A stretch of 9,483 bases of DNA from a virus (lineage: Duplodnaviria; Heunggongvirae; Uroviricota; Caudoviricetes): the IMG/VR virus record IMGVR_UViG_2778261058_000006, positions 1 to 9,483 of that record; one strand, 5' to 3'. The translations under genes were made by a program, and so were the position numbers. Positions within the stretch are counted from its first letter, which is position 1. Each line of letters opens with the position of its first letter. The notes under the pieces were generated by a model. That model saw only the letters and a list, made by a program, of their open reading frames with translations, was not told the DNA's origin and did not search any database. Shown here piece after piece: positions 1 to 9,483 of the stretch.

Positions 1-68
1 CACGACCAGGCTTAAGGACCACCAGCCCGAGTTCCGGTACCGGAACAGGTCGAAGCAATACCCGCACG

Positions 69-347
69 TTACCTCCAGATCCGTTGCTGGAATGTGCGGG
101 ACGGACGCGGTGGGCGTTCAGAGTAAGGCAGTCTGACTGAGATGATCCAGTGTCGGAAGTCGAGGCTGAGGTCTTTCTGAAACTCGTAACCACGTCTGCG
201 GTAGTTCTGAATCAGCCATTCGGCCTGTTCTTCAGTGCATGGACCATGCTGGAACCAGTCAGATTTGAATGCATGAGAACGCCGCCCGCGCCTGCTGGCA
301 AGGACGGCGAGATTATCAGAATTGTGTGATCTGGAATTTTGCGCCAT
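69..347 (-). CDS. Hypothetical prophage protein (92 aa); C-terminal third is low-complexity and may reflect a frameshifted or truncated gene
   Basis: ATG at 347..345 preceded by a GGAGAAAG SD-like motif. N-terminal two thirds look protein-like. Stop TAA at 71..69. The two other minus-strand frames stay open from about position 100 to the window edge. Confidence 0.35.
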   Translation of the reverse strand: MAQNSRSHNSDNLAVLASRRGRRSHAFKSDWFQHGPCTEEQAEWLIQNYRRRGYEFQKDLSLDFRHWIISVRLPYSERPPRPSRTFQQRIWR

Positions 348-413
348 CGGCTTTCTCCGGTGGCACAGTGTTACTCAGCAGGGGTTCGGCCCTGCGCTGA
401 ATTGTAGATGAAT

Positions 414-674
414 TCACTCATCTTCAAAAGCAGAAAAACCAGCCTTAAGCCCAGCTTCTTTCAGAGACTGCAATGATGTGACAAATTCATTTTCACGCAA
501 AATAAAACCATCCGTCACCAGTCCATCCACAAAGTAAATTAACGCCGCCCCACTCTTCCTTTGTTGAGACTGTAAACATTTAATACGGCAGTGGCTGACA
601 ATAGCGCCATTCTCAACGCGCACAGTATAGAGGCCATCTTCACTAAAAATTTCAACCAATTCTTCGATTTTCAT
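414..674 (-). CDS. Hypothetical small prophage protein (86 aa)
   Basis: ATG at 674..672 with a GGAAGGA SD about 9 nt upstream (the ORF-track start at 677 is TTG). Clean ORF downstream of the hok terminator. It sits where rem lies in K-12 Qin, but identity was not verified. Confidence 0.5.
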   Translation of the reverse strand: MKIEELVEIFSEDGLYTVRVENGAIVSHCRIKCLQSQQRKSGAALIYFVDGLVTDGFILRENEFVTSLQSLKEAGLKAGFSAFEDE

Positions 675-863
675 CAACAGAATCCTTCCAGATAAATAGC
701 ACTCCCCTGCTCGGGGTCCATCCCTCTTCTCCCTGCGCGCTACTTAAGAGCCTCGATTCTAGCCGTGAAGACATACCGATCAACAGCAATAAGCCACCTG
801 AATAACAGAATCAGCCAGCCACATCAGTACAACCAGATGCATCATGCTCACCGAAAATAAACA

Positions 864-887
864 ACAAAAAACCCGCCGAAGCGGGTT
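864..887 (-). terminator. Rho-independent terminator downstream of the hok-like gene
   Basis: On the minus strand: 7-bp GC-rich stem AACCCGC/GCGGGTT with TTCG loop, followed by a U-run (complement of the A6 run at 866-871). Confidence 0.6.
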
Positions 888-955
888 AAGTGCGGGTGCG
901 TTGAGGATGCCTGACACATCAGAGGTGGCGAGGGATTTCTCCCCCGCCGGGTCTC

Positions 956-1111
956 TTACTCCTCAGGTTCGTAAGCTGTGAAGACAGCGACCTCCGTCTG
1001 GCCGGTTCGGATTCGTACCTCGCAGAGGTCTTTCCTCGTTACCAGTGCCGTCACTATGACGGTTAAACAGATGACGATCAGGGCGATTAACATCGCCTTT
1101 TGCTGCTTCAT
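956..1111 (-). CDS. hokD: Hok/Gef-family type I toxin (51 aa, single-TM membrane peptide)
   Basis: Translation MKQQKAMLIALIVICLTVIVTALVTRKDLCEVRIRTGQTEVAVFTAYEPEE matches my recollection of E. coli HokD/RelF and is close to HokC/Gef. AAGGAG SD 9 nt upstream of ATG 1111..1109. In-frame upstream GTG at 1138 gives a Mok-like 9-aa extension (MPKGKEKQA). Confidence 0.85.
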   Translation of the reverse strand: MKQQKAMLIALIVICLTVIVTALVTRKDLCEVRIRTGQTEVAVFTAYEPEE

Positions 1112-1380
1112 AGCCTGCTTCTCCTTGCCTTTCGGCACGTAAGAGGCTAATCTTCAGTTGTCGAGACATAAGACTGGCCTCACTTCGATTTATAGTCGGG
1201 TGGGGCTTTTCTCTATCTGCCTTTGGTGGCATGCCCGAGACAGATAGCCTCAAGCACCCGCAGCAATTCTACTTAACTCTCCTTTTCCCGCAAACCGTTT
1301 TTATCCCCAACGGCAATTCGAATACACTACCAGCGCCACCGCCAGTGCAATTCCTACCGTTGTGAATGCTTCAGGCCAGG

Positions 1381-1947
1381 TCATCGTAAAATATCCTCCG
1401 CGCTTATCAGTCCGTTTCGCTTCAGGTAGACCATCGCCTTCTCCGGTAATTTGCAGTCCGGCTTCGCTTTCCTCAATTGGCTAACCAGTTGTTTAATCAG
1501 CATTGTTAATTCCCGTACCTGAACGTCCCTTTTGGTATCCTCATTGGTGAGGATACCATCGTCTTTCCCCTGAAGCATGGCGGCGCAGCAGGCGTTCCAT
1601 GAAATTTCCTGAAGGGAACGACGAATCTGTGTGCTGCATATACTCCTCCCTGACTCCTGGCTGTTAAACCATGTTTCAAATTCCGGCACTACCGTCGCTG
1701 GCGGAGCAGCGTATAGCGGCACGTATATTTCCGGTTCCTTGTCTGCTCCTGGTTGCCCTTCCAGTGAGAATGTCTTTCCGGTAAATCGATTCATATAAAG
1801 CATTGGCTCTGCTTCCAGTGATGCCAGTGCGATACGAAACACATTGGCAAGCAGGCTGTCTGAAGATTGGTTATCGTGCGCCGGGTCGCTCAGGAAACCA
1901 GTGATGAATGATTTAATCTCCGCGTTTTCTCTGGTAATAGTGGTCAT
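1381..1947 (-). CDS. Hypothetical prophage protein (188 aa)
   Basis: ATG 1947..1945 preceded by AGGAGA SD, which lies in the last codons of the upstream gene (stop 1951..1949). Long ORF on the operon strand. Confidence 0.6.
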   Translation of the reverse strand: MTTITRENAEIKSFITGFLSDPAHDNQSSDSLLANVFRIALASLEAEPMLYMNRFTGKTFSLEGQPGADKEPEIYVPLYAAPPATVVPEFETWFNSQESGRSICSTQIRRSLQEISWNACCAAMLQGKDDGILTNEDTKRDVQVRELTMLIKQLVSQLRKAKPDCKLPEKAMVYLKRNGLISAEDILR

Positions 1948-1948
1948 A

Positions 1949-2167
1949 TCAGTTCTCCTTATACGGATTAATTTTATTGTGCAGTGTGTTGAACAACGCC
2001 CATACCACGTCGTTATACAATTCAATAACTGGCTCAATTATTTTCCCGATTGCCCAGACAAAAATTAGCGGGGATATCGGTATCATCAACACGATAAACA
2101 GAATGAGAAACAAAAATTCTGTCGCTCTACTTTTTCGCGGATATTCTTTTCTGAATAATGTAGGCAC
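1949..2167 (-). CDS. Small putative membrane protein (about 72 aa, one predicted TM helix), AT-rich
   Basis: GTG 2167..2165 sits 6 nt after an AAGGAG SD and 1 nt after the stop of the upstream gene. Hydrophobic stretch FLFLILFIVLMIPISPLIFVWAIG. The ORF-track start at 2188 is a TTG inside the upstream gene. Confidence 0.4.
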   Translation of the reverse strand: MPTLFRKEYPRKSRATEFLFLILFIVLMIPISPLIFVWAIGKIIEPVIELYNDVVWALFNTLHNKINPYKEN

Positions 2168-2168
2168 A

Positions 2169-2528
2169 TCACTCTCCTTTGATGCCAATGTTTACAGCCT
2201 GGCAAGCCTCTTTGAGCACCCAGTCAACAGCGTCTTTCCATGCTCCGGTTTCGACTGGCGGATTTTCACGCTTAACCTGTTCATAGAAGCGCACTGCTTT
2301 AATCAATCCTTCTGGTGTCAGTGGCACAGGCGGGGCAGTGAATAACGCCTGAATTTCATAGCTCGGCCTGTCGTTGCAATCCTCTTTTGTCGGTACATAT
2401 TTCCAGTCACCAACCCACGACTCCCCCTGAGAGTCCGTAACGCCTTTTTTCACGTAGCGATATCGCCATGCAACTGGTTTTGCCTGCCCTGCCGTTTCAT
2501 GTCCTTCCTGATAATTAATCTCGCTCAT
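2169..2528 (-). CDS. Hypothetical prophage protein (119 aa)
   Basis: ATG 2528..2526 overlaps the stop of the upstream 58-aa ORF (ATGA). Clean ORF on the operon strand. Confidence 0.6.
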   Translation of the reverse strand: MSEINYQEGHETAGQAKPVAWRYRYVKKGVTDSQGESWVGDWKYVPTKEDCNDRPSYEIQALFTAPPVPLTPEGLIKAVRFYEQVKRENPPVETGAWKDAVDWVLKEACQAVNIGIKGE

Positions 2529-2701
2529 TCATCGCCCCACTCATCACAATATGCTTCGACCGGAGTTTTTCCTGCTTCGTAGTCATCACGCCATGCTTCA
2601 GCATCAGCGGCACTTCCACCGCGTAACTCTGCATAGTCCATTAACAGTTCATGCCATTCTTCAAAACTGACGTTGTATTTAGTTGAACCAAAATCAGCCA
2701 T
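2525..2701 (-). CDS. Small acidic hypothetical protein (58 aa), below the ORF-track length cutoff
   Basis: Hand translation gives MADFGSTKYNVSFEEWHELLMDYAELRGGSAADAEAWRDDYEAGKTPVEAYCDEWGDE. GAGGAAG SD about 9 nt upstream. Start overlaps the upstream stop by 8 nt and its stop overlaps the next ATG (ATGA), filling an otherwise unexplained gap. Confidence 0.4.
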   Translation of the reverse strand: MADFGSTKYNVSFEEWHELLMDYAELRGGSAADAEAWRDDYEAGKTPVEAYCDEWGDE

Positions 2702-2876
2702 TTTGTTCTTCCTCTTCGTCTTTTATTTCGTGATATGAGTAATTGCAGCAGTTAAAGAAAATTTCTTTTGCTTCGTCATGAATTTCATCAGGTGTTGCGT
2801 CATCGTCCACTTCGAATACATCCTCAAAATCTCCACCAGCTATTCCAGTTTCAATAATTATTTTGAACTTTCGCAT
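2694..2876 (-). CDS. Small acidic hypothetical protein (60 aa)
   Basis: ATG 2876..2874 (internal Met of ORF 2694..2957). A GC hairpin lies just upstream; the SD is weak (GGCGG). Confidence 0.45.
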   Translation of the reverse strand: MRKFKIIIETGIAGGDFEDVFEVDDDATPDEIHDEAKEIFFNCCNYSYHEIKDEEEEQNG

Positions 2877-3004
2877 TTCACTACCGCCCTTTCGGGCGGC
2901 CTCCGGATGATTTGAGGGTGCAGGAATCCCTCCGGTTAAGGATTTAATAAAAACCACTTCTGATTTAAATTTTCAGTGTTTTGTTGCCAGGTGATTTATC
3001 GCCT

Positions 3005-3316
3005 TTACGCTTCAGCCTTATTTCGCAACCAGACACAAACCGGGCCATCTTCGGTGTCATGTATTGAACCAATAAACCATCCATCGCCCTCTGGTCGTTC
3101 CGGTTTCCAGGAGGCAATATCGGGACCATCTGCATCAAGATTAAAATCATCTTCATCCATAGTTCTGATGGTCCATTGAAGATTATTTTCCTCCATCCAT
3201 GCGTTAAACTCTTCCGTTGAAATATGTTCTCTACCATCACAGAATTTTTCATATTCAGGATGCGTCCAGCAGCCATATTCATCACGTACTACTGGTATTT
3301 CTTTAATTTCATTCAT
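3005..3316 (-). CDS. Hypothetical prophage protein (103 aa)
   Basis: ATG 3316..3314 with GGGAGAA SD; overlaps the upstream gene stop by 8 nt. Confidence 0.55.
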   Translation of the reverse strand: MNEIKEIPVVRDEYGCWTHPEYEKFCDGREHISTEEFNAWMEENNLQWTIRTMDEDDFNLDADGPDIASWKPERPEGDGWFIGSIHDTEDGPVCVWLRNKAEA

Positions 3317-3563
3317 TTCTGTTCTCCCACGTTTTCAGACTTTCACCACAGAACGGACAAAATGAAACCCGCACTGGTGATTTAGAAAATTCACCGGAAC
3401 GCAACATCACCAAATCAGGGCCGCGAGTTAAACTCTCATTCCAGATTTTGTATATCAGCAGACCTTTTCGCGTCGTGTATTCAGCATCATGCTCAAGGGA
3501 TTTTGCCAGTGCTGCACATGGTTCTATCTTGTTGCCATTAATTTGGCATTTTGGCTCACTCAC
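3309..3563 (-). CDS. Hypothetical small protein (84 aa) with paired Cys motifs (possible zinc ribbon)
   Basis: GTG 3563..3561 with AAGGAGG SD 6 nt upstream; GTGA overlap with the upstream stop. Cys at C-x9-C near the N-terminus and C-P-F-C near the C-terminus. Confidence 0.55.
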   Translation of the reverse strand: MSEPKCQINGNKIEPCAALAKSLEHDAEYTTRKGLLIYKIWNESLTRGPDLVMLRSGEFSKSPVRVSFCPFCGESLKTWENRNE

Positions 3564-4198
3564 TGTTTACCTCCTTTTCGAAGCTGTTCGGCGATATCTT
3601 CGAGAACGCCATCAGAGAATGAGCGGTCAAAATCGCCTTCCGGCGCATTAGCCATAAACTCAGTAGAGGTAAGAATCATCCGGGCAATATCCGCGGCGTT
3701 CTTCGCAGTATCATCAATAAAACCAGCTTCCCAGGCAGCCAGCATTCTGTTCGCCACAAAGTAAGCGCCCTCCTTGCGTGCTTCAGTCTTCACTTCAGCC
3801 AAGAAAGCGTCGGTGGCTGGGGTTTGCGGCATCCTTCCGTCTATTGCGCAGATATACGCATCAGATAGTTCATCCTGCTCGCCATCAAACACGTAGCAAC
3901 TCTGTACGATAAATTTATTCAGCCCCGCATTCTCCGCCGCAAGCGCAGCAAGATTAGTCTCCAGCTCTGCAATGCGTTTGCTTTGGGCTTCCCGTTCATC
4001 CAACAGTGCCAGCACGGTAGCCGGATTGGCTGCTGCTATGAATCGCTTATTGGCGCGATTATCTGGTCCTGAGCATGATGCTATGTAGTAATTTGCGTTC
4101 AGTCCGGCATCAGCAATTAACCCATAATCATCAGAACACCATTCGCCAGGGGTTGCATTTTCTGCCGCCATTCGCAGTGCCTGGTAATTAATGTTGCT
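3560..4198 (-). CDS. Ea22/Ead-like prophage protein (about 212 aa)
   Basis: GTG 4198..4196 with AGGAGG SD 6 nt upstream. N-terminal motif [20 protein letters not shown] is typical of enterobacterial Ea22-like proteins (recalled family knowledge). Overlaps the upstream gene stop by 11 nt. Confidence 0.6.
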
Positions 4199-4931
4199 CA
4201 CTGGTTTCCTCCTGGCAAAGCTGGGCGACAATATCGCGATATTTATTCAGCTCCCGCAGCGCGGCACAGACTCGCTCCCATTTCCGGATATCACTTTTCG
4301 CCCGACGCAGTTCGCGGTTTGCCTGTCGCAGCGATGGCAGAACCAGATTATCCACTCGCTTCTCAAGCGGCTGCACAATGTCCGCCACAGTTTCTGTTTT
4401 AATATCTTCCTGTGTTGCAGCTTCCTGTACTGGTAACGCAACACATGCAGGCTGAGGAAAGGCTTTACCATCAGTTTCCGCTACCGATGCCGCTTTCGGC
4501 TCTGCTGGTAAATTACCGCCCGGCATGCAGTAACGAAATTTACCGTTCTGATTAACACGAATCAGACGACCTTTGCTGATTGCCATTGCCAGCGTTGAAG
4601 CCACTTTGCGGGATGTTGTACCGAACAGCGTAGCCAGTTCATCCGCCGTTTGTGGTCCGCGTTGTTCAATCGTCGCGGTTAAATCGTACTCTGAGATTTT
4701 CGCCACTGTCGCCGTGGTGGTTTCTTCCGGCTGTTCTTCTGGCGCTGGCTGTTCCTGCTGAACGTTGTTATCAGCCACACGCCAGGTGTATACGCTTTTA
4801 TCAACGAAGCCAGCCTTTTTCAGTTCCCACAGCTCGTTCAGTACTTCTTCACGACTGATATCAAGTCGCGCAGCCAGCTCTACCGACGTGGCTTTTCCCA
4901 TCGCTTTCAGTGCGTCAAAAACAGTCTCCAT
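4188..4931 (-). CDS. Hypothetical prophage protein (247 aa) with two winged-helix-like segments
   Basis: ATG 4931..4929 with GGAGG SD about 9 nt upstream (the ORF-track start at 4997 is upstream of this RBS). Function unknown. Confidence 0.6.
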
Positions 4932-4965
4932 TAAAATTTCCTCCCGGTAAAAATTACTTCTCAAC

Positions 4966-5631
4966 TCAAACAAACCCAGCCGCTTTCCGGCGTTCATATT
5001 CCTGTTTCAGTAACTCAATTGGCGTTGGCCCCGACGGGCGTTTGGGTGCCGCCAGTTGTCGCCGGACTGGCGGAACGCTCAGGCCGTTACTAACATGCTT
5101 TGCCCATTTCGTCAGCTGCCGTTCTGCAAGCTGTTTTAATTCCCCTTCGGTCATCTGACGCTCAATCCCCTTATCACGCATCTCGAGGCAAATGTGATAC
5201 AGCACAGGCTGAGACCACGGGTACTTATCACTTCCGTCGTATCGCCAGGACTCATTGCGCCAGCGGCGGTACTCCTCCATCACAGCATCCACCGTCAGAC
5301 CAAATGGATTTGCCCCACTCTCCGAAATCAGCGCCACAAACTCAGCCAGGTCCGGAGGCCATGTTTCACCCGCCCGGCAGCGGTCCATGCACTGGCGGCA
5401 GACCAGCCGGATTTGCTGCTCAGTCATCGCGCCAATCTGTGCAATCCAGAGCTTCGAAGGTGCGGCCCCGTTCTTCTGGGTCCAGCGGTTCGAATAAACC
5501 TCCCCCATGAGTTCCCACAGCTTCCACGCCGTTTCCGTCGCTGATAAATCCGTTTTCACGTTCCCACTGCTCACGTGCTGCCCGAATTTCCTGAACTGCC
5601 CGTGATGCGGTGCCGCCTGGTGCTGCTGCAT
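4966..5631 (-). CDS. Lambda P-like replication protein (DnaB helicase loader)
   Basis: Recalled lambda P shares a YPW-containing segment and a similar C-terminus with this ORF. ATG 5631..5629 has a GGGGGTGA SD-like motif. Start is uncertain; alternatives are 5508 and 5427. Confidence 0.65.
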
Positions 5632-6460
5632 GGCTCACCCCCTTGCTGACTGGTTTAACCTGCGCCCTGACGTGATGTACGTGACGGGCGAATTTCTGCT
5701 CCCACTGAACCTGCGTGAAAACTTTCCCCTCCGCTGCCCAGTAGTCCCGGAAGGCGGCAAGTTCAGCTGGTGTAAATTCCGGCTCCGGCAGAGCCATCCC
5801 CCACAACGCAGCCCGTCGTCGAAAATCCCGTGACGGATGCCAGCTATCGGTCATCGGAAATTTTCCGATGGGCTCGCTCAGGCCATCCAGGAATACAGGG
5901 GATGTTGCCTGTAACGACAAAACTTCCTGCTCACTGGTCGGAGCACTCTCGTGTGCGTTATGTGTGGGGTTTAGATCTTTGGGTTCCTTTGGGTTCCGTG
6001 ATCCGTTTTTGGGTGTCTTTGATGGAAAATTTGGGTGTCTTTGGTTATTTTCCATGCAGAAAAGAGTTCCGTTTTTGGGGCTGTTTTGTGCTGAAACATA
6101 ACCGTTTTTGGTACTGTTTTTATTAACAGCACCAATTTTACCCACCTTTAAAGACTCCCGTTTTTGGGTGTATTCAGGCTCGGCAACACTTTCTTCTACA
6201 CCGATAAGTCGGTACACCACGATTTGCTTTGTTCGGCCTTTTCTCTCACCGGTATCAATAATTAACCCAATCTCCATCAGGTGTCGTAAGCTGTCCTGCA
6301 CAGTCTTTTTGTTCAGTTCCGTTACTTCTGCCAGTGCAGATACAGACGGGTATGCGCACAAATCGGCACCGCACATATCAGCAAGCCAGGTCAATACTGA
6401 CTTACTGGATGAACTGCCGGTTTTCACCTTTTTAGCCCATCGTAGTGCATCGATACTCAT
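5420..6460 (-). CDS. Phage replication initiator (O-like): N-terminal HTH, iteron-encoded linker, DnaT-like C-terminal domain
   Basis: Domain-like layout by eye. Iteron repeats lie inside the coding sequence, as in lambda O. Start is uncertain: ATG 6460, ATG 6523 or TTG 6535. Confidence 0.7.
   Translation of the reverse strand: MSIDALRWAKKVKTGSSSSKSVLTWLADMCGADLCAYPSVSALAEVTELNKKTVQDSLRHLMEIGLIIDTGERKGRTKQIVVYRLIGVEESVAEPEYTQKRESLKVGKIGAVNKNSTKNGYVSAQNSPKNGTLFCMENNQRHPNFPSKTPKNGSRNPKEPKDLNPTHNAHESAPTSEQEVLSLQATSPVFLDGLSEPIGKFPMTDSWHPSRDFRRRAALWGMALPEPEFTPAELAAFRDYWAAEGKVFTQVQWEQKFARHVHHVRAQVKPVSKGVSHAAAPGGTASRAVQEIRAAREQWERENGFISDGNGVEAVGTHGGGLFEPLDPEERGRTFEALDCTDWRDD
5978..6171. repeat. Iteron cluster (putative replication origin) inside the O-like gene
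   Basis: CCGTTTTTGG(G) at 6003, 6069, 6102 and 6159. TTTGGGTGTCTTTG at 6008 and 6031. Tandem TTTGGGTTCC at 5978 and 5988. Followed by a moderately AT-rich stretch at 6111-6150. Confidence 0.55.
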
Positions 6461-6983
6461 ACGAACCCCAGACAGATATTTGTTTATCTGCAAAGTAATG
6501 TTGGTATTGCTGACGATACGCATGCTTGAAAGCAATAGCTTTTTCTATAAGCTCGTCAGTCTCACGTTCCACAACAGCTGGATCCGCAAAAAGCAGCCCG
6601 GACTCCACCACATCGCCATATTCTTTGTTTAACCCGGCGATCATGTACGTAATGCTTTTTCCGTCAGTAATTTCACAATACAACCTGAAATCGCTGATCC
6701 GGATAGCCTCCATAATTGCCGGAATCAGCGCCGTGAATTTTTCCCGCTTATCCCTGGTGTCGATAGCTTTCCAGCGTTCAAATATTTTCACCCGGTTAAC
6801 GCCCAGTGCCCGTTGATCAACCGCGCCATCATCAAACGTGACGCGTTGAACATCAATGTTCGGGCGTTCTTTCAGAGCCCAGAATGCTTCCGTGATTAAT
6901 ATCGTCGCCTGCTCCTGTGTCATTCCTGGTCGGCATACCCAGGAATCCAGAGCCTCACAAGCCTGTTCAGGGGTGATTTTCAT
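6432..6983 (-). CDS. Hypothetical protein in the cII position of the early operon (183 aa); possible regulatory protein
   Basis: ATG 6983..6981 overlaps the 3' end of the DicC-like gene by 17 nt; its own 3' end overlaps the O-like gene. Weak SD; an alternative start is ATG 6923. Confidence 0.5.
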   Translation of the reverse strand: MKITPEQACEALDSWVCRPGMTQEQATILITEAFWALKERPNIDVQRVTFDDGAVDQRALGVNRVKIFERWKAIDTRDKREKFTALIPAIMEAIRISDFRLYCEITDGKSITYMIAGLNKEYGDVVESGLLFADPAVVERETDELIEKAIAFKHAYRQQYQHYFADKQISVWGSYEYRCTTMG

Positions 6984-7195
6984 TGTTCAACCGCCCCGCA
7001 CGCTTTGCCTTACGATATTCGTCATAAACTTTGGGATCGTACTGAAGCTCCCCGCCGGATGCCTCCTGTAGACGCATCGCGCGACCTTCAGGAACCAGTT
7101 CCCCCCATGCAGCAATGCTTGCCAGCCTAACTCCTGCGGCATTGGCAATGCTTTGTTTTGCTGCCAAAAAACGCTATAGCATCAATTTTCAACAT
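6967..7195 (-). CDS. dicC: DicC-like (Cro-analogue) repressor with an apparent +1 frameshift near the 5' end; possible pseudogene
   Basis: Strong AAGGAG SD plus ATG 7195..7193 opens a frame encoding MLKIDAIAFFGSKTKHCQCRRS, then stops. The conserved body (...AAGVRLAS...GRAMRLQEASGGELQYDPKVYDEYRKAKRAGRLNNENHP) is in the next frame, which has a stop at 7176..7174 and only a TTG at 7167 without SD. Confidence 0.6.
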
Positions 7196-7271
7196 ATCGA
7201 GCTCCTTAGATTTTCCTAAGGAAACTAGATCGTAGAGAAACCTAAGTCAAGAAAAATTAGAATTCCCTAAT
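7196..7271. promoter_or_regulatory. Divergent promoter/operator region between the DicC-like and DicA-like genes
   Basis: Perfect palindrome TCCTTAG-N6-CTAAGGA at 7203-7222, overlapping the DicC-like SD. Palindrome ATTAG-N6-CTAAT at 7256-7271, abutting the DicA-like ATG. Extra CCTAAG at 7241-7246. Confidence 0.5.
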
Positions 7272-7679
7272 ATGAAAAACGAAACCTTCGGTGCTCGCCT
7301 CTTACATAGGCGTAAAAAATTAAAACTGTCTCAGGCCGCATTAGGTAAGCTGGTCAAAGTGGCTCACGTAACAATTTCTCAATGGGAAAGAGATGAAACA
7401 CAGCCGGCGGGGAAAAGATTATTCGCACTGAGCCAAGCGCTTCAGTGCTCACCGACTTGGCTTCTTTTTGGGGATGAAGATAAACAACCAGGCGAACCGA
7501 TCCCGGATAATCAGCCAGCCATTCTGACAGAAGATCAAAAAGAGTTACTTCAACTGTTCGACGCACTGCCTGAGTCAGAGCAAAAAGCCCTGTTGTCAGA
7601 GATGCGTGCTCGAGTTGAAAATTTCAACAAACTTTTTGAAGAACTACTCAAAGCTCGCAAAAGAAGCGCAAACAAATAA
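7272..7679 (+). CDS. dicA: DicA-like HTH (Xre/cI-type) prophage repressor, 135 aa
   Basis: N-terminal HTH (LSQAALGKLVKVAHVTISQWER) and a C-terminus resembling recalled DicA. Divergent from the Cro analogue. No SD upstream, so possibly a leaderless-type start. Confidence 0.85.
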   Translation: MKNETFGARLLHRRKKLKLSQAALGKLVKVAHVTISQWERDETQPAGKRLFALSQALQCSPTWLLFGDEDKQPGEPIPDNQPAILTEDQKELLQLFDALPESEQKALLSEMRARVENFNKLFEELLKARKRSANK

Positions 7680-7744
7680 TCCCCTTTTTTCTCCACACCC
7701 TGTAATAAAAAGCACAAACTTTCAAACACTTGTGTTTTTTACAT

Positions 7745-7810
7745 CAAAAAACTTAGGTTTTTCTACATAAAAACCTTGACCACCCACCTTAGGTTATTCT
7801 AAATTTCATT
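7745..7810 (+). promoter_or_regulatory. Putative DicA-controlled promoter/operator for the ydfA-B-C operon
   Basis: Direct repeats CTTAGGTTTTTCTACA (7752-7767) and CTTAGGTTATTCTAAA (7788-7803) flank a TTGACC -35-like hexamer (7776-7781). They share a CTTAGnTTnTTC core with the operator palindrome at 7203-7222. The -10 element is not cleanly identifiable. Confidence 0.4.
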
Positions 7811-7881
7811 CATCAAGACACCGCACGGTGTTCTCAGCAAACAGTTCCGCCACCCCGGCGTTAAGGGGAAATGAGGTCAAC

Positions 7882-8037
7882 ATGGATACTATCGATCTTG
7901 GCAACAACGAATCTCTGGTGTGCGGCGTGTTCCCCAACCAGGACGGTACGTTCACCGCGATGACATATACCAAAAGCAAAACGTTTAAAACCGAAAATGG
8001 TGCCCGTCGCTGGCTGGAAAGAAACTCAGGTGAGTGA
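7882..8037 (+). CDS. ydfA: YdfA-like small prophage protein (51 aa)
   Basis: ATG 7882; MDTIDLGNNESLV... matches recollection of Qin YdfA. Position and size fit the Qin gene order. Confidence 0.7.
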   Translation: MDTIDLGNNESLVCGVFPNQDGTFTAMTYTKSKTFKTENGARRWLERNSGE

Positions 8038-8038
8038 T

Positions 8039-8167
8039 ATGGATTTCGACGCAATCATGAAAAAGGCTTACGAAGAATACTTCGAAGGCCTTGCTGAAGG
8101 CGAAGAAGCTCTCAGCTTCAGTGAGTTTAAACAGACGCTTTCCAGTCCGGCAAAATCTAACGGCTGA
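8039..8167 (+). CDS. ydfB: YdfB-like small prophage protein (42 aa), absent from the ORF track
   Basis: ATG 8039, 1 nt after the ydfA-like stop. Hand translation MDFDAIMKKAYEEYFEGLAEGEEALSFSEFKQTLSSPAKSNG; stop TGA 8165-8167. Confidence 0.6.
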   Translation: MDFDAIMKKAYEEYFEGLAEGEEALSFSEFKQTLSSPAKSNG

Positions 8168-8196
8168 TAGGCGAAGCAGCACCGCGAGGAATCAGT

Positions 8197-8415
8197 ATGC
8201 AGAAACGAGAACCCGTCATCATCGCGCCAGACTATACCGATGATGAACTTTATGAGTGGATGCGCCAGAAAATTAATGCAGCGCAGGACCTGAAATGGGC
8301 CAATGAAGCCAGGGCTAAGCAGGCTGAAAATCTGTCCGCTCTGGAGCAGGATATCACCAGGCTGGAAAAAGCGGCGGCATTAAGCATTGCCAGAATGATT
8401 ACATACCCACGTTAA
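8197..8415 (+). CDS. ydfC: YdfC-like small prophage protein (72 aa)
   Basis: GAGGAA SD then ATG 8197. Size and position fit the Qin gene order. Confidence 0.7.
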   Translation: MQKREPVIIAPDYTDDELYEWMRQKINAAQDLKWANEARAKQAENLSALEQDITRLEKAAALSIARMITYPR

Positions 8416-8437
8416 TAGCTAACCAACGAGGCTAATA

Positions 8438-9043
8438 ATGGAATTTAAAGATTTACCAAAAGAAATCCAGACAATTGCTGCAACGACTCTCGGTGATAGC
8501 CTGGTGAAAATTGACCCCGCATGCACCAAAAAAGAAACCATCGATAATATGGTTCGTAATGTGCGCAATGCTTTTTCTGGGCTATATGGTTCTGATAATC
8601 AAAAGCAGGAAAGCGATGTTAATGAACGGGTAATTTCTGTTTGCCTGAATGGCCATGTTCTTTCATCAATCAAAACAGAAACAGCGACAGCCATCGATTA
8701 CCTTTGCATTGTACAGAGCCTTTTTGATGCCCTGTTTCGTTCAGTGAATTTAAAAAATGATGCAAATCTGCGAGGGCGCACAATAGCACATTCATATGCA
8801 CATACTTTAGGCTCTGTGGATGTTAAAAATAATACCCTGCAAGTTACTCTCGAACATTCACCGCAAGAGTTGAAAACGGAAAAATACGATGCAAATAAAA
8901 ATAATAACGATAAACCTGATTTGTTTATTATCAGCTCAAAGCTACTGGAAGTCATGAAGAGCGAGCTTGAGAAACACGACATCAAGCCCACTCCTGTATA
9001 TTTACGATGGATAATGAAGATTATTGATGCTTCTCTGCCATAA
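8438..9043 (+). CDS. Hypothetical protein (201 aa), AT-rich accessory gene of unknown function
   Basis: ACGAGG SD about 8 nt upstream of ATG 8438, 22 nt after the ydfC-like stop. Uninterrupted ORF to TAA 9041-9043. Codon usage is visibly AT-rich (many AAA/AAT/GAT), roughly 35-40% GC by eye. No match to anything I recognise. Confidence 0.6.
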   Translation: MEFKDLPKEIQTIAATTLGDSLVKIDPACTKKETIDNMVRNVRNAFSGLYGSDNQKQESDVNERVISVCLNGHVLSSIKTETATAIDYLCIVQSLFDALFRSVNLKNDANLRGRTIAHSYAHTLGSVDVKNNTLQVTLEHSPQELKTEKYDANKNNNDKPDLFIISSKLLEVMKSELEKHDIKPTPVYLRWIMKIIDASLP

Positions 9044-9212
9044 GCTTCTTATCCAGGAATGCTTCAAATTTATCGTAAATGACGTCAATCTCCCCCATTT
9101 GCTCGGTAGCAATAGAAATGGCGTGAGATGGTGAAATGGGCACCTGGCAATGGGCGTTAAAGGTTTCCACAGCCAGGCGCATAAGGAACATTACTTTTTC
9201 TTCTTGTGTCAT
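9021..9212 (-). CDS. Hypothetical small protein (63 aa), convergent with and overlapping the 201-aa gene
   Basis: ATG 9212..9210 with GGAGGG SD about 6 nt upstream (ORF-track start 9221 is a GTG inside the SD). Stop at 9023..9021, overlapping the 3' end of the 201-aa gene by 23 bp. Confidence 0.5.
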   Translation of the reverse strand: MTQEEKVMFLMRLAVETFNAHCQVPISPSHAISIATEQMGEIDVIYDKFEAFLDKKLMAEKHQ

Positions 9213-9348
9213 AAATTTCACCCTCCTGAGGGTTGGTAATTAAGGAGTTCTCCACGGGTCAGGTGGAGTGCGTGCGCCGGACACGGGTGAGCATCCGGCA
9301 CTGGCAGTTTACTGAAAGGATATATCCCTGAAAAGTCAGGGCATAACA

Positions 9349-9418
9349 CGGAAGCGCACAGCGAAGTCATTCCTCCCTTTGTTGTGTACCACTGACATCT
9401 TCGTCTGTGCGCTTCCGG
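9349..9418. repeat. Long imperfect inverted repeat (potential RNA hairpin) upstream of the 63-aa gene
   Basis: Left arm CGGAAGCGCACAGCGAAG (9349-9366) pairs with right arm CTTCGTCTGTGCGCTTCCGG (9399-9418), one bulge, about 32-nt loop. A second small hairpin CCCTGA-AAAG-TCAGGG lies at 9326-9341. Confidence 0.4.
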
Positions 9419-9483
9419 TTGTGGCACTCCGCGAAATGGCGCGGCGGTAAGTATGGCGAGGCTATCCTTTCCTCGAGATAACA

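Follow-up and report, generated by a model that had tools for sequence, protein, structure and literature searches.

The DNA analysed here, hereafter the window, is a stretch of 9,483 nucleotides from the early-right region of a lambdoid prophage. On its plus strand lies a repressor-like gene (7272-7679), and the minus strand carries, in this order, a Cro-like gene, a CII-like gene, O-like and P-like replication genes, nin-region ORFs, a hok gene and small ORFs of the Rem-region type, with hok co-oriented with the replication and nin genes of the early-right operon. Among DNA matches of the window, the best came from prophages of E. coli and from phages of the Stx-converting or 'PPompW' kind, with 60-74% coverage and 90-94% identity, as is typical of phage mosaicism. 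As the earlier note on this DNA had described, hok is preceded by a gene for a 188-aa protein; this ORF (1381..1947, minus strand) was confirmed and has a full-length match to phrog_660. The elements assigned to the hok locus are listed below in the order of their coordinates.

864 to 887, minus strand: rho-independent terminator of the hok mRNA (AACCCGCUUCGGCGGGUU followed by UUUUUU), from the terminator scan and the fold
894 to 906, minus strand: fbi (CCUCAACGCACCC), complementary to tac, from the full-length minimum free energy (MFE) fold and the pairing in 45 loci
927 to 948, minus strand: 3'-UTR stem-loop of 9 bp, GGCGGGGGA-GAAA-UCCCUCGCC, present in both folds and conserved in the alignment
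956 to 1111, minus strand: hok (hokD-type) toxin gene, 51 aa, from Pfam HOK_GEF, PHROG 251 and identity to HokD
963 to 1169, minus strand: mok leader ORF, 68 codons, in the +1 frame relative to hok, its ATG (1169) preceding that of hok by 58 nt
1121 to 1126, minus strand: hok Shine-Dalgarno (SD) sequence AAGGAG, from the alignment; the homology with the K-12 relBE-hokD locus starts here
1143 to 1147, minus strand: dcb, GCCUC, predicted partner of the mok SD once the mRNA is truncated and translatable
1178 to 1181, minus strand: mok SD, GAGG, predicted to be paired with ucb as long as the mRNA is full-length and with dcb after truncation
1200 to 1209, minus strand: ucb or anti-SD box (AAAGCCCCAC), partner of the mok SD in the full-length fold and of tac in the fold after truncation
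1248 to 1259, minus strand: probable 5' end of the hok mRNA with tac (GGGUGCUUGAGG), from the RF01794 model start at 1259, the alignment and the folds
1266 to 1294, minus strand: putative hok promoter read from the sequence, with a -10 TAGAAT (1271..1266) and a weak -35, TTGCGG (N16) or TTTGCG (N17), at about 1294..1288
1125 to 1153, plus strand: Sok promoter by positional homology, with -35 TTGCCT (1125-1130), a 17-nt spacer and -10 TAATCT (1148-1153)
1160 to 1213, plus strand: predicted Sok RNA of about 50-55 nt, from its fold and its place inside the RF01794 match, with inferred ends

The toxin gene and the mok frame

The ORF at 1111..956 on the minus strand encodes MKQQKAMLIALIVICLTVIVTALVTRKDLCEVRIRTGQTEVAVFTAYEPEE. 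This 51-aa product matched the full 42-position profile of Pfam HOK_GEF (PF01848) with 82.9 bits (cut-off 22) and PHROG 251, 'MokW-like host killing', with an E value of 2.8e-33. The likeness to HokD/RelF that had been pointed out earlier turned out to be complete, as the window toxin and K-12 HokD (RelF), as annotated in a K-12-type genome, are identical at 51/51 positions. In the NCBIfam search, the toxin reached sub-threshold scores with the models for the Hok subfamily (48.5 bits, cut-off 73) and HokA (40.2 bits, cut-off 89) and did not match the HokD-specific model, a result that is uninformative for a protein identical to HokD. Over-expression of the HokD coding sequence has been reported to be toxic (bioRxiv 10.1101/2025.08.07.668861), and the protein encoded in the window is the same as that HokD. 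Both hok and mok are free of any IS element, frameshift or interrupting stop codon.

In plasmid R1, the start of mok is at +116, that of hok is at +174, and the mok SD is GAGG (PMC9841398). In the window, a GAGG lies 11 nt upstream of the ATG at 1169, and the ORF that begins there shares with R1 mok both the 58-nt spacing to hok and the residues Q15-G16-E17 (R1 data from PMC9841398). The GAGG is near-invariant among 45 aligned loci, all of which have a GAGG-preceded mok ATG 56, 57 or 58 nt upstream of hok, and the ORF from this ATG reads into the hok start in 45/45 loci, whichever of the three frames it uses. The sequence of the Mok peptide is not the conserved feature of these 45 loci. DUF5431, the Pfam model of the Mok family, matched the window mok over its full length but weakly (E = 5e-4, 20.5 bits, cut-off 27), which fits the report that it is the translation of mok that matters and not the Mok peptide (PMC9841398).

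A GTG at 1138, in frame with hok, had been taken by the earlier note as the start of a short Mok-like extension. An ORF from this GTG does exist, but the homologous mok is the one that begins with ATG 1169 in the +1 frame. We rejected GTG 1138 as the mok start, since the mok ATG of the family aligns to 1169 and the in-frame reading is shut by a TGA at 1156..1154. This TGA lies 5 codons upstream of the GTG, not 2 codons as had been stated. The extension is a remnant of a hokC/MokC-type frame that is interrupted by the TGA in the window locus; it gave the impression of a MokC-like tail because hokC-type loci have a 57-nt spacing and MokC is an N-terminally extended HokC.

Leader, with predicted antisense RNA and predicted mRNA switch

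The Rfam model of the hok/sok leader (RF01794, gathering score 59) matched 1259..1106 on the minus strand with 120.3 bits (E = 1.1e-27) over model positions 1-157 of 157. As controls, the R1-type plasmid locus scored 87 bits and E. coli hokC 118 bits, and the search of the K-12 relBE-hokD locus with the model gave no match. RF01794 hits the sense strand of the hok mRNA in all loci, and because Sok is encoded antisense to that stretch, the match marks the Sok DNA too. The tac element of the window aligns with GGCGCUUGAGG of R1, and the 5' end of the mRNA was put at about 1259 by alignment with the R1-type locus and 44 other loci. By homology, the hok mRNA would have a leader of 148 nt starting at about 1259. 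The leader of roughly 270 nt proposed earlier corresponds instead to the intergenic distance, the rest of which holds the hok promoter and a 27-aa ORF. This small ORF (1384..1301), situated between the 188-aa gene and the hok leader, had no match in Pfam and PHROG searches.

The putative hok -10, TAGAAT, ends 6 nt upstream of the homologous +1, and the -35 is a poor match to the sigma-70 consensus. A consensus sigma-70 scan (at least 4 of 6 positions per hexamer) did not pick up this promoter, nor did the generic sigma-70 scan detect the Sok promoter, whose TAATCT matches 3 of 6 positions at the -10; both promoter assignments rest on homology and on the hokW study (PMC8621323), not on consensus strength. 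The plus-strand TTGCCT-N17-TAATCT had already been pointed out as a candidate antisense promoter, with exact coordinates, and it proved to be positionally homologous to the Sok promoter TTGCGC-N17-TATCCT of the R1-type locus. Its two hexamers are the modal ones of the family (TTGCCT in 26/45 loci, TAATCT in 18/45). In the hokW study, a 'pro-less' sokW construct lost its antitoxin activity and unleashed HokW toxicity (PMC8621323), and by our own reading of primers YO-421 and YO-597 in that paper, the mutation hits the TAACCT of sokW at the homologous -10.

The predicted Sok RNA folds with -20.4 kcal/mol (z = -2.3) into a single-stranded 5' tail, which covers the start codon of mok, and a terminator hairpin (1176-1207) followed by UUUUCU. 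Being the complement of the ucb-SD hairpin, the Sok hairpin is kept with covariation.

Folding of the hok mRNA, which the earlier note had proposed as a check, gave two alternative structures for the full-length and the truncated forms. The MFE fold of the 394-nt full-length transcript (1259..866) has -161 kcal/mol against a shuffle mean of -124 (z = -5.8), and 0/100 shuffles folded as well. In this closed form, tac (nt 1-12) pairs with fbi (nt 354-366) through 12 bp with one bulge, and ucb (GCCCCAC) pairs with the mok SD region. When the mRNA was shortened at window position 908, which takes off the last 42 nt with fbi and the terminator, the MFE fold changed to pairing of tac with ucb and of the SD (GAGGC) with dcb. 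This predicted refolding from closed to open reproduces the switch described for the R1 hok mRNA (PMC9841398). The 3'-UTR stem-loop that had been noticed after the toxin gene was found at 948..927, where the truncated R1 mRNA ends; by analogy with R1 (PMC9841398), it would be the expected stop of 3' exonucleolytic processing and the 3' end of the truncated mRNA. The rho-independent terminator, which had been placed within 956-1380, is real (stem 887..870, then a U-run), but the terminator and fbi lie outside that interval, at 864-906.

Conservation of these structures was assessed across the family. A one-genome-per-species scan yielded 53 loci, and the alignment used (A3) has 45 sequences with 63% mean column identity; it was assembled from 43 non-identical tac-to-fbi stretches of the scan, plus the best E. 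coli match (L002), the window and the R1-type locus, and covers Escherichia, Shigella, Kluyvera, Citrobacter, Pseudocitrobacter, Photorhabdus, Erwinia, Kalamiella and the R1-type plasmid. Across the 45 loci, the UTR helices of the closed form have standard pairs in 82% of cells, compared with 37-48% when the partners are slid by 1-3 columns, a control that favours the tested structures, as these were taken from the MFE fold of the window itself. Changes on both sides occurred in 15 pairs, and the observed covariation score was reached by 0/500 shuffles. In tac/fbi, the inner helix is 95.9% paired and the outer helix 80%, and in 13 loci both partners have changed, giving C-G in place of U-A. 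Pairing in the ucb-SD hairpin reaches 94% and includes 4 compensatory pairs. The open-form helices are also kept, tac/ucb being 98.7% paired and SD/dcb about 98%, with five pairs of the latter (columns 127-132 with 164-168) retained in 43-44 of 45 loci; these helices are uninformative for covariation because they are nearly invariant.

The mok, tac, fbi and sok elements, whose alignment to known loci had been suggested in advance, could all be aligned. The full-length RF01794 match, the element-by-element alignment, the folds and the covariation bear out the earlier proposal of a self-contained module that lacks relBE and has its own leader, candidate antisense promoter and terminator. We consider it highly probable that the nin region of this lambdoid prophage holds a type I hok/mok/sok module of the hokD/hokW lineage whose structure is intact. 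Loci of this type are already known, and the window locus does not depart from the known family.

Proposed mode of action and its alternatives

For transcript ends, 3' processing, Sok expression, killing and biological role, we infer the behaviour of the window locus from that of R1 and hokW-sokW. A weak constitutive promoter (-10 TAGAAT, 1271..1266) would produce a hok mRNA of about 395 nt, from about 1259 to about 865. In this full-length mRNA, tac (1259..1248) and fbi (906..894) would be paired and ucb (around 1209..1200) would hide the mok SD (1181..1178), by which both ribosomes and Sok would be excluded. Slow 3' trimming to the stem-loop at 948..927 would strip off fbi, upon which tac would pair with ucb and the mok SD with dcb (1147..1143), and the mok start would be exposed. 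Translation of mok from ATG 1169 in the +1 frame would then cross the SD and start of hok and allow translation of the 51-aa membrane toxin. The short, unstable Sok (about 1160-1213, plus strand) may bind the truncated mRNA in the region where mok translation is initiated and so block mok and hence hok. In R1, the Sok duplex is then cleaved by RNase III. The toxin would be made only once the supply of Sok stops. The likeliest role, by analogy with hokW-sokW of prophage Sp5, would be to aid lysis and phage release on induction and/or to help retain the prophage.

Structural intactness is no guarantee of the R1 phenotype, as observed in tested chromosomal hok loci: hokA, hokB and hokC of the chromosome show neither post-segregational killing nor activation in response to rifampicin (summarised in bioRxiv 10.1101/2025.08.07.668861). 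The window locus could likewise be a decayed or silent relic, complete in appearance but inert, which would give no post-segregational killing, nor any toxin under natural conditions, and would be kept only by hitch-hiking in the prophage, and the promoter hexamers, weak by consensus, would suit such a relic. However, the regulatory elements are all intact and carry compensatory changes, which argues for ongoing selection on the RNA structures and not for decay. The uninterrupted hok and mok frames point the same way, as does hokW-sokW, a close prophage relative that is experimentally active and affects phage release (PMC8621323). A silent relic is in our view very unlikely.

The placement of hok raises another possibility, namely that the toxin is made mainly from the early-right (pR) transcript of the phage without a Sok switch, as an accessory lysis or holin-like gene whose hok/sok elements are vestigial. 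The orientation of hok, shared with the replication and nin genes, is compatible with this, and the terminator scan found no terminator-like site between hok and the upstream minus-strand genes. In Sp5, moreover, RecA-dependent induction of the prophage leads to the production of HokW, which doubles the release of phage (PMC8621323). Yet the same system makes use of its antisense control, as the sokW promoter is needed to suppress toxicity and the sokW RNA is gone before HokW appears (PMC8621323), and the conservation of the RNA elements with covariation also argues against vestigial elements. Production of the toxin mainly from pR is unlikely, and pR transcription is better seen as an additional trigger for the canonical module than as its replacement.

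Within the reading of the locus as an intact type I module, such a trigger might work as follows. Anti-terminated transcription from pR would meet the Sok promoter head-on, silence Sok by transcriptional interference and yield 5'-extended hok transcripts. The placement of the ancestral hokD allele that the window preserves, downstream of the replication and nin genes, would then link toxin release to prophage induction, a suggestion that we put forward as possible but rather doubtful. If it is true, pR interference could explain why, in Sp5, sokW RNA is lost in a RecA-dependent manner and HokW appears.

Relation to K-12 relBE-hokD and to other known loci

The hokD gene of K-12 also lies in the nin region of a lambdoid prophage (Qin), and it shares with the window the toxin (51/51), the CDS, the 3' stem-loop, fbi and the terminator. 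Over the CDS and 3' UTR (window 866-1125), the K-12 DNA is 99.6% identical (258/259 nt). In contrast, K-12 hokD lies downstream of relBE, and relE and relB have taken the place of tac, ucb, the start of mok, the -10 of the Sok promoter and the Sok RNA, all of which are missing there. The blastn HSPs of K-12-type loci begin at query position 176, equal to window 1125, at the hok SD; further upstream, K-12 carries the 3' end of relE. The absence of relBE from the window, noted earlier from the sequence, was upheld by tblastn with K-12 RelB and RelE against the 9.5-kb window, which returned nothing better than an E value of 2.9. With a complete hok leader upstream of the toxin gene and no similarity to RelB or RelE, the window does not have the K-12-type relBEF operon.

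The near identity with K-12 from the hok SD to the terminator would also be expected if the window had been a K-12-like relBEF locus that recently lost relBE, with unrelated filler upstream of hok in place of a leader, an alternative that the earlier note had left open. The alignments refute it: the 148 nt upstream of hok are homologous throughout to the hok leaders of the R1-type locus and of many genera, K-12 has the relE 3' end in their place without tac, ucb, the mok start or the Sok -10, and no remnant of RelB or RelE is found in the window. The opposite polarity of the rearrangement holds because the window leader is homologous throughout and the K-12 upstream sequence is the 3' end of relE, and the K-12 form is stated to be the derived one in the literature (PMC7232551 and PMC12214031, citing Pedersen & Gerdes 1999). 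A recent deletion of relBE can be set aside with near certainty. Judged from the alignments, the window represents the ancestral, un-rearranged hokD arrangement, and the K-12 relBE-hokD locus is its truncated derivative.

Contrary to what had been implied, the stand-alone locus is not unusual but is the common intact form to which K-12 is the exception. Of 5,426 complete E. coli genomes, 1,689 carry at least 80% of the 551-nt locus, as do 433 plasmid records and 74 phage records. The phage records annotate it as hok/mok, gef 'phage maintenance protein', MokW or RelF, and the closest genomes annotate the Hok CDS only. For this textbook type I module, a 'stand-alone hokD' is the complete and normal form, and the result matters little beyond correct annotation, for which exact coordinates are now given for mok, Sok and the RNA switch elements that annotation pipelines usually omit.

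The hok/sok (parB) locus of R1 shares with the window tac, ucb, the GAGG of the mok SD, dcb, the hok SD, the 3' stem-loop and fbi, and its mok likewise begins with an ATG 58 nt before hok, in the +1 frame, while the 17-nt spacing of its Sok promoter is that of the promoter predicted in the window (PMC9841398). The mok spacing of R1 was taken from the coordinates in PMC9841398 and not from our R1-type reference L003 (pMTY1886), in which mok is in frame with hok at 57 nt, one base off the 58 nt of R1 proper. R1 Hok is only distantly similar to the window toxin, since HokW, a close relative of the latter, is 44% identical to R1 Hok (PMC8621323). The window leader is also about 25 nt shorter than that of R1, owing to its smaller tac hairpin loop. 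The window locus belongs to a prophage in a chromosome and the R1 locus to a plasmid, and the plasmid system is the only one for which post-segregational killing has been demonstrated.

The chromosomal hokC/mokC (gef) of E. coli belongs to the same family, with a leader of 118 bits on RF01794, as given above, and a toxin 82% identical to that of the window. There, mok shares the reading frame of hok (57 nt) and MokC consists of MLNTCRVPLTDRKVKEKRA plus HokC, whereas in the window that frame is shut by the TGA at 1156..1154.

The closest characterised relative is hokW-sokW (mokW) of the Stx2 prophage Sp5 (VT2-Sakai) of E. coli O157:H7, also a lambdoid prophage and a working type I toxin-antitoxin system (PMC8621323). 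Its DNA is 86.8% identical over 95% of the locus, and the published hokW-sokW primers match the tac region, the hok start and the Sok promoter region of the window almost exactly. HokW ends in …VFVDYESEK and the window toxin in …VFTAYEPEE, and the sokW -10 is TAACCT compared with TAATCT in the window. Two further differences were seen by comparison with four E. coli loci of this lineage (L008, L004, L010 and L014): these have an extra hairpin of about 28 nt between ucb and the mok SD, and their mok shares the frame of hok (57 nt), whereas the window is without this hairpin and has mok in the +1 frame (58 nt). As an intact natural hokD allele, the window locus could be used to compare an action like that of hokW-sokW, in lysis and phage release, with one like that of R1, in post-segregational killing.

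Frame of mok and the Tyr47 codon across the hok family

In an alignment of 45 hok loci that includes the window and an R1-type plasmid locus, the start of the leader ORF mok precedes the hok ATG by 56, 57 or 58 nt (window 1112-1169, minus strand). With respect to hok, mok therefore occurs in each of the three reading frames. Three forms of mok were recognized, namely an N-terminally extended Hok, a +1 overlapping ORF and a 19-codon ORF whose stop forms an ATGA with the hok start, and in all 45 loci mok reads into the hok initiation site, whichever its frame. The Hok of the R1-type locus L003 (IncFII plasmid pMTY1886) is identical to R1 Hok. Its mok is in frame with hok at a spacing of 57 nt (L003 540-603), whereas the spacing given for R1 is one base longer (58 nt; PMC9841398). 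Among RefSeq CDSs at L003, only a truncated 33-aa 'Hok' is called.

The heptamer TTACGAA (window 968-974, minus strand) is invariant in the alignment (45/45 loci) and encloses one codon of the toxin gene:

973..971, minus strand: TAC, Hok Tyr47 codon, inside TTACGAA

A-to-I editing by TadA is reported to occur in a TACG context and to convert this Tyr to Cys in hokB, hokC, hokD and hokE mRNAs (PMC12214031); TTACGAA at the Tyr47 codon of the window contains this reported context.

Strand matched by Rfam RF01794

In all tested loci (window 1259-1106, L002, L003, L008 and L016), RF01794 matched the sense strand of hok mRNA, from tac through the hok start codon, and no RF01794 match was found on the Sok-encoding strand of any of them. 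The name of the family, 'sok antitoxin', is at odds with the strand that its model matches.

Sequences flanking hok

One small ORF lies between the 188-aa phage gene and hok:

1301-1384, minus strand: 27-aa hydrophobic ORF, MTWPEAFTTVGIALAVALVVYSNCRWG

Its ATG and the stop codon of the 188-aa gene share an ATGA. Counterparts with 73-96% amino-acid identity occur 5' of hok in L002, L005/L010 and L023. The ORF matched nothing in Pfam and PHROG searches and carries no annotation in the closest genome; it may encode a short membrane peptide of the phage. On the other side, downstream of the hok terminator, TTGATC-N16-TAGAAT (756-783, minus strand) was the sole sigma-70-like site to pass a generic scan of window 700-1500. 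It lies upstream of an 87-aa phrog_340 ORF (677..414) and may serve as that ORF's own promoter.

Leader type and possible mosaicism

The stretch from ucb to the mok SD (window 1186-1199, minus strand) is of the short leader type and is nearly identical to that of two Photorhabdus loci (L039 and L040). In contrast, other E. coli loci of the hokD/hokW type (L008, L004, L010 and L014) carry an extra hairpin of ~28 nt there, which the window lacks. Unlike this leader, with its similarity to Photorhabdus, the 3' half is 99.6% identical to K-12 hokD. The combination of a Photorhabdus-like short leader and a K-12-like 3' half is suggestive of mosaic recombination among hok loci.

Follow-up and report, generated by a model that had tools for sequence, protein, structure and literature searches.

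The window, by which we mean the whole 9,483-nt stretch of DNA analysed, carries an early region in which a divergent repressor gene is followed by a cro gene, a cII-like gene, a replication initiator gene and a P-like helicase loader gene, the gene order of phage lambda (Table 1). The protein encoded immediately upstream of the initiator falls in PHROG 163, 'CII-like transcriptional activator'. The loader is assigned to PHROG 109, 'P-like helicase loader', has RefSeq homologues encoded by 462 nt, and is 24% identical to lambda P over 113 aa; the ATG of its gene overlaps the stop codon of the initiator gene (ATGACTGA). The Qin prophage of E. coli K-12 matches the window on both sides without the segment 1126-6703, which is the part that holds the O and P genes and the repeats described below, and the earlier note was therefore correct in contrasting this prophage with K-12 Qin.

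Table 1 Coordinates of the features at the putative origin and in its neighbourhood
Feature	Position	Strand	Basis or remark
DicA-like repressor gene, divergent	7272-7679	+	Pfam HTH_3 / Phage_CI_repr; dicA in strain A36 and K-12
Cro / DicC-like gene, first of the operon through the putative origin	6967-7167	-	Pfam P22_Cro; dicC in strain A36
YdaT-family / CII-like gene, immediately upstream of the initiator	6432-6983	-	Pfam YdaT_toxin; PHROG 163, E 5.5e-41
Replication initiator gene, 346 aa	5420-6460	-	ORF, ATG at 6460
N-terminal winged-helix DNA-binding domain, aa 1-95	6176-6460	-	Pfam HTH_36 (weak), AlphaFold2
Iteron 1	6152-6172 (core 6158-6167)	-	Coding strand TACACCCAAAAACGGGAGTCT; read T-Q-K-R
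Iteron 2	6096-6116 (core 6102-6111)	-	Read T-K-N-G
Iteron 3	6063-6083 (core 6069-6078)	-	Read P-K-N-G
Half or degenerate iteron	6025-6043	-	Coding strand ACACCCAAATTTTCC
Last iteron	5997-6017 (core 6003-6012)	-	Encodes P150-K151-N152-G153
Two tandem 10-mers (GGAACCCAAA type, 5977-5997), then AGATCTAAACCCCACAC	5945-5997	-	TRF, composition
DnaT-like ssDNA-binding domain, aa 197-267	5660-5872	-	Pfam PF17948, E 2.8e-17
P-like helicase loader gene, 153 aa	4966-5427	-	Pfam Phage_lambda_P PF06992, E 3e-16; PHROG 109, E 7e-54

AlphaFold2 divides the initiator into an N-terminal winged-helix domain, a disordered linker, a DnaT-like domain and a C-terminal tail. The protein matches PHROG 1032, 'replication initiation protein' (E 2e-87), and has the same length as the RefSeq entry 'DnaT-like ssDNA-binding domain-containing protein'. 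Its N-domain is predicted to consist of four helices and a beta hairpin (pLDDT 62-83); the Foldseek matches are phage HTH initiators, including proteins of the lambda GpO N-terminal type (E 3e-6 to 6e-5), and weak fold matches were obtained to the N-domains of plasmid Rep proteins (5kbj, 4pql and 4pt7; E about 1e-2). Residues 89-195 are predicted to be disordered (pLDDT 24-33), and the codons encoded by the repeats lie inside this linker. The DnaT-like domain matches PDB entries 6aep and 4ou6 with E values of about 1e-20 (Foldseek TM 0.9, rmsd 0.9 Å).

The gene had earlier been labelled 'O-like', a label that holds by analogy or as a very distant relationship, but not as family membership. The initiator gives no match to Pfam Phage_rep_O (PF04492) at E ≤ 0.01, lambda O in the same library scoring 5.7e-36, and its C-terminal domain is DnaT-like. 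Direct comparison with lambda O gave 24% identity over 79 aa by BLASTP (E 0.007) and an hhalign probability of 3%. A relationship to lambda O is thus not demonstrable by sequence, and the likeness is confined to the fold. The full-length DnaT equivalog NF002770, whose cut-off is 201 bits, aligns with residues 194-270 alone and gives a score of 94.6 bits.

The repeat cluster occupies codons 96-162 of the initiator gene. Four exact copies of a 10-mer, CCGTTTTTGG, are found on the + strand (starting at 6003, 6069, 6102 and 6158), all of them inside 165 bp and no further exact copy elsewhere in the window on either strand. This count is far above chance: 2000 dinucleotide-preserving shuffles searched on both strands gave a mean of 0.04 exact copies and a maximum of 2, and at ≤1 mismatch five matches were found where 0.92 were expected, a number reached by none of 200 shuffles. 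A shorter element, TTTGGGTGTCTTTG, is exact at 6008 and 6030, and the copy at 6030-6043 is regarded as a half-iteron because of the exact match there. The four exact cores and the half-copy lie between positions 285 and 483 of the 1041-nt gene (27-46% of its length), and TTTGGGTTCC-type units follow in tandem at 5977-5997 (TRF: period 10, 2.1 copies, 100% match). The repeats that had been reported inside the initiator coding sequence are all present, as four exact cores, a half-copy and two tandem 10-mers, and the linker they encode is of low complexity as described: K, N, G and P make up 46% of its residues, compared with 18-19% elsewhere in the protein.

The individual copies are unevenly conserved. 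The first and last iterons are invariant across six E. coli alleles, and iteron 1 is kept as CAA-AAA-CGG across genera. Iteron 2, whose reading frame is one base off that of iteron 1, has the core CCGAAAATGG in the commoner E. coli alleles, and iteron 3 has CCAAAAACAG in the O157:H7 allele. The counterpart of the half-iteron in relatives is a CCAATTTTGG / CCCAAATTTGGG variant. The last iteron is the best-kept part of the linker: P150, K151, N152 and G153 are invariant in 24 homologues of 53-96% identity, and at the DNA level the iteron lines up with its counterpart in loci of Enterobacter, Edwardsiella and Acinetobacter. Start-to-start spacings in the window are 22, 44, 33 and 56 bp. These resemble multiples of 11, but helical phasing was not relied on because the spacings in relatives are 18, 24, 26, 33 and 45 bp.

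A moderately AT-rich stretch had been proposed to follow the repeats, and this is present at most weakly. Within the initiator gene, AT content is highest in the cluster (57-70%), where the peak 40-mer is at 6100-6139 (70%), between two iterons; a nearest-neighbour stability profile revealed no discrete AT-rich block on either flank of the cluster. The promoter-distal flank, 5940-5999, has 50-53% AT, and none of the 12 least stable 40-mers of the window lies within the initiator gene. What adjoins the last iteron directly is the tandem element: the 2.1 copies of GGAACCCAAA at 5977-5997 constitute a tandem 10-13-bp RAAYC-type repeat, a criterion for the CCnAAAACGG-iteron family that was defined in this analysis and not taken from the literature. 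The coding strand over 5945-6002 is A+C-rich (A25 C19 G9 T5), and we regard 5945-5997 as a candidate unwinding or helicase-entry element. Counterpart tandem repeats with a period of 11-13 exceed the 95th percentile of controls in 69% of 52 distinct relatives, and RAAYC is enriched 8-fold in them. No DnaA box was found in or next to the initiator gene, and TTATCCACA at ≤1 mismatch occurs in the window only at 1301, 4348 and 7689. A simple promoter scan of 4900-7500 gave no sigma-70 consensus match; the sole terminator-like match in that region (6065-6082, + strand) is made up of the iteron 3 dyad and a T run, the count of such matches is below the shuffle expectation, and it was rejected as a terminator.

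The same core recurs in the same place in other phages and loci. The N-domain is 33-72% identical across genera and 41-76% identical to 16 genomic loci. At 12 loci with N-domains 41-76% identical, from Scandinavium, Enterobacter, Kluyvera, Plesiomonas, Edwardsiella, Serratia and Arsenophonus, the core is found at ≤1 mismatch in 1-6 copies, in the same orientation and directly after the N-domain. A second core cluster at the Arsenophonus locus, L020, proved to result from tandem duplication of the initiator gene and is not a separate site. Three exact cores were found in at least 120 viral contigs; an ORF spans them in 118, and 111 of these ORFs match the N-domain HMM. In the window and in these 111, the linker that follows the N-domain contains the cores, which share one orientation and have their A-rich strand as the coding strand. 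Presence of the core is not sufficient for a diagnosis: of the seven spanning ORFs without an N-domain HMM match, two (L065 and L107) are tandem peptide repeats of no relation. Exact CCAAAAACGG cores also occur in the linkers of two proteins that are genuine members of Phage_rep_O (E 1e-31 and 1e-27). The N-domain and iterons are joined to at least six unrelated C-terminal families, which fits a portable origin-recognition module. In the Rac-type (DUF1376) initiators L002 and L003, the repeat finder gave no clear iteron family.

Isolated phages with the core include phiV10 (6 copies), Vibrio phage H20 (5-6), Acinetobacter phage AP22 (3) and Edwardsiella phage EPP-1 (4-5). The initiators of phiV10/epsilon15-type phages, EPP-1, H20 and AP22 (PHROG 1032 and relatives) are like that of the window in N-domain family (33-72% identity) and in the CCnAAAACGG core, its orientation and its position, and their last iteron is succeeded by tandem 12-13-mers, such as three copies of AACCAGTCATAT in phiV10. 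phiV10 further has a DnaT-like domain and a P-like loader, as in the window. This group differs from the window in the number and spacing of the iterons (18-45 bp in phiV10, exactly 24 bp in H20), in the sequence of the tandem element, and in C-terminal domains and partner genes; in AP22, unlike the window, a DnaB-like helicase gene adjoins the initiator gene. Within the searchable literature we found no description of a CCnAAAACGG-type origin, no experiment on binding or replication for any member of this iteron type, and no paper defining the origins of this phage group; no phage paper was among the best-ranked matches to the 10-mer.

The locus was compared with the lambda-type origin (PMC7466680), which is also that of the Stx phages 933W and P27. 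Both have direct, A-tract-centred, imperfect-dyad repeats (TCCCTCAAAACGAGGGA in lambda, ACACCCAAAAACGGGnGT in the window), located in the initiator gene just after the N-terminal DNA-binding domain, in one orientation and more than one frame, and encoding a flexible linker; the annotated lambda iterons (ATCCCTCAAAACGAGGGA) are A-tract dyads at 39-48% of O, in several frames. One copy in each has an AAATT-type centre. An overlapping P-type loader gene lies downstream in both, and a repressor, cro and a cII-like gene upstream. The differences concern the initiator, which stands outside Phage_rep_O and has a DnaT-like C-terminal domain in place of that of lambda O, and the loader, which at 153 aa (233 aa in lambda P) aligns with lambda P residues 94-202 only. 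The repeats agree with the lambda origin in being direct and in one orientation but not in spacing, which is 22-56 bp start to start in the window and 20-24 bp in lambda. Where lambda has an AT-rich block beside its iterons, the window has two tandem 10-mers in an A+C-rich stretch. Of the lambda-type, origin-in-O arrangement, which the earlier note proposed, the locus has the iterons in the initiator gene, the P-like loader and the early-operon order, but not the AT-rich block or a Phage_rep_O initiator.

Two further systems share individual elements with the locus. The C-terminal ssDNA-binding domain of E. coli DnaT matches residues 197-267 (4ou6 and 6aep; 57-58% identity, Foldseek), and this is the only domain the two proteins have in common. 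DnaT has no winged-helix origin-binding domain, and its role is in replication restart, not at an origin. In iteron plasmids (RepA / pi / RepE, RepA_N), a winged-helix initiator acts on direct repeats, like the arrangement predicted for the window. Iterons of plasmids, however, tend to lie between genes, together with DnaA boxes and AT-rich 13-mers, whereas the window iterons are coding and have no DnaA-box-like site in or beside the gene.

Taken together, window positions 5945-6176 probably constitute the replication origin in a lambdoid prophage of the Qin type (DicA/DicC immunity), located inside the gene of its own initiator. This reading builds on the repeats, their place in a disordered linker, DNA-level selection on them, their linkage to the N-domain, and the identities of the domains and genes. 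The repeats are almost certainly the sites that a phage replication initiator binds, and a layout that places them within the gene of that initiator, with a P-like loader gene next as in lambda, is strongly supported by the sequence comparisons. Origins that lie within an initiator gene have been in the textbooks since lambda; here the origin is lambda-like in its predicted working, but its initiator is not a member of the lambda O family. By analogy with lambda, and if the origin is active in this prophage, transcription from the cro-side promoter would both yield the initiator and traverse the origin. The N-terminal winged-helix domain would then bind the four to five imperfect-dyad iterons (NNNCC-AAAAAC-GGNNN, one orientation), probably as dimers, to form a nucleoprotein complex. 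The duplex may open at the adjoining tandem 10-mer, A+C-rich element, after which the DnaT-like domain and tail would hold the opened strand and recruit the P-like loader and, through it, host DnaB.

The alternative that survives best, although we consider it unlikely, is that the site is an origin by descent which is inactive in this prophage, either through a defective prophage or a decaying module. The initiator gene is present nearly unchanged in 907 of 5426 complete E. coli genomes, including O157:H7, O145:H28 and O111 strains, with the closest allele in strain A36 (98.7%); no complete E. coli genome covers more than 72-74% of the window in one place. In the commoner E. coli alleles, one or two of the cores have changed, which could mean relaxed constraint in resident prophages, and other alleles carry a 10-bp slippage that splits the initiator gene or a 22-aa deletion in the linker. 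The closely related PPompW prophages, 96.6% identical to the window in the initiator gene, are reported to excise upon mitomycin C treatment without being packaged and to carry defects in late genes (PMC8112680). Such late-gene defects do not bear on the activity of an origin. In the window itself the initiator and P-like genes are full length, none of the four cores departs from the exact sequence, and upstream of them the cro, cII-like and repressor genes are intact, all of which speaks against this alternative; the prophage may be replication-competent, as the earlier note suggested.

Plasmid iterons have roles both in replication and in control. The repeats here could similarly bind the initiator mainly for control (autoregulation, titration or exclusion of related phages), with replication starting elsewhere. 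The absence of an adjoining AT-rich block or DnaA box at the cluster would suit such a role, as would reports that cloned lambda origin regions inhibit related phages (PMC3349717, PMC4488673). We nevertheless consider it improbable, since the window contains no second core cluster and the position of this one matches the mapped origin of lambda. In addition, whatever the genus and however unrelated the C-terminal domain, the conserved tandem-repeat element lies directly against the last iteron, as an unwinding or loading site would be expected to do.

That selection acts on the DNA of the repeats can be read from frames and codons. Of the 111 viral loci, 42 read the core in at least two frames, including 13 with three. 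Within core peptides, K is encoded by AAA in 46 of 46 cases (159:155 elsewhere), N by AAC in 54 of 55 and Q by CAA in 14 of 14, and the rare CGG is used for R in 14 of 14 (52/277 elsewhere). Given the several reading frames and the fixed synonymous codons, the constraint is on the DNA and not on the peptide. That the repeats are a by-product of a repeated x-K-N-G peptide in a low-complexity linker, with no function at the DNA level, is accordingly very hard to sustain: the cores do encode a predicted-disordered, K/N/G/P-rich linker, and three of the four share the frame that gives KNG, but the same 10-mer is QKR in another frame of the window, the core orientation is always the same, and the frame of the last iteron differs between Edwardsiella-type and Enterobacter-type genes while the DNA still aligns.

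A broader generalization is put forward only tentatively. The locus may exemplify a widespread two-part phage origin, composed of a CC-AAAAAC-GG dyad array and two to four tandem 10-13-bp RAAYC-type repeats, both of which would be carried along with a portable winged-helix N-domain that is joined to six or more unrelated recruitment domains; the tandem repeats, rather than AT-richness, would set the site of duplex opening or of helicase entry, and initiators of the DnaT-like subclass would themselves hold the strand once opened. The probable origin in the window is of an ordinary phage kind, with a sequence type for which the searchable literature gave no description. In E. coli genomes the initiator bears no annotation beyond 'DnaT-like ssDNA-binding domain-containing protein', and the inspected records carry no origin feature there. 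A known origin together with the domain that reads it would help to predict which resident prophages remain able to amplify on induction, a matter that bears on the dosage and mobilisation of prophage-borne virulence genes. Synonymous recoding could remove the origin with the protein unchanged, making clean experiments possible.

Replication modules could also be classified by iteron specificity, which, judging from the loci compared, travels with the N-domain. Acinetobacter prophage relatives have GTnCCAACAAYGG instead of the CCnAAAACGG core. E. coli initiators that have the common C-terminal half and P together with another N-domain carry GTCGTGACA repeats at the same spot, and the mosaic breakpoint in homology, at about 5976-5980, coincides with the cluster's edge.

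The exact 10-mer CCGTTTTTGG occurred four times on the + strand of the window and nowhere else in its 9483 bases, while 2000 dinucleotide-preserving shuffles gave a mean of 0.04 and a maximum of 2. With up to one mismatch, 5 matches were found against 0.92 expected, a count reached in 0 of 200 shuffles. The sequence TTTGGGTGTCTTTG matched exactly at 6008 and 6030, the latter identifying a half-copy. Every iteron copy is an imperfect dyad of the form NNNCC-AAAAAC-GGNNN, and in the coding orientation the copies are followed by GGAACCCAAAGGAACCCAAAGATCTAAACCCCACAC. The earlier note had described a repeat cluster inside the initiator gene, encoding a linker rich in K/N/G/P, and both points were borne out: the four exact cores are far above the shuffle counts, and residues 96-162 are 46% K/N/G/P, compared with 18-19% elsewhere. 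A perfect 9-bp inverted repeat on either side of the half-iteron is kept in six aligned E. coli alleles and is not evident in other genera.

Features of the initiator region (iteron sequences in coding orientation)
Feature	Position	Strand	Details
Initiator gene	5420-6460	-	346 aa; ATG at 6460, stop 5420-5422
P-like helicase loader gene	4966-5427	-	downstream of initiator; Pfam Phage_lambda_P, E 3e-16; PHROG 109
YdaT-family / CII-like gene			upstream of initiator
Cro/DicC-like gene			upstream of initiator
DicA-like repressor			upstream of initiator, divergent
Exact cores	6003, 6069, 6102, 6158	+	last iteron, iterons 3, 2 and 1
Iteron copy			TACACCCAAAAACGGGAGTCT
Iteron copy			CAGTACCAAAAACGGTTATGT
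Iteron copy			CAGCCCCAAAAACGGAACTCT
Half-copy	6030-6043		ACACCCAAATTTTCC
Iteron copy			GACACCCAAAAACGGATCACG
Tandem 10-bp unit	5977-5997		2.1 copies, 100% match
Inverted repeat	6022-6030, 6047-6055		ATGGAAAAT / ATTTTCCAT

The initiator was assigned to PHROGs family 1032 ('replication initiation protein', E 2e-87), with weaker matches of its N-terminal part to 'replication initiation O-like' families. In Pfam, residues 36-67 match HTH_36 weakly, residues 201-267 match the DnaT DNA-binding domain (E 2.8e-17), and Phage_rep_O gives no match. Residues 197-266 match the solved DnaT C-terminal ssDNA-binding domains 6aep and 4ou6 (E about 1e-20). An AlphaFold2 model, with 24 homologues as input, shows a winged-helix fold at residues 1-88 (pLDDT 62-83), a low-confidence linker at residues 89-195 (pLDDT 24-33), which contains all of the repeat-encoded residues 96-162, and a DnaT-like domain at residues 197-267 (pLDDT 81-89). 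Using Foldseek, the C-terminal domain was matched to DnaT (TM 0.9) and the N-terminal domain (N-domain) to phage HTH initiators, including a Stx-phage 'replication protein O' (E 2.7e-6) and a 'lambda GpO N-terminal' protein (E 5.5e-5). The ATG of the loader gene overlaps the initiator stop at 5420-5427 (ATGACTGA), and the identities of the neighbours give the order repressor / cro / cII-like / initiator / loader, the same as in lambda. The P frame reaches 204 nt further upstream, giving a longer ORF of 221 aa (4966-5631). PHROG 15931 (482 positions, unknown function) spans the C-terminal half of the initiator and the whole P-like protein as a single unit, so fused, or mis-called fused, versions exist.

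Four lines of evidence point to a DNA element rather than a peptide repeat. A search with the N-terminal 97 residues, taking one genome per species, yielded 16 loci with N-domains 41-76% identical. In Arsenophonus and in every enterobacterial locus, CCAAAAACGG (≤1 mismatch) occurs 3-6 times, always in one orientation and directly behind the N-domain, and hardly ever appears in the 5-kb flanks. The same core pattern was found in four isolated phages, with six copies in phiV10, five to six CCGAAAACGG at 24-bp intervals in Vibrio phage H20, three copies in Acinetobacter AP22 and four to five in Edwardsiella EPP-1. The window's iteron 1 is translated as Q-K-R and its other iterons as K-N-G; over 12 loci, one frame accounts for 43 core copies and a second frame for 18, and among the viral matches listed at least two frames are used in 42 of 111 loci and all three in 13. 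The last iteron and the DNA beyond it could be aligned between Enterobacter-type and Edwardsiella-type genes despite different reading frames. Within the iteron-encoded tripeptides, K is always encoded by AAA (46 of 46; 159:155 elsewhere in those genes), R by CGG in 14 of 14 (52/277 elsewhere), N by AAC in 54 of 55 and Q by CAA in 14 of 14.

As the fourth line, repeat specificity goes along with the N-domain in the sequences compared. In Acinetobacter prophage relatives (47-55% identical), GTnCCAACAAYGG takes the place of the core. Those E. coli initiator genes that have the window gene's C-terminal half and P gene together with an unrelated N-domain show GTCGTGACA repeats at the corresponding position. 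Nucleotide homology between the two E. coli initiator kinds starts at ~5976-5980, where the cluster ends on its promoter-distal side. In the E. coli initiator alleles L004 (3075-3124, 3345-3405) and L005 (3086-3133, 3354-3414), which have a different N-domain and the same C-terminal half, the GTCGTGACA-type repeats form two clusters ~260 bp apart, one in the linker and the other within the N-domain coding region, with a more AT-rich segment, AGATAAAGATACAGATAAAGAATTAAA, after the linker cluster.

The window initiator is part of a large and coherent group of phage initiators that carry CCnAAAACGG iterons, of which no published description was found in the literature searched. When viral contigs were scanned for three exact cores in a span of about 100 bp, at least 120 contigs were returned. 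Among the matches listed, an ORF runs across the cluster in 118 of 120 contigs, 111 of the 118 spanning ORFs match the N-domain HMM, one more is a truncated family member, and loci carry a median of six iterons. Two ORFs lacking an HMM match prove to be genuine members of Pfam Phage_rep_O (E 1.5e-31 and 1.5e-27), and their linkers contain the same exact cores. Also among the matches listed, the sequences beyond the linker on the C-terminal side form at least six clusters unrelated to one another (55, 30, 7, 4, 4 and 2 members), the largest being DnaT-like and including the window initiator; the N-domain and iterons thus behave as a portable origin-recognition module. In viral contigs L065 and L107, whose ORFs likewise lack an HMM match, three exact CCAAAAACGG cores lie within the tandem PKTERPA peptide repeat of an unrelated ~480-aa protein, so the core alone is not diagnostic for this origin type. 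In Arsenophonus nasoniae (L020), the initiator gene is present as a tandem duplicate (1196-1891, 2501-3244), with an iteron cluster in each copy.

In lambda, an AT-rich block lies beyond the last iteron (PMC7466680). No such block was found adjoining the last iteron of the window: positions 5940-5999 are just 50-53% AT, and the moderately AT-rich stretch of the earlier note is only weakly present. The gene's most AT-rich 40-mer (70%) sits between iterons 1 and 2, and none of the window's 12 least stable 40-mers is inside the initiator gene. The last iteron is instead followed by two tandem 10-mers and by a stretch with 76% A+C on the coding strand. Counterparts of the tandem element are AACCAGTCATAT x3 in phiV10, AGAACCAGTCAT(T) x2 in Vibrio phage H20, GGAATCTACCAAGGAACCATAAAGATCTAAAC in Enterobacter, and GAATCTA x3 at 13 bp, in AT-rich DNA, in Acinetobacter prophages. 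In the 40 nt beyond the last iteron-like site, tandem periodicity (period 11-13) exceeded the control 95th percentile in 69% of 52 distinct sequences, and RAAYC occurred 1.42 times per 40 nt versus 0.18 in control windows. The tandem element would form the origin's second part, a candidate unwinding or helicase-entry element. GATC is depleted in the window (16 sites in 9483 bases), and the only two sites between 1077 and 6580 (5974 and 6000) flank the tandem 10-mers beside the last iteron, where AAAGATCT is kept in Enterobacter, Kluyvera, Serratia, Edwardsiella and Vibrio H20 relatives; these sites may provide a Dam/SeqA link.

The initiator gene was found (coverage ≥80%) in 907 of 5426 complete E. 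coli genomes, mostly at 95-99% identity. Among six aligned alleles, four exact cores are present in the window and strain A36; iteron 2 is CCGAAAATGG in the commoner alleles, the O157:H7 allele additionally has CCAAAAACAG as iteron 3, and the first and last iterons are constant in all six. Residues P150-K151-N152-G153, encoded by the last iteron, are invariant in 24 homologues of 53-96% identity. In E. coli 7_12_15B (L027), one 10-bp tandem unit is lost at the equivalent of 5978-5997, and the resulting frameshift splits the initiator gene, while an E. coli / Shigella protein cluster (P0005) lacks 22 aa (66 nt) between iteron 3 and the last iteron. Such rearrangements are caused by the repeats. 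Enterobacter homologues have ~20 additional linker residues with extra copies.

The annotated lambda iterons (ATCCCTCAAAACGAGGGA and variants, one of which has an AAATT centre) share the A-tract dyad design and CAAAACG centre of the window iterons. An origin inside the initiator gene is well supported by the comparative evidence as a whole, in keeping with the earlier note's reading of a lambda-like origin-in-initiator with a P-like gene; its mechanism would follow that of lambda by analogy. The element would work like lambda's origin, yet it lies outside the lambda O / ori-lambda sequence family, since the initiator has no Phage_rep_O match, the AT-rich block is missing, and the C-terminal recruitment domain is DnaT-like, unlike that of the lambda family.

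K-12 Qin aligns to window positions 1-748, 853-1125, 6704-8435 and 9231-9475, and 1126-6703 has no match in it. Qin is therefore without the initiator, loader and repeats, and the contrast previously drawn with this prophage stands. Among named relatives, the PPompW prophages of O145:H28 come closest, with 96.6% identity in the initiator gene. PPompW prophages excise after mitomycin C without packaging and have been described as late-function defective (PMC8112680). The largest share of the window at one place in any complete E. coli genome is 72-74%, at 90-93% identity, and the early region combines, in mosaic fashion, modules that occur separately in many prophages. The segment 8436-9230, which has no counterpart in K-12 Qin, resembles a moron-type insertion that separates the ydfC-side genes from the dicB-side genes; it contains a 201-aa ORF (8438-9043, +; PHROG 1363, unknown function; no Pfam or PADLOC match) and the window's least stable, most AT-rich 40-mer (8893-8932).

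Follow-up and report, generated by a model that had tools for sequence, protein, structure and literature searches.

A single inserted base in a dicC-type gene of a DicA/DicC-type lambdoid prophage: a probable loss-of-function allele at a possible mutational hotspot

In the Qin prophage of Escherichia coli K-12, DicA and DicC constitute a bistable switch of the CI/Cro type, and deletion of dicC lowers the proportion of cells in which the dicB promoter is spontaneously and stably on from 1.16% to 0.04%, and also weakens the induction by urea and heat (PMC10448788). In the related CP-933P region the promoter of the repressor gene is the preferred target of repression by the Cro analogue, and YdaT acts as the CII analogue (PMC8630535, PMC9986795), the roles of Cro and CII analogue having been described for the YdaS/YdaT-type pair (PMC8630535). 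Template-switching at quasi-palindromes is a known source of mutational hotspots in E. coli (PMC7202029, PMC6357072).

The window, that is, the whole stretch of DNA that was analysed (9,483 bp), is the entire contig NLNZ01000090.1 of the draft assembly GCA_002229985.1, and a literature search found no paper citing this assembly. We consider, with a probability of about three in four, that it carries a real loss-of-function allele of dicC, a gene for a protein of the P22-Cro fold, in a lambdoid prophage of the DicA/DicC type. The lesion is one inserted A, and the same insertion has been found in two other contigs.

The dicC-family gene and its lesion

The genes in this part of the window are arranged in the order dicA-like, dicC and ydaT, followed by a DnaT-like and a lambda-P-like gene (Table 1), and judged from this gene content the context is a lambdoid immunity region, as expected of genes of the DicC/P22_Cro type. 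The assembly index contains the exact 135-aa DicA protein of the window in 10,028 blocks. The 5' end of ydaT (ATG 6983) overlaps the 3' end of dicC by 17 nt, its ATG is preceded by only a weak Shine-Dalgarno (SD) sequence of its own, and ydaT is likely to be translationally coupled to dicC. Matches covering most of the region were obtained in about 1,200 complete E. coli genomes, in which the annotation reads 'Cro/CI family transcriptional regulator' or 'DicC'. In the annotation of the source assembly no gene was called at the dicC position.

Table 1. Position, strand and main characteristics of the features of the dicC-family locus in the window.
Feature	Position	Strand	Description
dicA-type (CI-like) repressor gene, intact	7272..7679	plus	HTH_3 51.9 bits; divergent from dicC
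Shine-Dalgarno AAGGAG	7207-7202	minus	Read from the sequence; conserved in intact homologues; spacing to ATG 7195 of 6 nt
dicC-family (P22 Cro-type) gene, disrupted	6967..7195	minus	229 nt, the intact 228 nt plus 1 inserted base
22-codon ORF and TAG	7127..7195	minus	From native start ATG 7195; stop TAG 7129-7127
Inserted base	7149..7149	minus	A (plus strand: T), between the first and second bases of codon 16, CTT (Leu) being changed to C-A-TT
13-nt perfect inverted repeat GCATTG-c-CAATGC	7139..7151		Made by the insertion; absent from the intact locus L001
Out-of-frame gene body, +1 frame	6967..7167	minus	ORF from TTG 7167 of 66 aa, without SD and without helix 1
ydaT-family gene (CII analogue)	6432..6983	minus	PF06254

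The initial annotation had described a DicC-like N-terminus that is opened by an SD and the ATG at 7195 and stops after 22 codons, with the body of the gene in the next frame, devoid of ATG and SD and closed upstream at 7176..7174, and both observations were borne out when the sequence was read again. The frame opened at ATG 7195 translates as MLKIDAIAFFGSKTKHCQCRRS, in which residues 1-15 are native and identical to those of intact alleles, followed by the out-of-frame residues 16-22 (HCQCRRS). Upstream, TAG 7176-7174 closes the +1 frame, which ends downstream at TGA 6969-6967, and TTG 7167 is its sole start codon ahead of the switch point, with no purine-rich SD. Alignments with three intact homologues (ETEC1738, EDL933 and WAT), and later with 49 further sequences, revealed exactly one indel, an extra A at 7149 (AAAGC[A]TTGCC) that forms the sole gap column, 1 nt away from the switch point near 7150 that had been proposed originally.

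When the inserted A is removed, the product is MLKIDAIAFFGSKTKLANAAGVRLASIAAWGELVPEGRAMRLQEASGGELQYDPKVYDEYRKAKRAGRLNNENHP, of 75 aa, which is identical to 14 gene products in IMG/VR. This repaired product matches the NCBIfam model NF007282 DicC with 167.9 bits over positions 1-75 of 75 (cut-off 130) and the Pfam family P22_Cro (PF14549) with 49.7 bits (cut-off 30.2), and it aligns with the P22 Cro structure 1RZS over residues 1-58 (E 2.5e-7). Because the repaired product matches the IMG/VR products, NF007282 and P22_Cro, the dicC-type match is not a chance resemblance, and on these sequence comparisons the window gene is a member of the DicC/P22_Cro family by descent. The single uninterrupted ORF of about 75 aa, with helix 1 and the helix-turn-helix (HTH), that characterizes this family is absent in the window. 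The 66-aa ORF of the +1 frame matches P22_Cro with 31 bits at profile positions 12-57 only; no record was found for it on look-up, and its N-terminus is present in no product of a 5.8-billion-protein database.

Codon 16 lies within what we take to be the HTH region, in its first helix, according to the P22 Cro fold aligned to the repaired product. Because the frame breaks at this codon within the HTH, the 22-residue product would be unable to bind DNA as a protein. Ribosomes starting at the intact SD and ATG would make the 22-residue peptide and halt at 7127, and the remaining 59 codons would be left out of frame without a credible start of their own. The locus is a frameshifted dicC/cro pseudogene, ordinary in kind, and this is its correct annotation, rather than two small ORFs or a recoding site.

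Several other observations were made around the gene. In the loci L004-L013, at positions 2787-3017 (corresponding to 7195-6967 of the window), a mosaic joint is located inside dicC, with an N-terminal HTH half of the K-12 type (MLKTDALLYFGSKTKLAQAAGIRLASLYSWKGD) and a C-terminal half of the window type, and YdaT is identical to that of the window; therefore, the immunity-specific and the conserved halves of the gene recombine. A consensus scan for promoters and terminators between 6900 and 7400 returned nothing at the thresholds used. By eye, a candidate dicC promoter was seen with TTGACT at 7250-7245 and a weak -10 element. The inverted repeats TCCTTAG/CTAAGGA and TTTCCT/AGGAAA at 7203-7224 overlap the SD region of dicC in the dicA-dicC intergenic space, and from their sequence they are candidate operator half-sites. 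Substitutions are present just upstream of these repeats in the S. flexneri locus L138.

Elsewhere in the window, a toxin-antisense module of the hok/sok type is located on the minus strand at 956-1259, with a match to Rfam sok (RF01794) at 1106-1259 (120 bits) and a Hok-like small ORF that ends at 956. A 201-aa ORF on the plus strand (8438-9043) has no Pfam match on record, and its exact sequence occurs on this contig only in a 153-billion-gene index. Positions 862-5976 are 94% identical over about 5 kb to PP818812.1, recorded as 'Actinobacillus phage vB_Apl-pPE4'; this host label is unexpected for an E. coli-type lambdoid region, and it might reflect contamination or a misassigned host.

Recurrence and possible origin of the insertion

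An exact scan of IMG/VR with the 23-mer spanning the insertion revealed two further carriers of the allele with the inserted base (+A allele), the loci L016 and L017, and a scan that permitted any base at the insertion site gave only these same two, both with A. All genes with the intact 22-mer in the IMG/VR loci were single-frame (123/123), 122 of them coding for 75 aa and one, with an in-frame deletion, for 74 aa. The +A allele was found in none of the 708 complete E. coli genomes carrying the 71-nt stretch, in which the best matches were all 70/71 with one gap, nor in phage records (0/11) or plasmid records (0/3), and the 23-mer gave 0 matches in metagenome contigs. Exact scans of the GTDB species representatives with a 35-mer and the 23-mer returned no homologous match; the lone 23-mer match, in a Bacteroidia MAG, was discarded as a chance match inside an unrelated gene. 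Two truncated 52-aa 'Shigella' proteins (P0039 and P0051) were also rejected as carriers, one being an intact gene that had been called too short and the other a fragment at the edge of a contig.

Each of the three carriers was compared with its nearest intact relative. L016 is free of mismatches to L132 over 6,829 nt and to another intact relative, L118, over 3,286 nt, with a single gap in each case; L017 and L072 are separated by 8 mismatches and a single gap over 1,808 nt, and the window differs from L001 by 7 mismatches and the gap in 741 nt. When the carriers are compared with one another, 17-26 mismatches are found in the same 741 nt. Two SNPs flanking the insertion, at 7201 and 7116, separate the background of L016 from that shared by the window and L017, the latter two being identical from 7585 to 7073 and differing only downstream. 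The origins were counted as two and not as three because the window and L017 may share the insertion by descent. These sequence backgrounds suggest that the identical +A arose at least twice independently and, because a random error or mutation would not strike the same base twice, they also suggest that the insertion site is a mutational hotspot.

A mechanism for such a hotspot can be proposed from the bases around the insertion. Intact alleles have the imperfect inverted repeat GC-TTGcCAATGC, which is converted into GCATTGcCAATGC by the insertion, and the T in the opposite arm of the repeat specifies the A that is inserted. Template-switching during replication would perfect this quasi-palindrome by inserting the A. 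Template-switch mutagenesis is a possible cause of the +A allele, the sequence evidence being no more than suggestive (p about 0.03); of the 667 single-base insertions that the gene could undergo, 22 (3.3%) would create an inverted repeat whose arms measure 6 nt or more. A stronger quasi-palindrome with 9-nt arms in the same gene is not the one that was mutated, and the 40-nt region, folded as DNA, is of ordinary stability whether the A is present or absent.

Other templates were considered and discarded. The mutations predicted by larger quasi-palindromes (TTGGCAGC/GCTTGCCAA; L001, 12-nt arms and 18-nt loop) differ from the one observed, and a direct-repeat template 30 nt downstream (AAGCATTGC) was rejected because its copy in L016 has a G, yet this locus gained an A. 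The palindrome AAGCTT is present at the mutation site in all intact alleles (region 7146-7151 of the window; 1628-1633 of L001) and is destroyed by the +A, a loss that is probably incidental.

That GC^TTGcCAATGC is a genuine template-switch hotspot, at which an A would be gained repeatedly, with loss of the Cro-like half of DicA/DicC, is a tentative proposal that we regard as possible but rather doubtful. If true, hosts would gain a fast, sequence-encoded route by which a toxic cryptic prophage is locked off, and the site would be a natural example of site-specific, possibly quasi-palindrome-templated mutation in wild genomes.

Without any hotspot, the +A could have a single origin by ordinary random mutation and could have been spread by homologous recombination between co-resident lambdoid prophages. 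These prophages are highly mosaic, with a recombination joint inside dicC itself, the window and L017 share an identical tract and differ only downstream of it, and a gene-conversion patch of less than 85 nt could in principle carry the +A into the L016 background. However, the patch would have to be this short, given that L016 differs at both 7201 and 7116, and L016 is otherwise identical to the intact loci L132 and L118 over 6.8 and 3.3 kb. A single origin is for these reasons judged unlikely.

An artefact has also been considered, namely a site-specific short-read library or assembly error at the near-palindrome that would have recurred in several draft assemblies. The three carriers all come from contigs of the draft type, the window itself being one complete short contig of such an assembly; complete genomes with the +A allele amount to 0/708, and the additional base is central in an imperfect inverted repeat. 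Imperfect inverted repeats are prone to template-switch artefacts of the polymerase in vitro. Nevertheless, the insertion site is not a homopolymer, and the identity of L016 and L132 over the rest of their 6829 nt indicates that the assembly of L016 is not generally error-prone. Artefacts of this class usually affect a low fraction of reads and would not be expected to reach the consensus in three separate projects, and a real allele with a frequency of about 0.3% would be statistically consistent with the counts of 0/708 and 2 in more than 122. The sequencing indel that was offered as one explanation in the initial annotation is disfavoured by the identical +A in two other independently assembled contigs; from these sequences the +A is probably not a private sequencing error, and an artefact at this site is considered quite improbable.

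A functional two-frame gene, expressed by +1 ribosomal frameshifting, by transcriptional slippage at T6 (7171-7166) or by initiation at TTG 7167, is the explanation that we find hardest to credit, its probability being very low. The arrangement is present in three contigs, the 66-aa ORF retains its 31 bits on P22_Cro, an AGGAG stands immediately ahead of the TAG stop, and the overlap of the two frames (7173-7130) contains AAAA at 7159-7156, where a +1 slip of tRNA-Lys would give a product of native length (75 aa, FGSK-QSIANAAG). However, the carriers are tip mutants of intact alleles and not a conserved lineage, the IMG/VR relatives being single-frame in all 123 cases and the complete E. coli genomes free of the +A in all 708. 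The AAAA is followed directly by neither a slow codon nor a stop, the next codon being the common ACA. At AGU-UAG no +1 re-pairing is open to the P-site codon AGU, the AGGAG directly adjoins the TAG site, in contrast to its distance of 3 nt upstream in prfB, and a shift at this point would swap the conserved LANAAG for HCQCRRS. Efficient transcriptional slippage is known from runs longer than T6, and initiation at TTG 7167 would occur without an SD, would give a product that lacks helix 1 and is predicted by no gene caller. Slippage of +1 at AAAA, with a native-length product, or at T6 could take place, at most rarely, and neither sequence has the make-up expected of an efficient site. The programmed frameshift originally suggested is therefore left unsupported, with 3 carriers versus 123 intact IMG/VR genes and 708 E. 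coli genomes and with no credible shift site. Homologous prophages with two frames and evidence of translation from TTG 7167 had been named in the initial annotation as observations that would refute its reading of the locus; the former do exist (L016 and L017), yet as tip mutants, and for the latter no evidence was found.

Expected consequence for the switch and other damaged dicC alleles

The reading of the +A as a real loss-of-function allele leads to an expectation about the prophage. Without DicC, the DicA/DicC switch would be unable to latch in the de-repressed state, and a prophage with toxic early genes would stay off; by analogy with dicC of K-12 and with lambda cro, the +A allele would be expected to keep the prophage locked under repression by DicA. 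The idea that an inactivated Cro analogue would bias the prophage toward stable lysogeny had already been put forward, and it agrees with the truncation inside the HTH and, by analogy, with the data on the dicC deletion in K-12 (PMC10448788). With translation ending 144 nt short of the overlapping start of ydaT, the expression of ydaT and of the downstream replication genes would probably be lowered as well.

Other knock-out alleles of dicC were found in complete genomes, each beside an identical DicA allele: a stop at codon 51 (Q51stop) in L143 and L147, and a frameshift by shortening of a run from G6 to G5 in L146. The dicC alleles of these three loci occupy positions about 897-1124 of each locus, and the genomes are rich in IS elements. 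In the protein database, a double-frameshift allele of dicC (P0049), frameshifts at G runs (P0063 and P0064) and an in-frame duplication of 27 nt (P0010) were also detected. Because several independent knock-out alleles have been found, loss or damage of dicC is recurrent, and this recurrent loss is either tolerated in decaying prophages or favoured. Repeated loss of the Cro-like arm of DicA/DicC fits with DicC being the component that enables the spontaneous and toxic switching-on of dicBF.

Comparison with described systems

The gene prfB, which codes for RF2, also has two overlapping frames and a 0-frame stop preceded by an SD-like AGGAG. Unlike prfB, the two-frame arrangement of the window is not conserved among homologues and has no re-pairing P-site codon, the spacing of its SD-like element is wrong, and a shift there would not restore the conserved HTH sequence.

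A resemblance is also found with the quasi-palindrome reporters in thyA and lacZ of E. coli (Lovett laboratory; PMC7202029, PMC6357072), in which an imperfect repeat is likewise converted into a perfect one. As at those hotspots, the base gained is dictated by the other arm, and the same change recurs in independent backgrounds. In contrast to the characterised hotspots, the arms in the window are shorter, just 6 nt with a 1-nt spacer, and the hotspot is a proposed one, 3.3% of random insertions giving an equally good repeat.

With respect to the expected behaviour, the window can be compared with lambda cro-minus prophages and with the dicC deletion of K-12, in which loss of the Cro-type protein likewise leaves repression by CI or DicA self-sustaining and de-repression unlatched. 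Unlike in these two cases, the phenotype ascribed to the window is a predicted one, for a prophage that is known from 9.5 kb and may or may not be functional in other respects.

The closest described gene is dicC of K-12. The window gene differs from it in being broken by the +1 insertion in codon 16 and in having an HTH half of a different immunity type (MLKIDAIAFF...IAAWGE), and downstream of it a full ydaT-dnaT-like-P replication module is found where K-12 has the ydfX/ydfW remnants. Nevertheless, the repaired window sequence shares 86% identity with the N-terminal variant of the K-12 type, and its match to the DicC model extends over the full length. Both genes occupy the same genomic place, divergent from a DicA-type repressor gene and with ydfA/B/C-like genes on the dicA side, and by analogy the intact form of the window gene would be expected to play the same role as in K-12, that of the Cro-like half of a bistable switch (PMC10448788).

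Follow-up and report, generated by a model that had tools for sequence, protein, structure and literature searches.

In this study, we identified five copies of an 18-bp imperfect palindrome with the core TTAG-N6-CTA(A) in a 9.5-kb stretch of viral DNA (9,483 nt, hereafter the window). We consider it likely, with a probability of about 0.72, that they are the operators of a prophage immunity switch of the Qin/P22 type. Three of them (O1, O2 and O3) are located between the divergent dicC-like and dicA-like genes, and two (OB1 and OB2) are placed around the TTGACC -35 hexamer of ydfA. The statistics of the motif, its conservation, its co-variation with the repressor and its positional homology with the Qin switch of Escherichia coli K-12 are seen here, and repression, autoactivation, the leaderless mRNA and the effect of Rem are carried over from experiments in K-12. 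The motif is real but ordinary, and this type of switch is already well described in E. coli K-12.

The operator-like motif

The pattern TTAG-N6-CTA has eight strand-matches in the window, all of them intergenic and all belonging to the five sites, against 0.6 expected, and none of 200 dinucleotide-preserving shuffles reached this count. The sites are confined to two intergenic regions of 76 nt and 202 nt (278 of 9,483 nt), which has a probability of about 2e-8 under uniform placement. On a half-site weight matrix the five sites scored 18.9-22.0 bits and the runner-up 18-mer in the window 9.2 bits, a gap that is partly circular because the matrix was made from the five sites themselves. By this matrix there is neither a third site at the ydfA promoter nor any further site in the window. 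O2 and OB1 each contain one degenerate half-site (CTAC) and are 94% complementary to each other, i.e. near-identical in opposite orientation. The operator-like motif is thus well past chance. The repeats might instead have arisen by chance or from the composition of AT-rich promoter DNA, or remain from a recombination event, and have no regulatory role; both intergenic regions are AT-rich, and short two-copy repeats are common in the window. However, this explanation is hardly credible in view of the shuffling result, the clustering of all five sites, the invariance of the cores amid variable adjacent bases and the co-variation of the sites with the repressor HTH described below.

A preceding sequence-only reading of this DNA had proposed a different unit, CTTAGnTTnTTC, as a core present in three copies. 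This core occurs exactly only twice in the window; the copy at 7205-7216 differs from it at one base, with TCC in place of TTC, and the earlier reading had overlooked a fourth copy, also with a single mismatch, on the minus strand (7235-7246). When one mismatch is allowed, four matches are obtained against 0.64 expected, and 1 of 200 shuffles gets to four. On account of the two exact matches and these borderline one-mismatch statistics, CTTAGnTTnTTC was dropped as the repeat unit and the palindromic TTAG-N6-CTA was adopted, so that the former count of three plus one becomes five sites of the inverted repeat, with O2 as one that had escaped notice. The segment 7203-7222 (TCCTTAGATTTTCCTAAGGA) had been called a perfect palindrome; this is true of its 7-bp inverted arms but not of its 6-bp centre. 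Its overlap with the SD of the dicC-like gene (AAGGAG at 7207-7202, minus strand) was confirmed. The direct repeats CTTAGGTTTTTCTACA (7752-7767) and CTTAGGTTATTCTAAA (7788-7803) likewise lie on either side of TTGACC as described, and ATTAG-N6-CTAAT is present at 7256-7271, adjoining the dicA-like ATG at 7272.

Table 1. Positions of the genes, candidate operators and predicted promoter elements in the window.
Feature	Position	Strand	Sequence or elements	Remarks
rem-like gene	414..677	minus		candidate antirepressor acting on the DicA-like protein; homologue of K-12 Rem (72% identity)
dicC-like gene	6967..7195	minus		P22_Cro/DicC family; +1 frameshift
O1	7204..7221		CCTTAGATTTTCCTAAGG	best palindrome; counterpart of K-12 Oc / P22 OR1
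dicC-like promoter (predicted)	7222..7250	minus	-35 TTGACT 7250-7245, 17-nt spacer, -10 TAGTTT 7227-7222	PR analogue
O2	7230..7247	minus	ACTTAGGTTTCTCTACGA	one good and one degenerate half-site; counterpart of K-12 Om / P22 OR2
O3	7255..7272		AATTAGAATTCCCTAATA	counterpart of K-12 Oa / P22 OR3
Candidate dicA-like -10	7258..7263	plus	TAGAAT	5/6 matches to TATAAT; recognisable -35 absent; read from sequence
dicA-like repressor gene	7272..7679	plus		135 aa; P22 C2-like N-terminal HTH and DicA-type C-terminal domain
Hairpin	7706..7741	plus	A-tract/stem/T-tract	after the dicA-like stop; -9.6 kcal/mol, z = -3.2
OB1	7751..7768	plus	ACTTAGGTTTTTCTACAT	precedes the -35 of the ydfA (dicB-type) promoter
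ydfA-operon promoter (predicted)	7776..7805	plus	-35 TTGACC 7776-7781, 18-nt spacer, -10 TAAATT 7800-7805	dicBp/PL analogue
OB2	7787..7804	plus	CCTTAGGTTATTCTAAAT	over the spacer and -10 of the ydfA-operon promoter
ydfA	7882-8037	plus		
ydfB	8039-8167	plus		
ydfC	8197-8415	plus		
201-aa ORF	8438-9043	plus		phage ORF of unknown function

Genes and predicted promoters of the proposed switch

The dicA-like product matches NF007257 ("transcriptional repressor DicA") over residues 1-135 of 135 with 237.3 bits (cut-off 101), which identifies it as a full-length member of the DicA subfamily, and it is 62% identical to K-12 DicA. It has a Pfam HTH_3 match, and its residues 2-69 correspond to the N-terminal domain structures of P22 C2 (1ADR and 2R1J; E = 1e-21). 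No Peptidase_S24 domain was found in it with Pfam, and its length is 135 aa compared with 216 aa for C2. On these matches it is not an SOS-inducible repressor of the C2/cI type, though the locus would work like P22 immC.

The sequence-only reading was right that the dicA-like gene has no SD: GGAG, GAGG, AGGA and AAGG are all absent from the 20 nt before its ATG (AAAAATTAGAATTCCCTAAT). Another start codon with an SD was considered and rejected, since no possible start lies between the preceding stop and 7272 and the alignment pairs residue 2 with residue 2 of P22 C2. O3 ends on the A of this ATG and includes the candidate -10, TAGAAT, which sits 8 nt ahead of the ATG; the same place is taken by TAGAAT, TAGCAT or TAAGAT in other immunity types. 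A third site abutting the repressor ATG is likewise found in K-12, P22 and all the other immunity types. Transcription of the dicA-like gene is predicted to start at about 7269-7272, leaving a leader of 0-3 nt, and the TAGAAT near an ATG without SD is consistent with a leaderless mRNA. In K-12 the dicA mRNA is leaderless, with a leader of <10 nt (PMC4681348).

The dicC-like gene had been given a start at 7196, but its start codon is 7193-7195. An extra T at 7149 shifts the frame and brings a stop after 22 codons; with this T removed, a 75-aa DicC is restored. The intact dicC allele of a related locus (L001) scored 167.9 bits against NF007282 DicC (cut-off 130) and matched PF14549 P22_Cro. The Cro analogue is a frameshifted pseudogene in the window. 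Its predicted promoter corresponds to the K-12 dicC promoter TTGACT-17-TATCTT, which was mapped by 5'RACE (PMC3441716). O1 lies directly downstream of the -10, over the start site predicted at about 7214-7216 on the minus strand, and overlaps the SD, and its position is that of K-12 Oc in the alignment; O2 spans the spacer and 3 nt of the -35. Of the three promoters, a consensus scan detected only that of ydfA; the dicC-like and dicA-like promoters were placed via alignment with K-12 and P22.

On the other side of the repressor gene, K-12 has the identical TTGACC and the same layout at its dicB-type promoter, with TGTTAGCTATAGCATACA as the counterpart of OB1. OB1 and OB2 are 36 bp apart, centre to centre, in the window. 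Transcription from the ydfA-operon promoter is predicted to begin at about 7811-7813. The hairpin between the dicA-like stop and OB1 is retained with altered stems in divergent loci and is probably a terminator that would shield the ydfA promoter from dicA read-through. The genes from 7882 to 9043 match DUF1391 and phrog_751, 2061, 1744 and 1363. No terminator-like site was found between ydfA and the 201-aa ORF, which lies on the same strand as ydfC after a 22-nt gap, and these features suggest that the ORF is co-transcribed with ydfABC. This ORF follows ydfC; an Rfam search at the gathering threshold found no DicF in the window, sok being the only match. The dicB gene may lie beyond the window, which ends 1.07 kb past ydfC, as dicB is 1.16 kb past ydfC in L001. 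LexA boxes were also sought, near the rem-like gene and elsewhere; the four matches in the window do not exceed chance, and none of them is close to rem, so that SOS control of the antirepressor is unsupported.

Conservation and co-variation with the repressor

Across about 100 related loci the operator cores are nearly invariant and the neighbouring bases variable. The comparison used 22 unique sequences of the dicC-dicA region and 46 of the dicA-ydfA region; invariant columns make up 35 of 40 in the cores but 15 of 118 in the intergenic DNA outside the operators (Fisher p = 5e-18). Among the 22, the TTAG and CTA(A) columns of O1 are invariant or nearly so (>=90%). Among the 46, OB1 and OB2 are almost invariant, OB1 overlaps no recognisable promoter element, and variability in the region is highest in the 6 nt that separate the -35 from OB2. 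A second scan of viral contigs, made with the family alignment, yielded largely the loci already found and a few additional divergent members.

The same CCTTAG...CTAAG sites are present in relatives whose proteins are only 69-86% identical, on other prophage backbones and in Enterobacter. In these relatives the HTH is identical or near-identical, LSQAALGKLV[K/Q]VAHVTISQWERDETQP, allowing for minor variants. The positions of the sites are also kept in other immunity types, where the half-sites change together with the recognition helix: TGTTAG..CTAACA accompanies TQR...SHVSVSQWE in K-12, and ATTGAG..CTCAAT accompanies VSGSSISLWE. The distance of 35-36 bp between OB1 and OB2 is kept in four immunity types with different half-sites. 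The motif search in related loci that the sequence-only reading had proposed as a check thus found the sites in the orthologous regions, with co-change elsewhere.

Within about a dozen immunity types there is an apparent pattern in the flanks, Arg going with TG-TTAG, Ala with CC/AC-TTAG and Asn with AT-TGAG, and another in the cores, HVT/SxSQW going with TTAG and SxSISLW with TTGAG. These patterns lead to a tentative and, as a whole, rather doubtful hypothesis in which the operator flank tracks the residue that follows the invariant Gln in helix 2, the core tracks helix 3 and autoactivation works by eviction of RNA polymerase. If it were true, the immunity groups of Qin-like prophages would be predictable from sequence, and the frameshifted Cro analogue would lock the element of this lineage in the immune state.

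Co-variation also bears on the proteins that use the sites. In the absence of DicA, YjdC is able to regulate DicA targets, as cited in PMC11430063, and H-NS/Cnu antagonises DicA at the K-12 locus (PMC3441716), so that the sites might be bound mainly by another protein, such as one of these host factors, with the repressor acting elsewhere. It is very improbable that this is the case, since the half-sites change with the HTH of the phage repressor across immunity types while the host is unchanged, binding at K-12 Oc requires dicA (PMC3441716) and the palindromic 18-bp geometry fits the P22 C2 operators.

A further alternative, which we regard as unlikely though less so, is that only O1 and OB2 are true repressor operators and that O2, O3 and OB1 are conserved as promoter elements or as sites of the Cro analogue. 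In an in-vivo rpsL assay, K-12 Om and Oa were not bound by DicA when cloned alone, and only Oc was bound (PMC3441716). Moreover, O3 holds TAGAAT and the start codon, O2 overlaps TTGACT, O2 and OB1 each have the degenerate CTAC half-site, and O3 is nearly unchanged across immunity types that differ in their O1 flanks but have near-identical DicC proteins. However, OB1 is upstream of the -35 and on no promoter element that could be recognised, yet it is almost invariant, and its distance to OB2 is retained while half-sites differ. O2 and OB1 are 94% complementary despite their different promoter contexts, and the K-12 assays on isolated sites would miss cooperative binding. Because K-12 Om and Oa showed no binding alone, O2, O3 and OB1 may need cooperativity, may serve the Cro analogue or may be partly conserved for the promoters. 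The reading that all five sites are operators is the one that we follow below.

Proposed mechanism

In the proposed switch, the DicA-like repressor, assumed to be a dimer like the P22 C2 repressor, would fill the most symmetrical sites first. Occupation of O1 and OB2 would turn off the Cro-analogue/replication operon and the ydfABC-ORF201 operon. Cooperative binding would probably fill the weaker sites next to them, O2 at 26 bp and OB1 at 36 bp; the distance of 36 bp corresponds to about 3.4 helical turns, which is not obviously in phase for cooperative binding and counts against this step. The repressor mRNA would start 0-3 nt before the ATG from a promoter formed by the TAGAAT inside O3 without a -35. 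It and the dicC-like promoter would stand back-to-back, their start sites separated by about 55 bp. By occupying O1 and O2, the repressor would activate its own promoter, whether through direct contact or because RNA polymerase is cleared from the competing promoter; the "activation" of dicA may thus be an eviction of RNA polymerase rather than an activator contact of the lambda kind. Excess repressor at O3, or the Cro analogue in intact relatives, would turn the dicA-like promoter off. Because the repressor has no S24 domain, induction would not proceed by RecA cleavage but via the Rem-like antirepressor. The Cro analogue is frameshifted, and therefore the switch should lean to the repressed state. 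In K-12, deletion of dicC reduced the frequency of spontaneous switching from 1.16% to 0.04%.

That one repressor controls its own gene, the Cro analogue and the ydfABC operon had been put forward in the sequence-only reading. The homology and the alignments support this interpretation, which restates a known system, the published model of K-12 Qin. The value of the present results is mainly one of annotation, as they assign predicted positions, exact to the base, to the operators and promoters of a common, probably heteroimmune DicA/DicC switch. Enterobacter carries switches of this type, as do many E. coli prophages, among them the ompW prophages of O157-type strains. Qin-like prophages control toxic cargo such as DicB and DicF. 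The consensus CCTTAG-N6-CTAAGG was not found in print in the literature searched. The K-12 model generalises, and the understanding of how the switch operates is unchanged. From the comparative set, it may be possible to predict which Qin-like prophages share an immunity group and which are cross-immune.

Comparison with known switches

The locus in the window is the DicA/DicC switch described in K-12, in a variant with its own operator specificity (CCTTAG...CTAAGG). Both have the gene order ydaT-like, dicC, then dicA, ydfA, ydfB and ydfC, a 135-aa repressor of the DicA subfamily, a Rem homologue, three sites at equivalent positions between the divergent genes (Oc, Om and Oa in K-12) and two sites flanking a TTGACC -35 with a spacing of 35 bp in K-12 and 36 bp in the window. 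The repressor ATG abuts the third operator and is without SD in both, and K-12 Oc (TTGTTAGTCATAACTAACAA) shares the TTAG-N6-CTAA core with O1. In K-12, Oc binds DicA in vivo in a dicA-dependent manner, and an A-to-C change in CTAA abolishes binding (PMC3441716). Both dicC and dicBp are repressed by DicA, which its own promoter also requires (PMC3441716; PMC10448788); the repression of dicBp is 22-fold and Rem derepresses dicBp 165-fold (PMC10448788). ChIP-seq of K-12 DicC showed binding on both sides of dicA with the motif TT(A/C/T)G...C(G/A/T)AA (PMC11430063). The two switches differ in operator flanks and spacers (CCTTAG..CTAAGG in the window, TGTTAG..CTAACA in K-12) and in HTH residues (QAALGKLVKVAHVTISQ and QRSLAKALKISHVSVSQ, respectively), and as judged from these sequences they are probably heteroimmune. 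Unlike K-12, the window has a frameshifted dicC, a terminator-like hairpin after dicA and a 201-aa ORF after ydfC, with neither dicF nor dicB found in the covered part of the operon.

P22 immC resembles the window in an N-terminal HTH of C2 that is about 60% identical to the dicA-like HTH domain, a Cro analogue of the P22_Cro family, three 18-bp operators spaced 23-26 bp from one another, a TTGACT -35 of the PR type located between operators two and three, and an OR3 that ends at the c2 ATG as O3 does at the dicA-like ATG. The half-sites are related (ATTTAAG / ATTAAAG in P22, CCTTAG in the window), whereas the operator geometry differs, with TTAG arms and a 6-bp centre in the window and TTAAG arms and a 4-bp centre in P22. 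The leftward operon of P22 begins with gene 24 (N-like), and its analogue in the window with ydfABC. The window repressor, unlike P22 C2, is without the C-terminal S24 autoprotease domain and therefore should be controlled by an antirepressor and not be RecA-cleavable.

Lambda has the same overall plan: its divergent repressor and cro genes are separated by a tripartite operator, and more operators are clustered at its other early promoter. The lambda repressor promoter, which has an acceptable -10 but a weak -35, requires the repressor itself, and the mRNA made from it begins at or beside the AUG, as is predicted for the window. The DNA-binding specificity of lambda is unrelated to that of the window. 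The second promoter of the window has only two sites, which flank the -35, whereas those of lambda cover it, and the third operator is about 10 bp nearer to the start codon than in lambda. The divergent start sites, which lie 82 bp apart in lambda, are predicted to be about 55 bp apart in the window, and the switch of the window, unlike that of lambda, would operate without SOS cleavage.

Candidate operator sites and promoters

The motifs quoted in the sequence-only reading lie where it had placed them: TCCTTAGATTTTCCTAAGGA at 7203-7222, CTTAGGTTTTTCTACA (7752-7767) and CTTAGGTTATTCTAAA (7788-7803) on either side of a TTGACC hexamer, and ATTAG-N6-CTAAT (7256-7271) adjoining the ATG of the 135-aa ORF. 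The shared core CTTAGnTTnTTC, which had been counted three times, has only two exact copies, as the one at 7205-7216 reads ...TCC; with one mismatch allowed, a fourth copy, overlooked in that reading, appears on the minus strand at 7235-7246. In the supposedly perfect palindrome at 7203-7222, the 7-bp arms match perfectly and the 6-bp centre is not palindromic. The true repeat unit is the inverted repeat TTAG-N6-CTA(A) within an 18-bp site. TTAG-N6-CTA gave 8 strand-matches, representing five sites, against 0.6 expected, and 8 was reached in none of 200 dinucleotide-preserving shuffles. All five sites are confined to two intergenic regions: candidate operators O1, O2 and O3 between the dicC-like and dicA-like genes, and OB1 and OB2 around the -35 of the ydfA promoter (table). 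A half-site weight matrix scored them at 18.9-22.0 bits and revealed no sixth site in the 9.5-kb window (next best 18-mer, 9.2 bits); the matrix was derived from the same five sites, so that this gap mainly expresses the absence of a sixth. O1 and OB2 are the most symmetrical, while O2 and OB1 have one degenerate arm each and are near-identical in opposite orientation (94% complementary).

Features of the switch region and of the genes around it
Feature	Position	Strand	Remark
rem homologue	414-677	-	87 aa, antirepressor homologue
sok antisense RNA	1106-1259	-	Rfam RF01794, 120 bits
dicC-like gene	6967-7195	-	extra T at 7149
O1	7204-7221
dicC-like promoter, -10	7227-7222	-	TAGTTT
O2	7230-7247	-
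dicC-like promoter, -35	7250-7245	-	TTGACT, 17-nt spacer
O3	7255-7272
dicA-like promoter, -10	7258-7263	+	TAGAAT
dicA-like gene	7272-7679	+	135-aa repressor
HTH coding region	7332-7385
Hairpin	7706-7741	+	after dicA-like stop
OB1	7751-7768
-35-like hexamer	7776-7781		TTGACC
OB2	7787-7804
ydfA-operon leader	7811-7881	+	~70 nt
ydfA (DUF1391), ydfB, ydfC	3' of dicA-like gene	+
201-aa phage ORF	8438-9043	+	directly after ydfC

O1 adjoins the -10 of the dicC-like promoter. The dicA-like gene had been described as lacking an SD, and indeed no SD-like tetramer is present in the 20 nt 5' of its ATG (AAAAATTAGAATTCCCTAAT); clear SDs precede its neighbours, the dicC-like gene (AAGGAG) and ydfA (GAGG). 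Its near-consensus -10 lies within O3, 8 nt before the ATG, and is not accompanied by a -35. This fits a leaderless, activator-dependent promoter, and the transcription start predicted at ~7269-7272 is consistent with a leaderless mRNA. Other immunity types (loci grouped by repressor HTH and operator half-sites) and K-12 have TAGAAT, TAGCAT or TAAGAT at the same position, and retention of this hexamer inside O3 may be the reason that O3 varies less than O1 between types.

Possible RNA elements around the ydfA promoter

The hairpin that follows the dicA-like stop consists of an A-tract, a 12-bp stem and a T-tract (-9.6 kcal/mol, z = -3.2). It is kept in divergent loci with altered stems and a similar TTTCAAA loop, whereas K-12 lacks it. 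It probably acts as a (bidirectional) terminator that separates dicA from the ydfA promoter. All immunity types have the ydfA leader (CATCAAGACACCGCACGGTGTTCTCAGCAAACAGTTCCGC...) in conserved form, and Enterobacter and Citrobacter have it in diverged form. It ends just 5' of the ydfA SD in a 4-bp hairpin, CCCC-GGCGTTAA-GGGG, with compensatory changes in two of the four pairs; some distant relatives have at this position CCCG-GAAAGA-CGGG, which is boxB-like in appearance. The leader could mark a mosaic boundary where transcription starts, or it could have a function as an RNA element.

Repressor, Cro analogue and neighbouring genes

Over its full length, the 135-aa protein falls in NCBIfam NF007257, 'transcriptional repressor DicA' (237 bits; cut-off 101), and it is 62% identical to K-12 DicA. 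A Pfam search gave HTH_3 as a domain and no S24 peptidase, and residues 2-69 align with the N-terminal domain of P22 C2, a solved structure (E = 1e-21). The divergently transcribed gene is of the DicC / P22_Cro family but is frameshifted by the extra T, with a stop after 22 codons; removal of T7149 restores a 75-aa DicC. Of 79 IMG/VR loci whose repressor ORF was usable, 2 carry the same allele (L041 and L084). An intact gene of 70-77 aa was found in 75 of the 82 sequences examined (78 of 80 fetched, 4 genome loci and the window).

No terminator-like site was found between ydfA, ydfB, ydfC and the 201-aa ORF. The N-terminal 130 residues of the latter match phrog_1363 (function unknown) and its C-terminal 40 match other PHROGs, with no match in Pfam or NCBIfam; at this position the related loci L001 and L004 carry different cargo, hypothetical proteins of 109-124 aa. 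Leftward lie a YdaT-like gene and replication genes. The product of the rem homologue is 72% identical to K-12 Rem, an antirepressor by which DicA repression is relieved. No LexA box was found near or upstream of the rem homologue. The sok RNA marks a hok/sok-type toxin-antitoxin module, and K-12 Qin has hokD at the matching relative position. By this gene content, the window is the early part of a lambdoid prophage of the Qin-like kind. Among complete E. coli genomes, the best match is 97.6% over the 1.6-kb core, and none matches the whole window.

Conservation and co-variation of repressor and operators

We collected 8 loci from E. coli, 21 from species-representative genomes and ~90 from IMG/VR. 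E. coli-type dicA loci, identical or nearly so to those of E. coli, also occurred on MAG contigs assigned to Collinsella, a Bacillota bacterium and Veillonella parvula (L012/L019/L021), which are most likely mis-binned Enterobacteriaceae prophage contigs. The motif proved to be conserved in orthologous regions, a check that the sequence-only reading had proposed. Relatives that share the window-type HTH gave 22 unique sequences for dicC-dicA and 46 for dicA-ydfA. In these, 35 of the 40 columns in the TTAG/CTAA cores are invariant, compared with 15 of the 118 intergenic columns outside the operators (Fisher p = 5e-18). The most variable bases of the dicA-ydfA region are the six between the -35 and OB2, and OB2 itself is almost fixed. 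An identical or near-identical HTH, LSQAALGKLV[K/Q]VAHVTISQWERDETQP with small variants, is kept in proteins that are only 69-86% identical overall, and their loci, Enterobacter included, keep CCTTAG...CTAAG sites at the same places despite different dicC genes and different downstream DNA.

In other immunity types the site positions are kept, and the half-sites are altered along with the recognition helix: TGTTAG..CTAACA accompanies TQR...[S/A]HV[S/T][V/I]SQWE (K-12, E. albertii, Citrobacter and Rahnella), TGTTGAG..TTAACA accompanies S[H/Y]A[T/S]ISLWE, and ATTGAG-N4-CTCAAT accompanies SGSSISLWE. Joint change of this kind classically marks the repressor-operator pairs of mosaic lambdoid immunity regions. 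The bases at operator positions 1-2 go with the residue that follows the invariant helix-2 Gln (TG with Arg, CC/AC with Ala, AT with Asn), and helix 3 tracks the core (HV[T/S]xSQW with TTAG, SxSISLW with TTGAG). This is an apparent specificity code of the DicA family, drawn from sequences that may share ancestry. A mosaic junction lies inside the operator region itself: at 7241-7270 the window shares CCTAAGTCAAGAAAAATTAGAATTnCCTAA, comprising half of O2, the dicC-like -35 and O3, with the immunity type of L005/L006/L010/L011, in which O1 (TGTTAGATTTTTCTAACA) and the -10 region differ and DicC is nearly identical.

Discussion

O1 and OB2 are likely to be the primary repression sites, since they are the most symmetrical and lie at the -10/start regions of both outward promoters. 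Filling of O2 and OB1 would probably depend on cooperativity, and occupancy of O3 would block the dicA-like promoter, whose -10 lies inside it. The alternative in which O1 and OB2 are the only true repressor sites has appreciable weight, as the K-12 counterparts of O2 and O3 (Om and Oa), cloned singly, were not bound by DicA (PMC3441716). K-12 Oc, TTGTTAGTCATAACTAACAA, has the same TTAG-N6-CTAA core as the window sites; it binds DicA in vivo, and binding is lost on an A-to-C change in the CTAA arm (PMC3441716).

In K-12, a tenfold drop in DicA derepresses dicC 700-fold, and the dicA promoter, which has no recognisable consensus, needs DicA for activity (PMC3441716). Deletion of dicA raises dicBp, the counterpart of the ydfA promoter, 22-fold, and Rem induces it 165-fold (PMC10448788). 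Just five mRNAs of E. coli K-12 were found to be leaderless, that of dicA among them (PMC4681348), and PMC8794815 also lists it as such. In ChIP-seq, DicC bound most strongly to the DNA flanking dicA on either side, and its motif pairs TT(A/C/T)G with C(G/A/T)AA (PMC11430063). These results on DicA, Rem, the leaderless mRNA and DicC make the one-repressor model of the sequence-only reading the textbook model for this locus family. Since transcription of the dicC-like and dicA-like genes is predicted to start at points only ~55 bp apart, it may be speculated that the 'autoactivation' of dicA in K-12 could come from relieved competition between the promoters and not from a contact of the lambda kind. 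Spontaneous dicBp switching in K-12 falls from 1.16% to 0.04% without dicC (PMC10448788). Given this phenotype (~30-fold less switching), the frameshifted dicC-like gene should stabilise repression, and by analogy its lineage probably stays locked in repression.

The window, K-12 Qin and P22 immC share one architecture. Read towards the repressor gene, the start codon and SD of the cro-type gene are followed by operator 1, which adjoins the -10, then by the -10 itself, a 17-nt spacer under operator 2, a TTGACT -35 and operator 3 ending at the repressor ATG. On the 3' side of dicA, both the window and K-12 have an operator, TTGACC and a second operator covering the spacer and -10, with centres 36 bp apart in the window and 35 bp in K-12. 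Neither dicF nor dicB was found within the window, which ends 1.07 kb past ydfC, whereas in L001, the closest relative, dicB lies 1.16 kb past ydfC. The window-type operator sequences were not found printed in the literature searched. The locus shows the sequence-testable features of a Qin-type DicA/DicC switch and is, on this comparison, best called a probably heteroimmune member of that type with its own operator sequences. It is a known kind of switch and will not surprise the specialist: it would work like P22 immC, but its repressor, having no S24 domain, is not of the SOS-cleavable C2/cI type.

Follow-up and report, generated by a model that had tools for sequence, protein, structure and literature searches.

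ORF201 and a convergent small gene in the hypervariable slot between ydfC and the dicF leader of DicA/Qin-type prophages: a candidate phage-conflict module

In the early-left region of lambdoid phages, between the immunity repressor/N and a kil-type division inhibitor, lies the SieB/Esc/sas system, in which SieB is a membrane protein of about 190 aa and Esc an in-frame internal product of the same gene. The hot spots of P2/P4 and the lambdoid moron sites combine conserved flanks with AT-rich, swappable cassettes, empty states and many orphan alleles. SieB, Esc and sas represent an exclusion and self-escape system with antisense RNA control, and the Salmonella prophage BTP1 encodes STnc6030, a transcript antisense to a lytic tailspike gene which excludes close relatives while induction is unblocked (PMC12197685). 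DicB, DicF and Kil are non-essential, host-directed early functions (PMC5069750). Morons are defined as autonomous transcription units in a prophage (Juhala et al. 2000, as cited in PMC4104026). Here we compare with these systems a 201-aa ORF (ORF201) and its small convergent neighbour gene.

The window that we analysed is the whole contig of a Caudoviricetes record in IMG/VR (IMGVR_UViG_2778261058_000006; 9,483 nt), the right end of which lies approximately 110 nt before the expected dicF start. ORF201 (8438..9043, + strand) begins with ATG, with a GAGG ribosome binding site at 8428-8431, 6 nt 5' of the start codon, and is separated by a 22-nt gap from the ydfC-like stop at 8415. This confirmed the gene call of an earlier reading made without database searches (hereafter the sequence-only reading). 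The GC content was also confirmed to be markedly below that of its neighbours (0.388 vs 0.494, 0.480 and 0.493 for ydfA, ydfB and ydfC, and 0.55 for the right flank). A stop-free run of this length was seen in 2 of 1000 dinucleotide shuffles of positions 8300-9300 read in six frames. Homologues with 78-100% identity formed 19 clusters from E. coli, E. albertii and Salmonella, and the ORF was unbroken in all that were examined. Among 7 intact alleles with 86-96% nucleotide identity, pN/pS was 0.37 for ORF201 vs 0.47-0.96 for the other five frames, which indicates that purifying selection is acting on the gene in relatives, where an ORF broken in related prophages would have spoken against the sequence-only reading. 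An antisense ORF at 8698-8991 (97 aa; 130 aa in L002) was rejected as a gene, its pN/pS values being those higher ones. In RefSeq the gene is labelled by NCBI PGAP as a C-terminally incomplete pseudogene; we consider this flag an annotation artefact because ORF201 is intact. The analysis thus showed ORF201 to be a genuine protein-coding prophage gene of the early operon downstream of a DicA-type repressor.

No Pfam family matched ORF201 at E<=1, and it therefore matched neither DicB nor SieB. Searches of NCBIfam, PADLOC-DB v2 and PDB sequences also gave no match, and only PHROGs were hit, all of them without assigned function. The claimed lack of resemblance to DicB or any known family thus held up, and no match to a characterised family emerged. 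The separate modules of ORF201, the small protein and other cassette proteins from the same site likewise found nothing among Pfam, NCBIfam, PADLOC and PDB sequence profiles. In PADLOC-DB v2 the small protein gave only a noise-level match to Csn2 (E 0.015), and 4 alternative + strand proteins and 10 of 12 alternative small genes had no significant match. Altogether none of the cassette proteins scanned matched models for defence, toxins or anti-defence, and a toxin domain was absent from the 11 + strand cassette proteins scanned. The source names of all cluster members read "hypothetical protein". In the literature the RefSeq (WP_) accessions of these proteins were unmentioned, and no account turned up of any gene located between ydfC and dicF. 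AlphaFold2 with 30 homologues gave an unusable model of ORF201 (pLDDT 41.8). By sequence inspection no hydrophobic stretch, N-terminal or other, was evident in the protein (GRAVY -0.36). For any specific function, including the exclusion, abortive infection and anti-defence roles proposed earlier, we obtained no support.

Pairwise alignment with K-12 Qin (NC_000913) placed ORF201 and the convergent small gene in a segment of approximately 795 bp without counterpart in K-12 (8434..9228, junctions approximate to a few bases), located between ydfC and a long untranslated region leading to dicF. Rfam identified DicF downstream of this slot in O157 and K-12, and in relatives the slot was followed by DicF, DicB, YdfD/Kil and an exonuclease. 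Of 124 loci bearing the leader of the small gene, the slot was occupied in 80 and empty in 35, and 13 unrelated small-gene families were found behind the same leader and ribosome binding site. The + strand partner ORFs nearly always began with MEFKDLP and overlapped the small gene at the 3' end by 0-49 nt. When O157 and ETEC loci were aligned, the variable segment stopped at the start codon of the - strand gene, while its ribosome binding site and leader were conserved. The cassette swapping downstream of ydfC that the sequence-only reading had suspected was therefore found, with 13 small-gene families and many + strand bodies.

These alignments showed that ydfC and the dicF leader enclose a hypervariable slot, of which ORF201 represents one allele, and that the slot is made up of two facing conserved expression platforms. 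The left platform consists of the ydfC stop, the 22-nt spacer with GAGG and an N domain of approximately 52 aa; the right one, on the other strand, consists of a structured leader of approximately 100 nt, a GGAGG site and ATG. The DNA between them proved in the same comparison to be AT-rich and exchanged as a unit, encoding a + strand protein body and a complete small - strand protein whose 3' ends touch or overlap. The slot thus resembles the P2/P4 hot spots and lambdoid moron sites in all of the traits named above. In contrast to these sites, its flanks are facing expression platforms (a translated N domain on one side; leader, ribosome binding site and ATG on the other), so that every slot cassette is a convergent, 3'-overlapping gene pair, and none of the slot cassettes scanned matches a known defence system.

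By its profile matches ORF201 itself is not an isolated orphan: the protein is a mosaic, and each of its three modules already has a counterpart in PHROGs, none with an assigned function there. The N module (aa 1-52; 8438..8593, + strand), a two-helix domain named after its MEFKDLP start, contains invariant or near-invariant alignment columns and is common to all cassette alleles. A search of 1.84 billion representatives with the ORF201 profile gave 76 matches, nearly all via this domain, although unrelated bodies in the profile may have blunted the sensitivity for the other two modules. The N domain is joined to many unrelated bodies, including a fusion with YdfC (P0111), and also exists in stand-alone proteins of 50-70 aa, one of which (52 aa) has a convergent 61-aa gene. 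The M module (aa 53-130; 8594..8827, + strand) is shared with the common 135-aa allele of O157:H7 and other E. coli, and its DNA was present in 677 of 5426 complete E. coli genomes. Residues 1-130 aligned to profile positions 1-138 of 139 of phrog_1363 (E 2.5e-41), and the M module also matched phrog_23433. The C-terminal 70 aa fall outside phrog_1363 and match phrog_15476 and phrog_2982; here a low-complexity linker (aa 131-153) directly precedes the C module (approximately 45 aa; aa ~154-201, DLFIISSKLLEVMKSELEKHDIKPTPVYLRWIMKIIDASLP; 8897..9040 on the + strand by HMM match coordinates). Homologues of the C module were detected in EPP-1, SfII and Stx-type phages and on one metagenome contig; a word-indexed search with its profile returned only 2 proteins. 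The module stands alone in L024 (57 aa) and SfII (68 aa), follows another N part in N-type Stx-like phages (118-126 aa) and EPP-1 (121 aa), and follows N and M in the window. Recombination breakpoints were frequent elsewhere in ORF201, after aa ~52, ~58/115 and ~128. An internal duplication relating M and C, considered from a weak BLAST alignment, was rejected (hhalign probability 0.1%).

Upstream, a DicA-like repressor of 135 aa (7272..7679, + strand; Pfam HTH_3, 7.8e-14) had 62% identity to K-12 DicA over 131 aa. A promoter-like site for the ydfA operon (TTGACC-18-TAAATT, 7776-7805, + strand) is bracketed by two direct operator-like repeats, CTTAGGTT(T/A)TTCTA, at 7752-7768 and 7788-7804 (+ strand), of which inverted copies occur at 7206-7270 in the dicA/dicC intergenic region. 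Because operator-like repeats are common to the immunity region and the promoter-like site, we infer that the operon is under control of the DicA-type repressor. The genes preceding ORF201 were confirmed as ydfA-like (DUF1391), ydfB-like and ydfC (7882..8415, + strand; Pfam DUF1391 6.5e-29; phrog_751, phrog_2061 and phrog_1744), with YdfC 99% identical to that of K-12. Neither a terminator-like site nor a usable promoter was found on the + strand between 7805 and 9043. For this reason ORF201 reads as part of the repressed operon, in agreement with the sequence-only reading. It appears to be co-transcribed from the DicA-repressed promoter and is therefore probably silent in the lysogen, and an early-lytic role fits it better than exclusion expressed from the prophage.

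The earlier description of the gene as a prophage moron stood only in part. Its composition is distinct (GC 0.388; slot cassettes average 0.382 vs 0.481 for ydfC) and foreign-looking, as is expected of morons, whereas the autonomous transcription of a moron, with its own promoter and terminator and expression from a repressed prophage, was not apparent. Lacking its own promoter and terminator and apparently co-transcribed from the DicA-repressed promoter, ORF201 is not a classical moron. With DicB, DicF and Kil it shares the operon and the presumed repressor control. Unlike DicB and KilR, to which it has no sequence similarity, it lies upstream of them and not in their place: it has no PF05358 match and is not the protein of approximately 62 aa just downstream of dicF, and in 7 relatives with the same gene dicB (KilR in Salmonella) followed 0.55-0.75 kb downstream of it. 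The proposed location in the dicF/dicB slot was accordingly incorrect; ORF201 is an extra segment upstream.

The small gene that the sequence-only reading had seen converging on ORF201 was confirmed at 9021..9212 on the - strand (63 aa, MTQEEKVMFLMRLAV...IYDKFEAFLDKKL; phrog_2605, 4e-22), where its 3' end overlaps ORF201 by 23 nt. Translation from the ATG, which has a GGAGG site, gives the 63-aa protein; a GTG further upstream would give 66 aa. Its family comprised 14 clusters, with tblastn matches in EPP-1, SfII and Stx1c phages, and in EPP-1, SfII and Stx-type phages with diverged DNA the ORF was retained at 39-54% protein identity and an in-frame length of 63-69 aa. Substitutions among close relatives were too few for its pN/pS to be informative. 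The protein (GRAVY -0.11) has no hydrophobic stretch evident by sequence inspection and was modelled by AlphaFold as a two-helix hairpin (pLDDT 75), for which Foldseek found no match in PDB and BFVD.

The gene is preceded by a conserved leader (9213..9322, - strand; ribosome binding site AGGAGGG at 9227-9221), which also precedes every alternative small gene and with which, on the + strand, the long untranslated region ahead of dicF begins. Compared upstream of 13 loci, with 56 sequence variants surveyed, the leader formed two conserved hairpins with some compensatory changes. K-12 retains it except for the AGGAGGG site, which is inside the K-12-absent segment (junction near 9228). A consensus sigma-70 promoter for the small gene was not found; the leader contains a conserved -10-like hexamer (TAAACT/TAAAAT/TAAGCT) with a weak -35, and the convergent gene is the candidate for expression in the lysogen. 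As the leader is also part of the dicF precursor, its conservation may serve the + strand RNA. No known RNA family matched between 8300 and 9483. A CACAACAA motif in the right flank brought the anti-sRNAs AgvB and AsxR into consideration; these were rejected, as they map to the PR' region instead.

HMMs for the C module and the small protein matched the same 21 of 145 loci, where the two were always adjacent and convergent and never apart, whichever member of the pair had served to locate the locus. They were kept together in E. coli, E. albertii, Salmonella, Shigella phage SfII and Edwardsiella phage EPP-1, and across these loci the sequence upstream of the C module was exchanged. From this co-occurrence we consider it about as likely as not that the 63-aa protein is a cognate partner of the C module and probably interacts with it physically; linkage alone could explain the co-inheritance of two overlapping genes with a total of approximately 300 nt. 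In two lineages (L001 and the 42-aa allele, 37 contigs; L015) the small gene was frameshifted or truncated while the + gene was intact, and an intact small gene beside a decayed + gene was not seen among the loci compared. This favours a small protein that is dispensable or harmful to the phage, with a protective C module, over an essential antitoxin, an asymmetry (2 vs 0) that is weak because the loci are few and phylogenetically non-independent. It is reasonable to regard ORF201 and the small gene as a candidate phage-conflict module.

How such a module might work we can propose only tentatively: the two genes would be a cognate pair with a SieB/Esc-like logic, in which the small protein is made in the lysogen and its partner at induction. 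The small gene would be expressed from its own leader in the repressed prophage and ORF201 only once the DicA-type repressor is lifted, whereupon convergent transcription would damp the small gene. This reciprocal expression is likewise conceivable rather than expected. On the lysogen side the small protein would interfere with incoming phages; on the induction side the C module, carried on a conserved early protein, would shield the phage's own development, and allele-specific recognition would drive the diversity of the slot. The likeness to SieB/Esc of P22 and lambda, which is an analogy, is somewhat more doubtful. Shared are the genomic neighbourhood and, as proposed here, two components (a prophage-expressed factor and a bypass antidote) and an involvement of antisense RNA. 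ORF201 differs from SieB in having no Pfam SieB match, and the pair differs from SieB/Esc, which is one gene, in consisting of two separate soluble proteins on opposite strands; unlike the membrane protein SieB, the small protein is modelled as a soluble helical hairpin with no fold match.

More generally, prophages of the DicA/Qin type and related lambdoid ones, Stx-converting phages included, might have in their ydfC-dicF gap a polymorphic conflict locus that has so far gone undescribed and comprises at least 13 specificities, an extension that we consider unlikely as it stands. The N domain would then be a platform for expression and fusion on which effector or antidote bodies can be exchanged, every body having its own cognate small protein from the conserved opposite-strand leader. 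Related phages would exclude and escape one another in an allele-specific manner, and ORF201 with the 63-aa gene would be one specificity. Polymorphic toxin-immunity systems (CdiA-CT/CdiI, colicins/pyocins) also combine a conserved N part, a variable C part and a co-varying small neighbour gene. In contrast to these, the slot encodes cytoplasmic early proteins of the phage, 100-210 aa in length, with no evident secretion apparatus or signal and no recognisable toxin domain, and the small gene is convergent instead of downstream and co-directional.

It is also possible, with less than an even chance, that ORF201 alone is an early-lytic accessory protein for host takeover or anti-defence and the small gene an unrelated passenger in a recombination hot spot; the N domain would dock on a conserved component of the phage or the host, and different host factors would be the targets of the variable bodies. 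Consistent with this, the operon is devoted to host takeover, as the genes downstream in relatives indicate, the N domain is conserved across many bodies, by itself and in the YdfC fusion, and the + gene persists where the small gene decays. A passenger would not be expected to stay with the C module in all 21 loci despite the frequent breakpoints elsewhere in ORF201, nor the 3' overlap to be kept in 13 of 13 unrelated cassettes.

Coupling at the RNA level, in which the - strand transcript is mainly an antisense RNA that happens to carry a small ORF, appears improbable to us. The RNA could insulate the toxic dicF/dicB genes from leaky read-through in the lysogen or, similar to STnc6030 of BTP1, silence the early operon of incoming phages with the same cassette. 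As there is no terminator-like site between the convergent genes, any - strand transcript that starts at the leader would continue into ORF201 in antisense orientation. In favour are further the conserved, structured leader with its compensatory changes, the precedents STnc6030 and sas (PMC12197685) and the documented RNase III processing of the dicBF transcript (PMC5069750). The putative - strand transcript would be antisense to ORF201 in a manner similar to STnc6030; unlike that non-coding RNA with its late-gene target, the - strand unit, the expression of which is putative, carries a conserved protein-coding ORF. This ORF is conserved as protein where the DNA has diverged, and 13 of 13 alternative cassettes keep an ORF in register with the same ribosome binding site and ATG, which argues against a purely RNA-based function. 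A dual role of the transcript as RNA and message is possible.

A toxin-antitoxin pair, with ORF201 or its C module as toxin and the 63-aa protein as antitoxin, is very unlikely. Other toxin-antitoxin modules (HigB, ParE/PaaA2 and hok/sok) populate these prophages. The two-gene unit with a small helical partner would suit such a pair, and one alternative small gene in the slot scored 21.2 bits for the antitoxin family GhoS, at the Pfam cut-off of 21. However, ORF201 and the small gene are convergent and not co-transcribed as type II pairs are, no toxin fold, DNA-binding antitoxin domain or other toxin or antitoxin domain was found in either protein (Pfam, NCBIfam, PADLOC), frameshifts or truncations affect the presumed antitoxin in two lineages whose presumed toxin is intact, and that toxin would be under a repressed promoter. 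Least likely of all is that only the N domain of approximately 52 aa is functional and the 150-aa body a fortuitous in-frame extension from an inserted foreign small-gene cassette: stand-alone N-domain proteins, including the 52-aa one with its convergent gene, and the PGAP call would fit, but 150 stop-free codons in DNA of 39% GC are very unlikely by chance, pN/pS of M and C (0.40 and 0.37) is as low as that of N (0.36), distant phages conserve the C module at the protein level, as does a stand-alone gene, and the PGAP flag is an artefact.

If the pairing reflects linkage only, ORF201 is unremarkable: an orphan accessory gene of a mosaic region. The pseudogene label in RefSeq has a practical consequence, as the intact gene will be missed by pangenome and defence-island screens which leave pseudogenes out. 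Should ORF201 and the small gene form a cognate module, whether of exclusion and escape or of effector and partner, the slot would provide a compact natural collection of at least a dozen small, orthogonal protein pairs. This would provide a function for part of the dicBF operon, the promoter-proximal genes of which are still uncharacterised (PMC5069750), and such pairs would govern the competition between lambdoid prophages, including the Stx-converting phages of pathogenic E. coli, Shigella and Salmonella.

ORF201, a plus-strand ORF of 201 aa at window positions 8438-9043, is a genuine gene. It starts 22 nt past the ydfC stop codon, with GAGG 6 nt ahead of its ATG, and its GC content (0.388) is below that of ydfABC (0.48-0.49) and of the right-hand sequence (0.55). 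These features (coordinates, ribosome-binding site, 22-nt gap, low GC), together with the lack of a family match, had largely been described correctly in the sequence-only reading. A stop-free stretch of this length occurred in 2 of 1000 dinucleotide shuffles. The protein was found in 19 clusters of 78-100% identity, all with 201 aa or nearly so, and each of seven alleles compared (86-96% nucleotide identity) was intact. Read in the annotated frame, these alleles gave a pN/pS of 0.37, below the 0.47-0.96 of the other five frames, and each of the three parts of the gene gave 0.36-0.40. An antisense ORF inside ORF201 (window 8698-8991, minus strand, 97 aa; 7162-7554, minus strand, 130 aa in comparison locus L002) was rejected as a gene and regarded as a sense-frame shadow because of its Ser/Phe/Leu-rich sequence and higher pN/pS.

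The 201-aa form is rare, being present in 8 of 5426 complete E. coli genomes, while part of its DNA was found in 677 of them, mostly as a 135-aa allele (O157:H7 and other strains). RefSeq annotation by PGAP labels the gene a pseudogene "missing C-terminus" in L001 (6643-7041) and L002 (7001-7399). Since the ORF is intact in both, we rejected this label as an artefact, which apparently arises from the 135-aa allele being the reference. Screens that skip pseudogenes will overlook the 201-aa gene.

The window covers a lambdoid immunity and replication region. Its minus strand encodes Cro/DicC-like, YdaT-like, DnaT/O-like, lambda-P-like replication, DUF1627 and Ead/Ea22 proteins as well as a hok/sok type I toxin-antitoxin locus (956-1259), with a Hok/Gef ORF at 956-1138 (Pfam HOK_GEF, 2e-23) and a minus-strand sok RNA at 1106-1259 (Rfam RF01794, 120 bits); L002 also carries this module. 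On the plus strand a DicA-like repressor gene (62% identity to K-12 DicA) is followed by ydfA (DUF1391), a ydfB-like gene and ydfC, whose product is 99% identical to K-12 YdfC. An operator-like motif, CTTAGGTT(T/A)TTCTA, occurs in five copies (7206-7270 and 7752-7804): three of them, inverted, lie between the dicA-like gene and the dicC-like gene, and the other two, in direct orientation, bracket the promoter-like site of the ydfA operon (7776-7805). These copies are probably binding sites of the heteroimmune DicA homologue. Because the plus strand between this promoter-like site and ORF201 showed neither a terminator-like site nor a usable promoter, co-transcription of ORF201 under the DicA-type repressor is a reasonable inference. 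A second variable spot between the repressor gene and ydfA (L003 821-1488, L018 1507-2171, L007 2681-3152, L021 4109-4590) encodes, depending on the prophage, either HigB with an HTH antitoxin or PaaA2/ParE, and is empty in the window.

The placement of ORF201 in the dicF/dicB slot by the sequence-only reading was wrong. We found this gene at seven further loci (E. coli L001, L002 and L018-L020, Salmonella L016, E. albertii L021), and in all of them dicB (KilR in Salmonella), DUF1482/YdfD, exonuclease, xis and int genes are located downstream of it. Alignment to K-12 Qin showed that ydfC and the long untranslated region leading to dicF, a region described previously (PMC5069750), are separated in the window by an additional stretch of about 795 bp (about 8434-9228). 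We refer to this variable site as the slot and to its contents as a cassette. DicF is located downstream of the slot in O157:H7 and K-12 (Rfam); the window, a complete contig of 9483 bp, ends about 110 nt ahead of the expected dicF start. In ompW-integrated prophages with ORF201 (L002 8095-8160; also L001) the DicF position is occupied by a diverged hairpin-terminator, GGCATCAGTTTCATTGCTGGCTGATGTC CGCCCTTTTT, which scored below the Rfam DicF threshold, compared to 76.7 bits for the O157 and K-12 copies, and possibly represents a DicF variant whose seed differs.

ORF201 is a mosaic of three modules. The N module (aa 1-52) is a two-helix domain that begins with MEFKDLP and ends with AF.GLY; a search with a profile against 1.84 billion representative proteins recovered 76 relatives, some of them stand-alone proteins of 50-70 aa, which nearly always matched through this module alone. 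The M module (aa ~53-130) is shared with the 135-aa allele (phrog_1363). The C module (aa ~154-201), which follows a low-complexity linker, reads DLFIISSKLLEVMKSELEKHDIKPTPVYLRWIMKIIDASLP and matches phrog_15476 and phrog_2982. No module had a match in Pfam, NCBIfam, PADLOC or PDB sequences, and the AlphaFold2 model was unusable (pLDDT 41.8). The protein has a pI of 6.2 and a GRAVY of -0.36, with no hydrophobic stretch evident upon inspection. A related protein of 149 aa (P0111) combines a YdfC-like N-terminal half and a MEFKDLP-type domain in a single polypeptide. Such an arrangement hints at joint action of YdfC and the N domain, with loss of a stop codon being an equally possible origin.

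Converging on ORF201 is a minus-strand gene of 63 aa (9021-9212) with an AGGAGGG site and ATG start, whose 3' end overlaps ORF201 by 23 nt. Its product belongs to phrog_2605 and was modelled as a helical hairpin (pLDDT 75), for which a fold search gave no match. Relatives with 39-90% identity and in-frame length variation (63-69 aa) were found in Edwardsiella phage EPP-1, Shigella phage SfII, N-type Stx-like prophages, E. albertii and a metagenome contig. Each of them is faced by a convergent plus-strand gene that has the C module at its end. The C module forms this gene alone (57 or 68 aa), follows an unrelated N part (118-126 aa) or part of M (EPP-1; 121 aa that align with window aa 82-201), or follows N and M as in the window. 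HMMs of the C module and the small protein agreed in their matches, 21 of the 145 loci compared; at each of these the two lie side by side and converge, and neither was matched without the other. The two have been inherited together over the long term.

Compared to O157:H7 and one ETEC strain, the variable DNA extends precisely to the start codon of the gene on the minus strand, while the ribosome-binding site of this gene and the roughly 100 nt preceding that site are conserved. In the loci examined first, five unrelated small genes followed this leader. Scanning IMG/VR for the leader core returned 120 stretches, which together with the loci already collected yielded 124 usable places, of which 80 were occupied by a MEFKDLP-type ORF, 35 were empty as in K-12 and 9 were in another state. 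Behind the leader we found 13 unrelated small-gene families (39-99 aa), and the body of the plus-strand protein varied together with the small gene. The two genes meet at their 3' ends, with an overlap of 0-49 nt, and the ATG of the N domain lies 22 nt past the ydfC stop in all 34 places with ydfC. Variable slot DNA averaged 38.2% GC (ydfC 48.1%), so that low GC characterises the slot and not the ORF201 allele alone. In its architecture, the slot has a conserved expression platform on either side, the two facing each other, and an interchangeable pair of convergent genes in between. All cassette proteins scanned were orphans. One 94-aa small gene behind the same leader (MAKFTVRIELRD..., a single IMG/VR locus) scored 21.2 bits to Pfam GhoS, at the gathering threshold (cut-off 21); GhoS is the type V antitoxin endoribonuclease. 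The plus-strand partner of this gene is a truncated ORF of 48 aa.

The leader forms two conserved hairpins, the second of which is swapped for a different one in one lineage. Promoter evidence for the small gene consists of a conserved -10-like hexamer, TAAACT, 5 nt ahead of the first hairpin (TAAAAT and TAAGCT in two diverged contexts) and a weak -35. Conservation of the GC-rich right flank (window 9213-9483, both strands; L002 7776-8120) reaches from K-12 Qin to N-type Stx-like phages. This flank forms hairpins, with conserved pairings CCGGA...TCCGG and CTCCAC...GTGGAG and a hairpin CCCTGA-CTTT-TCAGGG with compensatory variants CTCTGA/TCAGAG. It had no Rfam match, and may serve either the dicF precursor (plus strand) or the small-gene leader (minus strand). 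On the minus strand a CUCC...GGAG pairing, with one compensatory variant (CCCC...GGGG), could mask the ribosome-binding site of the small gene.

Recombination breakpoints in the plus-strand gene were located after aa ~52, ~58/115 and ~128, and never between the C module and the small gene. Because recombination spared this junction while cutting elsewhere, the balance leans slightly towards the C module and the 63-aa gene forming a functional pair that probably interacts. The convergent orientation suggests reciprocal expression, in which ORF201 would be produced only once DicA-type repression is lifted and the small gene would be expressed from its own leader while the early promoter is silent. 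The nearest known functional precedent is SieB/Esc/sas of P22 and lambda, and by this analogy a SieB/Esc-like role of the pair is conceivable, if rather doubtful. We give similar weight to ORF201 acting alone as an early host-directed protein, with the small gene merely linked. L001 has a frameshift in the small gene and phage 75/02 Stx a truncated form of it, both alongside an intact plus-strand gene, and the reverse decay was not seen among the loci compared; in these small numbers, the direction of decay fits a SieB/Esc-like logic better than a toxin-antitoxin system. The 42-aa frameshifted allele (L001 7290-7418; P0178) was found on 37 contigs next to an intact 201-aa gene, and is therefore a circulating variant and not a sequencing error.

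Of the proposed undescribed accessory function in a cassette-swapping locus, the swapping was supported by the 13 small-gene families, while no function was established. ORF201 itself is already present in databases as a hypothetical protein and in PHROGs with function unassigned. For the organisation of the ydfC-dicF gap, with its two platforms and convergent pair, we found no description in the literature searched, and it represents, rather than a discovery, a directly testable lead.

Follow-up and report, generated by a model that had tools for sequence, protein, structure and literature searches.

The right-hand end of the window, meaning the whole 9,483-nt stretch of phage DNA that was analysed, raises the question of why a 63-aa gene converges on, and runs into, a 201-aa gene on the opposite strand, next to a region rich in hairpins. 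The initial annotation read these elements together as a possible two-gene module with antisense or leader-based regulation. Our explanation separates them. It is very probable that the 63-aa protein (A) is paired with the C-terminal domain of the 201-aa protein (B), that both have the anatomy described below, and that the hairpins belong to the leader of another transcript. The sequence further suggests a mechanism in which A and B would be mutually exclusive in expression and act as partner proteins; we offer this part tentatively, as possible rather than probable. Taken as a whole, the explanation has somewhat the better of the argument.

The window is part of a Qin/DicB-type lambdoid prophage. 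It carries a dicA-like repressor gene and ydfA, ydfB and ydfC in the order dicA-ydfA-ydfB-ydfC, and in near-identical loci the synteny continues downstream with dicB, DUF1482 and an exonuclease. The window ends approximately 90 nt short of the DicF sRNA and approximately 300 nt short of dicB. A hok/sok system lies at 956-1259. We identified a cassette, inserted relative to K-12, that lies between the ydfC stop region and the beginning of the dicF leader and contains the 201-aa gene and the convergent gene A (Table 1). Its GC content is approximately 38-42%, against approximately 50% in the flanks. As in phage morons, the cassette is present or absent between collinear relatives and deviates in base composition: K-12 lacks it, and elsewhere other cassettes take its place. 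The A/B cassette is accessory and swappable between prophages; among lambdoid and P22-like temperate phages it belongs to the early-left (PL/dicBp) operon.

Table 1. Features at the right-hand end of the window.
Feature	Position	Strand	Basis or remark
Cassette, 795 bp, low GC	8436-9230	.	Alignment against K-12, SC407 and Br190
201-aa gene	8438-9043	plus	Belongs to the dicBF-type operon that DicA represses
B domain, residues ~160-201, DLFIISSKLLEVMKSELEKHDIKPTPVYLRWIMKIIDASLP	8915-9040	plus	Alignments, AlphaFold2, phrog_15476, phrog_2982
Gene A, 63 aa	9021-9212	minus	phrog_2605, homologues, codon-position substitutions
3' ends shared by A and the 201-aa gene, coding on both strands, 23 bp	9021-9043	.	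ORF coordinates
Shine-Dalgarno of A, GGAGGG	9221-9226	minus	8 nt before ATG
69-aa ORF, GTG start	9218-9427	minus	TGA at 9220-9218; not a gene
5' part of the long untranslated dicF leader, dicBF operon	9231-9483	plus	K-12 alignment, genome counts, PMC5069750, PMC10448788
Hairpin a, CTCCAC-GGGTCAG-GTGGAG	9250-9268	plus	~40 nt from the A start codon
Hairpin b, GCCGGA...TCCGGC	9276-9299	plus	Sequence, folding, alignment
Best candidate A promoter, weak	9306-9334	minus	TTTTCA (9334-9329), 17 nt, TAAACT (9311-9306); manual reading
Hairpin c, CCCTGA-AAAG-TCAGGG	9326-9341	plus	6 bp; only 4 bp in K-12
Hairpin d, long hairpin, predicted site of RNase III processing in the dicF precursor	9342-9423	plus	Folding, length arithmetic
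Hairpin e, CCGCG-AAATGG-CGCGG	9429-9444	plus	Sequence, folding, alignment
Hairpin f, CGAGG...CCTCG	9457-9475	plus	Sequence, folding, alignment

Gene A starts at the ATG at 9212-9210 and stops at the TAA at 9023-9021. An alternative GTG upstream, at 9221, would give a protein of 66 aa; the homologues begin MTQEEK or MTKEEK. The Shine-Dalgarno sequence can be sequestered in a local ACCCU-CAGG-AGGGU hairpin, which occurs only in the dicF-slot cassettes. The protein is acidic (pI 5.2), soluble and without a transmembrane segment. It matched phrog_2605 (E = 3e-22), and homologues with 32-52% identity were found across genera. Substitutions were distributed over the three codon positions as 62:20:206. 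This third-position bias, the PHROG match and the homologues identify A, on sequence criteria, as a genuine protein-coding gene. RefSeq leaves A unannotated in some phages.

The 201-aa protein is composite. Residues 1-133 match the 135-aa family phrog_1363 (91% identity in phage Evi), and residues ~1-55 (MEFKDLP...GLY) are common to all cassettes at the slot. Full-length forms, 78-100% identical, occur in E. coli and Salmonella, and also in E. albertii. The gene has been annotated erroneously as a pseudogene. Domain B comprises the C-terminal ~45 residues and consists of two helices: in the AlphaFold2 model of a 61-residue construct, these spanned residues 22-39 and 46-59, with block-mean pLDDT >90 over residues 21-60. 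The single-sequence model of the whole protein was uninformative (pLDDT 51). The sequence pattern of B had suggested a ribbon-helix-helix domain. This was ruled out, as the model contains two helices only and no β-strand, and the domain had no match to that family in Pfam or the PDB even at E ≤ 10. Searching the PDB with the B model using Foldseek returned nothing below E = 7. Likewise, when PDB sequences were searched with profiles of A and B, the outcome was nothing or one chance match, and neither A nor the 201-aa protein matched an entry in Pfam, NCBIfam or PADLOC.

In phages of Escherichia, Shigella, Kluyvera and Edwardsiella, B also occurs without this N-terminus. A is, in every context examined, convergent to, and overlaps by 23-39 bp at the 3' end, a gene that ends in B. 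The 201-aa fusion is the partner in this window, L002 and L139. In EPP-1 the partner is 121 aa; in phiSTEC1589 and L136-138 it is 118-119 aa and lies in an N-type PL operon. In SfII it is an unannotated 68-aa ORF, and in Kluyvera and metagenome prophages B stands alone (57-59 aa). In L129, the standalone B is the first gene after a PL promoter that matches 11 of 12 consensus positions. B has been fused to at least three unrelated N-termini, and A was retained each time. Seven look-ups, started from either side, found neither A without B nor B without A. The two-gene module proposed in the initial annotation was therefore borne out, with 100% co-occurrence in both directions over about a dozen contexts in four genera. 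The 63-aa ORF, its strong Shine-Dalgarno sequence and its 23-bp intrusion into the 201-aa gene were also as described. In this window the overlap holds the last eight codons of A, stop included, and the overlapped codons are almost invariant across contexts. The partial complementarity claimed for the two transcripts follows from this geometry, provided that A is transcribed. A/B is an obligately paired, convergently overlapping module.

The slot that houses this module is hypervariable. At least 10 unrelated convergent pairs occupy the ydfC/dicF interval, with the same downstream leader and the common N-terminal MEFKDLP module. Each combines a plus-strand gene with a small minus-strand gene, and the overlaps range from 0 to 44 bp. 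Among the alternative pairs, the L043 type is distantly homologous to A (hhalign 86%, E = 5e-6). The alternative cassette proteins had no match in Pfam, NCBIfam or PADLOC, with 10 such proteins compared against PADLOC; the only exception there was a zinc-ribbon protein next to them, with two weak matches. The same operon also contains further small genes in antisense orientation, the ECs_2282 family among them.

The position of the pair suggests how it might be expressed. The whole A coding region lies under the read-through transcript of the operon, on the opposite strand. As B lies in the operon sense, it can be made only once the DicA-type repressor is lifted. A alone could be made while the operon is repressed, as in a lysogen; once repression is relieved, B would appear, and A would be turned off by convergent transcription together with a full-length antisense RNA. 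A and B would be cognate binding partners, A either antagonising B or timing its action. Such a partnership would explain both the unsplit pair and the many alternative pairs at the slot. In lambda, the duplex of cII with OOP, a non-coding 77-nt RNA, is cut by RNase III. Like that system, A/B has convergent, 3'-overlapping units in a lambdoid early operon, and sense-antisense pairing is plausible. It differs in that each partner specifies a conserved protein and the shared DNA is coding on both strands.

Alternatively, A and B may be morons that are linked but functionally independent. A would then be an accessory gene that the lysogen expresses, serving for instance exclusion or host modulation, and B would be an unrelated early gene, the two being held together only by shared 3' DNA and a convergent layout imposed by the slot. 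Insertions of low GC such as this one are typical of morons. The geometry is shared by at least 10 unrelated cassettes and may be a property of the slot and not of a partnership, and the physical overlap alone could hold both genes together. Moreover, another convergent pair adjoins A/B in L135, and antisense small genes (for example the ECs_2282 family) occur in the same operon. We nevertheless consider independence unlikely. The overlap spans only 8-13 codons, yet the whole ~45-residue B is kept with A everywhere, at 33-55% identity; the sequence N-terminal to B has been exchanged at least three times; and the look-ups recovered neither gene alone. Known morons and accessory cassettes from hypervariable slots close to the immunity region (lambda rexAB and sieB, 933W stk, BTP1 bstA and HK022 nun) resemble the cassette as exchanged, low-GC insertions in a conserved early region, oriented so that expression can be independent of the repressed operon. 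Unlike them, this cassette lies inside a PL-type operon and not between cI and PL, always has two convergent overlapping genes, lacks a recognisable promoter or terminator of its own, and shows no homology to a known exclusion or defence protein.

A toxin-antitoxin or abortive-infection pair would also account for two small, co-conserved prophage proteins. In this case B would be toxic and induced with the lytic operon, and A would serve as a protein antitoxin or, through its transcript, as a type I-like antisense RNA over the 3' end that the genes share. The type I systems txpA/RatA and bsrG/SR4 are likewise prophage-borne, convergent and 3'-overlapping. In addition, three neighbouring products of the operon, DicB, DicF and YdfD, are each toxic on expression (PMC10448788), and classical toxin-antitoxin pairs lie near in related loci. 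We judge this reading improbable. Neither protein matched a toxin or antitoxin family in Pfam, NCBIfam, PADLOC or PDB sequences. With maxima of 0.82 (A) and 1.27 (201-aa protein) in 19-residue Kyte-Doolittle windows, the two acidic, soluble proteins are not hydrophobic, as a type I toxin would be. A is protein-coding (62:20:206), unlike a non-coding antitoxin RNA, and, whereas type II genes are co-directional, A and its partner converge in all contexts. Thus, A/B shares with txpA/RatA, bsrG/SR4 and hok/sok small prophage genes with an antisense partner over the 3' end, but it has no hydrophobic toxin, and its antisense partner is a coding gene under purifying selection.

There is a similarly small chance that the slot is a polymorphic specificity locus of cognate pairs, in which each small protein neutralises only its own effector. 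The operon-sense effector, with its variable C-terminal module (here B), would act in lytic growth; the antisense-encoded small protein (here A) would be made in the lysogen; and convergent transcription would flip the state from A only to B only on induction. With such a locus, a resident prophage could shut out or disarm a superinfecting relative bearing the same cassette, or the lysogen would be shielded from leaky expression; the locus would amount to a second, protein-level immunity system in lambdoid phages. The CDI and Rhs polymorphic toxin-immunity systems share the conserved N-terminal part, the variable C-terminal module and the small adjacent gene that co-varies with it. In those systems, however, the small gene lies downstream in the same sense, whereas here it is convergent; A/B has no toxin domain or secretion context, and its partnership is putative.

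The hairpins are a separate matter from the A/B pair. The structured region is the conserved dicF precursor, on the plus strand, and has no part in A/B control. It is 83-85% identical over ~240 nt to the K-12 ydfC-dicF untranslated region, and synteny places it, in the sense of the DicA-controlled operon, between ydfC and DicF/dicB; in K-12, alignment places DicF downstream of the homologous leader. The leader is present in 4172 of the 5426 E. coli genomes (77%), including K-12, against 8 of the 5426 for this A allele. The untranslated region of Qin dicBF and the processing of DicF were reportedly described by Faubladier and colleagues in 1990. The two loci have the same hairpin order and the same long hairpin; the allele in the window differs in having a perfect 13-bp central stem and another loop. 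A hairpin at the position of hairpin a occurs in all A contexts, with a T-A/A-T swap, and in K-12 as well. Hairpins e and f form the start (9429-9475) of the most widely conserved block of the leader. A put-like (HK022) antiterminator role was considered for the leader because transcription of this operon has to pass the DicF terminator and no N gene is present in it. Rfam returned nothing in 8300-9483 when the whole window was searched at E ≤ 1.

The initial annotation had pointed out a 6-bp hairpin (hairpin c) and a long imperfect inverted repeat, and it called for folding on both strands. The first was confirmed, and the second is real and slightly longer than claimed (hairpin d). The 271-nt region folded better than all 200 dinucleotide shuffles on either strand: -106 kcal/mol (z = -3.4) for the plus strand and -101 kcal/mol (z = -4.5) for the minus strand. 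Hairpin d has 24 pairs in three stacked stems with two single-base bulges, and in 48 of 50 sequence variants it is more stable on the plus strand, antisense to A. A divergent leader variant keeps it with a different sequence. In the main leader type, to which the pair counts refer (the divergent L016-type leader being left out), 92% of cells in the stem were paired, compared to 32-43% when slid. G-U pairs occurred at 11 pair positions and A-C at 5. Covariation within this type amounted to one double change and did not exceed shuffle controls, the arms being nearly invariant.

The long untranslated region of the E. coli Qin dicBF operon is processed by the RNases III and E to yield DicF, and a 190-nt DicF species is the RNase III product (PMC10448788). 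By length arithmetic, and not by mapping, the 5' end of this species is equivalent to ~9413-9417, in the 3' arm of hairpin d. We infer from this predicted position that hairpin d corresponds to the RNase III site that generates the 190-nt species. The placement uses the fragment length and not the published site number, 813/814, because the latter is inconsistent with a count from the start implied by the stated transcript length.

These results bear on the earlier proposal that 9213-9483 is a 5' regulatory leader of A, acting as an attenuator, in a riboswitch-like manner, or by coupling via the 69-aa ORF. A directly adjoins the leader in every context, its promoter must lie in or beyond it, the hairpin ~40 nt upstream of its start is kept with a compensatory swap, and on the minus strand, too, the folding clearly outdoes that of shuffles (z = -4.5). 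Nevertheless, the proposal is very unlikely. As a leader specific to the 63-aa gene it fails, since the region is present without the cassette in K-12 and most E. coli genomes, matches nothing in Rfam, and contains a long hairpin that favours the plus strand and coincides, by length arithmetic, with a plus-strand RNase III site. The 69-aa ORF exists as described, but its GTG has no ribosome-binding site and its product matched no family. In K-12 and strain SC407 this DNA falls into different frames as a result of 1-5 nt indels in the loop. As the frame is not conserved, neither translational coupling nor a role for the ATG in the hairpin loop has a basis; the ORF is a by-product of a stop-poor, GC-rich structured sequence. 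Spurious ORFs have been annotated across the leader.

Consensus scans for a promoter or terminator of A, run on the window and three other contexts, found none; the same scan also misses the known dicBp, which makes this negative result weak evidence. No lambda CII-type TTGC-N6-TTGC activator site was detected near A. The best candidate promoter has 8 of 12 matches, which is below the scan threshold, and is conserved, but it lies within structured RNA. Because the scans yielded no A promoter, regulation of A through the leader's minus strand retains a slight probability. Finally, that the 63-aa ORF is not a gene and owes its conservation to opposite-strand constraint or an antisense RNA is hardly credible: the missing promoter and the patchy RefSeq annotation would fit, but codons 1-50, opposite which nothing is encoded, carry the 62:20:206 pattern, and the ORF is preceded by a strong Shine-Dalgarno sequence, belongs to a PHROG family and is conserved across genera at the protein level.

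With the structured region assigned to the DicF precursor, it needs no new explanation, and the tempting reading of it as a leader of A is removed. Annotation errors are exposed in the process: the 201-aa "pseudogene", the missing partner gene in SfII and the spurious leader ORFs. For DicF and DicB biology it is relevant that A, if transcribed at all, would give RNA antisense to the dicBF operon, a short way upstream of the predicted RNase III site. A/B itself is a two-protein module not previously described, with obligate pairing and convergent overlap, that temperate phages carry in their early operon, and its slot swaps at least 10 such pairs, none with a known domain. Slots near phage immunity regions have repeatedly given exclusion, defence and counter-defence functions; given that record, this slot offers a compact set of small proteins worth testing.

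On the basis of its ORFs and domain hits, the window was identified as the immunity and early region of a Qin/DicB-type lambdoid prophage. The K-12 operon comprises, in order, ydfA-ydfB-ydfC, a long untranslated region, DicF and dicB (PMC5069750). Past the end of the window, near-identical E. coli loci carry dicB, a DUF1482 (YdfD-like) gene, a RecE-type exonuclease gene, xis and int. Sequence and ORF checks confirmed every feature listed by the initial annotation at its position, including the 63-aa gene (A) and the convergent gene whose 201-aa product ends in a domain of ~45 residues (B). The proposed RNA folding check of 9213-9483 was also run: these 271 nt beat 200 of 200 shuffles on both strands.

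Coordinates of the operon genes, gene A and the adjoining structured region
Feature	Position	Strand	Remarks
DicA-like HTH repressor, 135 aa	7272-7679		ORF and domain hit
ydfA, ydfB, ydfC	ydfC, 8197-8415	+	ORFs and domain hits; after the repressor gene
201-aa gene	8438-9043	+	23-bp overlap with A
A ORF, 63 aa	9212 to 9021	-	GGAGGG Shine-Dalgarno 8 nt upstream
69-aa ORF	9218-9427	-	
Best A promoter candidate, TTTTCA-17-TAAACT	9334-9306	-	8/12 matches; overlaps the 6-bp hairpin
6-bp hairpin	9326-9341		
Long inverted repeat	9342-9423		True extent

Elsewhere in the window, a complete hok/sok-type type I toxin-antitoxin locus occupies 956-1259 on the minus strand, with the sok RNA at 1106-1259 (Rfam RF01794, 120 bits) and a Hok/Gef-like ORF at 956-1138 (MKQQKAMLIALIVICLTVIV...). 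Also on the minus strand, 866-947 gave an isrK-like sRNA match (RF01394) that, at 30.5 bits, falls short of the gathering score (50); this nin/Q-proximal stretch has a terminator-like 3' end. Further small antisense genes sit in the same early operon in related loci. In L135 (1803-2335), a second convergent pair, of 108 aa (plus strand) and 69 aa (minus strand), lies just upstream of A/B, and in L004 an ECs_2282-family zinc-ribbon gene (1876-2076) faces ydfC, replacing ydfA and ydfB. Antisense small genes seem to be recurrent in these early operons.

The initial annotation had suggested leader-based regulation by the structured region upstream of A. This leader or attenuator model was contradicted by separate searches of the two parts against 5,426 complete E. 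coli genomes: 9231-9483 is present in 4,172 of them, K-12 among them, versus eight for the A allele. In K-12, which lacks the cassette, this sequence directly follows ydfC; alignment places a 795-bp block (8436-9230) at that point in the window, with a GC content of 38-42% versus ~50% in the flanks. The structured region therefore belongs to the dicF leader and not to A. All A contexts have kept a hairpin, with a T-A/A-T swap, some 40 nt ahead of the start codon of A, but it is not assignable to A because K-12 has it too.

To characterize the long hairpin, 120 IMG/VR contigs were gathered via an invariant 28-nt leader core, and 50 distinct versions were folded. The plus strand was the more stable in 48 of the 50, which further argues against an A-specific leader. 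In the main leader type, 92% of cells were paired versus 32-43% in slid controls; only one double change was found, formal covariation being weak because the arms are nearly invariant. A divergent leader type (the L016 group) forms a same-shaped hairpin from other arm sequences (-42 kcal/mol on the plus strand versus -27 to -31 on the minus strand). G-U pairs, which form on the plus strand only, occur at 11 pair positions, and A-C, which pair on the minus strand only, at five.

A 190-nt DicF species has a 5' end made by RNase III and a 3' end common with that of the 53-nt DicF (PMC10448788). Counting 190 nt back from the K-12 DicF 3' end leads to 1685-1689 of the K-12 locus, in the 3' arm of the long hairpin; the inferred equivalent, 9413-9417 of the window, is arithmetic from a fragment length and not a mapped nucleotide. 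The structured region corresponds to biology already described, namely the precursor of DicF and its processing by RNase III.

Within the leader, conservation reaches furthest across phages in the ~120 nt that separate the RNase III hairpin from DicF (1690-1812 of the K-12 locus; 9424-9483 of the window and beyond). This block also occurs in P1 and P7 (annotated as 'dicF-like region' in AF234172), in cdtI and Stx2c phages, and in Salmonella and Actinobacillus phages; one Aeromonas phage record was tallied among the hits. More than 120 IMG/VR contigs contain the 28-nt core without a mismatch. Conceivably, the block could have a put-like antitermination role that would let transcription pass the DicF terminator. 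Weak STnc100 (RF02076) matches, at 31-40 bits and below the gathering score, were found in three loci directly after DicF, extending into the dicB/kil start (L006 2526-2733, L136 1527-1721, L139 1381-1605), and in phage SfII (L007 2697-2912), where no DicF was detected.

The 69-aa ORF, proposed to be translationally coupled to A, was rejected as a gene: its GTG start lacks a ribosome-binding site, it has no family hit, and its frame is not conserved. The loop differs by indels of 1-5 nt, so that the frame in which the DNA beyond it is read is not the same in K-12 as in SC407; stop-free stretches persist in both despite this difference, a pattern that fits stop-poor, GC-rich structured sequence over protein.

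A is a real gene rather than a non-coding antisense RNA: among five homologues from different contexts, substitutions at codon positions 1, 2 and 3 were distributed 62:20:206 over codons 1-50, which overlap nothing on the opposite strand. The protein is acidic (pI 5.2), has no membrane segment, and matches phrog_2605 (E = 3e-22). The family is small and confined to enterobacterial prophages, with 14 clusters in a word-indexed search and 19 representatives in a profile search of 1.8 billion proteins. Consensus scans for an A promoter found nothing in four contexts; such scans also miss the experimentally known dicBp. The Shine-Dalgarno of A lies inside a small inverted repeat (ACCCU-CAGG-AGGGU, minus strand; 9220-9233), precisely where cassette and leader meet. 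This junction is also seen in SC407, there with another small gene, whereas A genes located outside the dicF slot lack the repeat. The repeat could mark the recombination joint or sequester the ribosome-binding site.

That A and the 201-aa gene form a two-gene module was upheld by co-occurrence checks run both ways, A and B being together in every context examined. Using tblastn, A matched Edwardsiella phage EPP-1, Shigella phage SfII and two E. coli phages. The gene convergent with A encodes 119-121 aa in EPP-1 and phiSTEC1589, and the C-terminal end of its product can be aligned to residues ~160-201 of the 201-aa protein; in SfII it is an unannotated 68-aa ORF with the same motif and a 39-bp overlap. 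A profile of B retrieved standalone proteins of 58-59 aa. In each of four look-ups, covering seven places, these proteins had a convergent 63-aa A homologue, with a 39-bp overlap, directly downstream of the cI-type repressor; in the Kluyvera prophage, a PL promoter (11/12 consensus) has B as its first gene. Look-ups that started from A instead led to the B domain every time: in a 118-aa fusion within an N-type PL operon, in the 201-aa fusion of E. albertii, and on its own at 57 aa. Thus, B either stands alone or follows one of at least three unrelated N-terminal parts. Across contexts, the genes keep their convergent 3' overlap, its codons being almost invariant.

AlphaFold2, using an 11-sequence alignment, predicted B to be two helices (block-mean pLDDT >90 over residues 21-60). 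Foldseek and sequence profiles linked neither protein to anything known, and no description of the pair or its slot turned up in the literature searched. The family is uncharacterised: its PHROGs are of unknown function, and every source lists "hypothetical protein". Several annotations are probably in error: the 201-aa gene, though intact, is labelled a pseudogene 'missing C-terminus' in RefSeq (L001 8039-8437, L002 8039-8437), the 68-aa SfII gene is unannotated (L007 3154-3360), and SfII_35 (L007 2542-2880) and an E. coli 'hypothetical protein' (L001 8861-9142) are probably spurious ORFs over the structured leader.

The slot was surveyed in IMG/VR loci with enough upstream sequence. In ~30 loci, ydfC abuts the leader, as in K-12; in another ~30, a small minus-strand gene of 43-143 aa, from at least 10 unrelated families, starts just before it. 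Alternative cassettes occur in L004, L008, L011, L017, L019, L020, L038, L043, L059, L101, L106 and L116. Nearly all of the small genes are paired, with overlaps of 0-44 bp, with a plus-strand gene sharing ~55 N-terminal residues (MEFKDLP...KETIDN..VR.AF.GLY) before diverging. Over its first 133 residues, the 201-aa protein shares 90% identity with a 135-aa protein of phage Evi whose small partner gene is another one, placing the exchange point just before B. The L043-type cassette is probably a distant A/B pair, judging from hhalign (86%, E = 5e-6 for A; only 31% for B). The alternative small proteins had no Pfam or PADLOC match.

In the contexts examined, B lies in the operon sense and A antisense, wholly under the operon's read-through transcript; they share their 3' ends and are never separated. 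From this unbroken pairing and the cassette polymorphism, we infer that the A and B proteins act as cognate partners, in which case A would antagonise or time B. Their expression would be mutually exclusive: A would be made only while the DicA-repressed operon is silent; on derepression, B would be translated while A meets converging RNA polymerases and an antisense RNA along its whole length. Our confidence in this mechanism is low to moderate; in the anatomy and the leader reassignment, it is high. Alternatively, A and B could be independent morons held together by their overlap, as the geometry shared by unrelated cassettes would suggest; however, the whole B domain is retained though only 8-13 codons overlap. 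A toxin-antitoxin or abortive-infection pair lacks domain, hydrophobicity or operon-architecture support.

A/B is the same in kind as other phage accessory cassettes in hypervariable slots. It is unusual in that two protein genes share an obligate, convergent and dual-coding overlap, that the B domain is modular, and that one site has so many alternative pairs.
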